From: Candidatus Omnitrophota bacterium
GTDB lineage: Bacteria; Omnitrophota; Gorgyraeia; Pluralincolimonadales; Pluralincolimonadaceae
Length of the DNA stretch: 64,000 nucleotides
Direction: 5' to 3'
NCBI GenBank assembly: GCA_028716565.1
Contig: JAQUPL010000001.1
Coordinates: 345,476 to 409,475, forward strand
Under the pieces are notes generated by a model that searched no databases, was not told where the DNA came from, and saw only the letters and a program-made list of their open reading frames with translations. Position numbers and translations under genes: made by a program. Shown here one piece after another: positions 1 through 64,000 of the stretch; the first letter of the stretch is position 1, and the number at the start of each line of letters is the position of its first letter.

Positions 1-225
1 GTAACCTGTCAGGCTGTCCCTGTCGGTAACGGCAAGCGATACCTTCGGGTTCACCACGAGATTCTGGAATGTCCTTCCGATGACATAATCTATCATGTAT
101 ATATGGTCATTCTCGACCTTCAGGAAAAGTTTCGGGGCGACGTTCGGGTTCCCCTCCAGGTCGCAGGTGGCAACGGCGATGAAGTCGTCGTCCTTTAATA
201 TCTCATTTATTTTCTTTGCTATCAT
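1..225 (-). CDS. pyridoxamine 5'-phosphate oxidase-like (split-barrel FMN-binding) protein, N-terminal part; gene runs off the window start
   Basis: Not in the ORF track because there is no stop inside the window. Manual minus-strand translation from ATG at 225 gives MIAKKINEILKDDDFIAVATCDLEGNPNVAPKLFLKVENDHIYMIDYVIGRTFQNLVVNPKVSLAVTD..., typical of the PNPOx/general-stress-protein-26 family. It overlaps the stop of the upstream TPR gene by 23 nt. Confidence 0.4.
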   Translation of the reverse strand, partial: MIAKKINEILKDDDFIAVATCDLEGNPNVAPKLFLKVENDHIYMIDYVIGRTFQNLVVNPKVSLAVTDRDSLTGY

Positions 226-1045
226 CGGCTTTCTTCTTTTCGGCCTCGAGCGTTCGTATGGTCACCTCGGCGTCTTTGGCTATCTCTTTGTCCTGTGAAA
301 TATCCAGCTCGATGGCTTTTTTATAAGCCGTGATGGCCTCGTCGATGCGCTTGAGGTCCTCGAGCGCGACCCCTTTATTTATATACGCCTTGGCGTAATC
401 CGGCTTCAGCTCGATGGCCTTATTCAGGTCCGGGAGTGCAAGGTCGCACTGGTTCTTGTAGACACGTGCCATTCCCCTGTTGAAATACAGGACGTACGAA
501 GTGGGATCGGCCGCAATAGCCTTATCGAAATCCGCTATGGCCTTGTTGAACTGCCCCTTATATTCGAGAAGGACCCCGCGGTTCTGGTACGCCTCGGTGT
601 ATTCGGGGCTGACGTCTATCGACTCGGAGAAATTGGATATCGCCTTGTCGAGGTTGCCCTGCGACATATAAGCGATCCCCTTGCTTATGAAAGCATACCC
701 GTAATTAGGGTTCTCTTTTATGGCCTTGTTATACATCGCAATGGCTTCGTCCCATTTTTTCTGCGTAGCCAATTTTTTGCCCTGGAAGACGAGTATGGCC
801 GTCTCCCTCTTCGCTTTTTGTTTCAAAACGTCATCGATGGCGTGCATCTCCAGCCTGGCATAGGGATATACCGAATCGTCGCCCAGTGATTTTTGGAATT
901 CCGCCCTGGCTTCTTCAAGATTTCCCTGAGACGCCAGCTCAATTCCCTTGAAATAAGCGTCGCCGGCGGCCGAACCGGCGCGGCAAAGAGAAGGAAAAAC
1001 CGCAAATACGGCGATCAACATTGCCAAAAAGGTCTTTTTTGTCAT
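203..1045 (-). CDS. secreted TPR-repeat protein
   Basis: N-terminal signal peptide MTKKTFLAMLIAVFAVFPSLCRA, followed by repeated 34-aa TPR-like units (AYxxxGxxyxxxgnxdeAixxyxkAiexdp). Confidence 0.7.
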   Translation of the reverse strand: MTKKTFLAMLIAVFAVFPSLCRAGSAAGDAYFKGIELASQGNLEEARAEFQKSLGDDSVYPYARLEMHAIDDVLKQKAKRETAILVFQGKKLATQKKWDEAIAMYNKAIKENPNYGYAFISKGIAYMSQGNLDKAISNFSESIDVSPEYTEAYQNRGVLLEYKGQFNKAIADFDKAIAADPTSYVLYFNRGMARVYKNQCDLALPDLNKAIELKPDYAKAYINKGVALEDLKRIDEAITAYKKAIELDISQDKEIAKDAEVTIRTLEAEKKKADDSKENK

Positions 1046-1049
1046 GTAT

Positions 1050-1367
1050 TTATCTCCTGGTCGATTCTTCTATCCAGCGCATATAACCCGTGCTTCCTTT
1101 TGTAAGAGGCAGGGCCGTTATCTCCGGGCATTCGTATGAATGCAAACTCTTCACGGCCTTCTCGACCCGGGAAAAGAGGTTCTCCCTGGTCTTCGCTATT
1201 AAAAGGTATTCCTCAGACGCCTCTATCCTGCCCTTCCATGCATATATCGACCTGATAGAGGGTACAATATTGACGCACGCGGCCAATTTTTTCTCCACAA
1301 GGGCACGCGCGATCAGCCCGGCTTCTTTTTTTGAGCCGGCAGTGACCAGGATAGCTATCTTCTTCAA
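1050..1367 (-). CDS. cutA: divalent-cation tolerance protein CutA
   Basis: 105 aa; MKKIAILVTAGSKKEAGLIARALVEKKLAACVNIVPSIRSIYAWKGRIEASEEYLLIAKT... matches the conserved CutA1 core (LAACVNI.P...S.Y.WKG.IE...E..L..KT). Confidence 0.8.
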   Translation of the reverse strand: MKKIAILVTAGSKKEAGLIARALVEKKLAACVNIVPSIRSIYAWKGRIEASEEYLLIAKTRENLFSRVEKAVKSLHSYECPEITALPLTKGSTGYMRWIEESTRR

Positions 1368-1372
1368 CCCGC

Positions 1373-1570
1373 TTACCTGCGAAGAAAGATCTTGTAGTCC
1401 TTCTCGCCCTCAAGGACCACGTGCCCTTCCCTGGCGAGCCAACCCAGGCTCATAAGAATGACATCGCGCGGTTTATCTATCCCCGCGCATAACTGGGAGA
1501 GGCTCACCTCGCCGTGCTCGTCAAGGTAATGCCATATCTCACCGGCCGTGATTCCAATTTCGGTTATCAT
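1373..1570 (-). CDS. small winged-helix protein (DUF2582-like)
   Basis: 65 aa; IGITAGEIWHYLDEHGEVSLSQLCAGIDKPRDVILMSLGWLAREGHV resembles the conserved DUF2582 wHTH pattern (AG.IW..L.E.GE.t...L......p.d....aLGWLARE.ki). Recognised from memory. Confidence 0.45.
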   Translation of the reverse strand: MITEIGITAGEIWHYLDEHGEVSLSQLCAGIDKPRDVILMSLGWLAREGHVVLEGEKDYKIFLRR

Positions 1571-1824
1571 CCCTTTACCTCCTTTTCTTGATTCGCAATC
1601 TGTTTCTTGTTATAACTTCCGCATCTCGGGCATACCGATATATCCGAATGCCTGCTGTCTATATAAAAAAATGTGCAAACTGAGCAGTGCCACACGTTCC
1701 TGTCCGAGGCTGAACGGTTAGGCAGGGTTTTCACCCTTTCGAAAAAAGCCCAATAAATGATAAGGACCCCTACGCAGACGGTTAAATACAATGCCGCCGC
1801 CCACGACAACTCGATAGTTATCAT
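1567..1824 (-). CDS. small membrane protein with C-terminal zinc-ribbon (CxxC...CxxC), hypothetical
   Basis: 85 aa; N-terminal TM helix (LSWAAALYLTVCVGVLIIYWAFF) then HCSVC...CPRCG Cys pairs. Overlaps both neighbours by 4 nt, consistent with translational coupling. Confidence 0.45.
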   Translation of the reverse strand: MITIELSWAAALYLTVCVGVLIIYWAFFERVKTLPNRSASDRNVWHCSVCTFFYIDSRHSDISVCPRCGSYNKKQIANQEKEVKG

Positions 1825-2609
1825 CTCGTCTCAGCTTTATTGAGCGAAAAATTCAATCTTACGGTCCCCCATTGCTCTTCCTTGGGGCCCGCGGCCTTAA
1901 GCGGCGCGAACTGCCATTCCTTTAGATATCGCATGGCGATTATATCCACCGTCGGATGGCCGGACGAAGACAACCTCTCTACCGCCCCGACCCTGCCTTC
2001 CGGAGATACCAGGAATTTCAATTTTACAGAAAATTTGTTCCCAAGCCTGTCGAGATCAACACCCAAGCTCTCGTCCCACCGGAGGTTGGTTGGAAGCTCC
2101 GGTTTGTAAATGACCTCCCTGAACCTCGCCGGCCCCTCTATCTCCGACGGGTAGGTCTTGTACGCGACCTTTATCTCGTCAAAGGGTTTTTCAGGGACCT
2201 GTTTCGCGTATAACGCCGCGCCGGCCGGAGACTTTTCTTCCATCTCCTTGAGCACATCGAGATCGGAGACGCTCTCCAGTCTCCCGCTCCCGCCCGGAAT
2301 CGCACTATCCCCGGCCATCAACGGGCTGACCGCGAGGTCCCGCAACCGCACGATGCCTGTGTCAGCGGCGTCCCGGGCCTGGCCCGGCGCCGGAAAGACC
2401 GGCCCCTCTTCCAGGATAGAACCTATAAAAGAAACGGCCGATCCCGGCCTGTTCATCGGGGCAGGCGCCGAAACGGATATCCTTACCGAAGAAAGCCAAA
2501 ATAAATGCAAAGCCAGCGAGGCGGCAAGCGCCAGCGCGAAGATATGCCTGCCTGTTATCTCACCTGTGTCGTAGCTATGTTGACCTGCCGTATTCCCGCT
2601 TTCCTGCAT
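1821..2609 (-). CDS. TonB/TolA-like energy transducer
   Basis: N-terminal TM helix, Pro/Ala-rich linker, and a C-terminal approximately 90 aa (VKLKFLVSPEGRVGAVERLSSSGHPTVDIIAMRYLKEWQFAPLK...VRLNFSL) matching the TonB C-terminal domain pattern. Sits downstream of exbB-exbD. Start uncertain, since the ORF overlaps exbD by 54 nt. Confidence 0.65.
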   Translation of the reverse strand: MQESGNTAGQHSYDTGEITGRHIFALALAASLALHLFWLSSVRISVSAPAPMNRPGSAVSFIGSILEEGPVFPAPGQARDAADTGIVRLRDLAVSPLMAGDSAIPGGSGRLESVSDLDVLKEMEEKSPAGAALYAKQVPEKPFDEIKVAYKTYPSEIEGPARFREVIYKPELPTNLRWDESLGVDLDRLGNKFSVKLKFLVSPEGRVGAVERLSSSGHPTVDIIAMRYLKEWQFAPLKAAGPKEEQWGTVRLNFSLNKAETR

Positions 2610-2962
2610 ATATCCCAGACCTCCACTACGCGATCCAGCGAAGTGCCCTTATCGGCCTTTATCAGGATCGAATCTTTTTTGGGCAGCGCCTCTATCCTTG
2701 AGGCGAGTTCCTGGGGCGAGACCGCGTCGCTCCCCAGGTATAATACCTTTTCCCTGGTAATAGTTATGACCTCGGCCCTCGGCCCGGCCGTCTCGGAGGT
2801 AACCGCATTCGGCAGGCTTACCTTGATACCCGCCTGGGTCTGCGCCGAATAGCTCCATGTCAGGAGGAAAAACACAAGAAGAAGCAATACGCAATTGGCG
2901 AGCGGCACCGCCTCGATGAACCGGCTGTCTATGGCTTTCAACCGCGAGAAATTGAACCTCAT
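2555..2962 (-). CDS. exbD: biopolymer transport protein ExbD/TolR
   Basis: 135 aa, single TM (VPLANCVLLLLVFFLLT) plus a periplasmic domain (ITITREKVLYLGSDAVSPQELASRIEAL...ILIKADKGTSLDRVVEVWDICRKAGI), typical of ExbD/TolR. Confidence 0.8.
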   Translation of the reverse strand: MRFNFSRLKAIDSRFIEAVPLANCVLLLLVFFLLTWSYSAQTQAGIKVSLPNAVTSETAGPRAEVITITREKVLYLGSDAVSPQELASRIEALPKKDSILIKADKGTSLDRVVEVWDICRKAGIRQVNIATTQVR

Positions 2963-3586
2963 CTATTCCGCCTTCTTTTCGGAGAGTATGTTAACGAGGT
3001 CAGTCGCGCCTATCTCCATCTCGCGTATTATATAATTTATCCTGTTTACAAAATAATTATACGCCGTGACCGCCGGAATAGCAATAAGTAAACCCGCGAC
3101 CATGGCTATGAGCGCCTGCCATATTCCCCCGGATATGTCCGCCGGCGTAACAGGGCTTAAAGCCGCGGCCTTGACCTGTATCTTCTGGAATATCTCCGCC
3201 AGCCCTATGGCGGTCCCCAGAAAACCCAGCAACGGGCTTATCTGCGCGATGGTGCCGAGCACGCCGATATTCTTCTCAAGCTTAGGTATCTCGTGGAGTG
3301 CTGCGTCTTCTATCGCCTCCTTGACCTCCTGCCTCGTCCTGTCGTATTTCAGTATGCCGGCCTTAAGGACCCTGGGGAGAGGGCCCGGGGACTTGTCGCA
3401 CATCTCGATCGCCTCATCGGCGCGGTTCCTCTTGAGAGAATAGGAGATCTCTCCCATGAATTTTCTCGTATTTATCTTTATCCTCTGCACATAGATGAAC
3501 CTCTCGATGAAAACGGCGAAAGCGATGACCGAACACAGGAGGATCGGCACCATCATCGGGCCGCCCCTTATTATCCATTCCATCAT
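2963..3586 (-). CDS. exbB: MotA/TolQ/ExbB proton-channel protein
   Basis: 207 aa, three TM segments, conserved C-terminal TM pair (GVLGTIAQISPLLGFLGTAIGLAEIF...GGIWQALIAMVAGLLIAIPAVTAYNYF), typical of ExbB/TolQ. Confidence 0.8.
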   Translation of the reverse strand: MMEWIIRGGPMMVPILLCSVIAFAVFIERFIYVQRIKINTRKFMGEISYSLKRNRADEAIEMCDKSPGPLPRVLKAGILKYDRTRQEVKEAIEDAALHEIPKLEKNIGVLGTIAQISPLLGFLGTAIGLAEIFQKIQVKAAALSPVTPADISGGIWQALIAMVAGLLIAIPAVTAYNYFVNRINYIIREMEIGATDLVNILSEKKAE

Positions 3587-3587
3587 A

Positions 3588-6071
3588 TTATTTTACCTCC
3601 CCGGTTTTTTCTGGGACGTTATTTTCCATCCAGTCAAGCCTTTCCCTTGCGTATTTCGCCTCTTGCAGCTTAGTGCCGGAAAGCTCCTCATAGATCTTCC
3701 TCGCGTCTTTCCACCTGCCCTTGTTCTCGAAGAGCGTGGCGGCCCGCAGCCCGGCCCTGCCGGACCATTTCGTCAACTCAGGATAAAGATATTTGACTTT
3801 AAGGAATTCGGCGATGGCCTGGTCCGCGTCACCCGCCTCCTCGTAGCACTCCCCGATCAAAAATTGGGTCTCGGCATTGAAATTACTCTGCGCCTCGGTT
3901 ATAGCGAGGCGGTACCTTTCTATCGCCGCGTTATACAATTTCCTTTGCTTGAAGATATCCCCTATCTTCTTGTCCGCGACCTTCTCGAACTGGGTCCCGG
4001 GATATTTTTCGGTTATGCCCTTAAGCTCTTTTACGGCGTCATCGGCGCGCCCGCTCTCGGCGAGGATATCCCCCACCTTTATCGTGCTCTCCATCGCCGC
4101 CTTTGAGGAAGGATACGCCTCTATTATGTGCTCGAATTTCCGCGTAGCCCCTTCGACGTCGCCGGTCTTATAAAGTATGAGGGCGAGCCAATATTCCGCC
4201 TCGGCCGATGAGCCGCCCGGAGGCGACTTGGCGGCCAGGGCGTCAAAATACGCCTTAGCCTTGGTGAATTGGCCCTTATTGTAATAATATTGCCCCTCCC
4301 ACATCCTGACATCGTCGCTTATATCTGAGTTGGGGTATTTCGCAAGGTAGTCGTCGAATTGAGACAGCGCGTCCTTCTCCTTGCCCCACTGGTAATAACA
4401 CCAGCCTATCTCGTAAAAACTGAGCCGGGCGTGATCGGAAGCGGGATTCTCTTTGATGATCTTGCTGAACGCCGATATCGCCTCCCCGTATTTCGCCATG
4501 TTAAAGAGGCAATTCGCCTGCTGGAAGAGGACCTCGGTTATGTCCTGGCCTTTCGGATATGCCGCGATAAATTTCTGGAAAGCCTCGTTCGCGGATTTGA
4601 AATCCCCGTTCCGGAAATACGAAAGGCCGAGATGCTGGAATGCGTCTTCCCTGAGCCTCGAATTGGGAAAGTTGCCAAGCAGGCTCTGGAAAGCCAGGAC
4701 CGCGCCGTCATAATCGCCGGCCCGGAACATCGTTATCCCAAGCTGGTACTGGGCGTAATCGCAGATGAGGGAATCCCTGTAATCCTTCAGTATCTCGTCG
4801 TAAGACCGCTTCGCCTTCTCGTAATCTTTAAGGTCAAGGGCCGTGTCGCCTATGAGGGATATCGCGCTGGCCTTCAGGTTCCTGTCACGGGACAGCTTCA
4901 CGACCTCCTCGAAATCCTGGACCGCCTTCTGCGGGTCTTTGAGCCGCAGGAGCGTCCAACCGAGGTTATAATAGAATTGCGGCAGGAGCGCCGAGGCCGG
5001 GAACTTCAACAGGGCCTCTTCGTAGATTTCCTTTGCCTCCGCATACTTCTCGAGGTTATAAAGGCAGTCCCCTTTCCACAAATAAGCGTCGCCCAACACC
5101 GCGGAATTCTGGAATTTCATTATCAGCTCGTCATAACTTGCCGCGGCATTTGGATAATCCTTCATGGAAGTGTAACATTGCCCCGTGCCGAATATGGCCG
5201 AGTCGGTCAACGGGCTCTCCGGATAACTGCCGCGGAAGGCCAAAAAAGCACCTAGCGCGGACTTATAGTCCGACGCCTTGAAATACGCCCAGGCTTTTCC
5301 GTATAACGCGAAAGGAGCCCATGCGGCCGAGGGGGTTATCTCAAGGGCCTTGGCGTAGTCTTTCGCCGAGGCCGCGTAGTCCTTCAATGAGTAATCGATC
5401 TCTCCCAAAAGATAATACGCCTCCGGTAATTTCTTCGAGACGGGGAATTCTTTCAAAAAATCCTCAAGCTGTTTCTTTGCGTCAACGGTCTTTCCGCCCA
5501 TGAAGACTGACTCCGCTATCTTATATTTCGCGTCGGCGGCAAGGCTGTTGTTGGGGAATTTTTTTAAAAAGGCGCCGAAAGACTCGACCGCGGTTTCGTA
5601 TTGTTTCAGGTTGTAATAGCACCATCCTTTCGAATAATAGGCGAACGGAATGTATTTGGATGCGGGGAACGAATCTATCACTTTCTGGTATTGGCCAAGG
5701 GCCTGCTTGAAATCCCTGCTCCGGAAATAGACCTCGGCGGACCAGTATGCCGCCTCGTCGTAAAAGCGTTGCGCCGAAGCGGATGAGGCCACCAGGTCGA
5801 ACTCGTTGAGCGCCTGCGCGTTCTTGCCCAGCATAAGGTATGACCTGCCGAGGACGAGATGCGCCTCATCCCTGTATCCGCTTTGCGGATAATTGGCAAG
5901 GAATCGCTCCATCTGCTCCATGGAGATGTCGTAAAACTGGTCCTCAAAAGCCTTTTGGGCAAGGACGAAATCGTCCTTCGCAGGATCTGTCCGCCCCGCA
6001 TCGGCCGGGAAGGCGGCAGGCGACATAACCGTCAGGAATATAAGGGAATAAAGAAAGGATTTGATCCGCAT
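3588..6071 (-). CDS. large secreted TPR-repeat protein, first gene of the ExbB-ExbD-TonB operon
   Basis: The track ORF runs to 6236, but the signal peptide MRIKSFLYSLIFLTVMSPAAFPA begins at the internal Met at 6071, and that start avoids overlap with uvrA. At least 15 TPR-like units (AxYxxGxxyyxxxxYxxAxxxfxxxxxxyPxs). Confidence 0.75.
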   Translation of the reverse strand: MRIKSFLYSLIFLTVMSPAAFPADAGRTDPAKDDFVLAQKAFEDQFYDISMEQMERFLANYPQSGYRDEAHLVLGRSYLMLGKNAQALNEFDLVASSASAQRFYDEAAYWSAEVYFRSRDFKQALGQYQKVIDSFPASKYIPFAYYSKGWCYYNLKQYETAVESFGAFLKKFPNNSLAADAKYKIAESVFMGGKTVDAKKQLEDFLKEFPVSKKLPEAYYLLGEIDYSLKDYAASAKDYAKALEITPSAAWAPFALYGKAWAYFKASDYKSALGAFLAFRGSYPESPLTDSAIFGTGQCYTSMKDYPNAAASYDELIMKFQNSAVLGDAYLWKGDCLYNLEKYAEAKEIYEEALLKFPASALLPQFYYNLGWTLLRLKDPQKAVQDFEEVVKLSRDRNLKASAISLIGDTALDLKDYEKAKRSYDEILKDYRDSLICDYAQYQLGITMFRAGDYDGAVLAFQSLLGNFPNSRLREDAFQHLGLSYFRNGDFKSANEAFQKFIAAYPKGQDITEVLFQQANCLFNMAKYGEAISAFSKIIKENPASDHARLSFYEIGWCYYQWGKEKDALSQFDDYLAKYPNSDISDDVRMWEGQYYYNKGQFTKAKAYFDALAAKSPPGGSSAEAEYWLALILYKTGDVEGATRKFEHIIEAYPSSKAAMESTIKVGDILAESGRADDAVKELKGITEKYPGTQFEKVADKKIGDIFKQRKLYNAAIERYRLAITEAQSNFNAETQFLIGECYEEAGDADQAIAEFLKVKYLYPELTKWSGRAGLRAATLFENKGRWKDARKIYEELSGTKLQEAKYARERLDWMENNVPEKTGEVK

Positions 6072-6105
6072 GGCAACCTTAATATAACAGAAAGAAACTG
6101 TTTCT

Positions 6106-8898
6106 TCAACCTTTTTGGGACAATAACTTACCCAGGTAACTGCCCGTATACGACTTCCTGTTCTTCGCGACATCTTCGGGGCTGCCCGCGGCGACAACTT
6201 CCCCTCCTTCATCGCCGCCCTCAGGGCCGAGATCAATTATATAATCAGAGGTCTTGACCACATCAAGGTTATGCTCTATGACCAAGACCGTATTTCCCTG
6301 GTCTGTAAGGGCATGCAGCACTTTTAGAAGTTTATCGACATCTGCGAAATGCAGGCCGGTCGTGGGCTCATCCAGGATATATAGAGTCCTTCCTGTGGAG
6401 CGTTTAGAGAGCTCAGTAGCGAGCTTCACCCTCTGCGCCTCGCCTCCTGAGAGCGTCGTCGCGGACTGCCCAAGCTCCACATAGCCCAGGCCTACATCGT
6501 TTAGGACCTGCAGCTTCTCCCTTATCCTCGGGATATTCGCGAATAACGGCAGGGCGTCCTCGACCGTCATTTTAAGGACGTCGTTTATTGAATGCCCTTT
6601 GTAAAGGACCTCGAGAGTCTGCTGGTTGAACCTCGCTCCCTTGCATACCTCGCATGTGACATAGACATCCGGCAGGAAATGCATCTCGACTTTTATCACA
6701 CCGTCGCCCTGGCAGGCCTCGCACCTGCCGCCCTTGACGTTAAAACTGAACCTGCCCGGCCTGTAGCCCCTTATCTTCGCCTCAGGCAATCTGCTGAAGA
6801 GGTCGCGGATCGGGGAGAACATTCCCGTATAAGTCGCGGGGTTCGAACGCGGCGTACGGCCGATAGGCGACTGGTCGATGACTATGACCTTGTCTATATT
6901 TTCGGCCCCTGTTATCCTGTCGAAATCCCCGGGTTTCTCTTTAGCCCTGTAAAACTTTTGCGCGAGCGACCTGTAGAGTATCTCGTCTATCAGGGTGGAT
7001 TTGCCTGAGCCGGACACCCCGGTGACGCATACGAACACCCCGAGCGGGATAGTGACGTCTATATCCTTCAGGTTATGTTCGCGCGCTCCTTTTATCTCAA
7101 GGGATTTCCTTCCCTTGAGATCCCTCCTGGCAAGCTTCGGCTCGATCTTAAGTTCCTTTTTCAGGTATTTCGCGGTAAGGGAATCCTTGCATTTCATGAA
7201 CTCTTCGAGCGGCCCGGCGCAGACGACCTTTCCGCCGTGCTTCCCCGCGCCCGGCCCGAGGTCGACGATGTAATCGGCGCTCCTTATGGTCGCCTCATCA
7301 TGCTCCACGACTATAAGGGTGTTGCCTAAGTCCCTTAGAGCCTTGAGGCTTTCGAGTAATTTTGTGTTATCGCGTTGGTGGAGGCCTATAGACGGCTCAT
7401 CGAGGACATAGACGACGCCGACCAGGCCTGAGCCAATCTGCGTAGCGAGCCGTATCCGCTGGGATTCGCCGCCCGAGAGCGTTCCGCTGGCCCTGTCCAG
7501 GGTAAGGTAATCAAGCCCGACGTCGGCCATGAACTTGAGCCTCGAGAGGATCTCCTTCAGCGACTGGCGGGCTATCATCGCCTCTTTTTCGCTGAGGTCG
7601 AGGCCCGTGAAGAACCCCCTCGCCTCTTTTACCGACAACGCGGTCACTTCATTTATCGGTTTGCCGCCGATCTTGAACGCGAGCGATTCCGGCCTGAGCC
7701 TCGCGCCGGCGCATTTGGGGCACGGCAGGACAGACATATATTTATTTATCTCTTCCTTCAGGAATCCGGATTCTGTCTCGCGGAAGAGCCTCTCGAGCTG
7801 AGGGATGACTCCCTCGAACTTCCTGCCCCATACCTCGATATCCGCTCCATAAAGTATTATCTTCCGGATCTCCTTATTTAATTTGTCGAAAGGCGTGTCG
7901 AGATCGAAATGGTAACGGTCCGCGACCTCCCTTAAAACACCGCGGTAATACAACAGGTAGCCCCGACCGCCGCGCTTCCAGGCCTCGATCGATTCCATGA
8001 CAGGCTTGGATCTATCGGGTATCACGAGGTCTGCGTCTATCTCGAGTTTCGTGCCGAGGCCGTTGCAGACCGGGCAGGCCCCGTACGGGGAATTGAACGA
8101 GAATGATCGCGGTGACGGCTCCTCATAGCTTATACCGCAATCGACGCACGCGTAGAGCTCGCTCATGAACCGGTCCTTCCTGCCGTCGTTGACTATTAGT
8201 ACGCCGCTTCCTGCCTTGAGCGCCGTCTCTATCGAATCTGCGAGCCTCCTTTTGGAGTCGGGCTTGACCTCCAGCCTGTCGACGACGATCTCGATCGAAT
8301 GTTTCTTATCCTTGTCTAACTTTATCTCATTCTCCAGCTCCGCGATCCTGCCGTCGACCCTTACGCGGGTATAACCGTCCTTTTTTATCTCCTTAAAAAG
8401 TTCCTTATATTCCCCTTTCCTCCCCGCTATCTTCGGCGCCAGTATGCTGATCTGCGTCCCGGCAGGCATCTTCAGGACCTGGTCGACTATCTCCTGTGAC
8501 GACTGCCTCGCTATCTTCTTCCCGCAGTTATAACAGTAAGCCGTGCCTATGCGCGCGAACAGGACCCTTAAATAATCGTATATCTCAGTGGTGGTGCCTA
8601 CGGTGGAACGGGGATTTGAGCCGGCGGTCTTCTGCTCTATCGATATCGCGGGAGACATCCCCTCGATGTTGTCGCAATCCGGTTTTTGCAATTGTTCCAG
8701 GAATTGCCGGGCATACGCAGACAGGCTGTCGATATACCTCCTCTGTCCTTCGGCATAGATGGTATCGAAGGCGAGCGAGGATTTACCGGAGCCCGAGAGC
8801 CCGGTAAATACTATGAGCTTGTTCCTGGGTAATTTCAGGGAGACATTCTTGAGGTTGTGGACCCTCGCCCCCTGTATATGTATATATCCTTTATCCAT
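6106..8898 (-). CDS. uvrA: excinuclease ABC subunit A
   Basis: Two ABC ATPase modules ([18 protein letters not shown]; LSGGE signatures) and Zn-finger Cys pairs (CxxC). N-terminus [18 protein letters not shown] matches the UvrA start, so the second Met (8898) is preferred over the track start at 8904. Confidence 0.95.
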
Positions 8899-8917
8899 AT
8901 CCATCCCAAATAGAGAG

Positions 8918-8941
8918 GCGGAGCAGTAGACTGCTCCGCCG
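8918..8941 (-). terminator. hairpin GGCGGAGCAG-taga-CTGCTCCGCC, putative intrinsic terminator after the small repeat-protein gene
   Basis: Perfect 10-bp GC-rich stem. On the minus strand it is followed by UCUCUAUUU. It lies between the stop at 8969 and the uvrA start. Confidence 0.45.
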
Positions 8942-8968
8942 TCTAATACGATCCGTAATTAAAGAAGC

Positions 8969-9196
8969 TTACCTACCGCCTCTCTTCATCTTCGCCTTAG
9001 ATACATCACCCTGTTTGTCGATGAAGTAGAGATAACCCTTCTCTCTCTTGACTTTGAGTTTGACGACCTTCTTGGGCGCGCCGCCTTTTTTGCCGCCTCT
9101 CGCCATCTTCGCCATCGAGACATCACCCTGTTTGTCAAGGTAGTAGAGGTAACCCTTCTGTCTCTTGATGCCTGCTTTAGCTACTTTCTGAGCCAT
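8969..9196 (-). CDS. small basic protein made of two approximately 32-aa tandem repeats, hypothetical
   Basis: MAQKVAKAGIKRQKGYLYYLDKQGDVSMAKMARGG / KKVVKLKVKREKGYLYFIDKQGDVSKAKMKRGGR. Start chosen at 9196 (GGAGGTGA Shine-Dalgarno 7 nt upstream) rather than the track Met at 9226. Confidence 0.5.
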   Translation of the reverse strand: MAQKVAKAGIKRQKGYLYYLDKQGDVSMAKMARGGKKGGAPKKVVKLKVKREKGYLYFIDKQGDVSKAKMKRGGR

Positions 9197-9204
9197 GTGC
9201 TCAC

Positions 9205-9296
9205 CTCCCTTCTTAAATGAACCCATGGTTTATGCCGTATATGAGCATAAACCATATGGCCGAATTTAATCCCGCCTCAGGCGGGATTTATTCCAT
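9205..9296 (-). promoter_or_regulatory. conserved structured intergenic element, copy 1 (two hairpins plus conserved linker upstream of RBS)
   Basis: Minus-sense: GGGATT-stem (AATCCCGCC/GGCGGGATT), then TAAATTCGGCCATATGGTTTATGC-loop-GCATAAACCATGGGTTCATTTAAGAAGGGAGG. Roughly 70% identical to the element at 46640-46725, with compensatory stem changes. Confidence 0.5.
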
Positions 9297-10106
9297 TTAT
9301 GTCCCTATCTTGACCTTCCCCAGGATACCGTCCAGCGTAGCCATGGCCGAAAGGACCGCCATGTAACTGGTCTTCGGGTTGCCCGGCGAAGGGACGTTCT
9401 CTGTCCTGGCGGTAAGCCTTCCGAACGCGCCTTCTGCCTCTATCTCGTGTATGTTCCTTTTTATCGACGGGGAAGCGATTATCTTGACCCTCGTCTTGCC
9501 CGGGCCGATGCCGCACAGGCTTAATGTCGCCGCGACGTTTATGTTCGCGGGAAAACCTTCCATCGCCTTGAACGCGTCGCCCTCAAAAAGCACCTTATCC
9601 GTCTTTATCTTCCCCAGGTCTATATTATGTTTGACCACATACGGAGCGCCCCTGAACCCCTCGGGCGGCTTCCTGGTGGTAAGCGTGACCTTTTTTATCC
9701 CGGATAACTTCGAGGCCTTGAGCCCGTCAAGCCCGCATATTGCACCGCTCGGTAAATATATATGCGATTTTTTCTTTTCCGCGAGCTTGAAGAGCGCCTT
9801 ATAACTTTTAAGCAGGCCGCCGGTGCTCATCACCATGACATCCCTTCCGGCTTTTACCGACCGGCTCGCTATATCGCCCGAAATTTTGGCGGAGGCAGCC
9901 TCGATGACGAGGTCCACGGAACTTATCAAACCCTGTACCGATGCGACCCTGGGCCTTGCTTTCAACCCGGCGGAAAGGCTTTTTGCCTTCTTATAATCCG
10001 CATCAGAAAGAACGGTGACTCTCGCCCTGCCTCTTAATTTGCCGTCAATATGCGCGGCTATCCTCGAACCGATCGTGCCGCAGCCTATTATGCCGACTTT
10101 TACCAT
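9297..10106 (-). CDS. nadX: L-aspartate dehydrogenase
   Basis: Start at the internal Met (MVKVGIIGCGTIG, Rossmann motif). PSGAICGLDGL, NINVAATL and ENVPSPGNPKTSYMAVLSA match Thermotoga-type NadX. Adjacent to nadA. Confidence 0.85.
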   Translation of the reverse strand: MVKVGIIGCGTIGSRIAAHIDGKLRGRARVTVLSDADYKKAKSLSAGLKARPRVASVQGLISSVDLVIEAASAKISGDIASRSVKAGRDVMVMSTGGLLKSYKALFKLAEKKKSHIYLPSGAICGLDGLKASKLSGIKKVTLTTRKPPEGFRGAPYVVKHNIDLGKIKTDKVLFEGDAFKAMEGFPANINVAATLSLCGIGPGKTRVKIIASPSIKRNIHEIEAEGAFGRLTARTENVPSPGNPKTSYMAVLSAMATLDGILGKVKIGT

Positions 10107-10113
10107 GGTTATT

Positions 10114-11091
10114 TCAATATCCCGCCGCCGCCGAGAGCGGCTTCTCGCCGGATACCCCAAGCATCCTGTCAAGCGACTGCTTCGCCTTCGCCTTGACATC
10201 CTCCGGCACCTCGACTTTATAGACCATATTCTCCAGGGAATGCGCGAGCCAGCCGAGCGTGGTGAGTTTCATGCTCGGGCAGATAAGGTGCGAGGTCGCG
10301 AGGAAGAACTCCTTGCCCGGGTTCTCCTTCTTCAGCCGGTAGAGCATCCCCGATTCGGTGCCTATGATAAATCTCTTCGACTTGGACCCTTTTATATATT
10401 TGAACATCCCGCCGGTCGAGCATATGTGGTCGGCCAGGGCCAGGACATCGGGTTCGCATTCCGGGTGGGCTATAAATTCCGCGTCAGGGTAATTCTTCCT
10501 CACTTCCAATATATCTTCTTCCTGGACCCTTATATGCGTCGGGCAGAATCCCTTCCAAAGGATTATCTCCTTGTCCCGCACCTGGCTCTGGACATACTGG
10601 CCCAGGTTCCTGTCCGGGATGAATATTACGCGTTTAAACTCTTTAAGGGATTTGACTATCTCTATCGCGTTCGAGGAGGTGCAGCAGATATCGCTCTCGG
10701 CCTTTACCCGCGCCGAGGAATTTACGTAGCAGACTACAGCCGCGTCGGGATATTGCGCCTTCAGGGCGCGGACCTTCTCGGCCGTTATCATATCGGCCAT
10801 CGGGCATCCCGCCTCGATGACCGGAAGGAGCACTGTCTTGTCGGGATTGAGTATAGCGGCGGTCTCGGCCATGAACGTGACGCCGCAGAAGACTATGACC
10901 TTGGCGTCTGTCCTGACCGCTGCCTGGCTGAGCGCCAGCGAATCTCCCGTGATATCGGCCAGCTCCTGGACCTCGTCGCGCTGGTAATTATGCGCGATTA
11001 TGACGGCGTTGCGCAGTTTCTTTAGCTGGAGGATCTTATCTTTTAGTTGTTCGTTATAAGTAGCTTCTGGGTTAGAGGGGTTCTCGATCAC
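10114..11091 (-). CDS. nadA: quinolinate synthase
   Basis: 325 aa with NadA hallmarks ([27 protein letters not shown], three-fold repeat architecture). Confidence 0.95.
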
Positions 11092-11092
11092 T

Positions 11093-11446
11093 TTAGGCTT
11101 TCTTTATCCTGTTCTTGGCGTCGACAAATACTATTTTAGGTTTGATCTTGCGGACTTCCGATTCGTCCGCCTGGCAATATGATATTATTATGACGGTGTC
11201 TCCCTTGTGCGCCCAGCGCGCGGCAGCCCCGTTCATGCAGATCGTACCGCTTCCGGTTTTTCCGGCTAGTGTGTAGGTCTCGACGCGCGAACCGTTGTTC
11301 AGGTTGACTATCTGGACGCGTTCGCCGGGGAGCATATCCGCGGCCTTCAGTAGTTTCCCGTCTATAGTGATGGAGCCGGTGTACTTAAGATTCGCCTCGG
11401 TCACGGTCGCGCCGTGTATCTTCGACTTTAACATCGTCCTTAACAT
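11093..11446 (-). CDS. panD: aspartate 1-decarboxylase
   Basis: [29 protein letters not shown]... near-identical N-terminus to PanD, including the Gly-Ser self-cleavage site (YTGSITID). Confidence 0.9.
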
Positions 11447-12295
11447 TTACGTTTTTACCTCTATGTTGTCTATCAACCGTGTTGAGCCTATCCACACTGC
11501 CACTACTACCAGGACCTTGCCCTTGATCTTTTTCACGTCTTTCAGGTCATCCGGGTTTACTATCGAAATGTAATCGATCTTGTCCCCGGCAGCCGAAATC
11601 ATCTTCCTTATCTCGGACTTTATCTTCGCGGCATCCCTACTGCCTGATTTTATCAAATCCCCCGCCAGTTGTAAAGCACGATATACCGTCGGGGCGGCCC
11701 TCCTCCCGTCGGGAGAAAGGTAGGCGTTGCGCGATGACATCGCCAATCCGTCCCTTTCCCTGACCGTAGGCATGACTTTTATCCTTATCCCCATATTCAG
11801 GTCTTCGGCCATCTGCTTTACCACGATAGCCTGCTGCGCGTCCTTCTGTCCGAAGTAAGCCGTATCCGGCCTGACGATATTAAAAAGCTTTGCGACGATT
11901 GTAGCCACCCCGCGGAAATGCGCAGGCCTGGACTTCCCGCAGAGATTCCCTGTAAGCCCCTCGACATTCACATACGTCGAATATCCCTTCGGGTACATCG
12001 CCTTCACCGCCGGATAAAAGATATGATCTACACCTTCTTTTTTACAAAGAGCTGCGTCTTTCCGCAGATCGCGGGGATATTCCTTATAATCCTCGTTCGG
12101 CCCGAACTGCGCCGGGTTCACGAAGATGCTCACTACGACCGTCTTATTCTCTTTGCGGGCGCGCCTGATAAGCGAAAGGTGCCCCTCGTGGAGAAAGCCC
12201 ATCGTAGGGACGAAACCGACGGGCCTGCCTTTCTGTCTGTCGCGTTTGAGTTCTTTATTCAGTTTATTTATCGAGCGGATTATTTTCATGTTCAC
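11447..12295 (-). CDS. panC: pantoate--beta-alanine ligase
   Basis: GFVPTMGFLHEGHLSL (HIGH-like motif), FGQKDAQQ, SSRN. 282 aa. Confidence 0.9.
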   Translation of the reverse strand: MNMKIIRSINKLNKELKRDRQKGRPVGFVPTMGFLHEGHLSLIRRARKENKTVVVSIFVNPAQFGPNEDYKEYPRDLRKDAALCKKEGVDHIFYPAVKAMYPKGYSTYVNVEGLTGNLCGKSRPAHFRGVATIVAKLFNIVRPDTAYFGQKDAQQAIVVKQMAEDLNMGIRIKVMPTVRERDGLAMSSRNAYLSPDGRRAAPTVYRALQLAGDLIKSGSRDAAKIKSEIRKMISAAGDKIDYISIVNPDDLKDVKKIKGKVLVVVAVWIGSTRLIDNIEVKT

Positions 12296-12713
12296 TTTCG
12301 CTGAACTTAGAGGCCACGTCAGGAGCTATCTCTGCAAGCGGCTCTAACATAAAACGCCTCAAATGAAGCTGAGGGTGGGGTATCACAAGGTCCGGCTCAT
12401 TCATTACGATATCACCGTACAGGAGAATATCCAGGTCGATCTCCCTGGGGCCCCATTTTACTCTTGACGGCGTCCTTCCTACCTTCTTTTCCGTCAGTTT
12501 AAGGAGCGCGAGCAACTCGTGAGGCGTAAGATGTGTTTGGATCTCCGCGGCGCCGTCGAGGAACTTATCCTGCGGCGGGCCGCCGACAGGATCGGTCTCG
12601 TATAGCTTTGAGACCTTTATCACCTCAACCATCCTTGAATCCCTGAGCTCTTCTATCGCTTTTCCTATATTCCCGCGCCTATCGCCCAGGTTAGAGCCAA
12701 GCGCGATGAACAC
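12264..12713 (-). CDS. folK: 6-hydroxymethyl-7,8-dihydropterin pyrophosphokinase (HPPK)
   Basis: MFIALGSNLGDR...YETDPVG...REIDLDILLY. Classic HPPK motifs. 3' end overlaps panC. Confidence 0.85.
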   Translation of the reverse strand: MFIALGSNLGDRRGNIGKAIEELRDSRMVEVIKVSKLYETDPVGGPPQDKFLDGAAEIQTHLTPHELLALLKLTEKKVGRTPSRVKWGPREIDLDILLYGDIVMNEPDLVIPHPQLHLRRFMLEPLAEIAPDVASKFSESEHENNPLDK

Positions 12714-12715
12714 CC

Positions 12716-13885
12716 TTACTTTAGGAATTTCTTTATCCTCTGGACCGCGGTCTTTATCCTGTCCTTGGAAACGGTGAGGGCCATCCTTATATAACCTTCC
12801 CCGTACCTGCCGAACCCGTTGCCGGGCGTAACGATGATATCGGCCTTCTCGAGCAAAGCCTTTGCCAGCGAGGAGGAGTTATAGCCCGGAAGGTTCTTTG
12901 CCCAGACATAGAACGACGCCTTCGGCTTGGGAACTTTCCAGCCCAGGGAATTCAGGCCGTTCACCAGCGCGTCGCGGCGTTCCTTGTATGTCTTATTGGC
13001 TCTCGCTACCGGTCCCTGCGGTCCTTCGAGCGCGGCGATCCCGGCCAGTTGCACCGCCTGGAATATTCCCGAATCGATGTTCGATTTCACCTTCGCGAGC
13101 CCCTGGATGGCTTTCTTGTTCCCGCAAGCCCATCCTATCCTCCAGCCCGTCATATTGTATGTCTTCGAGAGCGAGTGGAATTCGACTGCCCTGTCCTTGG
13201 CGCCGACCATCTGGAGAATGCTCATCGGGCGGTATTTGTCGTAACAGACCTCCGAATACGCCGCGTCTGAACAGATGAGGATATTGTTCCTGTGCGCGAA
13301 ATCTAGAGCTTTCTTGTAGAATTCTTCGTCAGCGACCGCGCCGGTCGGGTTATTCGGATAATTGACGAACATCATCTTAGCCTTATTCGATACGGACGGG
13401 TCTATCCTATCCAAGTCCGGCAGGAAATCGTTCTCTGCCAGTAACGGCATAAGGTAAGGCATGCCGCCTGCAAATATCGTCCCGTTCTTGTAAGGCGGGT
13501 AGCACGGGTCAGGCACAAGCACGTAGTCGCCCGGATTTATGAAAGCGAGCGGCATATGAGCTATCCCCTCTTTCGAGCCGATAAGCGGCAACACCTCGGC
13601 ATCAGGGTCAAGTTCGACCTTGAACCTCTTCTTATACCATTTCGCTATCGCATGCCTGAGCTGCGGCATCCCTGAATCCAGCGCATAATGGTGGTTATCC
13701 GGCTCGAGCGAGGCCTCGTGAAGTGCTTTTATTATATGGCCGGGCGTCGGCAGGTCAGGGTCACCGATGCCCAGATCGATTATATCCCTGCCCTTGGCTT
13801 TCGCCTGCCTCTTCGCCTTGTCTATCTCCGCGAAAAGATACGGTGGAAGTTTTGCTAATCTTTCGGAAAATTCAAACTCGCTCAT
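12716..13885 (-). CDS. dapL: PLP-dependent aminotransferase, probable LL-diaminopimelate aminotransferase (DapL type)
   Basis: Class I/II aminotransferase (SLSKTYNMTGWRIGW, Lys in SKT). N-terminus FSERLAKLPPYLFAEIDKAK resembles DapL. Embedded between dapB and folK, and there are no dapD/dapC/dapE genes in the cluster. Confidence 0.6.
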   Translation of the reverse strand: MSEFEFSERLAKLPPYLFAEIDKAKRQAKAKGRDIIDLGIGDPDLPTPGHIIKALHEASLEPDNHHYALDSGMPQLRHAIAKWYKKRFKVELDPDAEVLPLIGSKEGIAHMPLAFINPGDYVLVPDPCYPPYKNGTIFAGGMPYLMPLLAENDFLPDLDRIDPSVSNKAKMMFVNYPNNPTGAVADEEFYKKALDFAHRNNILICSDAAYSEVCYDKYRPMSILQMVGAKDRAVEFHSLSKTYNMTGWRIGWACGNKKAIQGLAKVKSNIDSGIFQAVQLAGIAALEGPQGPVARANKTYKERRDALVNGLNSLGWKVPKPKASFYVWAKNLPGYNSSSLAKALLEKADIIVTPGNGFGRYGEGYIRMALTVSKDRIKTAVQRIKKFLK

Positions 13886-14613
13886 TTGATGTCTCCTAAT
13901 ACATCCTGCATGTCGTATAATCCCGGTTTTTTTCCGGCGATGAATTTCGCGGCGGCCAAAGCGCCCTTAGCTAATATATCGCGAGTCTTAGCGCTGTGCG
14001 AAAGCTCGATCGTGTCATAAGGGCTTTCGAACGTTACTTTGTGGTCGCCGACTATTTCGCCCTCGCGTATCGACTTTATGTCCGAGACCTCGCGGTTGGA
14101 CGCCTCCTTGACTATCTGGGCAAGTTTCTTCGCAGTCCCTGACGGCGCGTCCTTCTTGTGTATATGGTGCGCCTCGACAATCGTCACGCCGTAATCCTTC
14201 GATAATTTCGCCGCGGCGTCCCTAACCAGACGGAAGAGAATGTTCACGCCTATCGACATATTCGGCGAGAAGACGACGGGTATCTTCTTGGCGGCTTCCC
14301 TGATCTTATTTACCTGCTCATCGGTAAATCCCGTAGTGCCGATAACAAGAGCCTTTTTATATTTTACGGCGGCGGCAAGATGCTCCATCGTAGCTTCGGG
14401 AACGGTAAAATCCATCAGGACATCGGCGGCCTTTATATCATCGAGCTGGTCCGAGACCTCGCCGTACGCGAACTTCGAGCCGACAGACGGGTGCCCTTTC
14501 GCTTCTAGCCCGAGGATGACCCTCATCCCGCTCTCTTTCGGGGCCAACCCGGCGATCCTTGCGCCCATCTTTCCTGCGTACCCGCAAACAGCGACTTTTA
14601 TCAATTCGGTCAT
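13882..14613 (-). CDS. dapB: 4-hydroxy-tetrahydrodipicolinate reductase
   Basis: N-terminal Rossmann KVAVCGYAGKMG, E(x)HH motif (VEAHHIHKKDAPSGTA). 243 aa. Confidence 0.8.
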   Translation of the reverse strand: MTELIKVAVCGYAGKMGARIAGLAPKESGMRVILGLEAKGHPSVGSKFAYGEVSDQLDDIKAADVLMDFTVPEATMEHLAAAVKYKKALVIGTTGFTDEQVNKIREAAKKIPVVFSPNMSIGVNILFRLVRDAAAKLSKDYGVTIVEAHHIHKKDAPSGTAKKLAQIVKEASNREVSDIKSIREGEIVGDHKVTFESPYDTIELSHSAKTRDILAKGALAAAKFIAGKKPGLYDMQDVLGDIK

Positions 14614-14617
14614 TATT

Positions 14618-15487
14618 TTACAAGCCGTATTTTTTCAGAGCCTCGGCGAGTTTCGCGAGGTTCTCTTCCGACATATGGCACAACGGCAGGCGGAGTTCCG
14701 GCTCTATCATACCCATCAGTTCCATCGCCGTCTTTACCGGTATCGGATTCGTCTCGATGAACATGGCTTTCACAAGCGGCAACAACTTATAATGAAGTTC
14801 CTGGGCCTTTTTTATGTCACCCTTCTTGAAGGAAGCCACCAGGTCGGCCACATCCCGCGGCACGATATTTGCCACGACCGATATTACGCCCACCCCGCCG
14901 ATAGCTAGGATAGGCAGCGTAAGCGCGTCGTCGCCTGAGATTATCGCGAAGTTAGGCCCGCAGAGGTAACGTATCTTCGAGATCTGCTCGAGGTTCCCGC
15001 TCGATTCCTTCACACCCACTATATTCTTTATCTGCGCCAGTTTCTGGAACGTCTCCGGCTCGATATTTACCGCTGTGCGCGACTGGATATTGTAAGGGAT
15101 GATCGGTATCTTTACCGAATCCGCGACCGCCTTGTAATGCATATAGAGCCCGCGCTGTGTCGGCTTGTTGTAATAAGGCGACAATAACAGCGCCGCGTCC
15201 GCGCCTGCCTTTTCGGCATACTTCGTCAGCTCGATCGCCTCAGCCGTGCAATTCGATCCCGTCCCTGCGATTATAGCGATCCTTTTCTTCGCCGCCTCTA
15301 TCACCACCTCTATCACGCGGTTGTGCTCCTCGTGCGTCAACGTCGCGGACTCGCCGGTCGTCCCGCACGGCACTATGCCCGAGGTCCCGTTCTTTATATG
15401 GAACTCTACAAGCTCGCGTAATTTTGCTTCGTCAACTTTCCCGTTCTTGAAGGGTGTCACAAGCGCAACTATCGAACCTTCGAACAT
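14618..15487 (-). CDS. dapA: 4-hydroxy-tetrahydrodipicolinate synthase
   Basis: ALVTPF, GTTGESATLT, active-site Lys region (GVKESSG). 289 aa. Confidence 0.9.
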   Translation of the reverse strand: MFEGSIVALVTPFKNGKVDEAKLRELVEFHIKNGTSGIVPCGTTGESATLTHEEHNRVIEVVIEAAKKRIAIIAGTGSNCTAEAIELTKYAEKAGADAALLLSPYYNKPTQRGLYMHYKAVADSVKIPIIPYNIQSRTAVNIEPETFQKLAQIKNIVGVKESSGNLEQISKIRYLCGPNFAIISGDDALTLPILAIGGVGVISVVANIVPRDVADLVASFKKGDIKKAQELHYKLLPLVKAMFIETNPIPVKTAMELMGMIEPELRLPLCHMSEENLAKLAEALKKYGL

Positions 15488-15503
15488 CCTTACTCCCTCC
15501 TAA

Positions 15504-16322
<819 letters not shown>

Positions 16323-16335
16323 GGATAGGTTTGGC

Positions 16336-17595
16336 TCACTTAAGTTCTTTGGGGATATTCTCGCCTTTTACGAGGTCTTCGTATTTTTCCCTCTCTCGCA
16401 CCACGTAGAACCTTCCGCGCAGGACCATCACCTCGGCGACGCGCGGCCTCGAGTTGTAATTGCTGGACATGGTAAACCCATAAGCGCCCGCTCCCATCAC
16501 GGCTATCAATTCGCCGGGCTGGAACTCGGGCAGCCTCCTGTCCCTGGCCAGGACATCCCCGCTCTCGCAGATCGGGCCTACAACATCGGCCAGTATCTTC
16601 CTGCGCGCCGGCCGCCTTATCACCGGGATGATCTCATGATAGGCGTCATAGAGCGACGGGCGGATAAGGTCGTTCATCGCCGCGTCGGATATGATGAAAT
16701 TCTTTGAGCGGGTCTTCTTGACATACGTCACTTTCGCTACCAGTATACCGCTGTTGCCGGCGATAAACCTGCCCGGCTCGAGTATGAGCCGGACGTTTAT
16801 CCTGCGTATAAGCGATACCACGGACTTAGCGAAACGCGCGGCGGTCTGCGGCTTTTCCTTGTTGTAGATTATCCCGAGACCGCCTCCTATATTAAGCCAG
16901 TCGACCCTCGCGCCTTTCCTCCTAATATTCCCGATCAATGTGCCGGTCTTGTTTATTGCCTTGCGGAACGGCTCGGCCTCGGTTATCTGCGAGCCGATGT
17001 GTATGTGTATCCCGCGCAGGCGGACGTTCGGGTATTTCGAGGCCTTCAGGAACGTTCCCTCGACGGTCGTGAAATCCAGGCCGAACTTGTTCTCAGCTTT
17101 CCCAGTCGTGATGAATTTGTGCGTATGCGGGTCGATATCCGGGTTGGCGCGCAGGGTGCAGTCCACCACTCTGCCGAGCCTCTTGGCGGTCTTGTTTATC
17201 TGCGCCAATTCAGGCAGAGATTCGATATTAAAGAATAATATGCCCGACCTTATCGCGTCCTCTATTTCGCGTGCGGTCTTGCCGACGCTCGCGTAGACGA
17301 TCTTCTTCGGGTCGCATCCGACCTTCAGCGCCTTGTACAACTCGCCTCCGGATACGACATCGAGCCCTGCGCCGGCTTTTACAAGCGCCATGACGACAGC
17401 GAGGTTCGAGTTCGCCTTCATCGAAAAGCAGATGAGCGGATTAAGCTCCGAGAAAGCGTCGCGCAGTTTCCTGTAATGGTCTATGAGCGTCTTGTGGCTG
17501 TAGAGATAGAAAGGCGTCCCTACGGCGGCGGCTATGCCGCCTATCCCCACATCCTCACAGAAGAGCTCATCGCCCTTATATTTGAATTCGTGCAT
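16336..17595 (-). CDS. lysA: diaminopimelate decarboxylase
   Basis: Fold-III PLP decarboxylase (FSMKAN, GGGLGI, EPGR, CESGD). Confidence 0.9.
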   Translation of the reverse strand: MHEFKYKGDELFCEDVGIGGIAAAVGTPFYLYSHKTLIDHYRKLRDAFSELNPLICFSMKANSNLAVVMALVKAGAGLDVVSGGELYKALKVGCDPKKIVYASVGKTAREIEDAIRSGILFFNIESLPELAQINKTAKRLGRVVDCTLRANPDIDPHTHKFITTGKAENKFGLDFTTVEGTFLKASKYPNVRLRGIHIHIGSQITEAEPFRKAINKTGTLIGNIRRKGARVDWLNIGGGLGIIYNKEKPQTAARFAKSVVSLIRRINVRLILEPGRFIAGNSGILVAKVTYVKKTRSKNFIISDAAMNDLIRPSLYDAYHEIIPVIRRPARRKILADVVGPICESGDVLARDRRLPEFQPGELIAVMGAGAYGFTMSSNYNSRPRVAEVMVLRGRFYVVREREKYEDLVKGENIPKELK

Positions 17596-18914
17596 TATCT
17601 TCCTTTTTTCCTTGATGCAACCGACACCTTCGGGTCCAATAATTTAAAGGCGTCCTTCTCGAATTTATCCGAAAACTTCTTGAGTTCTTTAAGAGCGAGA
17701 CCGGATATCCTCTCTTTCTTTTCGAGAGTCGCCGTTACTAATTTGCCGATCACCGAATGCGCCTGTCTCGAATCCAGCCCCTTAGCGACCAGGTACTCGG
17801 CCAGGTCTGTCGCGTAAAGCGACTCGTCCAAAAGCGCCCTGTCAATATTCGCCTTGTTTACTTTTATGCCTTTCATCAGCTCGGCATAAATAGACAGCAC
17901 CTTCGATATCTTCTCGACCGAATCGAAGAGCGGCTGCTTGTCCCACTGCATATCCCTGTTATATGTCAAAGGCAACCCCTTCATCATCGTCAGGACCGAG
18001 AATAAATTCCCGTATATACTGCCGGAGATGCCCCTGGCCAGCTCGAGGAAATCCGGGTTGACCTTTTGCGGCATTATGCTAGAGCCGGTGCAGAACTGCT
18101 GGTCTATCTCGACGAACCCAAACTCAGGCGTAGCCCAGAGTATGAGGTCCGAAGCGAGCCTCGAGAGGTGCATCGATACCAGCGATATAGCCTCAAGAAG
18201 TTCGGCGACAAAATCCCTGTCGGATACCGCGTCCATCGTGTTTTCGCAGAGCGACGCAAAACCCAGCTCTTTGGCGACATATTTCCTGTCGATCTTAAGC
18301 GAAGTCCCGGCCAACGCGCATGCGCCAAGCGGCATGAAGTCCGCCGCATGATAGGCGTAATGGAGCTTCCTCTTGTCCCTTGCCAGCATCCATACATATG
18401 CCTCAATGTGGTCGGACAAAAGCACCGGCTGCGCGTGCTGCGTATGCGTCAGGCCCGGCACTATCACGTCCTTGTTCTTCTTCGCGAAACCGAGCAAGGA
18501 TTCCTGCAAACTCGAAACCAAGCCGTATAATTCCTGGGCCTTATCCTTGCAATACATCCTCGTATCCAACGCGACCTGGTCGTTCCTCGACCGTGCGGTA
18601 TGCAGCTTGAGCGCCGGCTTGCCTATCTTCTTCTCCAGGGCATTCTGGATATTTGTATGGATATCCTCAGCCGTAAAGTCGTATACGAACCTGCCCGCAT
18701 CGATCTCTTTAGATATCGCGGTAAGCCCTTTTACTATCGCGGCGGCGTCTTTCTTCGGGATTATCCCGCATTTCCCGAGCATCTTCGCGTGGGCGATAGA
18801 GCCGAGGACGTCGTACTCTGCCAGCCTGTAGTCAAAATACATGCTGCACGAAAAATCCTCGAACTCAGGGTCCTGCGACTTCTTGAACCTTCCGCCCCAA
18901 AGTTTCTTTTTCAT
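17595..18914 (-). CDS. argH: argininosuccinate lyase
   Basis: LWGGRF N-terminus, fumarate-lyase signature GSSIMPQKVNPD. Confidence 0.9.
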   Translation of the reverse strand: MKKKLWGGRFKKSQDPEFEDFSCSMYFDYRLAEYDVLGSIAHAKMLGKCGIIPKKDAAAIVKGLTAISKEIDAGRFVYDFTAEDIHTNIQNALEKKIGKPALKLHTARSRNDQVALDTRMYCKDKAQELYGLVSSLQESLLGFAKKNKDVIVPGLTHTQHAQPVLLSDHIEAYVWMLARDKRKLHYAYHAADFMPLGACALAGTSLKIDRKYVAKELGFASLCENTMDAVSDRDFVAELLEAISLVSMHLSRLASDLILWATPEFGFVEIDQQFCTGSSIMPQKVNPDFLELARGISGSIYGNLFSVLTMMKGLPLTYNRDMQWDKQPLFDSVEKISKVLSIYAELMKGIKVNKANIDRALLDESLYATDLAEYLVAKGLDSRQAHSVIGKLVTATLEKKERISGLALKELKKFSDKFEKDAFKLLDPKVSVASRKKGR

Positions 18915-20095
18915 TTTTTATGCGATCCTTTATAAGGCAATCCCCATATCTGGACGAAACCTTTCGCCAGCGACTGGTCGAACTTATCGCCCTGCTCGTA
19001 TGTCGCCAGCTCTTTCTTGTAAAGCGAGTCCGGAGATTTCCTGCCGACGACTATACAATGGCCTTTATGCAGTTTCACCTTCACCGTGCCGTTGACAGAC
19101 TTCTGCGTCTCGTCGACGAATTTATCGAGCGCCTCCTTGAGCGGCGTATACCAGAGCCCGAAATAAGTAAGCTCCGCGTATTTGAGCGCGACAGTTTCCT
19201 TGAAATGCAGCGTCTCCCTGTCAAGGACAAGGGCTTCGAGCGCCTTATGCGCGTTAAAAAGCGTCCATGCCGCAGGCGCCTCGTATATCTCCCTCGACTT
19301 TATGCCGACGAGCCTGTTCTCGATCATATCGCTCCTGCCTACGCCGGCGTCGCCGGCCATCTTCGACAGTTTCAATATCAGGCCTACGCCGTCCATGCCA
19401 TTTCCGTTGAGCTTGACAGGCAAACCGCCCTTGAATTCTATCTCCGCATAGACGGGCTCCGCCGCCGCCTTATCTACTCCCTTTGTAAGTTGATATATAT
19501 CTTCGTCAGGCGCGTAATAAGGATCTTCCAGCTTCCCACTTTCAATCGATATTCCCCATAGATTAAGATCAATCGAGTACGGCTTTTTCTTGGTCGTATC
19601 AATGGGAATATTATTCTTCTTTGCATATTCTATCTCTTCGGCCCTTGTCTTTAACTCCCACTCCCTGACAGGCGCCAGTATTTTCAAATTAGGATCAAGC
19701 GATCCTATCGTGACCTCAAACCTTACCTGGTCATTGCCTTTACCCGTACAGCCGTGCGCGACATATGCGGCCTTCTCTTTATGGGCCGTCTCTACGAGTC
19801 CCTTGGCGATTATCGGCCTCGACAGCGCCGTCGCAAGCAGGTATCCGCCTTCGTATACCGCCCCGGCTTTAAGCGACTTGAATACGAAGTCCTTCACGAA
19901 CTCCTTCTTCAGGTCCTCGACAACGACCTTTACGGCGCCGGTAGCCAATGCCCTCTTCTTATAGACCTCAAAGTCAGACTCCTGGCCTACGTCAGCCATA
20001 TAAGCGATGACGTCGTAACCCTTCTTCGACAGCCACTTTATTATGACCGAAGTATCGAGTCCGCCTGAATACGCAAGCACTACTTTCTTGTTCAT
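18911..20095 (-). CDS. argG: argininosuccinate synthase
   Basis: AYSGGLDTS PP-loop, 394 aa. Confidence 0.95.
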   Translation of the reverse strand: MNKKVVLAYSGGLDTSVIIKWLSKKGYDVIAYMADVGQESDFEVYKKRALATGAVKVVVEDLKKEFVKDFVFKSLKAGAVYEGGYLLATALSRPIIAKGLVETAHKEKAAYVAHGCTGKGNDQVRFEVTIGSLDPNLKILAPVREWELKTRAEEIEYAKKNNIPIDTTKKKPYSIDLNLWGISIESGKLEDPYYAPDEDIYQLTKGVDKAAAEPVYAEIEFKGGLPVKLNGNGMDGVGLILKLSKMAGDAGVGRSDMIENRLVGIKSREIYEAPAAWTLFNAHKALEALVLDRETLHFKETVALKYAELTYFGLWYTPLKEALDKFVDETQKSVNGTVKVKLHKGHCIVVGRKSPDSLYKKELATYEQGDKFDQSLAKGFVQIWGLPYKGSHKK

Positions 20096-20102
20096 ATCAT
20101 CC

Positions 20103-21023
20103 TCACTTTAAAAGTAAAAGTAATATCGCCTTTTCGACATGCAGTCTATTCTCCGCCTGATCAAATACAACCGAATGCGGGCTCTCCAGAGACTCGTCAG
20201 AGATCTCCTCGCCCCTGTGCGCGGGCAGACAGTGCATGATAATATAATCTTTCTTAGCCTTCGAACAAAGTTTCTCATTTATCTGAAAACCCTTAAATGC
20301 CTTTAACCTCTCCGCCTTTTCCTTCTCCTGTCCCATACTAGTCCAGACATCCGTATATATCACGTCTGCTCCGGCAACCGCCATCTCCGGGTCGGTGCAG
20401 ATAACGACCTTCGAGCCAGTGACTCCGGCGAAATCCTCGGCTATCTTCACAACCTCTTTGTCCGCCTCGTAACCCTTTGGTGTAGCCACGGCGATATCCG
20501 CACCTACCCGGGCCGCGGCCATAAGAAGCGAGTTGCAGACGTTATTGCCGTCGCCTACGAACGCTATCTTTACTCCCTTCACCCTGCTTTTCTTCTCCTT
20601 GACCGTAAAAATGTCAGCGAGAGCCTGGCACGGGTGCGAGAAATCCGAAAGTCCGTTTATGACCGGGACCGTCGAATATTCCGCCAGTTCGATTATGTCG
20701 CCGTGCTTAAATGTCCTGGCCACTATGCCGTCAAGGTATCTCGAGAGCGTCCGCGCGACATCCTTTATGGCTTCCCTTTCGCCGAGCTTTACTTCATCGG
20801 GCGCGAGAAATATTGCGGTTCCGCCTAACTGGGCCATCGCGGCCGCAAAAGATACCTTCGTCCTTAAAGAGGGCTTCTGGAATACCAACCCCAGGGTCTT
20901 CCCCTTCAGCGGCTCGTCTTTGGATATCTTTCCCTCGCCCTTCAATTTAGCGGCCAGGGCGAATATCTCCTCGATATCCGAGATCGAAAGGTCCTTTATC
21001 GTTATCAGGTCTTTAGCCTTCAA
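20103..21023 (-). CDS. argF: ornithine carbamoyltransferase
   Basis: SLRTKVSF (STRTR-type carbamoyl-phosphate site), HCLPAHRGEE (HCLP ornithine site). Confidence 0.85.
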   Translation of the reverse strand: MKAKDLITIKDLSISDIEEIFALAAKLKGEGKISKDEPLKGKTLGLVFQKPSLRTKVSFAAAMAQLGGTAIFLAPDEVKLGEREAIKDVARTLSRYLDGIVARTFKHGDIIELAEYSTVPVINGLSDFSHPCQALADIFTVKEKKSRVKGVKIAFVGDGNNVCNSLLMAAARVGADIAVATPKGYEADKEVVKIAEDFAGVTGSKVVICTDPEMAVAGADVIYTDVWTSMGQEKEKAERLKAFKGFQINEKLCSKAKKDYIIMHCLPAHRGEEISDESLESPHSVVFDQAENRLHVEKAILLLLLK

Positions 21024-22209
21024 CTGTTACTCCCTTCATGACTTCCTGCAGTATCGCGACAGCCCCGTCTATATCCGCGTTCTTGACCACCAGCGGCGGC
21101 ATTATCCTCAATACCTTCTTCTGCGTGCAATTTATGAGAAGGCCCTTCTCGACGCATTTGTCTATTATCTGCTTCCCTTCTATCTCAAGCTCGACCGCCT
21201 GCATCAGGCCTTTGCCCCTTACTACCTTTACGAACGGGAAATCCTTCTTTAAAAGCGAAAGCCTGTTATGGAGATACCTGCCCCTCCTTACGGCCTTCTC
21301 AACAAGGTTGCCTTCCTCTATCGCCTCGAATACCGCGAGCGCGGCTGCGCACGCGAGCGGGCTGCCTCCGAATGTCGAGGCATGCGTCCCGGGCTGCAGC
21401 ACATCGGAGATCTCTCTCTTGGCGACCATCGCGCCTATCGGGAACCCGCCGCCGAGCGACTTGGCCAGCGTCATGATATCGGGCGTCACATTGTAATGCT
21501 GGTAGCAGAACATCTTCCCTGTCCTGGCTATCCCGGTCTGGACCTCGTCGAATACGAGGAGTATCTTCTTCTCTTCGCAGACTTTCTTCAATCCCGCGAT
21601 GAACTCTTCGGACGCGACGTTTATCCCGCCCTCGCCCTGTATCGGCTCGAGCATTATCGCCGCGGTCTTGTCGGTTATCTTCGACTTGACCGATTCCAGG
21701 TCGTTGAACTTCGCGTATACGAAACCGCCGGGCAGCGGCGCGAACCCCTCCTGGTATTTCGGCTGCGCCGTCGCCGTTATCGCCGCCAGCGTCCTGCCGT
21801 GGAAGGATTCCTCCATAGTTATTATCTCATATTTTCCCGACGGATACCCTACTTTTCTCGCCAGTTTGATGGCGCCTTCTACCGCCTCGGCGCCGCTGTT
21901 ACAGAAGAATACCTTACCGTCGAATGAATTTTCAATTATCTTCTTCGCCAGTTTCCCCTGCAGTTCGTTGTAATAGTTGTTCGGCACGTGGATTATCTTC
22001 CCAACCTGCTCCTTTATCGCCTTGACCACCTTCGGGTGGCAATGGCCGAGCCCTGACACGGCCCATCCCGGGAAAAAATCCAGGAACTCTTTGCCCTCTA
22101 TGTCATATGCCTTTATGCCTTTGCCTTTTACCATCACAAGCGGTGACTTGGCGTAAGTCGGCATCACGTATTCGTAATACAGTTGCACAACTTCTTCTGT
22201 CTTCGTCAT
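21013..22209 (-). CDS. argD: acetylornithine aminotransferase
   Basis: Class-III aminotransferase (FDEVQTG, LAKSLGGG). Sits in the arg operon. Confidence 0.85.
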   Translation of the reverse strand: MTKTEEVVQLYYEYVMPTYAKSPLVMVKGKGIKAYDIEGKEFLDFFPGWAVSGLGHCHPKVVKAIKEQVGKIIHVPNNYYNELQGKLAKKIIENSFDGKVFFCNSGAEAVEGAIKLARKVGYPSGKYEIITMEESFHGRTLAAITATAQPKYQEGFAPLPGGFVYAKFNDLESVKSKITDKTAAIMLEPIQGEGGINVASEEFIAGLKKVCEEKKILLVFDEVQTGIARTGKMFCYQHYNVTPDIMTLAKSLGGGFPIGAMVAKREISDVLQPGTHASTFGGSPLACAAALAVFEAIEEGNLVEKAVRRGRYLHNRLSLLKKDFPFVKVVRGKGLMQAVELEIEGKQIIDKCVEKGLLINCTQKKVLRIMPPLVVKNADIDGAVAILQEVMKGVTVEG

Positions 22210-23063
22210 TTTATTATCTCCGTTCCTATTCCTTTGTCGGTAAATACCTCAAGTAATATCGCGTGGCTCAGTCTACCGTCGATAATATGCGTCTTGTTCA
22301 CGCCTTTCTTCAGCGCGTCGACCACTGCCTTTACCTTGGGGATCATCCCGCCCCGTATCACTCCCCTTTCGATCAATTCTTCGGCTTCCTTCCTTTTTAA
22401 TGTCGGGATAAGGGTATTCTCGTCCGACTCATCCCTCAATATCCCGTTGGTATCGGTTATCAAAACAAATTTTTCCGCCTTAAGCGCCGCGGCTATGTCG
22501 CAGGCCGCGAGGTCGGCGTTGATGTTATAGGCCTTCCCGTCTTTGCCGGCAGCTACCGGGGTTATGACCGGTATAGCCCCGGCCTTGAGCGCGTCCTTTA
22601 TAGGCTTTGTGTTTACCGATACGATCTTGCCCAGGAAGCCCATATACTTGCCCTTATGCTTTAATGTCACGGCCTTTATTATCTTGTCCTTTTTGCCGGA
22701 GAGCGCCTTGACCTTTCCGCCAAGCTCCTCTATATGTTTCGCTATCTCCTTGTTCGTCGCCTCGAGCGTATCGTCGACTATCTTCATCGTCTTCGAGTCG
22801 GTGACCCTGAACCCGTCTACGAATTTCGCGACTATTCCGGCTTCCTTCATCTTTTCGGTGATCCTCGGCCCGCCGCCGTGTATGATGACCGGCTTTATCC
22901 CGACCAGGCTCATGAAGATTATGTCCTGGAAGATGCCGGAGATGACTTCCCTGTTTTCCATCATGCTGCCGCCGGCCTTTATGACGACCGTCTTGCCCCT
23001 GAACTTCCTTATGTAAGGCAGCGCCTCTATGAGGACGTCGGCCTTTTTAATTATATCTTGCAT
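22206..23063 (-). CDS. argB: acetylglutamate kinase
   Basis: VIKAGGS, IIHGGGP amino-acid kinase motifs. Confidence 0.9.
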   Translation of the reverse strand: MQDIIKKADVLIEALPYIRKFRGKTVVIKAGGSMMENREVISGIFQDIIFMSLVGIKPVIIHGGGPRITEKMKEAGIVAKFVDGFRVTDSKTMKIVDDTLEATNKEIAKHIEELGGKVKALSGKKDKIIKAVTLKHKGKYMGFLGKIVSVNTKPIKDALKAGAIPVITPVAAGKDGKAYNINADLAACDIAAALKAEKFVLITDTNGILRDESDENTLIPTLKRKEAEELIERGVIRGGMIPKVKAVVDALKKGVNKTHIIDGRLSHAILLEVFTDKGIGTEIIK

Positions 23064-24243
23064 TTATTTTAATATACCCTTCCGTAAGGTCGCATGTCCA
23101 CGCCGTCGCCGAATGCTTTCCCGAGTTAAGGTCGACCGTTATCGCCGCTTCTTTCTTCTTAAGCGACTTCTGCGCCTTCGGCCTTAATCCGAAATTGGCG
23201 TTCCCGCCGCTGACTATCTTTATGCCGTTCAGGTAAATATCCAGCTTCGACTCGTTAAGTTTCACTCCCGAGGCCCCGGCCGATGAAGCGATCCTCCCGG
23301 TATTCGGGTCCTCGCCTGCGATAGCCGTCTTGACCAGGTTCGAATTGGCTATCTCTTTCGCCATCTTCTTCGCGTCGGCCTTGCTCTTCGCTCCCTTGAC
23401 CTGCACCTCTATGAATTTGCTCGCGCCTTCCCCGTCCTTGGCTATCTCCTTGGCCAGATAGACCATGACGTATTTCAGCGCTTCACAGAATATTTTATGG
23501 CCCTTGCTACCGTTCTTTATCTTCGCGTTCGCGGCGAGTCCGTTAGCCATTATAAAAACGGCGTCGTTCGTGCTCATATCGCCGTCGACCGTCACCATAT
23601 TCAATGAATCCTCTACCGCGTCTTTCAAGGAACTCTTTAATGCTTTAACATCTATATCCGCGTCTGTCGTGATGAAGCAGAGCAAAGTCGCCATGTTCGG
23701 GCATATCATTCCCGAACCTTTGGCTATCCCGCCTATCTTCACGGTCTTGCCGCCTATCTTCACGGCGACCGCTATCCTCTTCGGGATGAGGTCGGTCGTC
23801 ATTATCGCCTTGGCTGCGGAAAGCTCGCCCTCCTTGCACAGGCCTTTCACCAGGGCCGGCACAGACGCCTCGATCTTTTCTACCGCGAGCGGTTTTCCGA
23901 TTATCCCGGTCGACGCGACGAGCACATCCTGCGCGCCTATCCAGGTATTCGCCGAAACCGCCTCAGCCATCCGGACCGCCCACTTCATCCCGTTCTTCCC
24001 GTTAAGGCAGTTGGCGTTCCCGCTGTTAGCTATTATAGCCTGCGCCCGGCCGTCCTTTAAATTCCCGGCGGAAAGTATTACCGGCGCGGCCTTTACCGTA
24101 TTCTTCGTGAATACGCCTGCCGCGCGGGCCGGGACATTTGAATAAATTAAGGCCAGGTCGAGCTTCTTCTTTTTTATCCCGCTTTTCACGCCCGAGGCGA
24201 GAAACCCCTCGGGAGCGGTGACAGACCCTTTTACGATCTTCAT
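23047..24243 (-). CDS. argJ: bifunctional glutamate N-acetyltransferase / amino-acid acetyltransferase
   Basis: ArgJ autoproteolysis site (NMATLLCFITTDA, Thr of ATML-type motif). 398 aa. Confidence 0.9.
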   Translation of the reverse strand: MKIVKGSVTAPEGFLASGVKSGIKKKKLDLALIYSNVPARAAGVFTKNTVKAAPVILSAGNLKDGRAQAIIANSGNANCLNGKNGMKWAVRMAEAVSANTWIGAQDVLVASTGIIGKPLAVEKIEASVPALVKGLCKEGELSAAKAIMTTDLIPKRIAVAVKIGGKTVKIGGIAKGSGMICPNMATLLCFITTDADIDVKALKSSLKDAVEDSLNMVTVDGDMSTNDAVFIMANGLAANAKIKNGSKGHKIFCEALKYVMVYLAKEIAKDGEGASKFIEVQVKGAKSKADAKKMAKEIANSNLVKTAIAGEDPNTGRIASSAGASGVKLNESKLDIYLNGIKIVSGGNANFGLRPKAQKSLKKKEAAITVDLNSGKHSATAWTCDLTEGYIKINARYN

Positions 24244-25271
24244 CAGATCAATCCTGCCGTTTCATCAAATCCCATCATCAAATTCATGTTCTGGACCGCC
24301 TGCGACGCGGCGCCTTTCCAGAGGTTATCTATAGCCGTGACAACGATCGCCCTCTTCCCCGTCACCTTTATGCCGATATCGCAAAAGTTCGTGCTGTATA
24401 CATTCTTCGTCTCGGGGAATACGCCCTCATCCAGTATCCTCACAAACGGCGCGTCCTTATAGAACCGCTTATAAAGCGCCAGCAGGTCGGCAGTACCCGT
24501 CTCTTCCTTCAGCGTGAAATATATCGTCGAGAGTATCCCCTTGTTCATCGGCACGAGATGCGGCGTGAAAGTGACCCCTATCTTTGAGCCGGCCGTGCCC
24601 GAAAGCTCCTGGTCTATCTCCGGCATATGCTGGTGCTGGTTTATCTTGTATGCCTTGAAGTTCTCGTTTAATTCCGCGAAATTAAGCGCCAGGGAGGCCG
24701 TCCTTCCCGCTCCTGTAACGCCGGATTTCGCGTCGATGATGATCTGGTCCGTATCAACGAAGCCCTTGCTGACCAGCGGCGCGCATCCGAGTATCGAGCC
24801 GGTCGGGTAACATCCCGGGTTCGCTATGAATTTCGATCTCGCAATCTCTTTCTTGTACAGTTCCGGCAAACCGTATACCGCATCCTTAAGCAGCGCCGCG
24901 CTCGTGTGTTTCGCTCCGTACCATTTCTCATATACGCCTGCGTCTTTTAGCCTGTAGTCCGCGCTCAGGTCGACGACCTTCTTTCCTGCCTTCAAAAAAT
25001 CAGGGACGAAGAGCATCGAAACCTTATGCGGAAGAGCCAAAAATATCAGGTCTGCCGCCTTCAATATGGCCGGAACGTCGACATTGCCGCATACAAGGTC
25101 AAGCCGGCCTTTGAATAGCGGGAATATCTCCGATATCTTCTCGGCCTTCTCAACCTTGCCGCTTACCGAAGTTATCGCTACCTCCGGATGGACCAGCAGT
25201 ATCTTTATCAGCTCGCAGCCGGCATAACCGGTCGCGCCGACCACCGCTACATTAAGTTTTTCTTTTGACAT
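24243..25271 (-). CDS. argC: N-acetyl-gamma-glutamyl-phosphate reductase
   Basis: Start at internal Met (MSKEKLNVAVVGATGYAGCELIKIL). Catalytic Cys region (PGCYPT). First gene of the arg-lys-pan-nad operon. Confidence 0.9.
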   Translation of the reverse strand: MSKEKLNVAVVGATGYAGCELIKILLVHPEVAITSVSGKVEKAEKISEIFPLFKGRLDLVCGNVDVPAILKAADLIFLALPHKVSMLFVPDFLKAGKKVVDLSADYRLKDAGVYEKWYGAKHTSAALLKDAVYGLPELYKKEIARSKFIANPGCYPTGSILGCAPLVSKGFVDTDQIIIDAKSGVTGAGRTASLALNFAELNENFKAYKINQHQHMPEIDQELSGTAGSKIGVTFTPHLVPMNKGILSTIYFTLKEETGTADLLALYKRFYKDAPFVRILDEGVFPETKNVYSTNFCDIGIKVTGKRAIVVTAIDNLWKGAASQAVQNMNLMMGFDETAGLI

Positions 25272-25290
25272 TTTTATGCCCTTTCGTAAA

Positions 25291-25320
25291 TTGATGCTTT
25301 CGCACATACTCAAGCATCAA
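25291..25320 (-). promoter_or_regulatory. 9-bp inverted repeat TTGATGCTT-n12-AAGCATCAA 20-50 nt upstream of the argC start. Possible operator or attenuator.
   Basis: Perfect palindrome read directly. Its position immediately upstream of the first arg gene suggests repressor binding. It does not match the classical ARG-box consensus. Confidence 0.3.
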
Positions 25321-25377
25321 CCCTGCGCAAATCACTATATTTAAACTATGTATAAGTGCACGGATTGATTATAAAAT

Positions 25378-25427
25378 AAAAACGCCTATTCCGTCAAGCA
25401 GTTTCCCGTCGGAATAGGCGTAATTTT
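25378..25427 (-). terminator. intrinsic terminator after rpsI (bidirectional-looking hairpin)
   Basis: 11-bp perfect stem CGCCTATTCCG / CGGAATAGGCG. On the minus strand it is followed by UUUUU. Lies 20 nt after the rpsI stop. Confidence 0.6.
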
Positions 25428-25446
25428 GCCTTATGTAAATAAGGTG

Positions 25447-25842
25447 CTAACGTTTAGTCCACTGGAAATGGCTGCGGGCTCCTTTTTGTCCGTACTTTTT
25501 ACGTTCCTTCATGCGCGGATCGCGGGTCAAAAGGCCTTTGCCGCGGAGAACGGAACGGTAAGTAGAATCCGCCTTGAGCAAGGCGCGGGCTATGCCCAGA
25601 CGCACAGCGCCTGCCTGGCTTGCCACGCCGCCGCCTGCAACATTCACAAAAATGTCGTATTTTGCCGCGGTCTGTGTCACTTCAAGCGGTTCTTTAAGGA
25701 TCCCCCTAAGCGTCTCCCTCGGAAAATAATCATCGAGAGTCCTTTTGTTGACGACGAACTGGCCTGAGCCGGATTTTAATATGACCCTGGCCGTAGACTC
25801 TTTCCTTCTTCCTGTACCTAGAAATAATGCCTGCGCTTGCAT
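25447..25842 (-). CDS. rpsI: 30S ribosomal protein S9
   Basis: 131 aa; [12 protein letters not shown]..., C-terminal ...[17 protein letters not shown]. Typical uS9. Confidence 0.9.
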
Positions 25843-25854
25843 TTCGCTCCTGTA

Positions 25855-26274
25855 TTATACCTTTAAAAGTTCGGGTTTCTGGGCCGCCATGTTATGTTCT
25901 TTGCCCGCGAATACTTTCAATTTGCCCAACGCGCTCTTTCCGACCTTGTTCTTCGGCAGCATGCCTTTTACCGCGTGGGTAATGACGTATTCCGGCTTCC
26001 TCACCAGCAGGTCCCCCAACATCTCGGACCTCCTCCCGTTCGGATAACCTGAATACCAGTCATATTCTTTTGCGCTCAATTTATTCCCGGTCACTTTTAT
26101 CTTTGCGGCGTTCACAACGACTACGCCGTCTCCGGTATTTAGGTCCCTGCGGTACGTGGGCTTATTTTTGCCCGAAAGTACGCGCGCGACCGCCACGGCG
26201 ACCCTTCCCAGGATCTTGCCGTCGGCATCGACTAAAAACCATTTTTCGGCTGTTTTGACTTCCTTTTTTACCAT
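25855..26274 (-). CDS. rplM: 50S ribosomal protein L13
   Basis: 139 aa; KWFLVDADGKILGRVA...HAVKGMLPKN...KLKVFAG. Typical uL13. Upstream of rpsI, as in most bacteria. Confidence 0.9.
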   Translation of the reverse strand: MVKKEVKTAEKWFLVDADGKILGRVAVAVARVLSGKNKPTYRRDLNTGDGVVVVNAAKIKVTGNKLSAKEYDWYSGYPNGRRSEMLGDLLVRKPEYVITHAVKGMLPKNKVGKSALGKLKVFAGKEHNMAAQKPELLKV

Positions 26275-26314
26275 CTTAGGCCTTCCTTGGCTTGGTTAAC
26301 ATCAAGAAGTAAAA

Positions 26315-26342
26315 ATTATAACATAATACGAGGGAATGTCAA
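26315..26342 (-). promoter_or_regulatory. sigma70-type promoter of rplM-rpsI: -35 TTGACA, 16-nt spacer, extended -10 TGtTATAAT
   Basis: Minus-sense cccTTGACAttccctcgtattaTGtTATAATttttac, about 45 nt upstream of the rplM ATG, which has an AAGGAAGG RBS. Confidence 0.55.
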
Positions 26343-26349
26343 GGGAAAA

Positions 26350-27906
26350 TTAATCCAATCCGCCCTTCTTTCTGCGCCACGCGATCTTTACCGCTATCGC
26401 GAGACCTGCCAGCACAGCCGCTAGCATAAGCCTAGTCCCAAGGACATAGGGCTTATTCTCAGGGCTTACGTTCTTCATAAGCAGCATATCCATACCGGAT
26501 TGCACGAAATACCAGCCGAGGATGATCAGCAAAAATACCGGGGTCACGTATCTCATTATAAATTTGTATATTCGCGGGATGCGCAGTTCGGCGCCGTGAT
26601 GCATCTCCTCCCACGCCTTATCTATGCCGAATACCCATGTGAACAGGATCGTCTCGATAGTCGCGAACAGGACAAGGCAGAAAGTACCTCCCCAGAAGTC
26701 GAGCTCGTCCAGGACTCCCCTGCTTAAGAAGAATATAGCCGGCTGGCAGAGTACGAAAGCTACCGCTCCTAATATCGTTACGGCCTTCTTCCTTGTCAGG
26801 TTGAATTCATCCTCCATGAACGCAACTGTCGGCTGGGCAAGCGATACCGACGAAGTGATTCCGCCCAGAAATAGCATCAGGAACCAGATGAAACCGAAGA
26901 ATGCGCCGAATGAGACTTTCTGGAATATTAAAGGCATCGTCACGAACCCGAGATTAAAAGAGCCGCTCTTCGCCACATCCTGCGCGCCTATCGGGCCGAA
27001 GAAAACGAACGCCGCGGTGATCACTATGCTTCCCCCGAGGATGACCTCGGCGAACTCGTTCGTGCTCACTGCGGTCAATCCCGACAGAGTAACATCATTG
27101 GTCTTCTTTAAGTAGCTCGCATAGGTAAGGATAACGCCTATGCCGACGCTCAACGTGAAGAATATCTGTCCGGCGGCCTCGAGCCAAACCTTAGGGTCCT
27201 TGAGAGCCGAAAAATTGGGGTTCCATAGGAAACCCATGCCGTTAAACGAACTCCAGGCAGGCGTAGCCGGGTTCGGCGCGCCTAAGCTTATTACCCTCAC
27301 CGCGAGCAGGACGCCGCACATGAGCAGCGCAGGCATCGCCCATTTGCAGACTTTTTCTATCCCTCCCTTTATTCCGTAATAGATTACCGTAATGTTTAAG
27401 AAGAAAGTTATCACAAAAAATATGTAAGATGTCTTAAGGGAATCGAAGAACTGGTTCTTCTCCAGGCCCTGGTAAGCGCCGAGAAAGGATTGCATTTGCG
27501 CCTGCCCCTCGGCGCCCGCGTATTTCCCTGTGAGGGCAAAATAACTGTAGGCGAGGGTCCACGACTCGATGTAGGTGTAATATATCAATATGACTAGCGG
27601 GCCGAATATCCCTATTATGCCGAAATATTTGATGAAACGGTTCTTCTTGAGCAACGAATGGAATATGCCGGGCGCCGTGCCGTGCTCGAACCCTCCGCCG
27701 TAACGGCCGAGCGACCACTCTATCCACATCAGCGGTATGCCTAATAACAGGAGCGCCACGAAATACGGTATCATGAAAGCGCCGCCGCCGTTGCTGGCCG
27801 CTTTTACCGGGAACCTGAGGAAATTCCCCAGGCCGACCGCAGAGCCTGCGACAGCCATAATTATCCCTAATTTCGATCCCCACGCCTGCCTGGCCTTGCC
27901 CGCCAT
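26350..27906 (-). CDS. sodium-dependent transporter, neurotransmitter:sodium symporter (NSS/SNF) family
   Basis: Approximately 12 TM helices. N-terminal GLGNFLRFP and WIEWSLGRYGG motifs are diagnostic of the NSS family. Start at the second Met (27906) gives a TGATG overlap with the truA stop. Confidence 0.8.
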   Translation of the reverse strand: MAGKARQAWGSKLGIIMAVAGSAVGLGNFLRFPVKAASNGGGAFMIPYFVALLLLGIPLMWIEWSLGRYGGGFEHGTAPGIFHSLLKKNRFIKYFGIIGIFGPLVILIYYTYIESWTLAYSYFALTGKYAGAEGQAQMQSFLGAYQGLEKNQFFDSLKTSYIFFVITFFLNITVIYYGIKGGIEKVCKWAMPALLMCGVLLAVRVISLGAPNPATPAWSSFNGMGFLWNPNFSALKDPKVWLEAAGQIFFTLSVGIGVILTYASYLKKTNDVTLSGLTAVSTNEFAEVILGGSIVITAAFVFFGPIGAQDVAKSGSFNLGFVTMPLIFQKVSFGAFFGFIWFLMLFLGGITSSVSLAQPTVAFMEDEFNLTRKKAVTILGAVAFVLCQPAIFFLSRGVLDELDFWGGTFCLVLFATIETILFTWVFGIDKAWEEMHHGAELRIPRIYKFIMRYVTPVFLLIILGWYFVQSGMDMLLMKNVSPENKPYVLGTRLMLAAVLAGLAIAVKIAWRRKKGGLD

Positions 27907-28640
27907 CAGTATTTGACCTCCATAAGGCACAACCCCTTTGCCGGGGCTGTCTCGCCGGCAAGTTTCCTATCCTTTGCTTTAAGGATACGGGCCATGCTCC
28001 CCGGCGGAAGCCTTCCGCGGCCGATATCTATCAACGTCCCGGCGATATTCCTTACCATATTGTACAAAAATCCGTCTGCCTCGACATCAATAACTATCGC
28101 TTCTCCCTTCTTTTTTATATCGAGCTTATTTATCGTGCGGACCGAGGAGCGTTCAACCCTGTCCGCGGCCTGGAACGATTTAAAATCATGTTTTCCCGCG
28201 AGAGTCTTAGCTTCTTTTTTCATCAATGCGACATTAAGCTTATAAGGAAGGTATACGGTAAAATTCCCGGAGATCGCGGACCGGGATGAGCCGTTCATTA
28301 TCGTGTAGCGGTATAGTTTAGACTTCGCGTCGAACCTTGAATTGAATTCAGGCGGGACTTCTTTTGCTTCCTTTATCGCTATATCCTTGGGCAGGACGCT
28401 GTTGAGCGCCCTCTGCAGCTTGCAGGGCGGGATCTTCGACCCGGTCTTAAAATTCGCGAACAGGCTTAACGCGTGGACGCCGGAGTCGGTCCTCCCGCAA
28501 GAGATAAGCCGCGCCTTACGGCCTGTTATCCGTTTAAGCGCGGCTTCTATGGTATCCTGTATACTTTTAGCGTTCTTTTGCGACTGCCAACCGGCGTAAT
28601 CCGTGCCGTCGTATTCTATTTTGAGTAGGATATTACGCAT
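27907..28640 (-). CDS. truA: tRNA pseudouridine(38-40) synthase
   Basis: MRNILLKIEYDGTDYAGWQSQ...CGRTDSGVHA (catalytic Asp). 244 aa. Confidence 0.9.
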
Positions 28641-29647
28641 TCGGCGATCTGGACCGCGTTTGTAGCGGCGCCCTTGCGCAGGTTATCAGCGACGACCCAC
28701 AGCCACAGCCCGTTCCTTACGAAATAATCGGAGCGGATGCGGCCTACAAAGGTCTCATCCCTTCCCTCCGCATCCTTGGGCATGGGATAAAGGCCCTTTT
28801 TTGGGTCATCCTCGACAATGATCCCCGGAGAACTCGAAAGGAGAGCCCTGACCTTATCCGGGCTTATCGGTTTTCCGGTTTCTATATATATGGACTCGGA
28901 ATGGCCGGTCCTTACCGGGACCCTCACGGTGGTCGCGGAGATCTTTATCCTGCCGGCATGCATTATTTTATGGGTCTCGTTGACCAGCTTCCACTCCTCG
29001 TTGGTGTAATCGCATTCGGCAAAACTGCCTATGTGCGGAAAGACGTTATAAGCTAACTGCTGCGGCATCGAACGCTCCACGTCCACGTGGATATTCTCAT
29101 ATCCTGCCGAAGAGATCGCTGCTGCCTCCGCTTTGAGCTGTTCAACGGCACTCTTGCCTGCGCCTGATGACGCTTGCAAAGTAGTGACGATTATCCTCTT
29201 TATCCCGACTTTTTTATGGATCGGGTTAAGCGCTACGACCATCTGGATAGTCGAGCAGTTCGGGTTCGCGATTATTCCCTTGTGCTTTTTGACGTCGGCG
29301 GCGTTCACTTCCGGGACGACGAGCGGGACTTTCGGGTCCATGCGAAAATCAGCGCCGTTATCTATGACGACGCATCCCCTCTTTACCGCCTCCGAAGCAT
29401 ATGTGACTGCCGCGCCCTTTTCGCCTTCGGTGCCGGCAAAAAGCGCTATATCCATCCCGTCAAATGCCTCGGGCGAGATCGCCTGGACGGAATATTTCTC
29501 CCCGTCAACATTTATTTCCCTGGCGCTTCGCGCCAAGACCCGAAGGTCTCCTACCGGGAAATTCCGCTGGCGCAACACGCGCAGCATCTCTATCCCTACG
29601 ACACCTACTCCAACGACGACTACATTATATTTATTTTTTCTTTTCAT
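28616..29647 (-). CDS. asd: aspartate-semialdehyde dehydrogenase
   Basis: VVVGVGVVG Rossmann motif, active-site Cys (NPNCSTI), C-terminal dimerisation domain. 343 aa. Confidence 0.9.
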   Translation of the reverse strand: MKRKNKYNVVVVGVGVVGIEMLRVLRQRNFPVGDLRVLARSAREINVDGEKYSVQAISPEAFDGMDIALFAGTEGEKGAAVTYASEAVKRGCVVIDNGADFRMDPKVPLVVPEVNAADVKKHKGIIANPNCSTIQMVVALNPIHKKVGIKRIIVTTLQASSGAGKSAVEQLKAEAAAISSAGYENIHVDVERSMPQQLAYNVFPHIGSFAECDYTNEEWKLVNETHKIMHAGRIKISATTVRVPVRTGHSESIYIETGKPISPDKVRALLSSSPGIIVEDDPKKGLYPMPKDAEGRDETFVGRIRSDYFVRNGLWLWVVADNLRKGAATNAVQIAECVISYSK

Positions 29648-29658
29648 TCCTTTGACCC

Positions 29659-30714
29659 TTATATCATTCCGGCGACCATATCGCCGACTTCGCTCGTCGA
29701 ATAACCCATTTTACCGGCCGCGAGCGACTTAAATTTCGTGTTCACGACCTTTATGACCGCGTCCTCTATCGCCTTTCCGGCTTTCTCCTCGCCGAGGTTT
29801 TCGAGCATCATCCCGCCGGCGCAGATAGCGGCCAGGGGGTTGATCACATTCTGGCCCGTGTACTTCGGGGCCGAGCCGCCTATCGGTTCGAACATCGATA
29901 CGCCTTTCGGGTTGATGTTCCCGCCGGCCGCAATACCCATTCCGCCCTGTATCATAGCGCCGAGATCGGTTATGATATCGCCGAAGAGGTTGTCTGTCAC
30001 TATGACGTCGAACCATTCCGGATTCTTGACGAACCACATCGTAGTCGCGTCGACATGCGCGTAATCTGTCTTGACCCCGGGAAACTCTTTCGCGACCTCG
30101 TTGAACGTCCTCTGCCACAGATCCCAAGCGTAAGTCAGGACGTTCGTCTTGCCGCAAAGCGTGAGTTTATTTTTCTTGTTGCGCTTCTTGCATAACTCGA
30201 AAGCGTAACGGATACAGCGCTCGACGCCCTTGCGGGTGTTATAAGAGATCTGTATAGCCACCTCTTCGTCAGACCCTTTCTTCTGGAACTCGCCCATCCC
30301 CTTGTAGAGGCCTTCCGAATTCTCGCGCACGACGACAAAATCTATATCTTCAGGTTTCTTATCCTTGAGCGGGCAGTATGCCGAGTTATAGAGTTTTACC
30401 GGGCGGAGGTTTATATACTGGTCGAGCGAAAACCGCAATTTAAGCAGGACCTGCTGTTCGAGGATGCCTGGTTTTACATCAGGATGCCCGACAGCGCCGA
30501 GATAGATCCCGTTATATTTTTTGAGCTCCTCGATGTCCTTTTCATCGACGGTCTTTCCCGTCCTTAAGTAGCGCTCGCCGCTGAAATCGAATATCTTCGA
30601 CTCATATTTGAAGCCGAACTTATCGCTCGCGGCTTTTAAGACCTTAAGACCTTCATTTATTACTTCCGGCCCTGTCCCGTCTCCGGGTATGACCGCTATC
30701 CTGTAATTACTCAT
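29659..30714 (-). CDS. leuB: 3-isopropylmalate dehydrogenase
   Basis: Start at the internal Met ([18 protein letters not shown]). The track ORF begins at 30972 but carries an Arg-rich, non-homologous extension that would overlap leuD. Decarboxylating dehydrogenase family. Adjacent to leuCD. Confidence 0.8.
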
Positions 30715-31199
30715 TTTTTCTTGACCACCCATTTCATGAGCCCGCCCGCTTCGATAAGCTCCTGCATGAACGCGGGCATGGGCTTTGCCTGGTACTTCTT
30801 GTTTTTTGTGAGGTTCCTTATAAACCCTGTCGAGGCGTCGGCTTCCACTTCGTCGCCTTCTTCTATTGATTTTGCTGCCTCCGGGCACTCGAATATCGGG
30901 AGGCCTATGTTTATGCTGTTCCTGTAGAATATCCTCGCGAAGCTGTCCGCGATGACGCATGAGATACCGCATCCTTTTATCGCGAGCGGCGCGTGCTCGC
31001 GGCTCGAACCGCAGCCGAAGTTCTTACCGCCGACGATTATATCTCCGGAAGAGATCTTCTTCGAAAATCCCGGGATTATACCGTCCATGCAATTCTCACC
31101 GAGCACCTTCGGGTCAACCGAAACAAGGCACTTCGCCGGGATTATCTCATCGGTGTTTATGTCGTTCCCGAATTTCCAGGCCTTCCCTTTGAGTATCAT
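30711..31199 (-). CDS. leuD: 3-isopropylmalate dehydratase small subunit
   Basis: 162 aa, short (archaeal-type) LeuD / aconitase swivel domain. Confidence 0.8.
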
Positions 31200-32467
31200 A
31201 TTACTTCCTCCGGATGCGCGATCCTGCCTTTTATCGCGCTAGCCGCTGCTACAGCCGGGTTCGAGAGATAGACCTCTGATTTCAAGTGCCCCATTCTCCC
31301 TACGAAGTTGCGGTTCGTCGTCGCGATAGAGCGCTCGCCCGCGGCCAATATCCCCATATGGCCGCCTAAACACGGCCCGCATGTGGGAGTGGAAACAGCG
31401 CATCCCGATCTCACGAATATCTCGAGCAATCCCTCGTCCATCGCCTGTAAATATACCGCCTGCGTCGCCGGGAAGATTATGCATCGCACGTCTTTATGGA
31501 CCTTCTTTCCCTTCAAGACCTTCGCGGCCATCCTCAAGTCACTGATGCGGCCGTTCGTGCACGAGCCGATTACCGACTGGTCGATCCTGACGTTCTTGAC
31601 CTGGCTTACAGGCTTCGCGTTAGACGGCAACGGCGGCAAGGATACCATCGGCTCGAGTTTCGAGGCATCATATTCCTTTACCTCGCTATATTGCGCGTCC
31701 TTATCGCTCTTGTATATTTTCCATTTCTTCTTGGATTTCCGGGTAGTTTCTTTCACGTATTTCAATGTAGTTTCATCGGCCGCGATGATGCCGTTCTTGC
31801 CGCCGGCCTCGATGGCCATATTGCACATCGCGAAACGGTCGTCCATCGGGAGGCGCTCGATCGCGGCGCCTGTGAATTCCATCGCCCTATACAAAGCGCC
31901 GTCTACGCCGATATCGCCGATCGTATAGAGTATGAGGTCCTTGCCTCCTACCCATTTGTTGAGTTTTCCGCTGTAGATAAATTTTATCGATTCCGGCACC
32001 TTGAACCAGATCCTGCCCCTTATGAATACTGCGGCGAGGTCTGTCGAGCCGACGCCTGTCGAGAACGCGCCGACAGCGCCGTAGGTGCAGGTATGCGAAT
32101 CCGCGCCGATTATGAGGTCGCCGGGAACAGTCAAGCCCTCTTCCGGGAGGAGCGCATGCTCGATCCCCATACAACCGATCTCATAATAATATTTGATGCT
32201 GTGTTTATTCGCGAACTCCCTTAAAACTTTAAGCTGCTCGGCGGACTTAATATCCTTTGCCGGAGAGAAGTGGTCCGGGACAAGCGCTATCTTCTTATTA
32301 TCGAAGACCTTGCCCGCGCCGGCCTTCTCAAACTCCGATATCGCTATAGGCGCGGTGATGTCGTTGCCGAGGCAGAGGTCGACCTTGCAGTCGATCAAAT
32401 CGCCGGGCGATATCGACTTCTTGTCCGCATGCGCCATCAATATCTTTTCTGTTATCGTGTATCCCAT
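31196..32467 (-). CDS. leuC: 3-isopropylmalate dehydratase large subunit (short type)
   Basis: 423 aa aconitase-family catalytic domain with Fe-S Cys ligands (GSCTNGR, CGPCLG). Homoaconitase or citramalate specificity cannot be excluded from sequence alone. Confidence 0.75.
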
Positions 32468-32917
32468 TTACAACTCCTTGATATACGCTATTTCATCGCA
32501 CTTCGCGAACTTCGCGCAGATGCTGCAATCTGTCCATATCTTCTGCGGCAGCTTCTTCTTCTCGGTCGGCATAAATCCGAATCTCTTGAAGAAATCGGAT
32601 TTCTGCGTAAGCACGAAGACGCTCTTTATCCCCATATCCTGCGCTTCTTTCAGGCATGACTTCACCAGCCCGGTACCGACCCCTGATTTCACGTGTCCGG
32701 CATCGACCGCCAAAGACCTTATCTCTGCCAATTTATTCGAGAAAATATGCAGCGCGCCGCAACCTATCAGGGCGCTGCCCTTCTCATATACCCAGAAATC
32801 CCTTATGTTCTCGGCTATCTCGCTCTCGGCGCGTGGAAGCATCATGTTCTTGCCGGCATAATAGCCGATAAGCTCATGTATACGCGCTACGTCTTTTACC
32901 TGCGCCTTCCTTACCAT
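32468..32917 (-). CDS. GNAT acetyltransferase, ArgA-like short N-acetylglutamate synthase candidate
   Basis: 149 aa; MVRKAQVKDVARIHELIGYYAGKNMMLPRAESEIAENIRDFWVY...LAEIRSLAVD...GVGTGLV. Resembles the short single-domain ArgA of actinobacteria as recalled from memory. GNAT fold motifs A and B are present. Confidence 0.55.
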   Translation of the reverse strand: MVRKAQVKDVARIHELIGYYAGKNMMLPRAESEIAENIRDFWVYEKGSALIGCGALHIFSNKLAEIRSLAVDAGHVKSGVGTGLVKSCLKEAQDMGIKSVFVLTQKSDFFKRFGFMPTEKKKLPQKIWTDCSICAKFAKCDEIAYIKEL

Positions 32918-32918
32918 A

Positions 32919-33734
32919 TTATTTTATTATCCCTGTAATCGGGCTCGACGGCGAAGCATATTGCTTCATCGCTATCCTTCCCGACAAATATGCTAACCTC
33001 CCCGCTTCGGTCGCCAGTCTCATCGCGCGGGCCATCCCAACAGGGTCTTTTGCCCCTGCGATGCCGGTATTCATAAGCACGCCGTCGACACCTAATTCCA
33101 TAGCTACCGCCACATCCGAGGCCGTGCCTACTCCGGCGTCGACTATCACCGGCACTTTGACCGCTTCCTGGATGAATGTTATGTTAATTGGGTTCAATAT
33201 CCCCATACCCGAACCGATCGGAGAAGCCAGGGGCATGACGCACGCCGCGCCCGCGTCCGCGAGCTTCTTCGCCATGATAGGGTCGTCGTTCGTGTACGGC
33301 ATGACGGTGAAACCTTCTTTGACGAGGACTTTAGTCGCCGCGAGCAGCGCTTCCGTGTCCGGAAAGAGCGTCTTTTCATCACCTATGACCTCGAGTTTCA
33401 CCAGCTCGGACAGGCCCATACCTCGGGCAATGCGCGCTATCCTTATAGCGTCCTCCGCCGTGTAGCAGCCTGCCGTGTTAGGCAATATAGTATATTTATT
33501 TCTGTCGATATAGTCAAGCATGCCCCTTTCCTGTTTACCTCCTGAAAGGGGTAGAGTTTCTTTCTTCGCGCCGGCATCGCCCAGGTCAAGCCGCCTTATC
33601 GCGACGGTGACTATTTCGGCGCCGGATGCCTCAAGCGCTTTTTTCATTACATCGAAATTAGCGTACTTGCCGGTGCCGACGAGCAGCCGAGACTTAAACT
33701 CCCTATTTCCTATTATTAACGCCTTCTCTTCCAT
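32919..33734 (-). CDS. thiG: thiazole synthase
   Basis: [14 protein letters not shown], and a Lys-containing TIM-barrel pattern typical of ThiG. 271 aa. Confidence 0.85.
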
Positions 33735-34386
33735 GCTTTTCTCCGTAATATTTACACATCTGCTTAAGGTTGCACACCGGGCATTTCGGGTCCCGCGCCG
33801 TGCATACCTGCCTGCCGTGCATTATCAGGTGCACGTGGAATTCCTTTATCGCGTCCGCTGGTGTTTCCGCGGTCAGGTATTCCTGCGCCTTCTCCGGCGT
33901 CATCTTTCCGCCTATAAGCCCGAGGCGCTTTGTCACCCTGAATATATGCGTATCTACCGGCATAACCGGCTTATTAAACCCGAAGAGCAGGACTATCGCG
34001 GCCGTCTTCGGCCCCACGCCCTTTATTGACCTTAAGAATCCGTATCCTGCCTCTATATCAAGCCGGCCCAAAAAATCCAGCTCCAGCGAGCCCCGCTGCA
34101 TAAATATCACGTCTAAGGCATATTTGATGCGGGACGCCTTGATATTTGAAAGCCCGGCGATCTTTATCTCGCGCCTTATGGCCGGGACGTCAGCCTTCCT
34201 TAATCTCTCCCAGCTCCTGAAACGCTTTTTGAGGTTGTCGAACGCCCGAAAGGAAGTTACATCAGAGGTGTTCTGCGAGAGGATCGTCTTGACGAGCAGG
34301 CCTACCGCGTCTTTCTCTCTCCTGAACCTGAGCCTTCCGAAACGGCGGCGCAAAAGCCTGATCACAGCCGGTATATCGCGCCGCAT
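33703..34386 (-). CDS. nth: endonuclease III (HhH-GPD DNA glycosylase)
   Basis: ILSQNTSD, helix-hairpin-helix GVGPKTA, catalytic Lys/Asp, and a C-terminal CxxxxxxCxxCxxxxxC [4Fe-4S] loop. Confidence 0.8.
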
Positions 34387-35613
34387 CTATCTTTCTATGA
34401 CCGTGCTCTTGGCTACAACGACCAACCCGGACTCGGTCACCGTAAATCTCTTCTTATCTTCCCCGAGATCGTATCCGATCTCTGTCCCCTGCGGGACTTT
34501 AACATCTTTATCTATTATCGCGCGCCTTATCCTGGCGTTGCGGCCGATATCCACGCCTTCCATCACTATCGAATCGGTGACGCTGGCGTAGCTGTTTACC
34601 CTCACGTTCGGCGAGAGTATAGAGCGGTCGACCTTGCCGCCGGATATTATGCATCCGTTCGAGACCATCGAATCTATCGCCACGCCGATGCGCGCGCCGT
34701 CGTCGCCTCCGGCGAAAACGAACTTGGCCGGCGGGTATTTCTCCATATAGGTGCGGATCGGCCATTCCTTGTCATAAAGGTTGAAGATCGGCGTCACGCC
34801 GACAAGGTCCATATTCGCCTCGTAATAAGCGTCGAGCGTCCCTATATCGCGCCAGTATTGCGCCTCTTTCTTGTTCTCGTCCTTAAAATTATAAGCAAAG
34901 ACCTTCTCCTTCCTCGCGACCATCCCGGGGAGGATATTCTTGCCAAAATCGTGTTTGCTCGCCGGGTCGTGCGAGTCCGCGTTAAGCACCTCTTTTAGCA
35001 CATCTGTCTTGAAGACGTATATGCCCATCGACGCGTAGATATGGGCCGGGTCGCCGGGGATCGTCTTAGGGGTCTTCGGCTTCTCCTCGAAACCGAGTAT
35101 CCTCTCGTTGCGGTCGACTTCGAGCACCCCGAAATGCTGCGAATCCTTCTTATCTATCTCGACTACCGCGACGGTGCAGTCAGCGCTTTTCGCTATATGA
35201 TAGTCGATCATCTCCGCATAATTCATCTTATAGATATGGTCGCCGGCGAGTATCAGTACATATTCCGGCTTCTCGGTCTCGATGAAATAAAGGTTCTGGT
35301 ATATCGAATCGGCCGTGCCCATGTACCACGTATCGCCGGTCCTCATCTGCGCAGGAACGATATCTATATATTCGCCGAGTTCGGCGTCGAATATGTTCCA
35401 GCCGAGACGCAAATGCCTTATGAGCGAATTGCATTTATACTGCAAGAGGACGTGGATCTGGCGTATTCCCGAGTTTATGCAGTTCGAGAGAGTGACGTCG
35501 ATGATCCTGTATATCCCGCCGAATGGGACGGCCGGTTTGGTCCTGTCCCTCGTCAGGGGGATGAGCCTCTCGCCCTTCCCTCCCGCCATTATGAATGCTA
35601 TTACGTTCTTCAT
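34387..35613 (-). CDS. glgC: glucose-1-phosphate adenylyltransferase
   Basis: AFIMAGGKGERL...KPAVPFGGIYRIIDVTLSNCINSGI, plus a C-terminal left-handed beta-helix. 408 aa. Confidence 0.85.
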   Translation of the reverse strand: MKNVIAFIMAGGKGERLIPLTRDRTKPAVPFGGIYRIIDVTLSNCINSGIRQIHVLLQYKCNSLIRHLRLGWNIFDAELGEYIDIVPAQMRTGDTWYMGTADSIYQNLYFIETEKPEYVLILAGDHIYKMNYAEMIDYHIAKSADCTVAVVEIDKKDSQHFGVLEVDRNERILGFEEKPKTPKTIPGDPAHIYASMGIYVFKTDVLKEVLNADSHDPASKHDFGKNILPGMVARKEKVFAYNFKDENKKEAQYWRDIGTLDAYYEANMDLVGVTPIFNLYDKEWPIRTYMEKYPPAKFVFAGGDDGARIGVAIDSMVSNGCIISGGKVDRSILSPNVRVNSYASVTDSIVMEGVDIGRNARIRRAIIDKDVKVPQGTEIGYDLGEDKKRFTVTESGLVVVAKSTVIER

Positions 35614-35614
35614 A

Positions 35615-36250
35615 TTATTTTTTCGCCGCCGGGTTGAAAAAGACCGATACGACGATCTCCAGTATCCCCATCCTTATCATCATTACCGCTATCGCCGCGA
35701 GGAAGATATCCGACACCTTCGCGAGCGCCCTGGAACCGCCTTTGCCGAGGACCTTTATAAAATAATCGGCTTTCCAGAGGACAAGCCACATTATAAGCAT
35801 ATTCAGTATTATTGAAACTACCGTCGGTACCAAACCGTAGGCCTCCCTCATGACCAGCACCGTCGTGAGCACGGCCGGACCGGTTATAAGCGGAGTCCCG
35901 AGCGGGAACACGCCGACATCCGTAGTCGGATGTGCCCTTTTATCCTCTCCCGGGAGCAAAAGATGTATCGAAAGGACTAAAAGTAAAATGCCGCCGGCGA
36001 TCCTGAAATCCGGAACCTGGACATTCATCAGCCGCAATAATATGTTGCCGAAGAACATGAACAGGACCGCTATTATGCTCGCCACTATTATGCTGTTTAA
36101 TATCACCTTCTGGCGGTCTTTCGGCTTCATCCCCTCAGTAAGGGAAAAATAAAGCGGCAGGTTCCCGAACGAGTTTACCGCCATGAATATCGGGATAAAC
36201 GTCATGATATACGGCGCTATCGGCGCCAGGGCTTTAAATATAGGACCCAT
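35615..36250 (-). CDS. MarC-family (UPF0056) integral membrane protein
   Basis: 211 aa, 6 TM helices. IPIFMAVNSFGNLPLYFSLT N-terminal motif is typical of the MarC family. Confidence 0.7.
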   Translation of the reverse strand: MGPIFKALAPIAPYIMTFIPIFMAVNSFGNLPLYFSLTEGMKPKDRQKVILNSIIVASIIAVLFMFFGNILLRLMNVQVPDFRIAGGILLLVLSIHLLLPGEDKRAHPTTDVGVFPLGTPLITGPAVLTTVLVMREAYGLVPTVVSIILNMLIMWLVLWKADYFIKVLGKGGSRALAKVSDIFLAAIAVMMIRMGILEIVVSVFFNPAAKK

Positions 36251-36294
36251 GTTGATTTTCCTTTCGTGTCCCTATTATATTAAAAAGGCGGGCA

Positions 36295-36360
36295 AAAAGC
36301 AACCCTCCTTTTGCGATAAAAGGAGGGTTTTATTTTATTAGAATCGGCCGCAGGCGCGGC
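36295..36360 (-). terminator. tandem intrinsic-terminator hairpins after the PEP-CTERM gene
   Basis: 12-bp stem AACCCTCCTTTT / AAAAGGAGGGTT, followed on the minus strand by GCUUUUU. A second GGCCGC-aggc-GCGGCC hairpin lies immediately upstream of it on the transcript. Confidence 0.55.
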
Positions 36361-36373
36361 CCCTTTAACTTTT

Positions 36374-36997
36374 TTATTTATTCTTCTTCCTAAAAGCCAT
36401 GCCGATCAAGCCGCCGGCCAACAGTAACAAACTCGCCGGTTCAGGCACAACGTTAACAGACGCCCCGCTTACCCCGCCCAATATGTTACTAGCGTCGGTA
36501 TCGGTAACATAGGTATCATCCAGGCCGCCTGTTCCGGTCACAAGATAATTTATAGGGGTATTCAGGACAGGCGCCTTGGCCAGGAAAGTGACCTGCGCAA
36601 ATGTGCCGTTGCCGGTTACCGTAGTAGAAAAGCTTCCCTCCCCGTAGCTTATCCTTCCCGTGCCGTTGTCTGCGGAGTTCTGGCCGTGGAAGTCCCAGTT
36701 AAATGCGCCGTGATACGGGCCGTCCAGTACGTTTGTGCCGGAAGTTATCCAGTTTCCGGAGTCCGAATCAACAACTTCCAGGTAATTCTGGTCAAACGAG
36801 AACCAGACATTCAGGAAAGTCATCTGTTGCGAAGAAGGGTTAGAGACGCCCATATTGACCGTAAACTGGCTGCCTGCGCTTATATCCTGCGCGGACGGAT
36901 CAAGCGAAAGATAAACGGCGGCCTTTGCTGTTGGGGCAAGGAATAAGGCCAAGATAAGAGCTGTTATCATTGTCAATAGTTTGATGCGCATGCGCAT
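36374..36997 (-). CDS. PEP-CTERM-anchored protein with cohesin-like domain
   Basis: Signal peptide MRMRIKLLTMITALILALFLAPTAKA. The approximately 150-aa passenger domain shows a conserved-position pattern like type-I cohesins (FLNVWFSFDQNYLEVVDSDSGNWI; DNGTGRISY...GTFAQVTFLAKAP). C-terminal VPEPASLLLLAGGLIGMAFRKKNK is a canonical PEP-CTERM exosortase sorting signal. AAAAAAGGAG RBS lies 11 nt after the protease stop. Confidence 0.7.
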   Translation of the reverse strand: MRMRIKLLTMITALILALFLAPTAKAAVYLSLDPSAQDISAGSQFTVNMGVSNPSSQQMTFLNVWFSFDQNYLEVVDSDSGNWITSGTNVLDGPYHGAFNWDFHGQNSADNGTGRISYGEGSFSTTVTGNGTFAQVTFLAKAPVLNTPINYLVTGTGGLDDTYVTDTDASNILGGVSGASVNVVPEPASLLLLAGGLIGMAFRKKNK

Positions 36998-37008
36998 GTT
37001 CTCCTTTT

Positions 37009-40000
37009 TTACTGTGCTCCTGATATACCGTAGTTGGACTTCAGTATAGAGAAATCGGTCCCGTCTATCTGGTTATTGCCGTTAAAGTCTGCCCTTGTGT
37101 CCCATTTGGCGTCGCCGGGCTTGGTGCCGTAGGCGGCGCGCAATATGGCGAAGTCCACGCCGGAAACGACGTTGTTGTTGTCGCAGTCTCCGCCCAAAAG
37201 ATTAAAATTGATATTGGGAGTAACCCGTCCTTGCTGGACAATAACATCAGCTTGCTTGGCTTTGAGGAAAATAGAGCCCTTGGCAGTCAGATCATAGGTA
37301 CCGGGTTTAATATCATTAAGGGTGTAGCTGCCATCTGTGGCGGTCAATAACTGGTACGTCGCCAGGAGATTCGTTTGACCCGGATTTCTTAATTCAAAAG
37401 TGATGACGTCTGAATGATTATTACGCGATTGTAAAGCGACTTTTCCGGAAATTCCTCCCCGCGCAATTGGATAACAGGCCGTATGTTGAGCGTTACGGCC
37501 TACCATAGGCCAGTCCGCCTTGGATTCGTCGTATGGCGCGGGAAGATCCCAGACGTAGACATTAGTGCCGATCGTGCCAAGATATCTTCCGTGAGCTATT
37601 ATTTCCACATCACCGTCTTTATCAAGGTCCGCTATTACCGGAACTGAAAAATAATCAACGTCGGTCTGCTTAGGATATCCGGCGGCGAAAGTCCCGTCGT
37701 GATTAAAGACGTATAGATAAGAACGGCTGAAATAACTATCGTATGCAGCCGTTATTACTTCGTTGTTTCCGTCACCGTCCACATCAGCCACCGCTGCTCC
37801 CGAAAGCCAGGCAGGGTTATTAAATCCGAATGTCCTGGGCCAACCCGGCACATTCGAACCATCGCCGCGCCAGGCATAAATAGTATCGTTACTTCCAAGC
37901 AATATTATCTCGGGCATCTTATCGTTGTCTAAGTCGCCGAGGCAGGGCATCTTGCAGATATTGGTCCCGATATTTTTGGACACCAACACGGCGCCTGCGC
38001 CATTAAATACAAAAAGTCCCGTTCGCGAACTTACGATCACTTCTAATTTTCCATCGCCGTTTATATCGCCAAGCACAGGTTGATATAATGTGCCGTCGAT
38101 ATCAATCGGCCAACCGGCGACAGGCGTCCCGTCATGATGCCAGGCATAAATACTTCCGTAGACCTCCGTTCCGTAAGTTGTACTCTCCGCGGCAACTATT
38201 TCAACATTACCATCACCGTCAATATCTCCTACCGCGACAGCCGTAGCATTTTGGTTATTACTTAAACTCACCGGCCAGCCGGTTACCTTTGTGCCGTCAT
38301 GATGCCAGGCGTGCACTTTCCAATTTTCCCCCCCGATTAAGATCTCTAAATCTCCGTCGCCGTCTATATCGGCGGCAACGGGCGCATCGGAAATATAGTT
38401 GATCTCATATCCGTAACCGGCCCATCCTTTAGGCCAATTGCCCGCGAACAATGTGCCGTCATGATGTAAGACAAAAAGTTTTTCATCTTGATTAGCAACG
38501 TTAGTACCAATGATTATTTCTAGATCTCCGTCGCCGTCTAAATCCGCCAAAGCAGGGGTCAAAGCCTGCTGGCCTATGTAAACCGGCCATCCCGGTAATA
38601 GCGTTCCGTCATAACGCCAGATATAAATATTTCCTTCATATGAACCCGTTACTACTTCCAGCTTCCCGTCATTATCGACATCGCCCGCGACAATACTGGC
38701 ATTATAACTTGCTCCGCCGTACATGGTCTTCTGAGGCCATCCTTTCTGATAGGAATTATCTATAGATAGATAAATCCTGCTTTCTCTCGTACTCGAATTT
38801 TTGTCATAGCTTATCAATTTTATCGTCCAGAAATCACTCGGTAGACCGCTGCAGTCCCAGGTGGCTAAGACGCCGTCTATTACCTGCCCGCCCGTAAGCG
38901 TAATCCCTGTTGCCTGCCAGTTGGCGGGATTTTGGCCTTGACCGGCCCAGATCTCATACCGATCAAAGTTGTTCCCTGCCGCGGTTCCTGTTATGGTAAT
39001 GTTTTTACTAAATAACCCCTCTTCTTTCGGTCCCCTTATTCTGGCAAATAAGTAGGACTGGCTATCTGAATTAAGCGCTTTAAAAGCATTGACCCTTCCG
39101 AAACCGGTATATTTGTCCCATCCCGCGGCGCCAAGGTCATCCGCGCATATATATACTTTCTTGATCACTTCATCATTTGCTAATGACGGGTTTTGGGCTA
39201 GTATAAGAGCGACTATGCCGGTCACGTGCGGTGTGGCCATAGACGTCCCGTCATAGCTATTGTAACCGTTATTCAAAACAGAACTGTAAATATTGACTCC
39301 GGGCGCCGCTATATCGACTTCCTGCCCAAAAGTGGAGAAAGAAGCGCGCGCATCGTTATGGTCCGTGGCTGCCACCGAAAGGACATTGTCATAAGCCGCG
39401 GGATAAAGCGGGGTATCGTCACCCGAATTCCCGGCAGCTGCTACGATCACACAGTTCTTGCTAAAGGCATAATCTACGGCATCTTTCAGGATGGTTGAAT
39501 ATTCGTTGCCGCCTAGGCTTAAATTAATCACGTCGGCACCGTTGTCTGCCGCGTAGATAATGCCATTCGCCACGTCGGAATCATAACCCCTCCCGGCATT
39601 ACTCAATACCTTTACCGCCATTATCCTGCTGTTCCATGAAACGCCTGCTATCCCTGTCGCGTTATTTGTGGCTGCCGAAGCTATACCCGAGACATGCGAA
39701 CCGTGCCCGTTGTCATCCTTGGGGTCCTTATCCGCATTATAGAAATCCCAGCCTTTAACGTCATCGATAAGGCCATTACCGTCGTCATCTACGCCGTTAT
39801 CCGGAATCTCATCCGGGTTGCTCCAGATATTTCCGGCCAGGTCCTGATGGGTATAATCCACGCCTGTATCGACTACGGCGACCACCACATTGCTTCCCGT
39901 AGATATATCCCATGCTTCAGGCGCATCGATATCGGCATCCGGAGTCCCGGATGTTTGGCCCGTATTATTTAACGACCACTGAACCCCAAAAGAAACATCG

Positions 40001-41007
40001 TTAGGATATGTATTACAGGTCTTAATTACATAATTCGGCTCGGCGTATTCTACGTTGGGGTCCTGCCTATACATCGCGATTGCTTTAAACACATTGGTTT
40101 CTTTACCGATCTTTAACTTATATATATTATTCAGATCAGGCAATAAGGCCGTCCGTATGTGCGCTTTGGCTTTCTTCAATGCCTTAGGCCTGCCCTTAAA
40201 GATCTTATCCATCGATGTTACCTTTAATTTCTTATGCAAGGTATCTATAGAAGGAAGACCTGTAACGGCTATCTTATCCGAAGAGATTGTACGCCGTATC
40301 GCAAGGCCCTTCTTGAATTTAACGATCAGTTCATCCGGTGCAAAGTCGATCGTTTTACGGCCGTAGTCATCAACTATAAAGTGGCCTGCGGGATATTCCT
40401 GCAGGCCGGGATTATGGCCGGTCGCTTGCGCAGTAGCCGCTATGTTACCGGCAAAGTCGCTTGATATATTGGCGGATGCTATATTTCCGATAACCTGGTT
40501 ATCGGCAGAGGCCGGGTCCGCTTCTATACCCTTCCCATCAGCAGAGGATGAGACATTGCGGACTAAGATATTATTATTGGCGCTTATTAAAGATATGCCC
40601 GAAGCGGTGGCGCTTTTACAGGTAAGGCCTTCTACCCTGACATAATTGGCGCCGTCTAATTTGACCGCGGGGCCTTCCGCGCTTACTATAACTTCCCCGT
40701 TGGCGTGAAAGACGATATATTGTTCAGCGGTACCTGAATTGGTTATTGTTACGGTTTCATTATATGTGCCGGGCTGGATCTCGGCCGTATCTCCGGCCTT
40801 GAGGGTATCGGCTGCCTTTTGGATGGTTTCCCAGGCGCCGGAAGGAGTATTATCCGTCCCCGGGTTGGAGTCATTTCCGTCGGGCCGGACATAAAAAATA
40901 CCGGCGAACGCCGGCATGGTGGTGGCGTATAATAATATTATTACAACGATAGCCCGTAAAACCCGTGGGCAATTAATAAACACAGACCTCTTCCTTTGCT
41001 CCCCCAC
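37009..41007 (-). CDS. secreted multidomain subtilase: beta-helix, I9 propeptide, S8 peptidase, FG-GAP/VCBS propeller, prealbumin-like domain, C-terminal type-I dockerin
   Basis: 1332 aa. GTG start at 41007 with GGGTGAGG Shine-Dalgarno, then a signal peptide. Catalytic triad in VAVVDTGVDYTHQDL / HGSHVSGIA / GTSMATPHVTG. Propeptide ends in ...VEYAEPNY. About 8 repeats of the form xDxDGDGxxEii (GDVDNDGKLEVV, ADLDGDGDLEII, ADIDGDGDLEIL, GDIDGDGNVEIV...). Last 60 aa: GDCDNNNVVSGVDFAILRAAYG...ADFNGNNQIDGTDFSILKSNYG, a duplicated dockerin Ca-loop plus helix. Confidence 0.85.
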   Translation of the reverse strand: MGEQRKRSVFINCPRVLRAIVVIILLYATTMPAFAGIFYVRPDGNDSNPGTDNTPSGAWETIQKAADTLKAGDTAEIQPGTYNETVTITNSGTAEQYIVFHANGEVIVSAEGPAVKLDGANYVRVEGLTCKSATASGISLISANNNILVRNVSSSADGKGIEADPASADNQVIGNIASANISSDFAGNIAATAQATGHNPGLQEYPAGHFIVDDYGRKTIDFAPDELIVKFKKGLAIRRTISSDKIAVTGLPSIDTLHKKLKVTSMDKIFKGRPKALKKAKAHIRTALLPDLNNIYKLKIGKETNVFKAIAMYRQDPNVEYAEPNYVIKTCNTYPNDVSFGVQWSLNNTGQTSGTPDADIDAPEAWDISTGSNVVVAVVDTGVDYTHQDLAGNIWSNPDEIPDNGVDDDGNGLIDDVKGWDFYNADKDPKDDNGHGSHVSGIASAATNNATGIAGVSWNSRIMAVKVLSNAGRGYDSDVANGIIYAADNGADVINLSLGGNEYSTILKDAVDYAFSKNCVIVAAAGNSGDDTPLYPAAYDNVLSVAATDHNDARASFSTFGQEVDIAAPGVNIYSSVLNNGYNSYDGTSMATPHVTGIVALILAQNPSLANDEVIKKVYICADDLGAAGWDKYTGFGRVNAFKALNSDSQSYLFARIRGPKEEGLFSKNITITGTAAGNNFDRYEIWAGQGQNPANWQATGITLTGGQVIDGVLATWDCSGLPSDFWTIKLISYDKNSSTRESRIYLSIDNSYQKGWPQKTMYGGASYNASIVAGDVDNDGKLEVVTGSYEGNIYIWRYDGTLLPGWPVYIGQQALTPALADLDGDGDLEIIIGTNVANQDEKLFVLHHDGTLFAGNWPKGWAGYGYEINYISDAPVAADIDGDGDLEILIGGENWKVHAWHHDGTKVTGWPVSLSNNQNATAVAVGDIDGDGNVEIVAAESTTYGTEVYGSIYAWHHDGTPVAGWPIDIDGTLYQPVLGDINGDGKLEVIVSSRTGLFVFNGAGAVLVSKNIGTNICKMPCLGDLDNDKMPEIILLGSNDTIYAWRGDGSNVPGWPRTFGFNNPAWLSGAAVADVDGDGNNEVITAAYDSYFSRSYLYVFNHDGTFAAGYPKQTDVDYFSVPVIADLDKDGDVEIIAHGRYLGTIGTNVYVWDLPAPYDESKADWPMVGRNAQHTACYPIARGGISGKVALQSRNNHSDVITFELRNPGQTNLLATYQLLTATDGSYTLNDIKPGTYDLTAKGSIFLKAKQADVIVQQGRVTPNINFNLLGGDCDNNNVVSGVDFAILRAAYGTKPGDAKWDTRADFNGNNQIDGTDFSILKSNYGISGAQ

Positions 41008-41030
41008 CTCACCCGAATGTATTAGGGAAT

Positions 41031-41059
41031 AGTCTACTTTCGAATGTGAAATTTGTCAA
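41031..41059 (-). promoter_or_regulatory. candidate promoter of the subtilase / PEP-CTERM operon (-35 TTGACA, 17 nt, -10 TAGACT)
   Basis: Minus-sense tatTTGACAaatttcacattcgaaagTAGACTattccc, about 20 nt upstream of the GTG start. The -10 is only a 4/6 match. Confidence 0.3.
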
Positions 41060-41110
41060 TATAACTGTTTTGTTATTTTATAGGATTTTTTTGCGGTATT
41101 TTCTAATTAA

Positions 41111-42091
41111 CTATATCCTTAATAAAGCACGCGCCCTTGGAGGGCAGGCGACGAAATGCCCCGGCTTAACCTCATCTAGGGTAGGCTCTTCTACCTTGCA
41201 CCGGGGTTCGGCGTACGGGCAGCGGGGATGGAATTTGCAGCCGGCGGGCGGGCATAAAGGAGACGGAAGTTCCCCTTTTACTATCATCTTTTTCTTCTTG
41301 CGCTCCGGCCCTATAGAGATCGCCGAGAATAGCGCCTCGGTGTAAGGATGTACCGGGAACGAGTAAAGCTCATCGGTAGAGGCGTATTCAAAGGCCTTGC
41401 CCAGGTACATTACCAGGACCGAATCGGATATTGATTCTATGACCCTCAGGTCGTGCGAGATCAAGAGATATGATAGGCCCAATTCCTTCTGGAGACCCGT
41501 CAGTAATTTCAATATCTGCGCCTGTATCGAGAGGTCGAGTGATGAAACCGGCTCGTCGCAGACAATAAGTTTGGGACCTGTCGCGAGCGCCCGCGCTATA
41601 CCTATCCTCTGGCGCTCCCCGCCGCTGAACTGGTGGGGATAACGTTTCGCGTGGTCGGCCCGCAATCCGACCTTCGAAAGCAGTTCCAGGACTTTTGAGC
41701 GGCGCGCTTTGGCATCGCCGATTCCGTGGACCAGTAGCGGCTCGCTTAAGATCTCGCCAATTTTCATCCTCGGGTTCAACGAATTATACGGGTCCTGGAA
41801 GACGACTTGCAATCTTTTCCTTAACGGCCGCATCCTGTCCTGCGAGAAGCCGGTTATCTCCTGCCCATCGAATGATATCTTCCCGGCTGTAGGGCTAAGG
41901 AGATTAAGTATTATCCTGGCCAGCGTCGTCTTTCCGCAGCCCGATTCACCAACCAAGCCGAGCGTCTTCCTTGCTTCGACATCGAATGATATCCCGTCGA
42001 CGGCCTTGACCTCGCCTACGATATGGCGGGCAAATCCCCTAGCGACCGGGAAATATTTTTTTACGTCTTTGACAGAAAGGATAGGCTGCAC
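41111..42091 (-). CDS. oppF: oligopeptide/dipeptide ABC transporter ATP-binding protein
   Basis: Walker A GESGCGKTT, LSGGERQR, Walker B LIVCDEP, plus the Opp-type C-terminal extension with Cys cluster. Confidence 0.85.
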   Translation of the reverse strand: MQPILSVKDVKKYFPVARGFARHIVGEVKAVDGISFDVEARKTLGLVGESGCGKTTLARIILNLLSPTAGKISFDGQEITGFSQDRMRPLRKRLQVVFQDPYNSLNPRMKIGEILSEPLLVHGIGDAKARRSKVLELLSKVGLRADHAKRYPHQFSGGERQRIGIARALATGPKLIVCDEPVSSLDLSIQAQILKLLTGLQKELGLSYLLISHDLRVIESISDSVLVMYLGKAFEYASTDELYSFPVHPYTEALFSAISIGPERKKKKMIVKGELPSPLCPPAGCKFHPRCPYAEPRCKVEEPTLDEVKPGHFVACPPRARALLRI

Positions 42092-42092
42092 T

Positions 42093-42890
42093 CTATCTCC
42101 TGCTCATCTTCGGGATGCAATCTATTAGTTTCTTCGTGTAAGGATGCGACGGCTTCTTGTATATCATGTCGGTATCGCCGTATTCGACGATCTTCCCCTC
42201 CTGCATTACCGCGGTCTTCTCCGCGACCTGCGCGACTATCGAAAGGTCGTGTGTTATCAGGAGGACCGTGAGTTTAAGATCCTCCCGTAATTTTTCAAGG
42301 AGTTCGAGGATCTGCGCCTGGATAGTCACGTCGAGCGCGGTCGTCGGTTCGTCGGCGATCAAAAGTTTCGGCCTGCATGATATCGCCATTGCTATCATCA
42401 CCCTCTGCTTCATACCGCCTGATAGCTGGTGCGGATAAGAGAACATTACCTCCTTCGGCGATGGCATCCCGACATCTTTTAGCAGGCCGACGGCGGTATC
42501 GAATGCCTCGTTCTCCTTCGATCTCTGGTGGAGCCGTATCGTCTCGATAAGCTGGTCGCCTATGGTAAAGACCGGGTTAAGGGACGTCGCCGGGTCCTGG
42601 AATACATAGGAGACCTTCGCCCCTCTTATGATCCTGAGCTGTTCTTCCGATAATTTAAATATCTCGCGGCCGTCGAATAATATCTCGCCCTTCTTTATCT
42701 CTGCCGATTCCGGCAGGAGCCTCGTCACGGAAAGCGCGGTCACGGATTTTCCGGAACCTGATTCCCCGACGAGGCCGAGGATCTCGCCTTCATAGACTTT
42801 CAGGTCCGCGCCCCTGACCGCCTCGATAGTCTTCCCGCCCTGCCTGAAATTGACATATAGATTCTTTATCTCTAAGAGCGGCTCGTTCAT
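42093..42890 (-). CDS. oppD: oligopeptide/dipeptide ABC transporter ATP-binding protein
   Basis: GESGSGKSV, LSGGMKQR, LLIADEPTTALD. 265 aa. Confidence 0.85.
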   Translation of the reverse strand: MNEPLLEIKNLYVNFRQGGKTIEAVRGADLKVYEGEILGLVGESGSGKSVTALSVTRLLPESAEIKKGEILFDGREIFKLSEEQLRIIRGAKVSYVFQDPATSLNPVFTIGDQLIETIRLHQRSKENEAFDTAVGLLKDVGMPSPKEVMFSYPHQLSGGMKQRVMIAMAISCRPKLLIADEPTTALDVTIQAQILELLEKLREDLKLTVLLITHDLSIVAQVAEKTAVMQEGKIVEYGDTDMIYKKPSHPYTKKLIDCIPKMSRR

Positions 42891-43699
42891 TGTCCTTTTC
42901 TATGAGGGTTGAAATGTTCACGCAACCCCTCCCCTAAAAGGTTATAGCCCAATACGGTGACTAATATGGCGAATCCGGGAAAGACGGTTATCCACCAGGC
43001 AATGCCCAGGGTCGATTTCGCCTCAGTGAGGATATTTCCCCAGCTCGGTGTTGGCGGCTGGACGCCGAGGCCGAGGAAACTCAACCCCGATTCTATAAGG
43101 ATCGCCCCCGCTACACCTAACACGACGTTGACTAAAACAGGGCCCATGCCGTTAGGGATCAGATGGCGAACTATGATACGAAAGTCGCTGGCTCCCGTAG
43201 CGCGGGCCGCTTCGACGAATTCCCGTTCTTTCAAACTCAAAATTTCGGCCCTTATCAACCGGGCCGCACCCATCCAACCGGTCAATCCTATAACAACCAT
43301 AATGCTGAAAATGCTCGGACCCATTATTGCGATCACTGTCAGTATCAAAAAAAGCGTGGGGAAACATAACATAACATCGATAAATCTTGAGACCACGCTA
43401 TCTATCCAGCCGCCGTAATAACCTGCGAGTGAACCCAGTATCAACCCTATTATTACGGCTATCCCGACTGCGACAAAACCCACAGAGAGCGATATCCGCC
43501 CTCCGTAGGCCATACGCGCGAAGAGGTCGCGGCCGAGGGAGTCAGTCCCCATCGGGTGTTCGTGTGAAGGTGGCAAGAGTGCCTTCTCGAGATCTATCCC
43601 GTTCGGGTCATAGCGGCTCACCTGAGGAGCGAATATCGCGAGGAACCCCATTACGCAGACTATGATGATGCCTGCCGCGGTAAGTTTGTTTATCCTCAT
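42887..43699 (-). CDS. oppC: oligopeptide ABC transporter permease
   Basis: 6 TM helices. BPD-transport EAA-like loop ([20 protein letters not shown]). Confidence 0.85.
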
Positions 43700-44676
43700 C
43701 GCTTCTCCCCCACGCGGATACGCGGGTCGACGCAGGCGTACATCACGTCGGCCAGGAGGTTACCGAGTAGAGTAAGGATAGCGCCCACGAAGAGTATCCC
43801 CATTATCACCGGGTAATCGCGCGCCATGACCGAATCGAAGAAGAGTTTTCCCATCCCCGGGATGGCGTAGATAGATTCGAATATGACGCTGCCACCTATC
43901 AACCCCGGAACCGAAAGCCCGATAATCGTCACTATCGGCAGGAGGGCATTCTTGAGCGCGTGTTTGTAAATTACCTCTTTCTCGGAAAGCCCCTTCGCCC
44001 GCGCCGTCCTTATGAAATCCTTATGCATGACCTCGAGCATGCTGGTCCGCATATAACGGGATATGCCGGCTAGGCCGCCGAAGGCCGAGACGAAGACAGG
44101 CAGGATAAGATGGCGCGAAACGTCCGCTATCTTCTGGAAGAAATTAAGCTCCTCGAAGTCGAAGGATTTTATGCCGGAGATCGGCAGCCATCCGAGTTGG
44201 ACGCCGAATAAGCTCATCGCCAGGAGCGCCAGCCAGAAGGTAGGTGTCGCGAAACCGATAAAAACAAATACTGTCGAACTCTTATCGAAAAGGGAATTTT
44301 CTTTTACCGCACTCATTATACCGATCGGCACGGCGATCAGAAATATCAGGAACAGCGACAATAGTTCTATTGTTATCGTGATGGGTATGCGTTCACCGAT
44401 CTTGATGAGTACCGGCCTTTCGTCGGTAAAGGATTTTCCGAAATCGAATACGGCAAGCCTCTTTATCCATTGCAAGTATTGGACGTGTACGGGTTTGTCG
44501 AGGCCGTAGAGCCTGTCGAGCTTCTCCCGCGCCTCGAGCGTTATCTTCGGCGACATCTCGGCCTGAAGGCGGGTAGGTTTTCCAGGCGAGAGGTGTATTA
44601 GGAAAAAAGTGATTACCGTTATACCGAACAGGACCGGTATTAAGCCGACAAGCCGCCTTAAAATGTAGTTTACCAT
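43696..44676 (-). CDS. oppB: oligopeptide ABC transporter permease
   Basis: 326 aa. OppB/DppB-type permease with EAA loop ([21 protein letters not shown]). Confidence 0.85.
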
Positions 44677-46256
44677 CTGGTATATCTCTGCTCTTCTTTA
44701 GGTACGTACCATTTTATGAAATTATAACCGATACCCAATGGCGCCGGAGCTATCCCCTTGAATCTCGCGTGGACCATAGGCAAGGCGTCAGGCACGAATA
44801 AAAATATGCAGGGATGGTCGTCGAATATCAACCGGTGTATCTTATTATATATCTCTTTTCTCTTCTCTTCGTCAAACTCGCGGCGGCCTGCCTCGAGAAG
44901 GGCGTCGACTTCCTTGTTCTCGTACCCGATAAAGTTGAACTCACCCGGCCTCTGCTTGGAAGAATGCCAGATATCATAGCAATCCGGGTCGCGTGAAAGA
45001 TTCCATCCCATGATGACCGCGTTAAATCTATGTTTGTCTATGAACTCTGACAAAAAGGTAGCCCACTCTATTATCCTTATCTCAACATCTATCCCTATCT
45101 CCTTTAATCTCCTCTGGATTATCTCGGCGCAGATCTGGCGCGTATCGTTCCCCATATTCGTTAATATGATGAATTTAAACTTATCGCCGTCCTTATCGAG
45201 CCAGCCGTCACTGTCGTGGTCCTCCCAGCCCGCTTCTTTTAACAACTCTTTGGCTTTCTTGGGGTTATACGGGACGGATTTCACATCCACATTATATGCC
45301 CACGACTCGGGCGGGAACGGCCCGGTCGAGACCCTGCCTAATCCTAAAAGCACACCTTTTATTATCTCATCTTTATCGATTGCGTAATCGAGCGCGAGCC
45401 TGACGCGGCAGTCCGCGAAAAGCGGGTCCTTCATATTAAAACCAAGGTAAGTATAACCGAACGAGGGATATTTGTATTTCCTGTAATATTTTTTGAAGAA
45501 CGGCGTGTCTGTCTGGCGCGTGTACTGTAGCGGGGTCAGACCGACCTCATCTACGCCCTGCGTCTGCAATTCGAGGAAAGTGGTCGCCTGGTCAGGGATT
45601 ATCCTGTAGATATACCTGTTTATATAAGGGCGGCCTTCGTAGTAATCCGGGTTCGAGACGAGGACTATCTTCTCGCCTGTTTTCCATTCTTTGAATTTAT
45701 AGGAACCCGTTCCTATGGGATTGCGGGAGAATTTCGTATTGCTCAAGTCTTCCTTCTCGAGGATATGTTTGGGCATTATCCACATCCCCCAGCTGGATAA
45801 TCCGGGAGAGAACGGTTCTTTATAAGTCACCTTTACGGTATGGTCGTCGAGGACCTCAAGGGATTTAATCCGCTCAAAATCCCCGCTGTACGGGGTCTTT
45901 ACGTTTGGGTCTATTAGCTTTTGGTAGGTGAATTCCACGTCGCGGGCGGTAAATGGCTGGCCATCATGCCATCTCACGTTCTTGCGCAGGTGGAAGATGA
46001 TGACGAGGCCGCCTTCCTTTATTTCCCACCTCTCGGCGAGCTCGCCTTCGAGATTAAGGTCCTTGTCGTAGCGCACTAGACCGTTAAAGACAAGACCGCA
46101 TATCTCGGCTGAGGCAGAATCCGACGCGAGTATAGGGACAAGAGTGGAAGCGTCACCGATAGAGGCGGTGATGATGGCGTCGCCGTAATCGGCCGCCAAA
46201 ACTGTCCCCTGTGCCAGCAAAAAAAATACCGCAAGAAGCGGTATTTTTTTTAACAT
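44670..46256 (-). CDS. oppA: oligopeptide ABC transporter substrate-binding protein (SBP family 5)
   Basis: Signal peptide [22 protein letters not shown], 528 aa, family-5 SBP architecture. GGGGGAGAT RBS lies only 15 nt after the secG stop. Confidence 0.8.
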
Positions 46257-46271
46257 ATATCTCCCCCTGTT

Positions 46272-46631
46272 TTACTTATTAGGAGCCTGTTGTCCGGTCG
46301 TGCCGGCCGGAGGCAGGTTCGTCTGGGGCGCCTCGCCCGCTGCCTTAGCCGGGGCCTTCTTTTCTTCCTTCGTGACTTCCCTCTCGACTATTGAGCCGGA
46401 CCTTTCGGTGCTCATCAGCGCCAGGGTCATAGAGGTCACCAGGAAGAGAACAGCGCAAGCGGCAGTCGCCTTCGTAAGGAAAGACGACGCCTTGGTCCCC
46501 AGCATAGACTGGAGGCCGCCGCTCCCGCCGAACGTCTCGGATATCCCGCCGCCCTTACCCGCCTGTAGCAGTATGACCATTATCAGGACTAAACACGCGA
46601 TCACATGCAAAGTTATCAAGAACGCGAACAT
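46272..46631 (-). CDS. secG: preprotein translocase subunit SecG
   Basis: 119 aa. Two TM helices with a Gly-rich loop (LLQAGKGGGISETFGGSGGLQSMLG), typical of SecG. Classic position after tpiA. Confidence 0.8.
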   Translation of the reverse strand: MFAFLITLHVIACLVLIMVILLQAGKGGGISETFGGSGGLQSMLGTKASSFLTKATAACAVLFLVTSMTLALMSTERSGSIVEREVTKEEKKAPAKAAGEAPQTNLPPAGTTGQQAPNK

Positions 46632-46639
46632 CTTATTTC

Positions 46640-46725
46640 TACTCCTTTTTAAATGAGGCCATGGTTTACATCGCTTGCGCGATGTAAACCATTAGGCCGA
46701 ATTAAATCCCCCACAGGGGAACTAA
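46640..46725 (-). promoter_or_regulatory. conserved structured intergenic element, copy 2 (tpiA-secG spacer)
   Basis: Minus-sense: hairpin TCCCC-tgtg-GGGGA, then TTTAATTCGGCCTAATGGTTTACATCGC-gcaa-GCGATGTAAACCATGGCCTCATTTAAAAAGGAG, then ATG of secG. Same architecture and linker as the 9205-9296 element, with compensatory stem differences. Confidence 0.5.
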
Positions 46726-46727
46726 AT

Positions 46728-47486
46728 TCATTTTTTACCTTGTCTTACTATTTCGGCGAAGTCCTTTACCTTAAGGCTCGCCCCTCCGACCAGCGCCCCG
46801 TCGATATCAGGCCCGGCCATAATACTCTTTGTGTTATCGGGTTTTACGCTCCCGCCGTATTGTATCCTCACTTTTGAGGAGACATCCTCGCCGTAAGCTT
46901 TCTTGAGCAGCTCGCGGATATATTTATGGACTTCCTGCGCCTGTTCCGGCGTAGCGGTCCTTCCGGTCCCGATCGCCCAGACAGGTTCATAGGCAATGAC
47001 TATTTTGGCGACATCCTCTTTAGGGAGGCCTGCTAACCCGCCTTCTACATGGTTCTTTACCACATCAAAAGTCTTTCCGGAATCACGCTCTTCGAGGCGC
47101 TCGCCCACGCACATTATCGGCGTAAGGCCGTGCTTTAAAGCGGCTTTAACCTTCTTGTTAACCGTCTCATTAGTCTCGTGGAAATACGTCCTGCGCTCAG
47201 AATGCCCGATTATGCAGAATTTACAGCCGAGGTCAGTGAGCATCTTAGGAGCTACTTCACCGGTGTAGGCGCCTTCCTCTTCCCAGTAGATATCCTGCGC
47301 GCCGTATCCGATGTTCGAGCCATTGAGCGCTTCTGCGACTTTAGATATCGAGGTAAAAGGCGGACAGACCACCACCTCTACCGCGGTCTCGTCTTTTAAT
47401 TCATTCTTAAGACCGTTGACGAGCTCAAGCGCCTCGCCTGAGGTCTTGTACATCTTCCAGTTGCCTGCGATTATAGGTTTTCTCAT
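46728..47486 (-). CDS. tpiA: triose-phosphate isomerase
   Basis: AGNWKM, catalytic His/Glu context (IGHSERR, AYEPVWAIGTG). Confidence 0.95.
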   Translation of the reverse strand: MRKPIIAGNWKMYKTSGEALELVNGLKNELKDETAVEVVVCPPFTSISKVAEALNGSNIGYGAQDIYWEEEGAYTGEVAPKMLTDLGCKFCIIGHSERRTYFHETNETVNKKVKAALKHGLTPIMCVGERLEERDSGKTFDVVKNHVEGGLAGLPKEDVAKIVIAYEPVWAIGTGRTATPEQAQEVHKYIRELLKKAYGEDVSSKVRIQYGGSVKPDNTKSIMAGPDIDGALVGGASLKVKDFAEIVRQGKK

Positions 47487-47599
47487 TATATCCTTTCAAC
47501 CAATAACCTTTATGAGGGCGGGTCCTGCCTGCCGAGCACCTCGTCCCTTTTGCTTCGTGCAAAAGGGCCAAGGGCTCCGTCGGCAGTCACCCGCTGACA

Positions 47600-48811
47600 T
47601 TACTTATCAGTTAAAGCTTTAATACCCGGTAAAACCTTTCCTTCCAGGTACTCGAGGGAAGCTCCCCCGCCCGTGGATATATGCGTCATCTTGTCTTCAA
47701 GCTTGAACTTCGCTATCGCGGCAGCCGTATCGCCGCCGCCGATTATCGATATCACCTTGCTCCCGCCGCAGCATGAACATCCTCCGGAAAGGCAGGCGAT
47801 ATATTTCGCGACCTCTTCGGTTCCCTTGGAGAATTTATCCATCTCGAATACGCCGAGCGGGCCGTTCCATACGATGGTCCTGGCGCTCTTTAAGACGTTC
47901 TTAAACACCTCTACGGTCTTAGGACCCACATCCAATCCCATCCATCCGTCAGGGATCTGGTCGCCTACGACTTTGGTGTTCGCGTTCGCGTCGAATTTAT
48001 CGGCGATGATATTATCGACCGGCAGGACGATATTGACTTTCTTCTGTTTGGCTTTCTCGAGAAGCAATTTCGCGATATCTATCTTGTCCTTCTCGACCTT
48101 AGAGGCGCCTATCGATTTGCCCTGCGCCGCATAAAAAGTATAAGCCATCCCGCCGCCGATGAGTATTGAATCTGCCTTGTCCAGGAGGTTCTCGATGACG
48201 CCTATCTTGTCCGAGACCTTCGCGCCGCCGAGTATCGTCACAAACGGCTTGGCCGGGTTCATGACCTTATCTTCGAGATATTCGATCTCTTTTTCAAGAA
48301 GGAAACCCGCAGCCGACTTCAGGTATTTCGTCACGCCCTCTGTCGATGCGTGCGCGCGGTGCGCGGTCCCGAAAGCGTCATTTACGAATACGTCTCCGAG
48401 GCTCGCGAGCTCTTTAGCGAAATTCGCGTCGTTGGCTTCTTCCTCTGCGTGGAAACGCAGGTTCTCGAGGAGGATGCACTCGCCCGGTTTCATGGCATCT
48501 GCCATCGCCTTGACGTCGGGCCCGACGCAGTCTTTCGCCATCTTCACCGGCTTGCCTAGCAATTGGCTAAGCTTCGCGGCGCACGGGGCGAGGCTGTACT
48601 TAGCTATGACCTTGCCGTCCGGCCTGCCGAGATGGCTCATCAGGATAAGTTTTGCCCCTTTGTCGAGCGCGTATTTTATCGTCGGCAAAGTCGCCCTTAT
48701 CCTCGTGTCATCGGTTATATTGAGCTTGTCGTCTAGCGGGACATTAAAGTCGACGCGCATCAATACGCGCTTCCCTTTAAGGTCCAGGTCTTTTATTGTC
48801 AGCTTGTTCAT
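47600..48811 (-). CDS. pgk: phosphoglycerate kinase
   Basis: RVDFNVP N-terminus, hinge and C-terminal nucleotide-binding motifs. 403 aa. Confidence 0.95.
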
Positions 48812-48814
48812 ATT

Positions 48815-50891
<2,077 letters not shown>

Positions 50892-50894
50892 TTG

Positions 50895-51926
50895 TCATTC
50901 TATCCCGCTTAGGTATTTGGCCGCGTCTTCAGGCGGGGTGGGGTTAATATAGAACCCGCTGCCCCACTCGAAACCTGCGACCCTTGTAAGCCTCGGCATT
51001 ATCTCGAGGTGCCAGTGGAAATCGTCGTCTATCGTCCTCCAGTATCCGGCCTTGGGTACGCGGAACGGCGCGGTATGGAGTATTATATTATACGCCGGAT
51101 CGACGAGAGCTTTCTTCAATTTCGTGAGCACGAGCTTGAGCGTCCTCGCCAAATCCGCCCTCTTGTCGACAGAAAGATGCGCGAAATCCGCGCTGTGTTT
51201 CTTAGGAAGGATCCACGTTTCGAACGGGAACCTCGACGCGAAAGGCGCGAACGCAACGAAACCGTCCACGTCGGCCACGATCCGCTTTCCGGTGTCCAAC
51301 TCCTGCTTTATGACATCACAGAATATACAGCGTTCCTTGTATTCAAAGTACTGGCGCGCGCCGACCAGTTCATCCTTAAGGCGTATCGGGTTTACGGGCA
51401 TTGCTATCAGCTGCGAATGGGCGTGCCTTATCCTTCCAGAGCCCGCCGCGAGGCCGTAATTTTTAAAGAGGAGGGCGTATTTCAAACGCGGGTCCCTGCC
51501 GAGGTCGGTGATGCGCTCTATGTACGCGGTTATTGAATCGGTAATCTGCTGCTCGGGCAGGTCTGCCATATTGTAGATGTGCTGCGGGGTCTCGACGATT
51601 ATCTCGTGGGCGCCGATGCCGTTTACCACGTCATACATTCCCCTCCCGTGCCTTTCGACCTTGCCTTCCACCTTAAGGACCGGCGAGACTGAGGGAACGA
51701 CCCTGACTTTCCATCCGGGCGTACACGGTTTTGTGCCGGGGTTGCGGATCGCAAAGATCTCCGGCTGAGGCGTCTGGTCTTCCTTCCCCTCGCAGAACGG
51801 GCAGGGAGGTTCGGCCATCTTCTCCTCGGATACGGAATGAGGCACAAAATCGGTGGGCCGGCGCGCCCTTTCGGTCGCAACTATCACCCACCTTCCGATT
51901 ATAGGGTCTTTTCTGAATTCAGGCAT
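50895..51926 (-). CDS. galactose-1-phosphate uridylyltransferase-like (class I GalT / HIT superfamily), paralog 2
   Basis: CPFCEGKE, GAHEIIV, and HAHSQ in place of HPHSQ. 343 aa. Roughly 40% identical to paralog 1 by eye. 3-nt spacing to paralog 1. Confidence 0.75.
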   Translation of the reverse strand: MPEFRKDPIIGRWVIVATERARRPTDFVPHSVSEEKMAEPPCPFCEGKEDQTPQPEIFAIRNPGTKPCTPGWKVRVVPSVSPVLKVEGKVERHGRGMYDVVNGIGAHEIIVETPQHIYNMADLPEQQITDSITAYIERITDLGRDPRLKYALLFKNYGLAAGSGRIRHAHSQLIAMPVNPIRLKDELVGARQYFEYKERCIFCDVIKQELDTGKRIVADVDGFVAFAPFASRFPFETWILPKKHSADFAHLSVDKRADLARTLKLVLTKLKKALVDPAYNIILHTAPFRVPKAGYWRTIDDDFHWHLEIMPRLTRVAGFEWGSGFYINPTPPEDAAKYLSGIE

Positions 51927-53246
51927 CTATTCGCGCTTTCCGTTTTCCATCATAAGCTTTATCAGGTCATGCAGCGATATTACGCCCTGCACGGCGTTGT
52001 TCTCGTCCTGTATGACCAGGAACTCCGCGCCAGCAGCTTTCATCTTCTCCAGCGCGTCCTTAAGCGGTACGCCCGATTTCACGACTATCGCGGGCCGCTT
52101 CAGGAAGCTGTTTACCGGCATCTCGAGCCCCTTCATGACCGTATCTGACGTGACGACGGCCTGGAGGTTCTTGAGCGAGTTGACCCTGTTGCGTATATAT
52201 GTATAAAATTCCGAAGATAGAGTCCTATTGAAACTTATGAACATCGGGAAATACGGCTTCTTGTCTATGAAATTAAGGTGGCTCTGGAGCGCGCACTGCC
52301 CGATCTGCCTGTCTATCGAAAGGAAATACCTCAAAGAGCTGTCCGGCATTATGTCGTCGAGTTCTTCCGGAACCGCGGCCATGTAAGTTATCTCGAGGAC
52401 TTCATCCATCGAGACGTTCAGGCCCGGCCAATTTTTCGAAATGTAATAGCCCAGCTCGTCGTCCTGGTCCTTATACAGGTGAACGTATTTTTCCAGAGTA
52501 TCGATCGCGTCGGCCAGGAATATCCCGAGCGCCACGTTCTTGTTATATACCATTCCCGCGGCAACGAGTGCCCCGTCATCCGACTGGCCCGGCCCGATCT
52601 TATGCCTTATATAAAGGTATCTTATCTTGTCAGGCGCGACCTTCTGGAGGTCAGCTTCGGCGATGATAAGGCCCGCTCTTTTGAACGCCTCTATCGAACC
52701 GGCGTGTTCACGGTGGGCGAGCAATTCACCGTCGAGATTCATCTTATCCATCACATCGAGATTTATCGGATAACACTTGCCATAACCGATCGTTATCCCA
52801 AATTTCTCTTCTGCCGCCGCACGCGGGCCAGGATCATCCCTGAGGCCGCCGATATATATGCCCCTGAGGACGTCATGGGCGTTCACTTCGATATCCTTGA
52901 GGTCAGGTACGCCGATGAACGGTTCGCCTTTGCCGTTAACGAGGCGCGTCCTCGGTTTCCCCTTGATAGTATCCTCAACGAACCCGGTGATGTCGTCTAT
53001 GAGCATCTGGCGCCTGGTCTTGACCTTGTTCGGGTCGAACTTAAGCGCGCGGACGATATCGTCGATGGTCGTGTTGACGTAAAAGCTCTTCTGGAAGGCT
53101 CCCGCGCCGTTGTGGGACCTTCCTTCGAGTGACTGGATGAAAAGCAGTTCCGCTATCTCATCGGTAGTGTTTAGCTCTTCGGTCTCTTTGAGATGTTGGA
53201 AATCACGTCGTATTAATTCGCTGGGCGCAACTTTGTTGTTTATCAT
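51927..53246 (-). CDS. uncharacterised protein with C-terminal CBS domain
   Basis: 439 aa. The last approximately 70 aa (PAIVVKSGVPLKDALEKMKAAGAEFLVIQDENNAVQGVISLHDLIKLM) look like a CBS domain. I could not place the N-terminal approximately 360 aa in any family. First gene of the galT-galT-gap-pgk-tpiA-secG-opp operon. Confidence 0.45.
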   Translation of the reverse strand: MINNKVAPSELIRRDFQHLKETEELNTTDEIAELLFIQSLEGRSHNGAGAFQKSFYVNTTIDDIVRALKFDPNKVKTRRQMLIDDITGFVEDTIKGKPRTRLVNGKGEPFIGVPDLKDIEVNAHDVLRGIYIGGLRDDPGPRAAAEEKFGITIGYGKCYPINLDVMDKMNLDGELLAHREHAGSIEAFKRAGLIIAEADLQKVAPDKIRYLYIRHKIGPGQSDDGALVAAGMVYNKNVALGIFLADAIDTLEKYVHLYKDQDDELGYYISKNWPGLNVSMDEVLEITYMAAVPEELDDIMPDSSLRYFLSIDRQIGQCALQSHLNFIDKKPYFPMFISFNRTLSSEFYTYIRNRVNSLKNLQAVVTSDTVMKGLEMPVNSFLKRPAIVVKSGVPLKDALEKMKAAGAEFLVIQDENNAVQGVISLHDLIKLMMENGKRE

Positions 53247-53272
53247 AGAAATTTTTGGAAATTCAAAGGAAT

Positions 53273-53300
53273 ATTATATCATATGCGGGAGGGAATTCAA
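53273..53300 (-). promoter_or_regulatory. candidate promoter for the CBS-galT-glycolysis operon (-35 TTGAAT, 16 nt, extended -10 TGaTATAAT)
   Basis: Minus-sense acTTGAATtccctcccgcatatgaTATAATattcc, 25 nt upstream of the ATG. There is no obvious Shine-Dalgarno sequence. Confidence 0.4.
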
Positions 53301-53301
53301 G

Positions 53302-54237
53302 TCAATTAACGAAGCTGTCGCCGACTGAAACCTTGTTCCCGAGAACGTAATCCTTGGCCTTCATACGTTTGCCGCCCTCGGGCTGCAGCTCTTTTATCCT
53401 GAGGAAGCCGCTGCCGCAAGCTACGGTTATTCCGCCGCTGTCGAGCGCGGCTATCCTGCCGGGCGACTGGCCTTTTTGCGCCGGCAGGTCCGAGGGCTCT
53501 GTGGCCCATATCTTTATTATCCTGCCGTTAAGGCTGGAAAACGCCCCGGGCCAGCCGTAAAAAGCCCTGACCTTATTATGAACCTCGGAAGCCGGCTTAT
53601 CCCAGACTATCCTGCCGTCCTCTTTCTTCAACTTAGGGGTGAGACTGGCTTCGGATTCATCCTGTTTTATAAATTGCGCTTTCCGCTCCTCTATGGAATC
53701 CACCGCCCTGACAAGCAGGTTAGCGCCAAGATTCGAGAGTTTTTCGGAGAGCGTCTCGGCATTATCGGAATCGAGGATATCCGCGTCTTTTTGCGTTATT
53801 ATCTCGCCGGCATCCATCTTTCCGCTCAACTTGAAAACGGTGACGCCGGTCTTCTCTTCGCCGTTCAATATCGCCCAGTTTATCGGCGAGGCTCCCCTGT
53901 ATTTCGGGAGCAGGGAAGCGTGGAGGCCTATTGAATAAATCTTCGGCAAAGAGAGTATCTCGCCCGGGAGTATCTTCCCATACGCGATGACGACGAAGAG
54001 GTCCGCCTTGTATTTTTTGAGTTCGTCCAGGGCGCGGGCGGAAGAGATGTCGTCTATCGAGGTAACGGGTATGTCCAGGGAATCCGCTTTTATCTTTACG
54101 AGAGACGGGGCCGGTTTCAGGTTCCTGCCCTTCGGCCTGTCAGGTTTGGTGACAACGGCCGCGATATCGTGGAATTTGCTCAATTTCACGAGGCTCGGGA
54201 CCGCGAATCCGGACGTGCCGAAGAAGACTATCGTCAT
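53302..54237 (-). CDS. fmt: methionyl-tRNA formyltransferase
   Basis: MTIVFFGTSGFAVPSL, formyltransferase HxSLLPxxRG (GLHASLLPKYRGASPI). 311 aa. 4-nt overlap with def. Confidence 0.9.
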   Translation of the reverse strand: MTIVFFGTSGFAVPSLVKLSKFHDIAAVVTKPDRPKGRNLKPAPSLVKIKADSLDIPVTSIDDISSARALDELKKYKADLFVVIAYGKILPGEILSLPKIYSIGLHASLLPKYRGASPINWAILNGEEKTGVTVFKLSGKMDAGEIITQKDADILDSDNAETLSEKLSNLGANLLVRAVDSIEERKAQFIKQDESEASLTPKLKKEDGRIVWDKPASEVHNKVRAFYGWPGAFSSLNGRIIKIWATEPSDLPAQKGQSPGRIAALDSGGITVACGSGFLRIKELQPEGGKRMKAKDYVLGNKVSVGDSFVN

Positions 54238-54728
54238 TTGAGCTCTTTTTTGAGTTTGCGTTTCGCCATGAAACGCTTGACAGGGCTGAGCCTGTCGATG
54301 AAGAGAATGCCGTCCAGGTGGTCTATCTCATGCTGGCATATCCTGGCTAAAAGGCCTCTCGCCTCAAAACAGACGGGCTTTCCCTTTATATCAACCCCTT
54401 CGACCCGGACATAGGTGCTGCGGCTGACCGGCCCGTTTATCCCGGGCAGGCTCAGGCAGCCCTCCTCTTTTTTCTCGCTTCCGCGCTTTTTTACTATGAC
54501 AGGGTTAATGAGCGCGTCGGCCCGCCACTCATCGCAAGACGGGTTGAAGACGATGATCCTTTTAGATACCCCTACCTGCGTGGCCGCGAGACCCACCCCT
54601 TCGGAGAGCTTCATCGTCTCGATCATATCCTCGATAAGGCTCCTCTCGCGCTCGGTCACGGTTTTGACCGGCTGGGCCTTCTTCTTGAGGACAGGATCCG
54701 GATATTTGCGTACTTGTAAGATGGACAT
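54234..54728 (-). CDS. def: peptide deformylase
   Basis: GLAATQVG, EGCLS, QHEIDHLDG metal-binding motifs. Confidence 0.9.
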   Translation of the reverse strand: MSILQVRKYPDPVLKKKAQPVKTVTERERSLIEDMIETMKLSEGVGLAATQVGVSKRIIVFNPSCDEWRADALINPVIVKKRGSEKKEEGCLSLPGINGPVSRSTYVRVEGVDIKGKPVCFEARGLLARICQHEIDHLDGILFIDRLSPVKRFMAKRKLKKELK

Positions 54729-54739
54729 GGCACTATTCT

Positions 54740-54769
54740 ACTATAAACCCACGAAAAAACCAAATCCAA
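54740..54769 (-). promoter_or_regulatory. candidate divergent promoter for def-fmt (-35 TTGGAT, 18 nt, -10 TATAGT), implying a near-leaderless def mRNA
   Basis: Minus-sense TTGGATttggttttttcgtgggttTATAGTagaatagtgccATG. Only about 5 nt separate the predicted +1 from the ATG, and there is no Shine-Dalgarno. Confidence 0.3.
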
Positions 54770-54776
54770 AAAAAAG

Positions 54777-54805
54777 TTGACCTCTCCGCCCCGATGCTCT
54801 ATAAT
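54777..54805 (+). promoter_or_regulatory. consensus sigma70 promoter (TTGACC, 17 nt, TATAAT) for the only plus-strand gene
   Basis: aagTTGACCtctccgccccgatgctcTATAATcagg. AAAGGAG RBS at 54812-54818, ATG at 54826. Confidence 0.7.
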
Positions 54806-54825
54806 CAGGTAAAAGGAGCACAAGC

Positions 54826-55431
54826 ATGGACGAAGCGGATTTAGCTAATCTTCCGAAACAGGTAAGCGATTATTATCAAAAAGGCCTTGAGGCCGTCAAA
54901 AGAGAAAATTTCGGTTACGCTATAGAGCTCTTCAGTTCCGCGCTCGCCTTAAAACAGGATTTCGCGGAGGCGCGCTTCTACCTCTGGCTCTCCCTTTGGG
55001 AGCAGCAAAGGCATCATCCGAATATAATTAAATTGGTCACCGGAAAAATATTCGGGTTTATCAGTATGATGGGCGGGATGTCGCTCCAAAAAGCGGGCAA
55101 GACGTGGGAGGCGATCTATCAGTTCGAGAAGGCAATGAAGGCGGACCCGGGAAATTCCGCGATCCTGAACGCTATAGCCGATTGCTTCCTGAGCGAGGGG
55201 CAGACCTTAAACGCCATAAAGATATTGGAAGGCGTCCCGATGATAAATAACAAAGATTCCAAGACACTTAAGAAACTGGCGGGGCTTTACAAGGGCATGG
55301 AGAATTATGAAAAGGCGCGCGCTTTCTATAAGGCGGCCCTTCAGGCCAACCCAGGCGATATGGACGCCGAACACGGCATAAAAGAGCTCGACGCCATAAA
55401 GACCCTCATCAAGGGCTCGTTCGACCAGTAG
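54826..55431 (+). CDS. TPR-repeat protein
   Basis: 201 aa, 4-5 TPR units, strong promoter and RBS. Convergent with priA, with stop codons 3 nt apart. Confidence 0.7.
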   Translation: MDEADLANLPKQVSDYYQKGLEAVKRENFGYAIELFSSALALKQDFAEARFYLWLSLWEQQRHHPNIIKLVTGKIFGFISMMGGMSLQKAGKTWEAIYQFEKAMKADPGNSAILNAIADCFLSEGQTLNAIKILEGVPMINNKDSKTLKKLAGLYKGMENYEKARAFYKAALQANPGDMDAEHGIKELDAIKTLIKGSFDQ

Positions 55432-55434
55432 ACA

Positions 55435-57519
55435 TCACAATCCCATCGGGTCTACATCTACCGTAATAATCAGGCCCGACTTCCCTTTCAGGTTATCCAG
55501 GGCTTTGTCTATAAATCCGCAGATCACCGCAGGGTCTTGCCCTTTAAGCAGCAGGTTCCACCTGAATTGCCCTTTTATCTTCGATATGAATTCCGGCGCC
55601 GGCCCTACCATCTCCACCGGCTTTCCCTTAGCTTCGCTAAGGACTTCGCCGGCGATGAAAAGGTTCAGGACAGCCCCGAGGTCCTGCGCGGCCTTTATCA
55701 CCCTCTCTTCCTTCTTTCCCCTCAGCTTTATCTCGACGATATGCGTGAACGGAGGATAATTCAGCTCTTTGCGAAATTTTATCTCCTCGTTGAAAAATCC
55801 GACATAATCGTGCTCGATGCTCTTTTCTATCGCGTAATGGTTGGGAGAGAATGTCTGGACGATCACCCTGCCGGGTTCTGATCCTCTGCCCGCGCGGCCC
55901 GCGACCTGCGTCAGGAGGTTGAATGTCCTCTCGCCGGCCCTGAAATCCGGCAGGTTGAGAGCCGTATCCGCCGAGACGACCCCGACTAGCGTCACCCGCG
56001 GGAAGTCGTGGCCCTTGGCTATCATCTGGGTCCCTACAAGAATATCTATTTTATGTTTCTTGAATTCCGAGAGTATCTGGCGGTGGGAGCCCCTCTTTAC
56101 CGTCGCGTCGGTATCCATCCTGGCTATCCTGGCGGCAGGAAAAAGCCTGGCCGCCTCGCTCTCGATCTTTTGCGTGCCGATGCCGAAATACCTGATATCC
56201 CCGCTCTTGCATTTGGGGCATTTTTCCGGCGGGCCGGCCTGATAGTTACAGTAATGGCAATTAAGCTTCTTTGTGTCGAAATGATATGTCATCGAGACGT
56301 TGCAGTATTTGCAGGTCACCACATAGCCGCACTTCTTGCAGTTTATGAAGGTCGAGAAACCCCTCCTGTTCATAAAGAGCATCACCTGGCCGTGCCTGTT
56401 CAGGACCTGAGATATGGCGTGCTCAAGCGCGCGGGAGAATATCTTCGGCTCCCTGGAATCGATAAGCTCCTGGCGCATGTCTATTATATCGACCTTCGGC
56501 AGGGCCCTCTTCTCTATGCGCTCGGTAATCTTCAGTAATTTGTATTCGCCTGACGCCGCCTTCTGGAAACTTTCAAGGGACGGGGTGGCGCTGCCAAGGA
56601 TGACCGCGGCGCCCGCGGACCTGGCGCGTTCTATCGCGACGTCCCTGGCGTTATATCTCGGCGCATCGTCCTGTTTATAGGACGTCTCGTGTTCTTCATC
56701 TATCACTATCAGGCCGAGGTTTTTGACCGGCGCGAATATGGCTGATCGCGCGCCCACCGCGATCTTCGCGGTCCCTTCCTTAAGTTTTTTCCATTCTAAA
56801 AATCTTTCGCTCCCAAGAAGCCTGCTGTGCAGGACCGCCACGATACTCCCGAACCTCGACTTGAAACGTTCGACCGCCTGGGGCGTAAGTGAGATCTCCG
56901 GCACCAATACTATTGCGGACCTCCCTAATCTGAGCGCCGATTCGATCGACTGCATATAGACCTCGGTCTTGCCGCTGCCTGTGATGCCGTGCAGAAGGTA
57001 GACGTCGTTTTTGCCTTTCGATATGGATTCCCTGATGGATCTCAGAGCGGCGTCCTGCTCGTGCGTGGGCTTGAAATTCCCGGTGGGCTCGTATTCCTCT
57101 TCGACCAAGGGATGGCGGGGCTTTGTCTTTATCTTCCCTTTCTTCAGCGGGCCGGGAAGCGCGGCCTCTATAGCCTCTCCCCACGACGAGTGGTAATAAC
57201 CGGCGATCCACTTCGTAAGCGCCAGAAGCTCGGCGCTGATCACCGAGCTCTCCTCGTCTATTACCGAGAGGATCTCCTTTATACCTTCCAAACGGGGCTT
57301 ATCGACAAGATCTGTGACATAACCTACGATCCGCCTCGGGCCGAAAGGGACCCAAACACGCTTGCCGATCTCCACTTTTTCTTTCAGGGAGGCGGGAACC
57401 CTGTAGTGGAACGGCTTCCTGACGGGAAGGCCCACCGCTACTTCAACGAACTCTTTTGCCTGCGGATTCGTCAATCCTGCTCCGAAAGGATCTTCATTAT
57501 CTTCTTTAGGTCCTGCCAT
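55435..57519 (-). CDS. priA: primosomal protein N' (replication restart helicase)
   Basis: Walker A GITGSGKTE, DEEH box, two CxxC...CxxC zinc-binding pairs, helicase C motifs. The true start is probably downstream of the track Met, which overlaps the UDG gene by 49 nt. Homology begins around VEVAVGLPV. Confidence 0.9.
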   Translation of the reverse strand: MAGPKEDNEDPFGAGLTNPQAKEFVEVAVGLPVRKPFHYRVPASLKEKVEIGKRVWVPFGPRRIVGYVTDLVDKPRLEGIKEILSVIDEESSVISAELLALTKWIAGYYHSSWGEAIEAALPGPLKKGKIKTKPRHPLVEEEYEPTGNFKPTHEQDAALRSIRESISKGKNDVYLLHGITGSGKTEVYMQSIESALRLGRSAIVLVPEISLTPQAVERFKSRFGSIVAVLHSRLLGSERFLEWKKLKEGTAKIAVGARSAIFAPVKNLGLIVIDEEHETSYKQDDAPRYNARDVAIERARSAGAAVILGSATPSLESFQKAASGEYKLLKITERIEKRALPKVDIIDMRQELIDSREPKIFSRALEHAISQVLNRHGQVMLFMNRRGFSTFINCKKCGYVVTCKYCNVSMTYHFDTKKLNCHYCNYQAGPPEKCPKCKSGDIRYFGIGTQKIESEAARLFPAARIARMDTDATVKRGSHRQILSEFKKHKIDILVGTQMIAKGHDFPRVTLVGVVSADTALNLPDFRAGERTFNLLTQVAGRAGRGSEPGRVIVQTFSPNHYAIEKSIEHDYVGFFNEEIKFRKELNYPPFTHIVEIKLRGKKEERVIKAAQDLGAVLNLFIAGEVLSEAKGKPVEMVGPAPEFISKIKGQFRWNLLLKGQDPAVICGFIDKALDNLKGKSGLIITVDVDPMGL

Positions 57520-58223
57520 ACTTCTTTCTTGGCGGAAGGATTCCTTAAAAGGTATGCGGGATGATAAGTGGGGATAAGCGTGACGCCGTTAAATTCGAAC
57601 TCTTTACCCCTGATCTTTGTTATGAAGACCTCGGTGCCCAGGAGCGCCTCAGTGGCATGTTTCCCGAGGCAGCAGATGACCTTAGGCGAGATTATCCCGA
57701 CTTGCCTGAGAAGGTAATCCTTGCATGCGGCAACTTCTTCCGGCAGGGGCGCCCTGTTGTTAGGAGGCCGGCATTTTATGACGTTGCAGATATAGACGTC
57801 TTGGCGCCTGAGGCCCATCGCCTCTATCATCTTCGTTAAAAGCTGGCCTGCGCGGCCGACAAACGGGACCCCCTGAATATCTTCATCTCCGCCCGGCGCC
57901 TCTCCTACAAATACCAGCCGGGCTTCGGGATCCCCGTCTGAAAATACGTAATTCTTCTTGGTCTTATAAAGCGGGCAGCGCCGGCATGAGAATACTTCTC
58001 TTTTTACCGGATCGAGTAACCCGGATTTCTTAGAATTCGATGCGGCGTTTCTCGGCCGGGCAGGCGTGATGATATCGGCGGTACCTGCGGCTTTTTCGGC
58101 CTCTATATAGGACCTCAGGTCCCGGGCGATGCCGGCAAGTTCTTCACGAGTTTTGCTGGCGATGCCGGCAAGTTCTTCACGAGCTTTGCTGGCGATGCCG
58201 GCAAGTTCTTTCTTATTTGTCAT
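57471..58223 (-). CDS. family-4 uracil-DNA glycosylase with a repeat-encoded N-terminal extension
   Basis: CRRCPLY...GEAPGGDED...FVGRAG...HPAYLLRN, typical of family-4 (Fe-S) UDG. N-terminus MTNKKELAGIASKAREELAGIASKTREELAGIARD is encoded by the 33-bp tandem array. Confidence 0.85.
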   Translation of the reverse strand: MTNKKELAGIASKAREELAGIASKTREELAGIARDLRSYIEAEKAAGTADIITPARPRNAASNSKKSGLLDPVKREVFSCRRCPLYKTKKNYVFSDGDPEARLVFVGEAPGGDEDIQGVPFVGRAGQLLTKMIEAMGLRRQDVYICNVIKCRPPNNRAPLPEEVAACKDYLLRQVGIISPKVICCLGKHATEALLGTEVFITKIRGKEFEFNGVTLIPTYHPAYLLRNPSAKKEVWQDLKKIMKILSEQD

Positions 58224-58293
58224 AGCCGATGGTCAGTTCTTTACGAGTGTTGACATCGCCGATGGTCAGTTCTTTACGAGTGTTGACCATTTC
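58128..58293. repeat. 33-bp tandem repeat array, about 5 units of two subtypes, spanning the UDG start and the stop of the upstream glycosyltransferase gene
   Basis: Units begin at 58128, 58161, 58194, 58228 and 58261. Units 1-2 are GATGCCGGCAAGTTCTTCACGAG(T/C)TTTGCTGGC, unit 3 is degenerate after 17 nt, and units 4-5 are GATGGTCAGTTCTTTACGAGTGTTGAC... All share the core AGTTCTT(C/T)ACGAG. Confidence 0.85.
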
Positions 58294-59414
58294 TTCTCGA
58301 TAGTCTCCAGCACAAGCAGGACTATATCGCTCGCTGAGGACGGCTTGCCCAGTTGTTTCGCCTTCGCCCTCATCGTATCGAGGGTATCTTTTGACCTGTA
58401 AAGGGCCTCAAGCTTGTCAAGGGTCTCTCCGATGGTCTTGACTCCTACGCCCACCCCGTGCTTTTCCAGGAACATAAGGTTGCTCTCTTCCTGTCCCGGG
58501 ATATAGGTATTGACTATGACAGGCACGCCCTTGACCATTGCCTCGGAAATGCTCAGGCCGCCGGGTTTGGATATCATTACGTCGGAGGCATCCATCAATT
58601 CGTTCACGTTATCCACAAAACCGTAAGGTTTGATAAATACTTTTGATTTTTTAGCGATATTCTCTATTTCCTTAAGAAGCCCTTCGTTGTTGCCGCATAC
58701 TACGATGAGCTGGAACGGCTCTGATGTCCCGGCGATAGTCTCGACCATCTCCGGTATCGGGCCGACGCCGAGCCCGCCCCCGATTATGAGGACGGTAAAT
58801 AACCCCTCTTTCAGGCCGAGCTTCTTGATCGCCTCGCCTCGCTCCAGCTTCTTCGTGAATTTCTCCTGGACCGGGATGCCGAGCACCCTTATCTTTTCGG
58901 CCTGTATGCCTTTGCTCACAAGCTCGTTCTTGGTGTATTCGGCCGCAGCGACATAGATGTCCACCTGGGACGATATCCAGAAATCATGCACGCCGTAATC
59001 CGTGACGCACGTGATGAGTTTGCCGTCATAGAGTTTCGACATTTTAAGGTTGGATACTATGTCCGTCGCCAGGAAATGCGTAGCGACTATACAATCCGGC
59101 TTCTCTTTCCTTATGAAGGAGTAGAGTTTATGCCCGTTTACGAAATTCATCATGCGCCTTACTGTCCTTATAAGCGGCCGCAGCGGCTTGAAATCGGTAA
59201 AATAGAACGAGAATGTCCAGAGGAAAGGCGCCTTCGAGACCATGAAGTTATATCCCCAGACATAGGTAAACCTGAACAGCCGGTTCGCGTATTCCAGGGA
59301 ATCTACTACCCTGACATCGTGGCCTGTGTTGGCCTTATCGAAGGCGTCTTTTATCGCCAGGGCGGCGCTCTTGTGCCCGGCCCCGGCCTGGGCATGGATG
59401 ATGAATACCTTCAT
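58266..59414 (-). CDS. glycosyltransferase family 28, MGDG-synthase / processive diacylglycerol glycosyltransferase (UgtP)-like
   Basis: 382 aa. N-terminal HAQAGAGHKSAALAIKDAF (MGDG_synth N-domain pattern) and a C-terminal GT-B domain (GGGLGVGP...ISKPGGLSISEA). Confidence 0.7.
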   Translation of the reverse strand: MKVFIIHAQAGAGHKSAALAIKDAFDKANTGHDVRVVDSLEYANRLFRFTYVWGYNFMVSKAPFLWTFSFYFTDFKPLRPLIRTVRRMMNFVNGHKLYSFIRKEKPDCIVATHFLATDIVSNLKMSKLYDGKLITCVTDYGVHDFWISSQVDIYVAAAEYTKNELVSKGIQAEKIRVLGIPVQEKFTKKLERGEAIKKLGLKEGLFTVLIIGGGLGVGPIPEMVETIAGTSEPFQLIVVCGNNEGLLKEIENIAKKSKVFIKPYGFVDNVNELMDASDVMISKPGGLSISEAMVKGVPVIVNTYIPGQEESNLMFLEKHGVGVGVKTIGETLDKLEALYRSKDTLDTMRAKAKQLGKPSSASDIVLLVLETIEKKWSTLVKN

Positions 59415-59989
59415 ATATTTCTCCTATCATTCTTTAATATGAATTCCGCGGCTTCCAAAAGGTCCCGTTTAATAAAGTCCGGCTTTGCCTCCCAGCCGTC
59501 ATCCTTCCTCGACCTTACCTTACCGGACAACACCAAAAGGGTCCTGCATCCTATCGCCTTCCCGGCCTGGACATCCCTGATATTGTCGCCTACAAAAAAA
59601 GTCTTCTTGAAATCTATCGGGCCCCTCTTCAGCGCCTTCTTAAAAAGGCCCGCCTTGGGTTTCCGGCAGCCGCAGTTATCCTCGGTCCGGTGCGGGCAGT
59701 AATAGGCCCCTGTTATTTTCCCACCGGCCTTTTCCGCTTCCCTCGCCATGTTAACAGTTATACGTTTAAGGTCCCGTATCGAGAAATACTTTTTTGCGAT
59801 CCCCGCCTGGTTGGAGATTATGTATATCGAATACCCGGCGTCCGTAAGCATCTTTATGGCGCGTTTCGCTCCCGGCAGGAACTTGAAATCCTTCCACTTG
59901 GTCACATATTGGAATTTCAGATGTTCTGGGTCCTTGTTTATGACCCCGTCCCTGTCGAGGAATATTACTTTATTTTGCTTTTTGGCCAC
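59411..59989 (-). CDS. gmhB: D-glycero-D-manno-heptose 1,7-bisphosphate phosphatase (HAD family)
   Basis: FLDRDGVIN (HAD motif I), Zn site CPH...CGCRKP, GDNIRD motif. 192 aa. Confidence 0.8.
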   Translation of the reverse strand: MAKKQNKVIFLDRDGVINKDPEHLKFQYVTKWKDFKFLPGAKRAIKMLTDAGYSIYIISNQAGIAKKYFSIRDLKRITVNMAREAEKAGGKITGAYYCPHRTEDNCGCRKPKAGLFKKALKRGPIDFKKTFFVGDNIRDVQAGKAIGCRTLLVLSGKVRSRKDDGWEAKPDFIKRDLLEAAEFILKNDRRNI

Positions 59990-60752
59990 GAGCCAGCTCC
60001 CTGTATTTGGCGTAACTTAACAACTGGTAAAGACCGCCGTTCACCGCCACCATCAGGCCGATGACGCCGTCGCGATACCCTTTGTTGCCGACATAACTCC
60101 TGAAGAACCTGTCCAGGGTGCGCCACAAAGCCGTCTGCAGAGGCATCTTCTTCCCCGTAGAAAACCACTTCTCCGCTTCTTTTGAAGTCTGGCCGTTCAG
60201 CGAATCGATAAGTTCCGCGAAATTCTCGTAGGAATAATGTATTATATCGCCGTTGAGCCGGCCGCACTTTCCGTCGTAGAAGACGCGCGGGTGCACGGCC
60301 GCCTCTTCGTATTTAAACCTTCCCTTCCTGAAGAACCTGTCCTTATGCGCCGGATACCAGCCGCCCCATTTCACCCAGTGATCGCCGATATAATTGCGCA
60401 TCGGCACGGCAAAAACAACATACTCGTTAAGCTTCTTATCCGCGTCCTCTTTGACTACGCGGGCGATCTCTTCCTTCAATTCGGGGCTTACGATCTCGTC
60501 GGCATCCAGGCTGAAGACCCATCCGTTCTTCGCCTGGGAGTAGGCATAATTCCTGTGGACGCCTTCTATGTCCATCTTCCTCTCAAATATCCTGTCCGTG
60601 TAGCGGCGGGCGATCTCGACTGTCCTGTCCGTGCTCATATCGTCCACGATCACGATATCGTCGGCCCATGCAACGCTCTCGAGGCAGGATGCGATCCTCT
60701 TCTCCTCATTCTTTACTATTACGACCACCGAAACCGGTATCTTCTGCTCCAT
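59970..60752 (-). CDS. family-2 glycosyltransferase (LPS core, WaaE/KdtX-like)
   Basis: VSVVVIVKNEEKRIASCLES...DDIVIVDDMSTD...DADE. GT2 DXD-type motifs. 260 aa. Confidence 0.7.
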   Translation of the reverse strand: MEQKIPVSVVVIVKNEEKRIASCLESVAWADDIVIVDDMSTDRTVEIARRYTDRIFERKMDIEGVHRNYAYSQAKNGWVFSLDADEIVSPELKEEIARVVKEDADKKLNEYVVFAVPMRNYIGDHWVKWGGWYPAHKDRFFRKGRFKYEEAAVHPRVFYDGKCGRLNGDIIHYSYENFAELIDSLNGQTSKEAEKWFSTGKKMPLQTALWRTLDRFFRSYVGNKGYRDGVIGLMVAVNGGLYQLLSYAKYRELARGQKAK

Positions 60753-60755
60753 AGT

Positions 60756-61790
60756 TTAAATTTCCCTTATCTCCGCGCCGCGGAAGAACCGGTAACCCGC
60801 GAGCGCGCCGCGCAGCACGGGGTCTCCGGTATATATCCTGTCGAACCTCTTTTTCCTTATAATGATATTCCAAAATGATTTCAACTTAAAGAAGTTTTTA
60901 GGGGAATCGTTCATAAGGTCAAGATGTTTTGGGAGGGAGCTGAGGTCGACGCCTTTTCCCGCGAAGAGCCAGACCCTGTTATGTCCGACTAGTTCCTCTC
61001 TTATCTCCTGCGCGGCCTTTTCCATGGAAACGGCTTCTCTCTCCGTCACGATAAAGGCGACGCGAAGTATCCTGCCCCATCGCTTCTCGAATATCCGCGC
61101 GCTCCTGTCGAACGTATCATCCTTGTCTTTTAGGAATTTCCCGGACTTGCCCTCCTCGTGGTACACGTAGCATCCGTTCGCCATTACGCATTTAAACCCC
61201 GCGGCCTGCGCCCTGCGGCTGTAATCCGTATCTTCGAAATAGGCGTAACCGAATTTGTCGTCGAGAAATCCGATCTTTTCTATCACTTCCCGCTTAATGA
61301 GCATGCAGAAGCCGACACAGGCGTTCATCTCGATCCATTCCCCGGAGTGTTCCACGAATCCCCTCGAAAATTCCTCCAGCGTGGTGTCTTTTCCGAAACG
61401 CAGCCCGAAGTTATTGGAAGAAGGGTTGACCATGCCTACCGACGGGTCGCTCCCGGCCACCCTTATCATCTCATCCAGCCAGCCTTCGGTCGCTATTATA
61501 TCATTGTTAAGCAGGCAAACGTACGGGGCGCGGGATCTCTCCATCCCCTTGTTCATGCCCCGCGGAAAACCTTCATTGAGGCGGTTAAAGATCACCTCCA
61601 CGCGGACGTTCGGCCCGTCCTTGATCTCTGACAGGAACTCGCGGATCCCTTTTTCTGTCGACCCGTTATCGACAACTATCAGGCGCGAAGCGACGCCGGT
61701 GCAGCGCATCAACGATTCCACGCACCGTTTCAGGATAGCGAGGTTGTTCCAGCTTAAAAGTACAAGGTCGCACCTTATTTCCATCCGCAC
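60756..61790 (-). CDS. family-2 glycosyltransferase
   Basis: LVLLSWNNLAILKRCVESL...LIVVDNGSTE...LLNNDII...YFEDTDYS. GT2 fold with a C-terminal extension. 344 aa. Confidence 0.7.
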   Translation of the reverse strand: MRMEIRCDLVLLSWNNLAILKRCVESLMRCTGVASRLIVVDNGSTEKGIREFLSEIKDGPNVRVEVIFNRLNEGFPRGMNKGMERSRAPYVCLLNNDIIATEGWLDEMIRVAGSDPSVGMVNPSSNNFGLRFGKDTTLEEFSRGFVEHSGEWIEMNACVGFCMLIKREVIEKIGFLDDKFGYAYFEDTDYSRRAQAAGFKCVMANGCYVYHEEGKSGKFLKDKDDTFDRSARIFEKRWGRILRVAFIVTEREAVSMEKAAQEIREELVGHNRVWLFAGKGVDLSSLPKHLDLMNDSPKNFFKLKSFWNIIIRKKRFDRIYTGDPVLRGALAGYRFFRGAEIREI

Positions 61791-62611
61791 GCCTCCAGCA
61801 TTTTCTTCAGGCTGGCTTCATAGGTATACTGGCCCACCGCAAGCGCCCGGCCCACCCCGGCGATCTTTGCCCTATCTTCGTCATGGGAAAGATAATATTC
61901 CGTCTTCCTCAATAATTCCCCGGCGCTGCCGTATGTCACGAGGTTCTTTCCGTCCTCGAATAGTTCGTTAAAGCCGCTGTCATCCCTCAACCTGTTCGTA
62001 ATGAGCAGCGCTCCGCACGAAAGCACTTCGAACATCCTCATGTTTATATCATCATTGATCGAATAATTGAACCCTATCTTCGCGCTGCTGTAGATGTTAG
62101 ACATGAAGCGCGAATCCGCCCTGCCGATATAACTCTCCGGGTATCCCCGCGCGAGGAGCTTAAGGAGCTCTCCTCTTAAACTCTTTTTGCCTTCCGTCCC
62201 GACAAAAGCGATGTCGAGGTTGCGGTCGATCTTCAGGTCTTTATGTATCTCCGGGTCGCAGGCGATGTGGACCCACTCGGCGTCGATACCGGCATCTCTT
62301 TTCAGTTTTTTCACCCCGGACTTTTGTGCGCAAAAAACAAAACCGTAATGGCCGGCCTGTTCTTTTATCTTCCTGTACGGCTTCTCGAGATGGGTGTCTA
62401 TTGCGTAAAAGGCGGAAGGCTTGAGGTGGCCCGGTATGTCGTATTTATAATCGCCATGGTCGATGCGCAGGTAAAGGTCGTATCCGGCCGGGATATTGCT
62501 GTTGCTCGTCCAGAAATGGTCGAATTCTATGCTCATTTTCGCCGCGGCGCGCTCAAAATAACGCCCTATCGTGTCTTCTCTCTCCTTGTTAAAGATCAGC
62601 GCGAGTTTCAT
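61775..62611 (-). CDS. glycosyltransferase, CgeB-like / GT1 C-terminal-domain type
   Basis: 278 aa. C-terminal region (FEVLSCGALLITNRL...LFEDGKNLVTYGSAGELLRKTEYYLSHDEDRAKIA) matches the Glyco_trans_1_2 / CgeB pattern. Confidence 0.5.
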   Translation of the reverse strand: MKLALIFNKEREDTIGRYFERAAAKMSIEFDHFWTSNSNIPAGYDLYLRIDHGDYKYDIPGHLKPSAFYAIDTHLEKPYRKIKEQAGHYGFVFCAQKSGVKKLKRDAGIDAEWVHIACDPEIHKDLKIDRNLDIAFVGTEGKKSLRGELLKLLARGYPESYIGRADSRFMSNIYSSAKIGFNYSINDDINMRMFEVLSCGALLITNRLRDDSGFNELFEDGKNLVTYGSAGELLRKTEYYLSHDEDRAKIAGVGRALAVGQYTYEASLKKMLEACGWK

Positions 62612-63693
62612 CTGGCCGCCAATGCCTCCGTTGCCGCCTTAAAAACGGCTTCGGCACTTATTCCCGAAATGCACTTCCTGTCGCCGCACTCTTTCATCCT
62701 GAAATCCCTGTAACAGGGGCGGCATGCGATATCCTCTTTGACGACTTTATGCCTCGCTGAGGGCGGGTACTGCCCGTACACATTCTCATCGACCGGCCCG
62801 AATATCCCCACCGTCCTCGCGCCGGCAGCCACGGCAAGATGCAAAGGACCTCCGTCATTGGCGATGACAAGGTCACACAAGGCCATCAGCGCCGCAGATT
62901 GCAGGAGCGTTGTCTTGCCGCAAGCCATCACAGCCGGATTCCTCATGGCTTTCGCCGTCTTTTCGCATATTCCGGCCTCGGCCTCGCTCCCCATTATGAT
63001 CACCTTCGCGCCCCGTTCTTCTATAAGGCGGTCCGCTACTCCGGCAAAACCCTCGCTTCGCCAATGTTTTATCGCCGCTTCCCTGCCCCAGCTCGCGCCT
63101 CCTGCCGGTGCGATACCGACAAGCAACTCTCTTTCTTTAATCCCGTTTGTTCTGAGGAAACCGCGCGCCCACTCTTTATCTCCCTGCGAAAGGTATAGGC
63201 TTATCCCTTTTTGCGCCGGCTCAACTCCCATAAACCGCAAAAGCCCCAGATAATATTCTATTACATGCTTATCGTGATAACCGTCTATAGTTATCTTCCT
63301 GGTCAGGCAGCTGCCCCTGTTCTTGTAATCGAATCCTATCCTTTCCTTTATACCCGAGAGAAAACATAGGAACCAATATTCCCTGCTCAGCGAAAGGTCT
63401 ATGGCCGCATCAAATTTTTTCTCCCTTATATCTTTCGCCAAGGCAAAGAATCTTTTGAAATATCCGGCCTTCGATCGCTTCCAGAGCGCCCTCAGTTCGT
63501 CTTTTTCGTAGACGAAGACCCATTTTATCTTCGGGTTAGCCCTCAGCAAGGGCTCTGTGCGGCGGTTACAGAGGAAGCCTATCCCGGAGCCTTCGGTCCG
63601 CGCGCTTAGCGCCTCAATGAGAGGCGTCGTAAAAAGCACGTCTCCTATGCCGAAAGGATTGATGATAAGTATATTTTTTAGGGCTTTTTGCAT
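62608..63693 (-). CDS. ADP-heptose:LPS heptosyltransferase (GT9)
   Basis: ILIINPFGIGDVLFTTPLIEAL N-terminus and a C-terminal ...NDGGPLHLAVAAGARTVGIFGP. GT9 family hallmarks. 361 aa. Confidence 0.8.
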   Translation of the reverse strand: MQKALKNILIINPFGIGDVLFTTPLIEALSARTEGSGIGFLCNRRTEPLLRANPKIKWVFVYEKDELRALWKRSKAGYFKRFFALAKDIREKKFDAAIDLSLSREYWFLCFLSGIKERIGFDYKNRGSCLTRKITIDGYHDKHVIEYYLGLLRFMGVEPAQKGISLYLSQGDKEWARGFLRTNGIKERELLVGIAPAGGASWGREAAIKHWRSEGFAGVADRLIEERGAKVIIMGSEAEAGICEKTAKAMRNPAVMACGKTTLLQSAALMALCDLVIANDGGPLHLAVAAGARTVGIFGPVDENVYGQYPPSARHKVVKEDIACRPCYRDFRMKECGDRKCISGISAEAVFKAATEALAAR

Positions 63694-64000
63694 AATTTCC
63701 CGCTCACCGCTTCAAATACGTTGTCAACCGTGATATCTGTGACCTTTCGTCTCCCGACGACGATATGCCCCGCTGCGGCGGGACTTTGCCCCTGGCCGTA
63801 AGGCCCCCACCTTTTTGATGACCCGCCCGAGCGCGCCTCTCCAAAAAGGGCGATCACCGGCGTTCCCATCGCAGAGGCAATATGCACCGGCCCCGAATCG
63901 CACGATATCAGGAGAGCCGACCTTTTTAAAAGGGCGCCGGATTCCTTGAGCGCCAGCTTTCCGGTAAGGTCGGTGACTTCATTACGCATCTTCGATTTTA
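63678..64000 (-). CDS. second GT9 heptosyltransferase, C-terminal part only; gene continues beyond the window end
   Basis: ...LISCDSGPVHIASAMGTPVIALFG... is the conserved GT9 C-terminal motif. The ORF is open at position 64000. Confidence 0.6.
   Translation of the reverse strand, partial: KSKMRNEVTDLTGKLALKESGALLKRSALLISCDSGPVHIASAMGTPVIALFGEARSGGSSKRWGPYGQGQSPAAAGHIVVGRRKVTDITVDNVFEAVSGKLCKKP

Follow-up and report, generated by a model that had tools for sequence, protein, structure and literature searches.

DNA folded into a hairpin is recognised as such in several systems: REP sequences by RAYT transposases, the ends of IS200/IS605 elements by TnpA and attC sites by integron integrases. 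An attC site is built from an outer box, an unpaired central loop, an inner box, extrahelical bases and a variable terminal structure, with AAC/GTT triplets, and the Correia elements are associated with a TA duplication. The Omnitrophota and many Planctomycetota are uncultured, and to our knowledge nothing is known about their small repeats. Among the described small repeats, the ERIC (IRU) elements are imperfect palindromes of about 127 bp that form a long hairpin in mRNA; elements of this type carry terminal inverted repeats, target duplications and a flanking TA, and are found in transcribed intergenic regions and at gene 3' ends in either orientation (PMC3184786). REPs are shorter (20-40 bp), occur in high copy number and end in a GTAG or CGTC tag (PMC3733652). 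SPRITE, the pneumococcal repeat resembling a Rho-independent terminator, and the Correia elements are co-transcribed repeats at gene ends with terminator-like hairpins (PMC3184786), the latter having 26-bp inverted repeats according to the title of the 1986 Correia paper cited there.

Two tracts in the window, i.e. the whole stretch of 64,000 nt analysed here, are probably copies of a small palindromic insertion element that represents a new family and may be compared with ERIC, REP and SPRITE. The tracts were delimited from the sequence, and the conserved unit in each of them from sequence, fold and covariance-model scores, together with strain variants in the case of copy 1. The features referred to below are as follows:

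9297-9299, minus strand: stop codon (TAA) of nadX; the inserted tract starts at the next base.
Between the nadX stop codon (9299-9297) and the start of the gene for a 75-aa protein (9196), minus strand: copy 1 tract.
9268-9288, minus strand: hairpin 1 of copy 1, AATCCCGCC TGA GGCGGGATT.
9213-9269, minus strand: hairpin-2 domain of copy 1, the conserved unit.
46728-46730, minus strand: stop codon (TGA) of tpiA; the inserted tract starts at the next base.
Between the tpiA stop codon (46730-46728) and the start of secG (46631), minus strand: copy 2 tract.
46705-46723, minus strand: hairpin 1 of copy 2, AGTTCCCC TGT GGGGGATT.
46649-46706, minus strand: hairpin-2 domain of copy 2.

The Pfam hits on record for the flanking genes are Asp_DH_C (nadX), TIM (tpiA) and SecG (secG). 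A sequence-only reading had described two minus-strand copies with covarying hairpins at these positions, and both could be placed, folded and aligned as it had proposed, including a real compensation in the inner stem (TGC/GCA in one copy, CATCGC/GCGATG in the other). In a pairwise alignment the copies showed 79% column identity with conserved blocks in common, and the pattern of the 25-nt tail matched twice in the window, where no match is expected by chance. Each copy folded into two adjacent hairpins (about -44 kcal/mol) with z-scores of -5.9 for copy 1 and -7.6 for copy 2, and no shuffled sequence folded equally well. Hairpin 2 of copy 1 comprises an outer stem (TTAAAT/ATTTAA on the minus strand), an internal loop (TC/TC on the minus strand, equivalent to GA/GA on the plus strand), a decayed 4-bp stem (GGCC/GGGT), an AT bulge, a ATGGTTTATGC/GCATAAACCAT stem and a 9-nt loop. 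Copy 1 is present with small differences in sister strains, and since several of these have GGCC in place of GGGT, the 4-bp stem is restored there (GGCC/GGCC). In copy 2, hairpin 2 reads AATTC, GGCC, a TA bulge, ATGGTTTACATCGC, a GCAA loop, GCGATGTAAACCAT, GGCC and TCATT in this order; its hairpin 1, the stem of which begins 4 nt after the tpiA stop codon, contains two G-U pairs on the minus strand, which are two C-A mismatches on the plus strand. The covariance-model scores were 70.2 bits (R1) and 65.3 bits (R2) for copy 1 and 78.3 bits (R1) and 71.6 bits (R2) for copy 2, and with filters off the model found no third copy in the 64-kb window.

A coding reading of the tracts, based on an ATG at 9226 in frame with the 75-aa gene and on an ORF ('MRPWF') on the opposite strand, was rejected because the tip lengths differ by non-multiples of three and the stems covary as pairs. 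ARAGORN found neither a tRNA nor a tmRNA in the window, and a tRNA or tmRNA reading of the element was likewise rejected.

In the window, each copy is immediately followed in sense orientation by a Shine-Dalgarno sequence and a small gene, an arrangement that would suit a cis-regulatory leader or attenuator of secG and the 75-aa gene, one of the functions initially considered. However, the element was absent upstream of both genes in close relatives. The tpiA-secG spacer measured only 33 or 17 nt in relatives whose SecG is 93% or 78% identical and which retain the order gap-pgk-tpiA-secG-opp, and the nadX-75aa spacer 25 or 38 nt in relatives that share 89% or 85% identity in the 75-aa protein and retain the order panC-panD-(nadA)-nadX-75aa-uvrA. 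A third pair was found in another Omnitrophota lineage, where the junction between rpsS and rplV spans 58 nt with the element in locus L122 versus 15 nt in L125, the element occupying the entire spacer from the rpsS stop codon to the rplV start codon in L122. In all three pairs of filled and empty sites the position of the upstream stop codon was unchanged and the element began at the next base, and in both window pairs the Shine-Dalgarno sequence was already present in the empty site. Short spacers at the same junctions in close relatives show that, to judge from these alignments, both window copies are insertions; loss in the relatives rather than gain at the window junctions may be an alternative. 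The empty orthologous sites, with their pre-existing Shine-Dalgarno sequences, largely refute a leader; moreover, folding revealed no pairing common to both copies that would sequester the ribosome-binding site, and the neighbours of the copies found elsewhere (see below) are unrelated genes in both orientations. We therefore regard a leader, an attenuator or any other operon-specific element as highly improbable.

Hallmarks of transposition were also looked for at the filled sites. No target-site duplication could be established in the three filled-versus-empty comparisons: the candidate duplications at the window sites, short and A/T-rich (TAA and TAAAAA), overlap the covarying outer stem, and the empty sites are highly diverged. 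No terminal inverted repeats were found beyond the hairpin itself, the 5-bp outer stem being an inverted repeat, but one that covaries between copies. None of the features of ERIC-type elements, namely terminal inverted repeats, target duplications and a flanking TA, was found here. The window genes checked were all housekeeping genes; neither among them nor among the Pfam hits on record for the syntenic loci was a transposase or integrase present, no RAYT gene such as accompanies REPs occurred among the window genes checked, and no candidate for a mobilising enzyme was found anywhere.

Further copies were identified by pattern and covariance-model searches. The exact-pattern scan, which covered one genome per species, found the core (AATTCGGCC-NN-ATGGTTTA-[variable]-TAAACCATGGCCTCATT) in four other MAGs, namely the Omnitrophota L012 and L014 and the Planctomycetota L013 and L017 (labelled Planctomycetia or Planctomycetales), besides two matches that appear to be due to chance. 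A looser pattern retrieved eight metagenome contigs, six of them distinct, in which the outer stem that is identical in the window pair covaries (ATGGCTTA/TAAGCCAT and ATGGTTTG/CAAACCAT). A covariance model built from the pattern-scan copies then uncovered divergent copies: a second copy in L012, three copies in L020 with stems such as TCAAGTTA/TAACTTGA and GCAC/GTGC, and a tandem degenerate copy in L017. Together, these searches yielded 16 usable copies from about 10 lineages of Omnitrophota and Planctomycetota, which speaks against a recent local duplication confined to the two tracts. A near-identical core occurred in a host that shares only 55% GAPDH identity with the window; searching by exact pattern favours such near-identity of the core. 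Copy number was modest, with two copies in the 64-kb window, and no copy at all was present in the loci retrieved from close relatives, which amount to about 350 kb and are largely redundant. In L012, a weak divergent copy (945-1044, plus strand; 27 bits, E about 8e-4) lies inverted beside copy L012a, and the two would form a head-to-head doublet reminiscent of a REPIN.

No counterpart of the element was found in the collections searched. A scan of the window against Rfam 15, one of the checks suggested along with the sequence-only reading, gave no match at gathering thresholds, and when the limit was relaxed to E <= 10 the hits, of 13-18 bits to microRNA precursors and to sRNAs that contain a terminator, were all at chance level; gathering and permissive Rfam scans of the further loci returned nothing relevant. 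The pattern scan of IMG/VR viral contigs produced 62 matches, all in unrelated coding sequence, the plasmid and phage collections contained chance matches of 18-27 nt only, and we found no description of such an element in the literature. The copies probably represent a family not described before, whose members are non-coding palindromes of about 60-130 bp that occur in Omnitrophota and Planctomycetota. In size and fold they correspond to a MITE, being shorter than about 200 bp, non-coding, folded into a long stem-loop and variably present or absent among relatives.

For the structural analysis the 16 copies were aligned on the strand opposite to the sense of the downstream genes in the window. 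In this alignment the conserved unit is one long irregular hairpin of about 57-75 bp, composed from the outside inwards of:

A 5-bp outer stem ending in an invariant AAU/AUU (AAT/ATT in DNA).
A 2x2 internal loop, invariant GA/GA (TC/TC on the strand read with the downstream genes).
A 4-bp stem, usually GGCC.
A 2-nt bulge on one side, free in sequence.
A 10-bp stem followed by a variable tip.

Across the 16 copies 90.5% of the cells were paired and 15 of the 21 pairs changed on both sides, values of pairing and covariation that none of 500 shuffles reached, while slid controls were paired to 25-42%; the conserved structure with base-pair covariation claimed for the two tracts is thereby borne out. 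At one position of the outer stem all four combinations (A-U, C-G, G-C and U-A) occur. In 9 of the 16 copies, as read by eye from the alignment, the tip starts and ends with GA and has two covarying pairs around a small loop, often GAA, in between. Hairpin 1, with a base of AUCCY...RGGAU, is present in about 12 of the 16 copies as judged by eye; since L014, the orthologue of window copy 1, lacks hairpin 1, this hairpin is an optional module. Together with the GGGT of copy 1, its loss in L014 would be consistent with weak constraint on copy 1. Copies within one genome are not near-identical and differ by compensatory changes, which is more readily explained by long-term structural selection than by a recent burst.

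This anatomy sets the element apart from the systems it most resembles. Like ERIC, it is a small imperfect palindrome of low to moderate copy number that forms a long hairpin, lies in transcribed intergenic regions and at gene 3' ends in either orientation, and is conserved in sequence across species at differing locations; unlike ERIC, with which it has no sequence similarity and from whose hosts it is separated by phylum, its covarying helices are interrupted by an internal loop that never varies and by a bulge. With REP and REPIN it shares an extragenic hairpin, an imperfect stem with mismatches that matter, occasional doublets (L012) and probably recognition as folded single-stranded DNA, and of the possibilities raised by the sequence-only reading a REP-like repeated element comes closest to the evidence; in contrast to REPs, however, it is 60-130 bp long, has no GTAG or CGTC tag in its consensus and occurs only twice in 64 kb. 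SPRITE and the Correia elements are likewise gene-end repeats with a terminator-like hairpin, to which hairpin 1 may be compared, but they are unrelated in sequence and the U-tract of our element is weak and inconsistent. We regard the family as new, and its architecture as a further variation on that of small palindromic insertion elements; its hosts belong to poorly studied phyla.

The GA motifs also recall known RNA structures. The hammerhead ribozyme has a three-way junction, a CUGANGA...GAAA core and a UH cleavage site. In the classic hammerhead ribozyme, stem II (domain 2) has a GGCC stem extended by tandem G-A pairs, and the base of hairpin 2 on the plus strand reads UGA-GGCC...GGCC-GAA. 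Unlike in the hammerhead, however, the flanking AAU and AUU pair as a continuous helix without a three-way junction, and neither C3, U4, G5 and A15.1 nor the other core positions are conserved; in addition, the Rfam hammerhead models did not match the element. Hammerhead and K-turn readings of the GA motifs were rejected on the basis of this anatomy.

G-U and A-C mismatches, counted with a view to the acting strand and to whether DNA or RNA acts, were equally rare and favour neither alternative: among 336 cells, 298 were Watson-Crick pairs, 6 were G-U and 8 were A-C. The wobble pairs in hairpin 1 of copy 2 and the GCAA tetraloop of this copy favour the sense of the downstream genes, and the GA loops would favour the opposite strand. 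The latter would be transcribed if the element were an independent sRNA gene that starts near AAUGAGG, continues through hairpin 2 and ends at hairpin 1 as its terminator; such an RNA would be complementary to the downstream gene at its ribosome-binding site and start codon. Tandem G-A pairs are a stable RNA motif. In line with such an sRNA, the invariant loops on this strand form tandem G-A pairs at the base of all 16 copies, the same motif forms the tip in the 9 copies mentioned above, hairpin 1 has a terminator-like plus-strand score in copy 1 and, in L017, a promoter-like TTGATT-16-TAAAAT (noted by eye, not by a tool scan) stands in front of the element. However, no promoter-like site was detected near either window copy on either strand, nor was a consistent one seen elsewhere. 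Hairpin 1 is optional, its tails vary and most copies have no U-tract after it; it passed a simple terminator scan on the plus strand in copy 1 but on the minus strand in copy 2. The U-rich plus-strand tail previously noted after hairpin 1 holds for copy 1 (TTTATTCCATTT) but not for copy 2, where the T-run lies 12 nt past the stem and hairpin 1 itself has the two C-A mismatches on this strand. In four to five loci, moreover, the opposite strand is merely part of an operon transcript or a pre-tRNA. Hence, the cis-antisense sRNA suggested at the outset is very unlikely.

The genes flanking the copies are unrelated to one another, including ispE/spoVG, gap/nikR, murB/DUF3592, an MNT-HEPN pair, a Ski2-like helicase gene, a gene for a ShlB-type transporter (shlB), an RHS-like ORF (judged by eye from its translation), rpsS/rplV and a split tRNA gene. 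Relative to their neighbours, copies are in sense orientation in about six loci and against them in four to five, and some follow a gene, run antisense to one, precede a promoter or sit within a tRNA insert, which counts against a leader. These contexts show that the position of the element is independent of the neighbouring genes and of orientation. Absence at orthologous junctions, this independence, the patchy spread across phyla and the decay of copies jointly argue against a leader and against an antisense sRNA.

Regarding the window itself, the GC skew of the plus strand was negative across 1-64000 (-0.05 to -0.16), which suggests that the minus strand is the leading strand; with so few independent copies, this gives no indication of a preferred orientation of the element relative to replication. 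All but one of the nameable genes in the window (1-64000) are on the minus strand, with overlaps or very short spacers between them, and this strand bias together with the skew fits a single replichore arm with co-directional genes.

Two of the loci contain more complex arrangements. In L020, at about 1890-3500 on the minus strand, a block of 1.55 kb is bounded on both sides by a direct repeat of 36 nt, ATTAATCCACTCAACATCAAGG[G/A]GGCTGTTA[C/T]G. Within the block are two elements in tandem, a promoter close to the consensus (TTGACA-17-TATTAT), a toxin-antitoxin pair of the MNT-HEPN type and a third element; the second copy of the repeat supplies the next gene with its 5' UTR and start codon. 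The block looks like a cassette-type insertion. An attC-like folded-hairpin site, acted on by an unrecognised site-specific recombinase, with the sites flanking mobile gene cassettes, was considered: the three L020 copies bracket the toxin-antitoxin pair within the direct repeats, and the architecture of attC is paralleled by a conserved outer box, a central loop that is unpaired, extrahelical bases in the inner box and a variable tip, with structure kept more than sequence. The conserved triplets, however, are AAT/ATT and not AAC/GTT, there is no integrase nearby and no cassette array, and at the three filled-versus-empty sites the hairpin alone was inserted, with no cassette gene. An attC-like site is therefore quite unlikely.

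The second arrangement is a tRNA gene in L021 (1213-1578), located in a tRNA cluster with tRNA-Pro and tRNA-His on either side, whose anticodon loop is interrupted by an insert of 289 nt; with this insert removed at CCTT|...GGATG|, ARAGORN predicts a 77-nt tRNA Arg-UCU. The insert is suspected to be a group I intron, its boundaries (U|...G|) following the rules for such introns, and the element corresponds to its first approximately 90 nt. It could thus be argued that the element is a fragment from the 5' part of a group I intron. Against this, the Rfam group I model did not match the insert even at E <= 10, the similarity to the Azoarcus intron was not significant, with 47 of 500 shuffles scoring as high, and the other copies have no adjoining core-like sequence. 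Moreover, the remainder of the L021 insert can form P1-like and P2-like pairings of its own, as judged by eye, suggesting that the element was inserted into a loop. An intron fragment is consequently barely credible.

The main rival to an insertion family is a generic RNA role (stability, processing or partial termination via hairpin 1), which is possible. According to this explanation the element would be a domesticated RNA module, kept because it serves as a processing, stability or insulator element in either orientation, for example as an RNase III or RNase E site or as a 3'-end protector. Copies are always in transcribed intergenic positions, often at gene 3' ends, their fold is very stable, compensatory changes keep the structure even among copies of one genome, and in L122 the whole rpsS-rplV spacer of an essential operon is filled; ERIC elements behave likewise (PMC3184786). 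However, close relatives have the same junctions without the element, the stem of window copy 1 is decayed, and a strand-independent function leaves the invariant, strand-asymmetric GA/GA loop and the bulge unexplained. We consider that selection for such a module is an unlikely reason for the presence of the element.

Returning to an insertion family, we propose that the element is non-autonomous DNA that would be spread in trans by an enzyme recognising the folded hairpin; the invariant loop and bulge inside covarying helices suggest that a protein makes contact with this fold. The element would persist where its insertion is harmless, in the short gap that separates a stop codon from the ribosome-binding site or promoter after it, and would then be co-transcribed as a compact hairpin in whichever orientation it had landed, with an effect on its neighbours that would be generic at most (mRNA stability or partial termination). 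A more specific version, in which the element is a substrate of structure-specific mobilisation of single-stranded DNA via the G-A loop and bulge, inserts without obvious duplication after stop codons or in hairpin loops and crosses between Omnitrophota and Planctomycetota, is speculative and, taken as a whole, has a low probability; the L021 anticodon-loop insert and the rpsS-rplV junction would be examples of such insertion.

Neither in essential, densely packed operons (gap-pgk-tpiA-secG and that of the ribosomal proteins) nor in a tRNA gene does the hairpin element kill its host. It is useful as a marker of recent genome change, and comparative screens may mistake it for a 'conserved RNA motif'. 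Since the invariant non-canonical loop and the bulge point to a specific partner, it is also a lead to an enzyme recognising folded DNA or RNA. For annotation purposes, the two tracts should not be labelled leaders of secG or of the small protein.

The 75-aa protein encoded downstream of copy 1 (8969-9196, minus strand) contains two repeats of KGYLY(Y/F)(L/I)DKQGDVS.AKM.RGG and is small and basic, as are the other members of its very large family (2726 matches at E <= 0.001), for which no Pfam domain is on record. Where the source was named, the matches came mostly from Omnitrophota, with single ones from Endomicrobium, Patescibacteria and Woesearchaeota, and in the relatives checked the gene lies between nadX and uvrA.

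Other repeats were observed in the same operons. The 113-nt pgk-tpiA spacer of the window (47487-47599, minus strand), which folds at -55 kcal/mol, is filled by a different, G+C-rich, long imperfect hairpin (GCGGGTGACTGCCGACGGAGCCC...GGCAGGCAGGACCCGC) with a single occurrence in the window; at this junction 2 or 35 nt are present in relatives. It is a second, unrelated hairpin insertion in the gap-pgk-tpiA-secG operon. Locus L122 contains four copies of another palindromic repeat, rich in GCATAAG (2188-2311, 7836-7954, 12843-12970 and 13190-13410), within the ribosomal-protein operon of the L022 species, several spacers of which are much longer than in L125. Moreover, free-standing mini-hairpin motifs, GAGCGAAGCGAGG and GAACGAAGTGAGAGG in mRNA sense, are located in L122 in the spacers upstream of the S3, L16 and L24 genes (3949-4037, 4710-4819 and 6180-6248), and one of them is split by a long G+C-rich hairpin with GCGAAGC on both sides. 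These mini-hairpins share the motif GA-NN-GAA-NN-GA with many copies of the element, where it forms the hairpin 2 tip.
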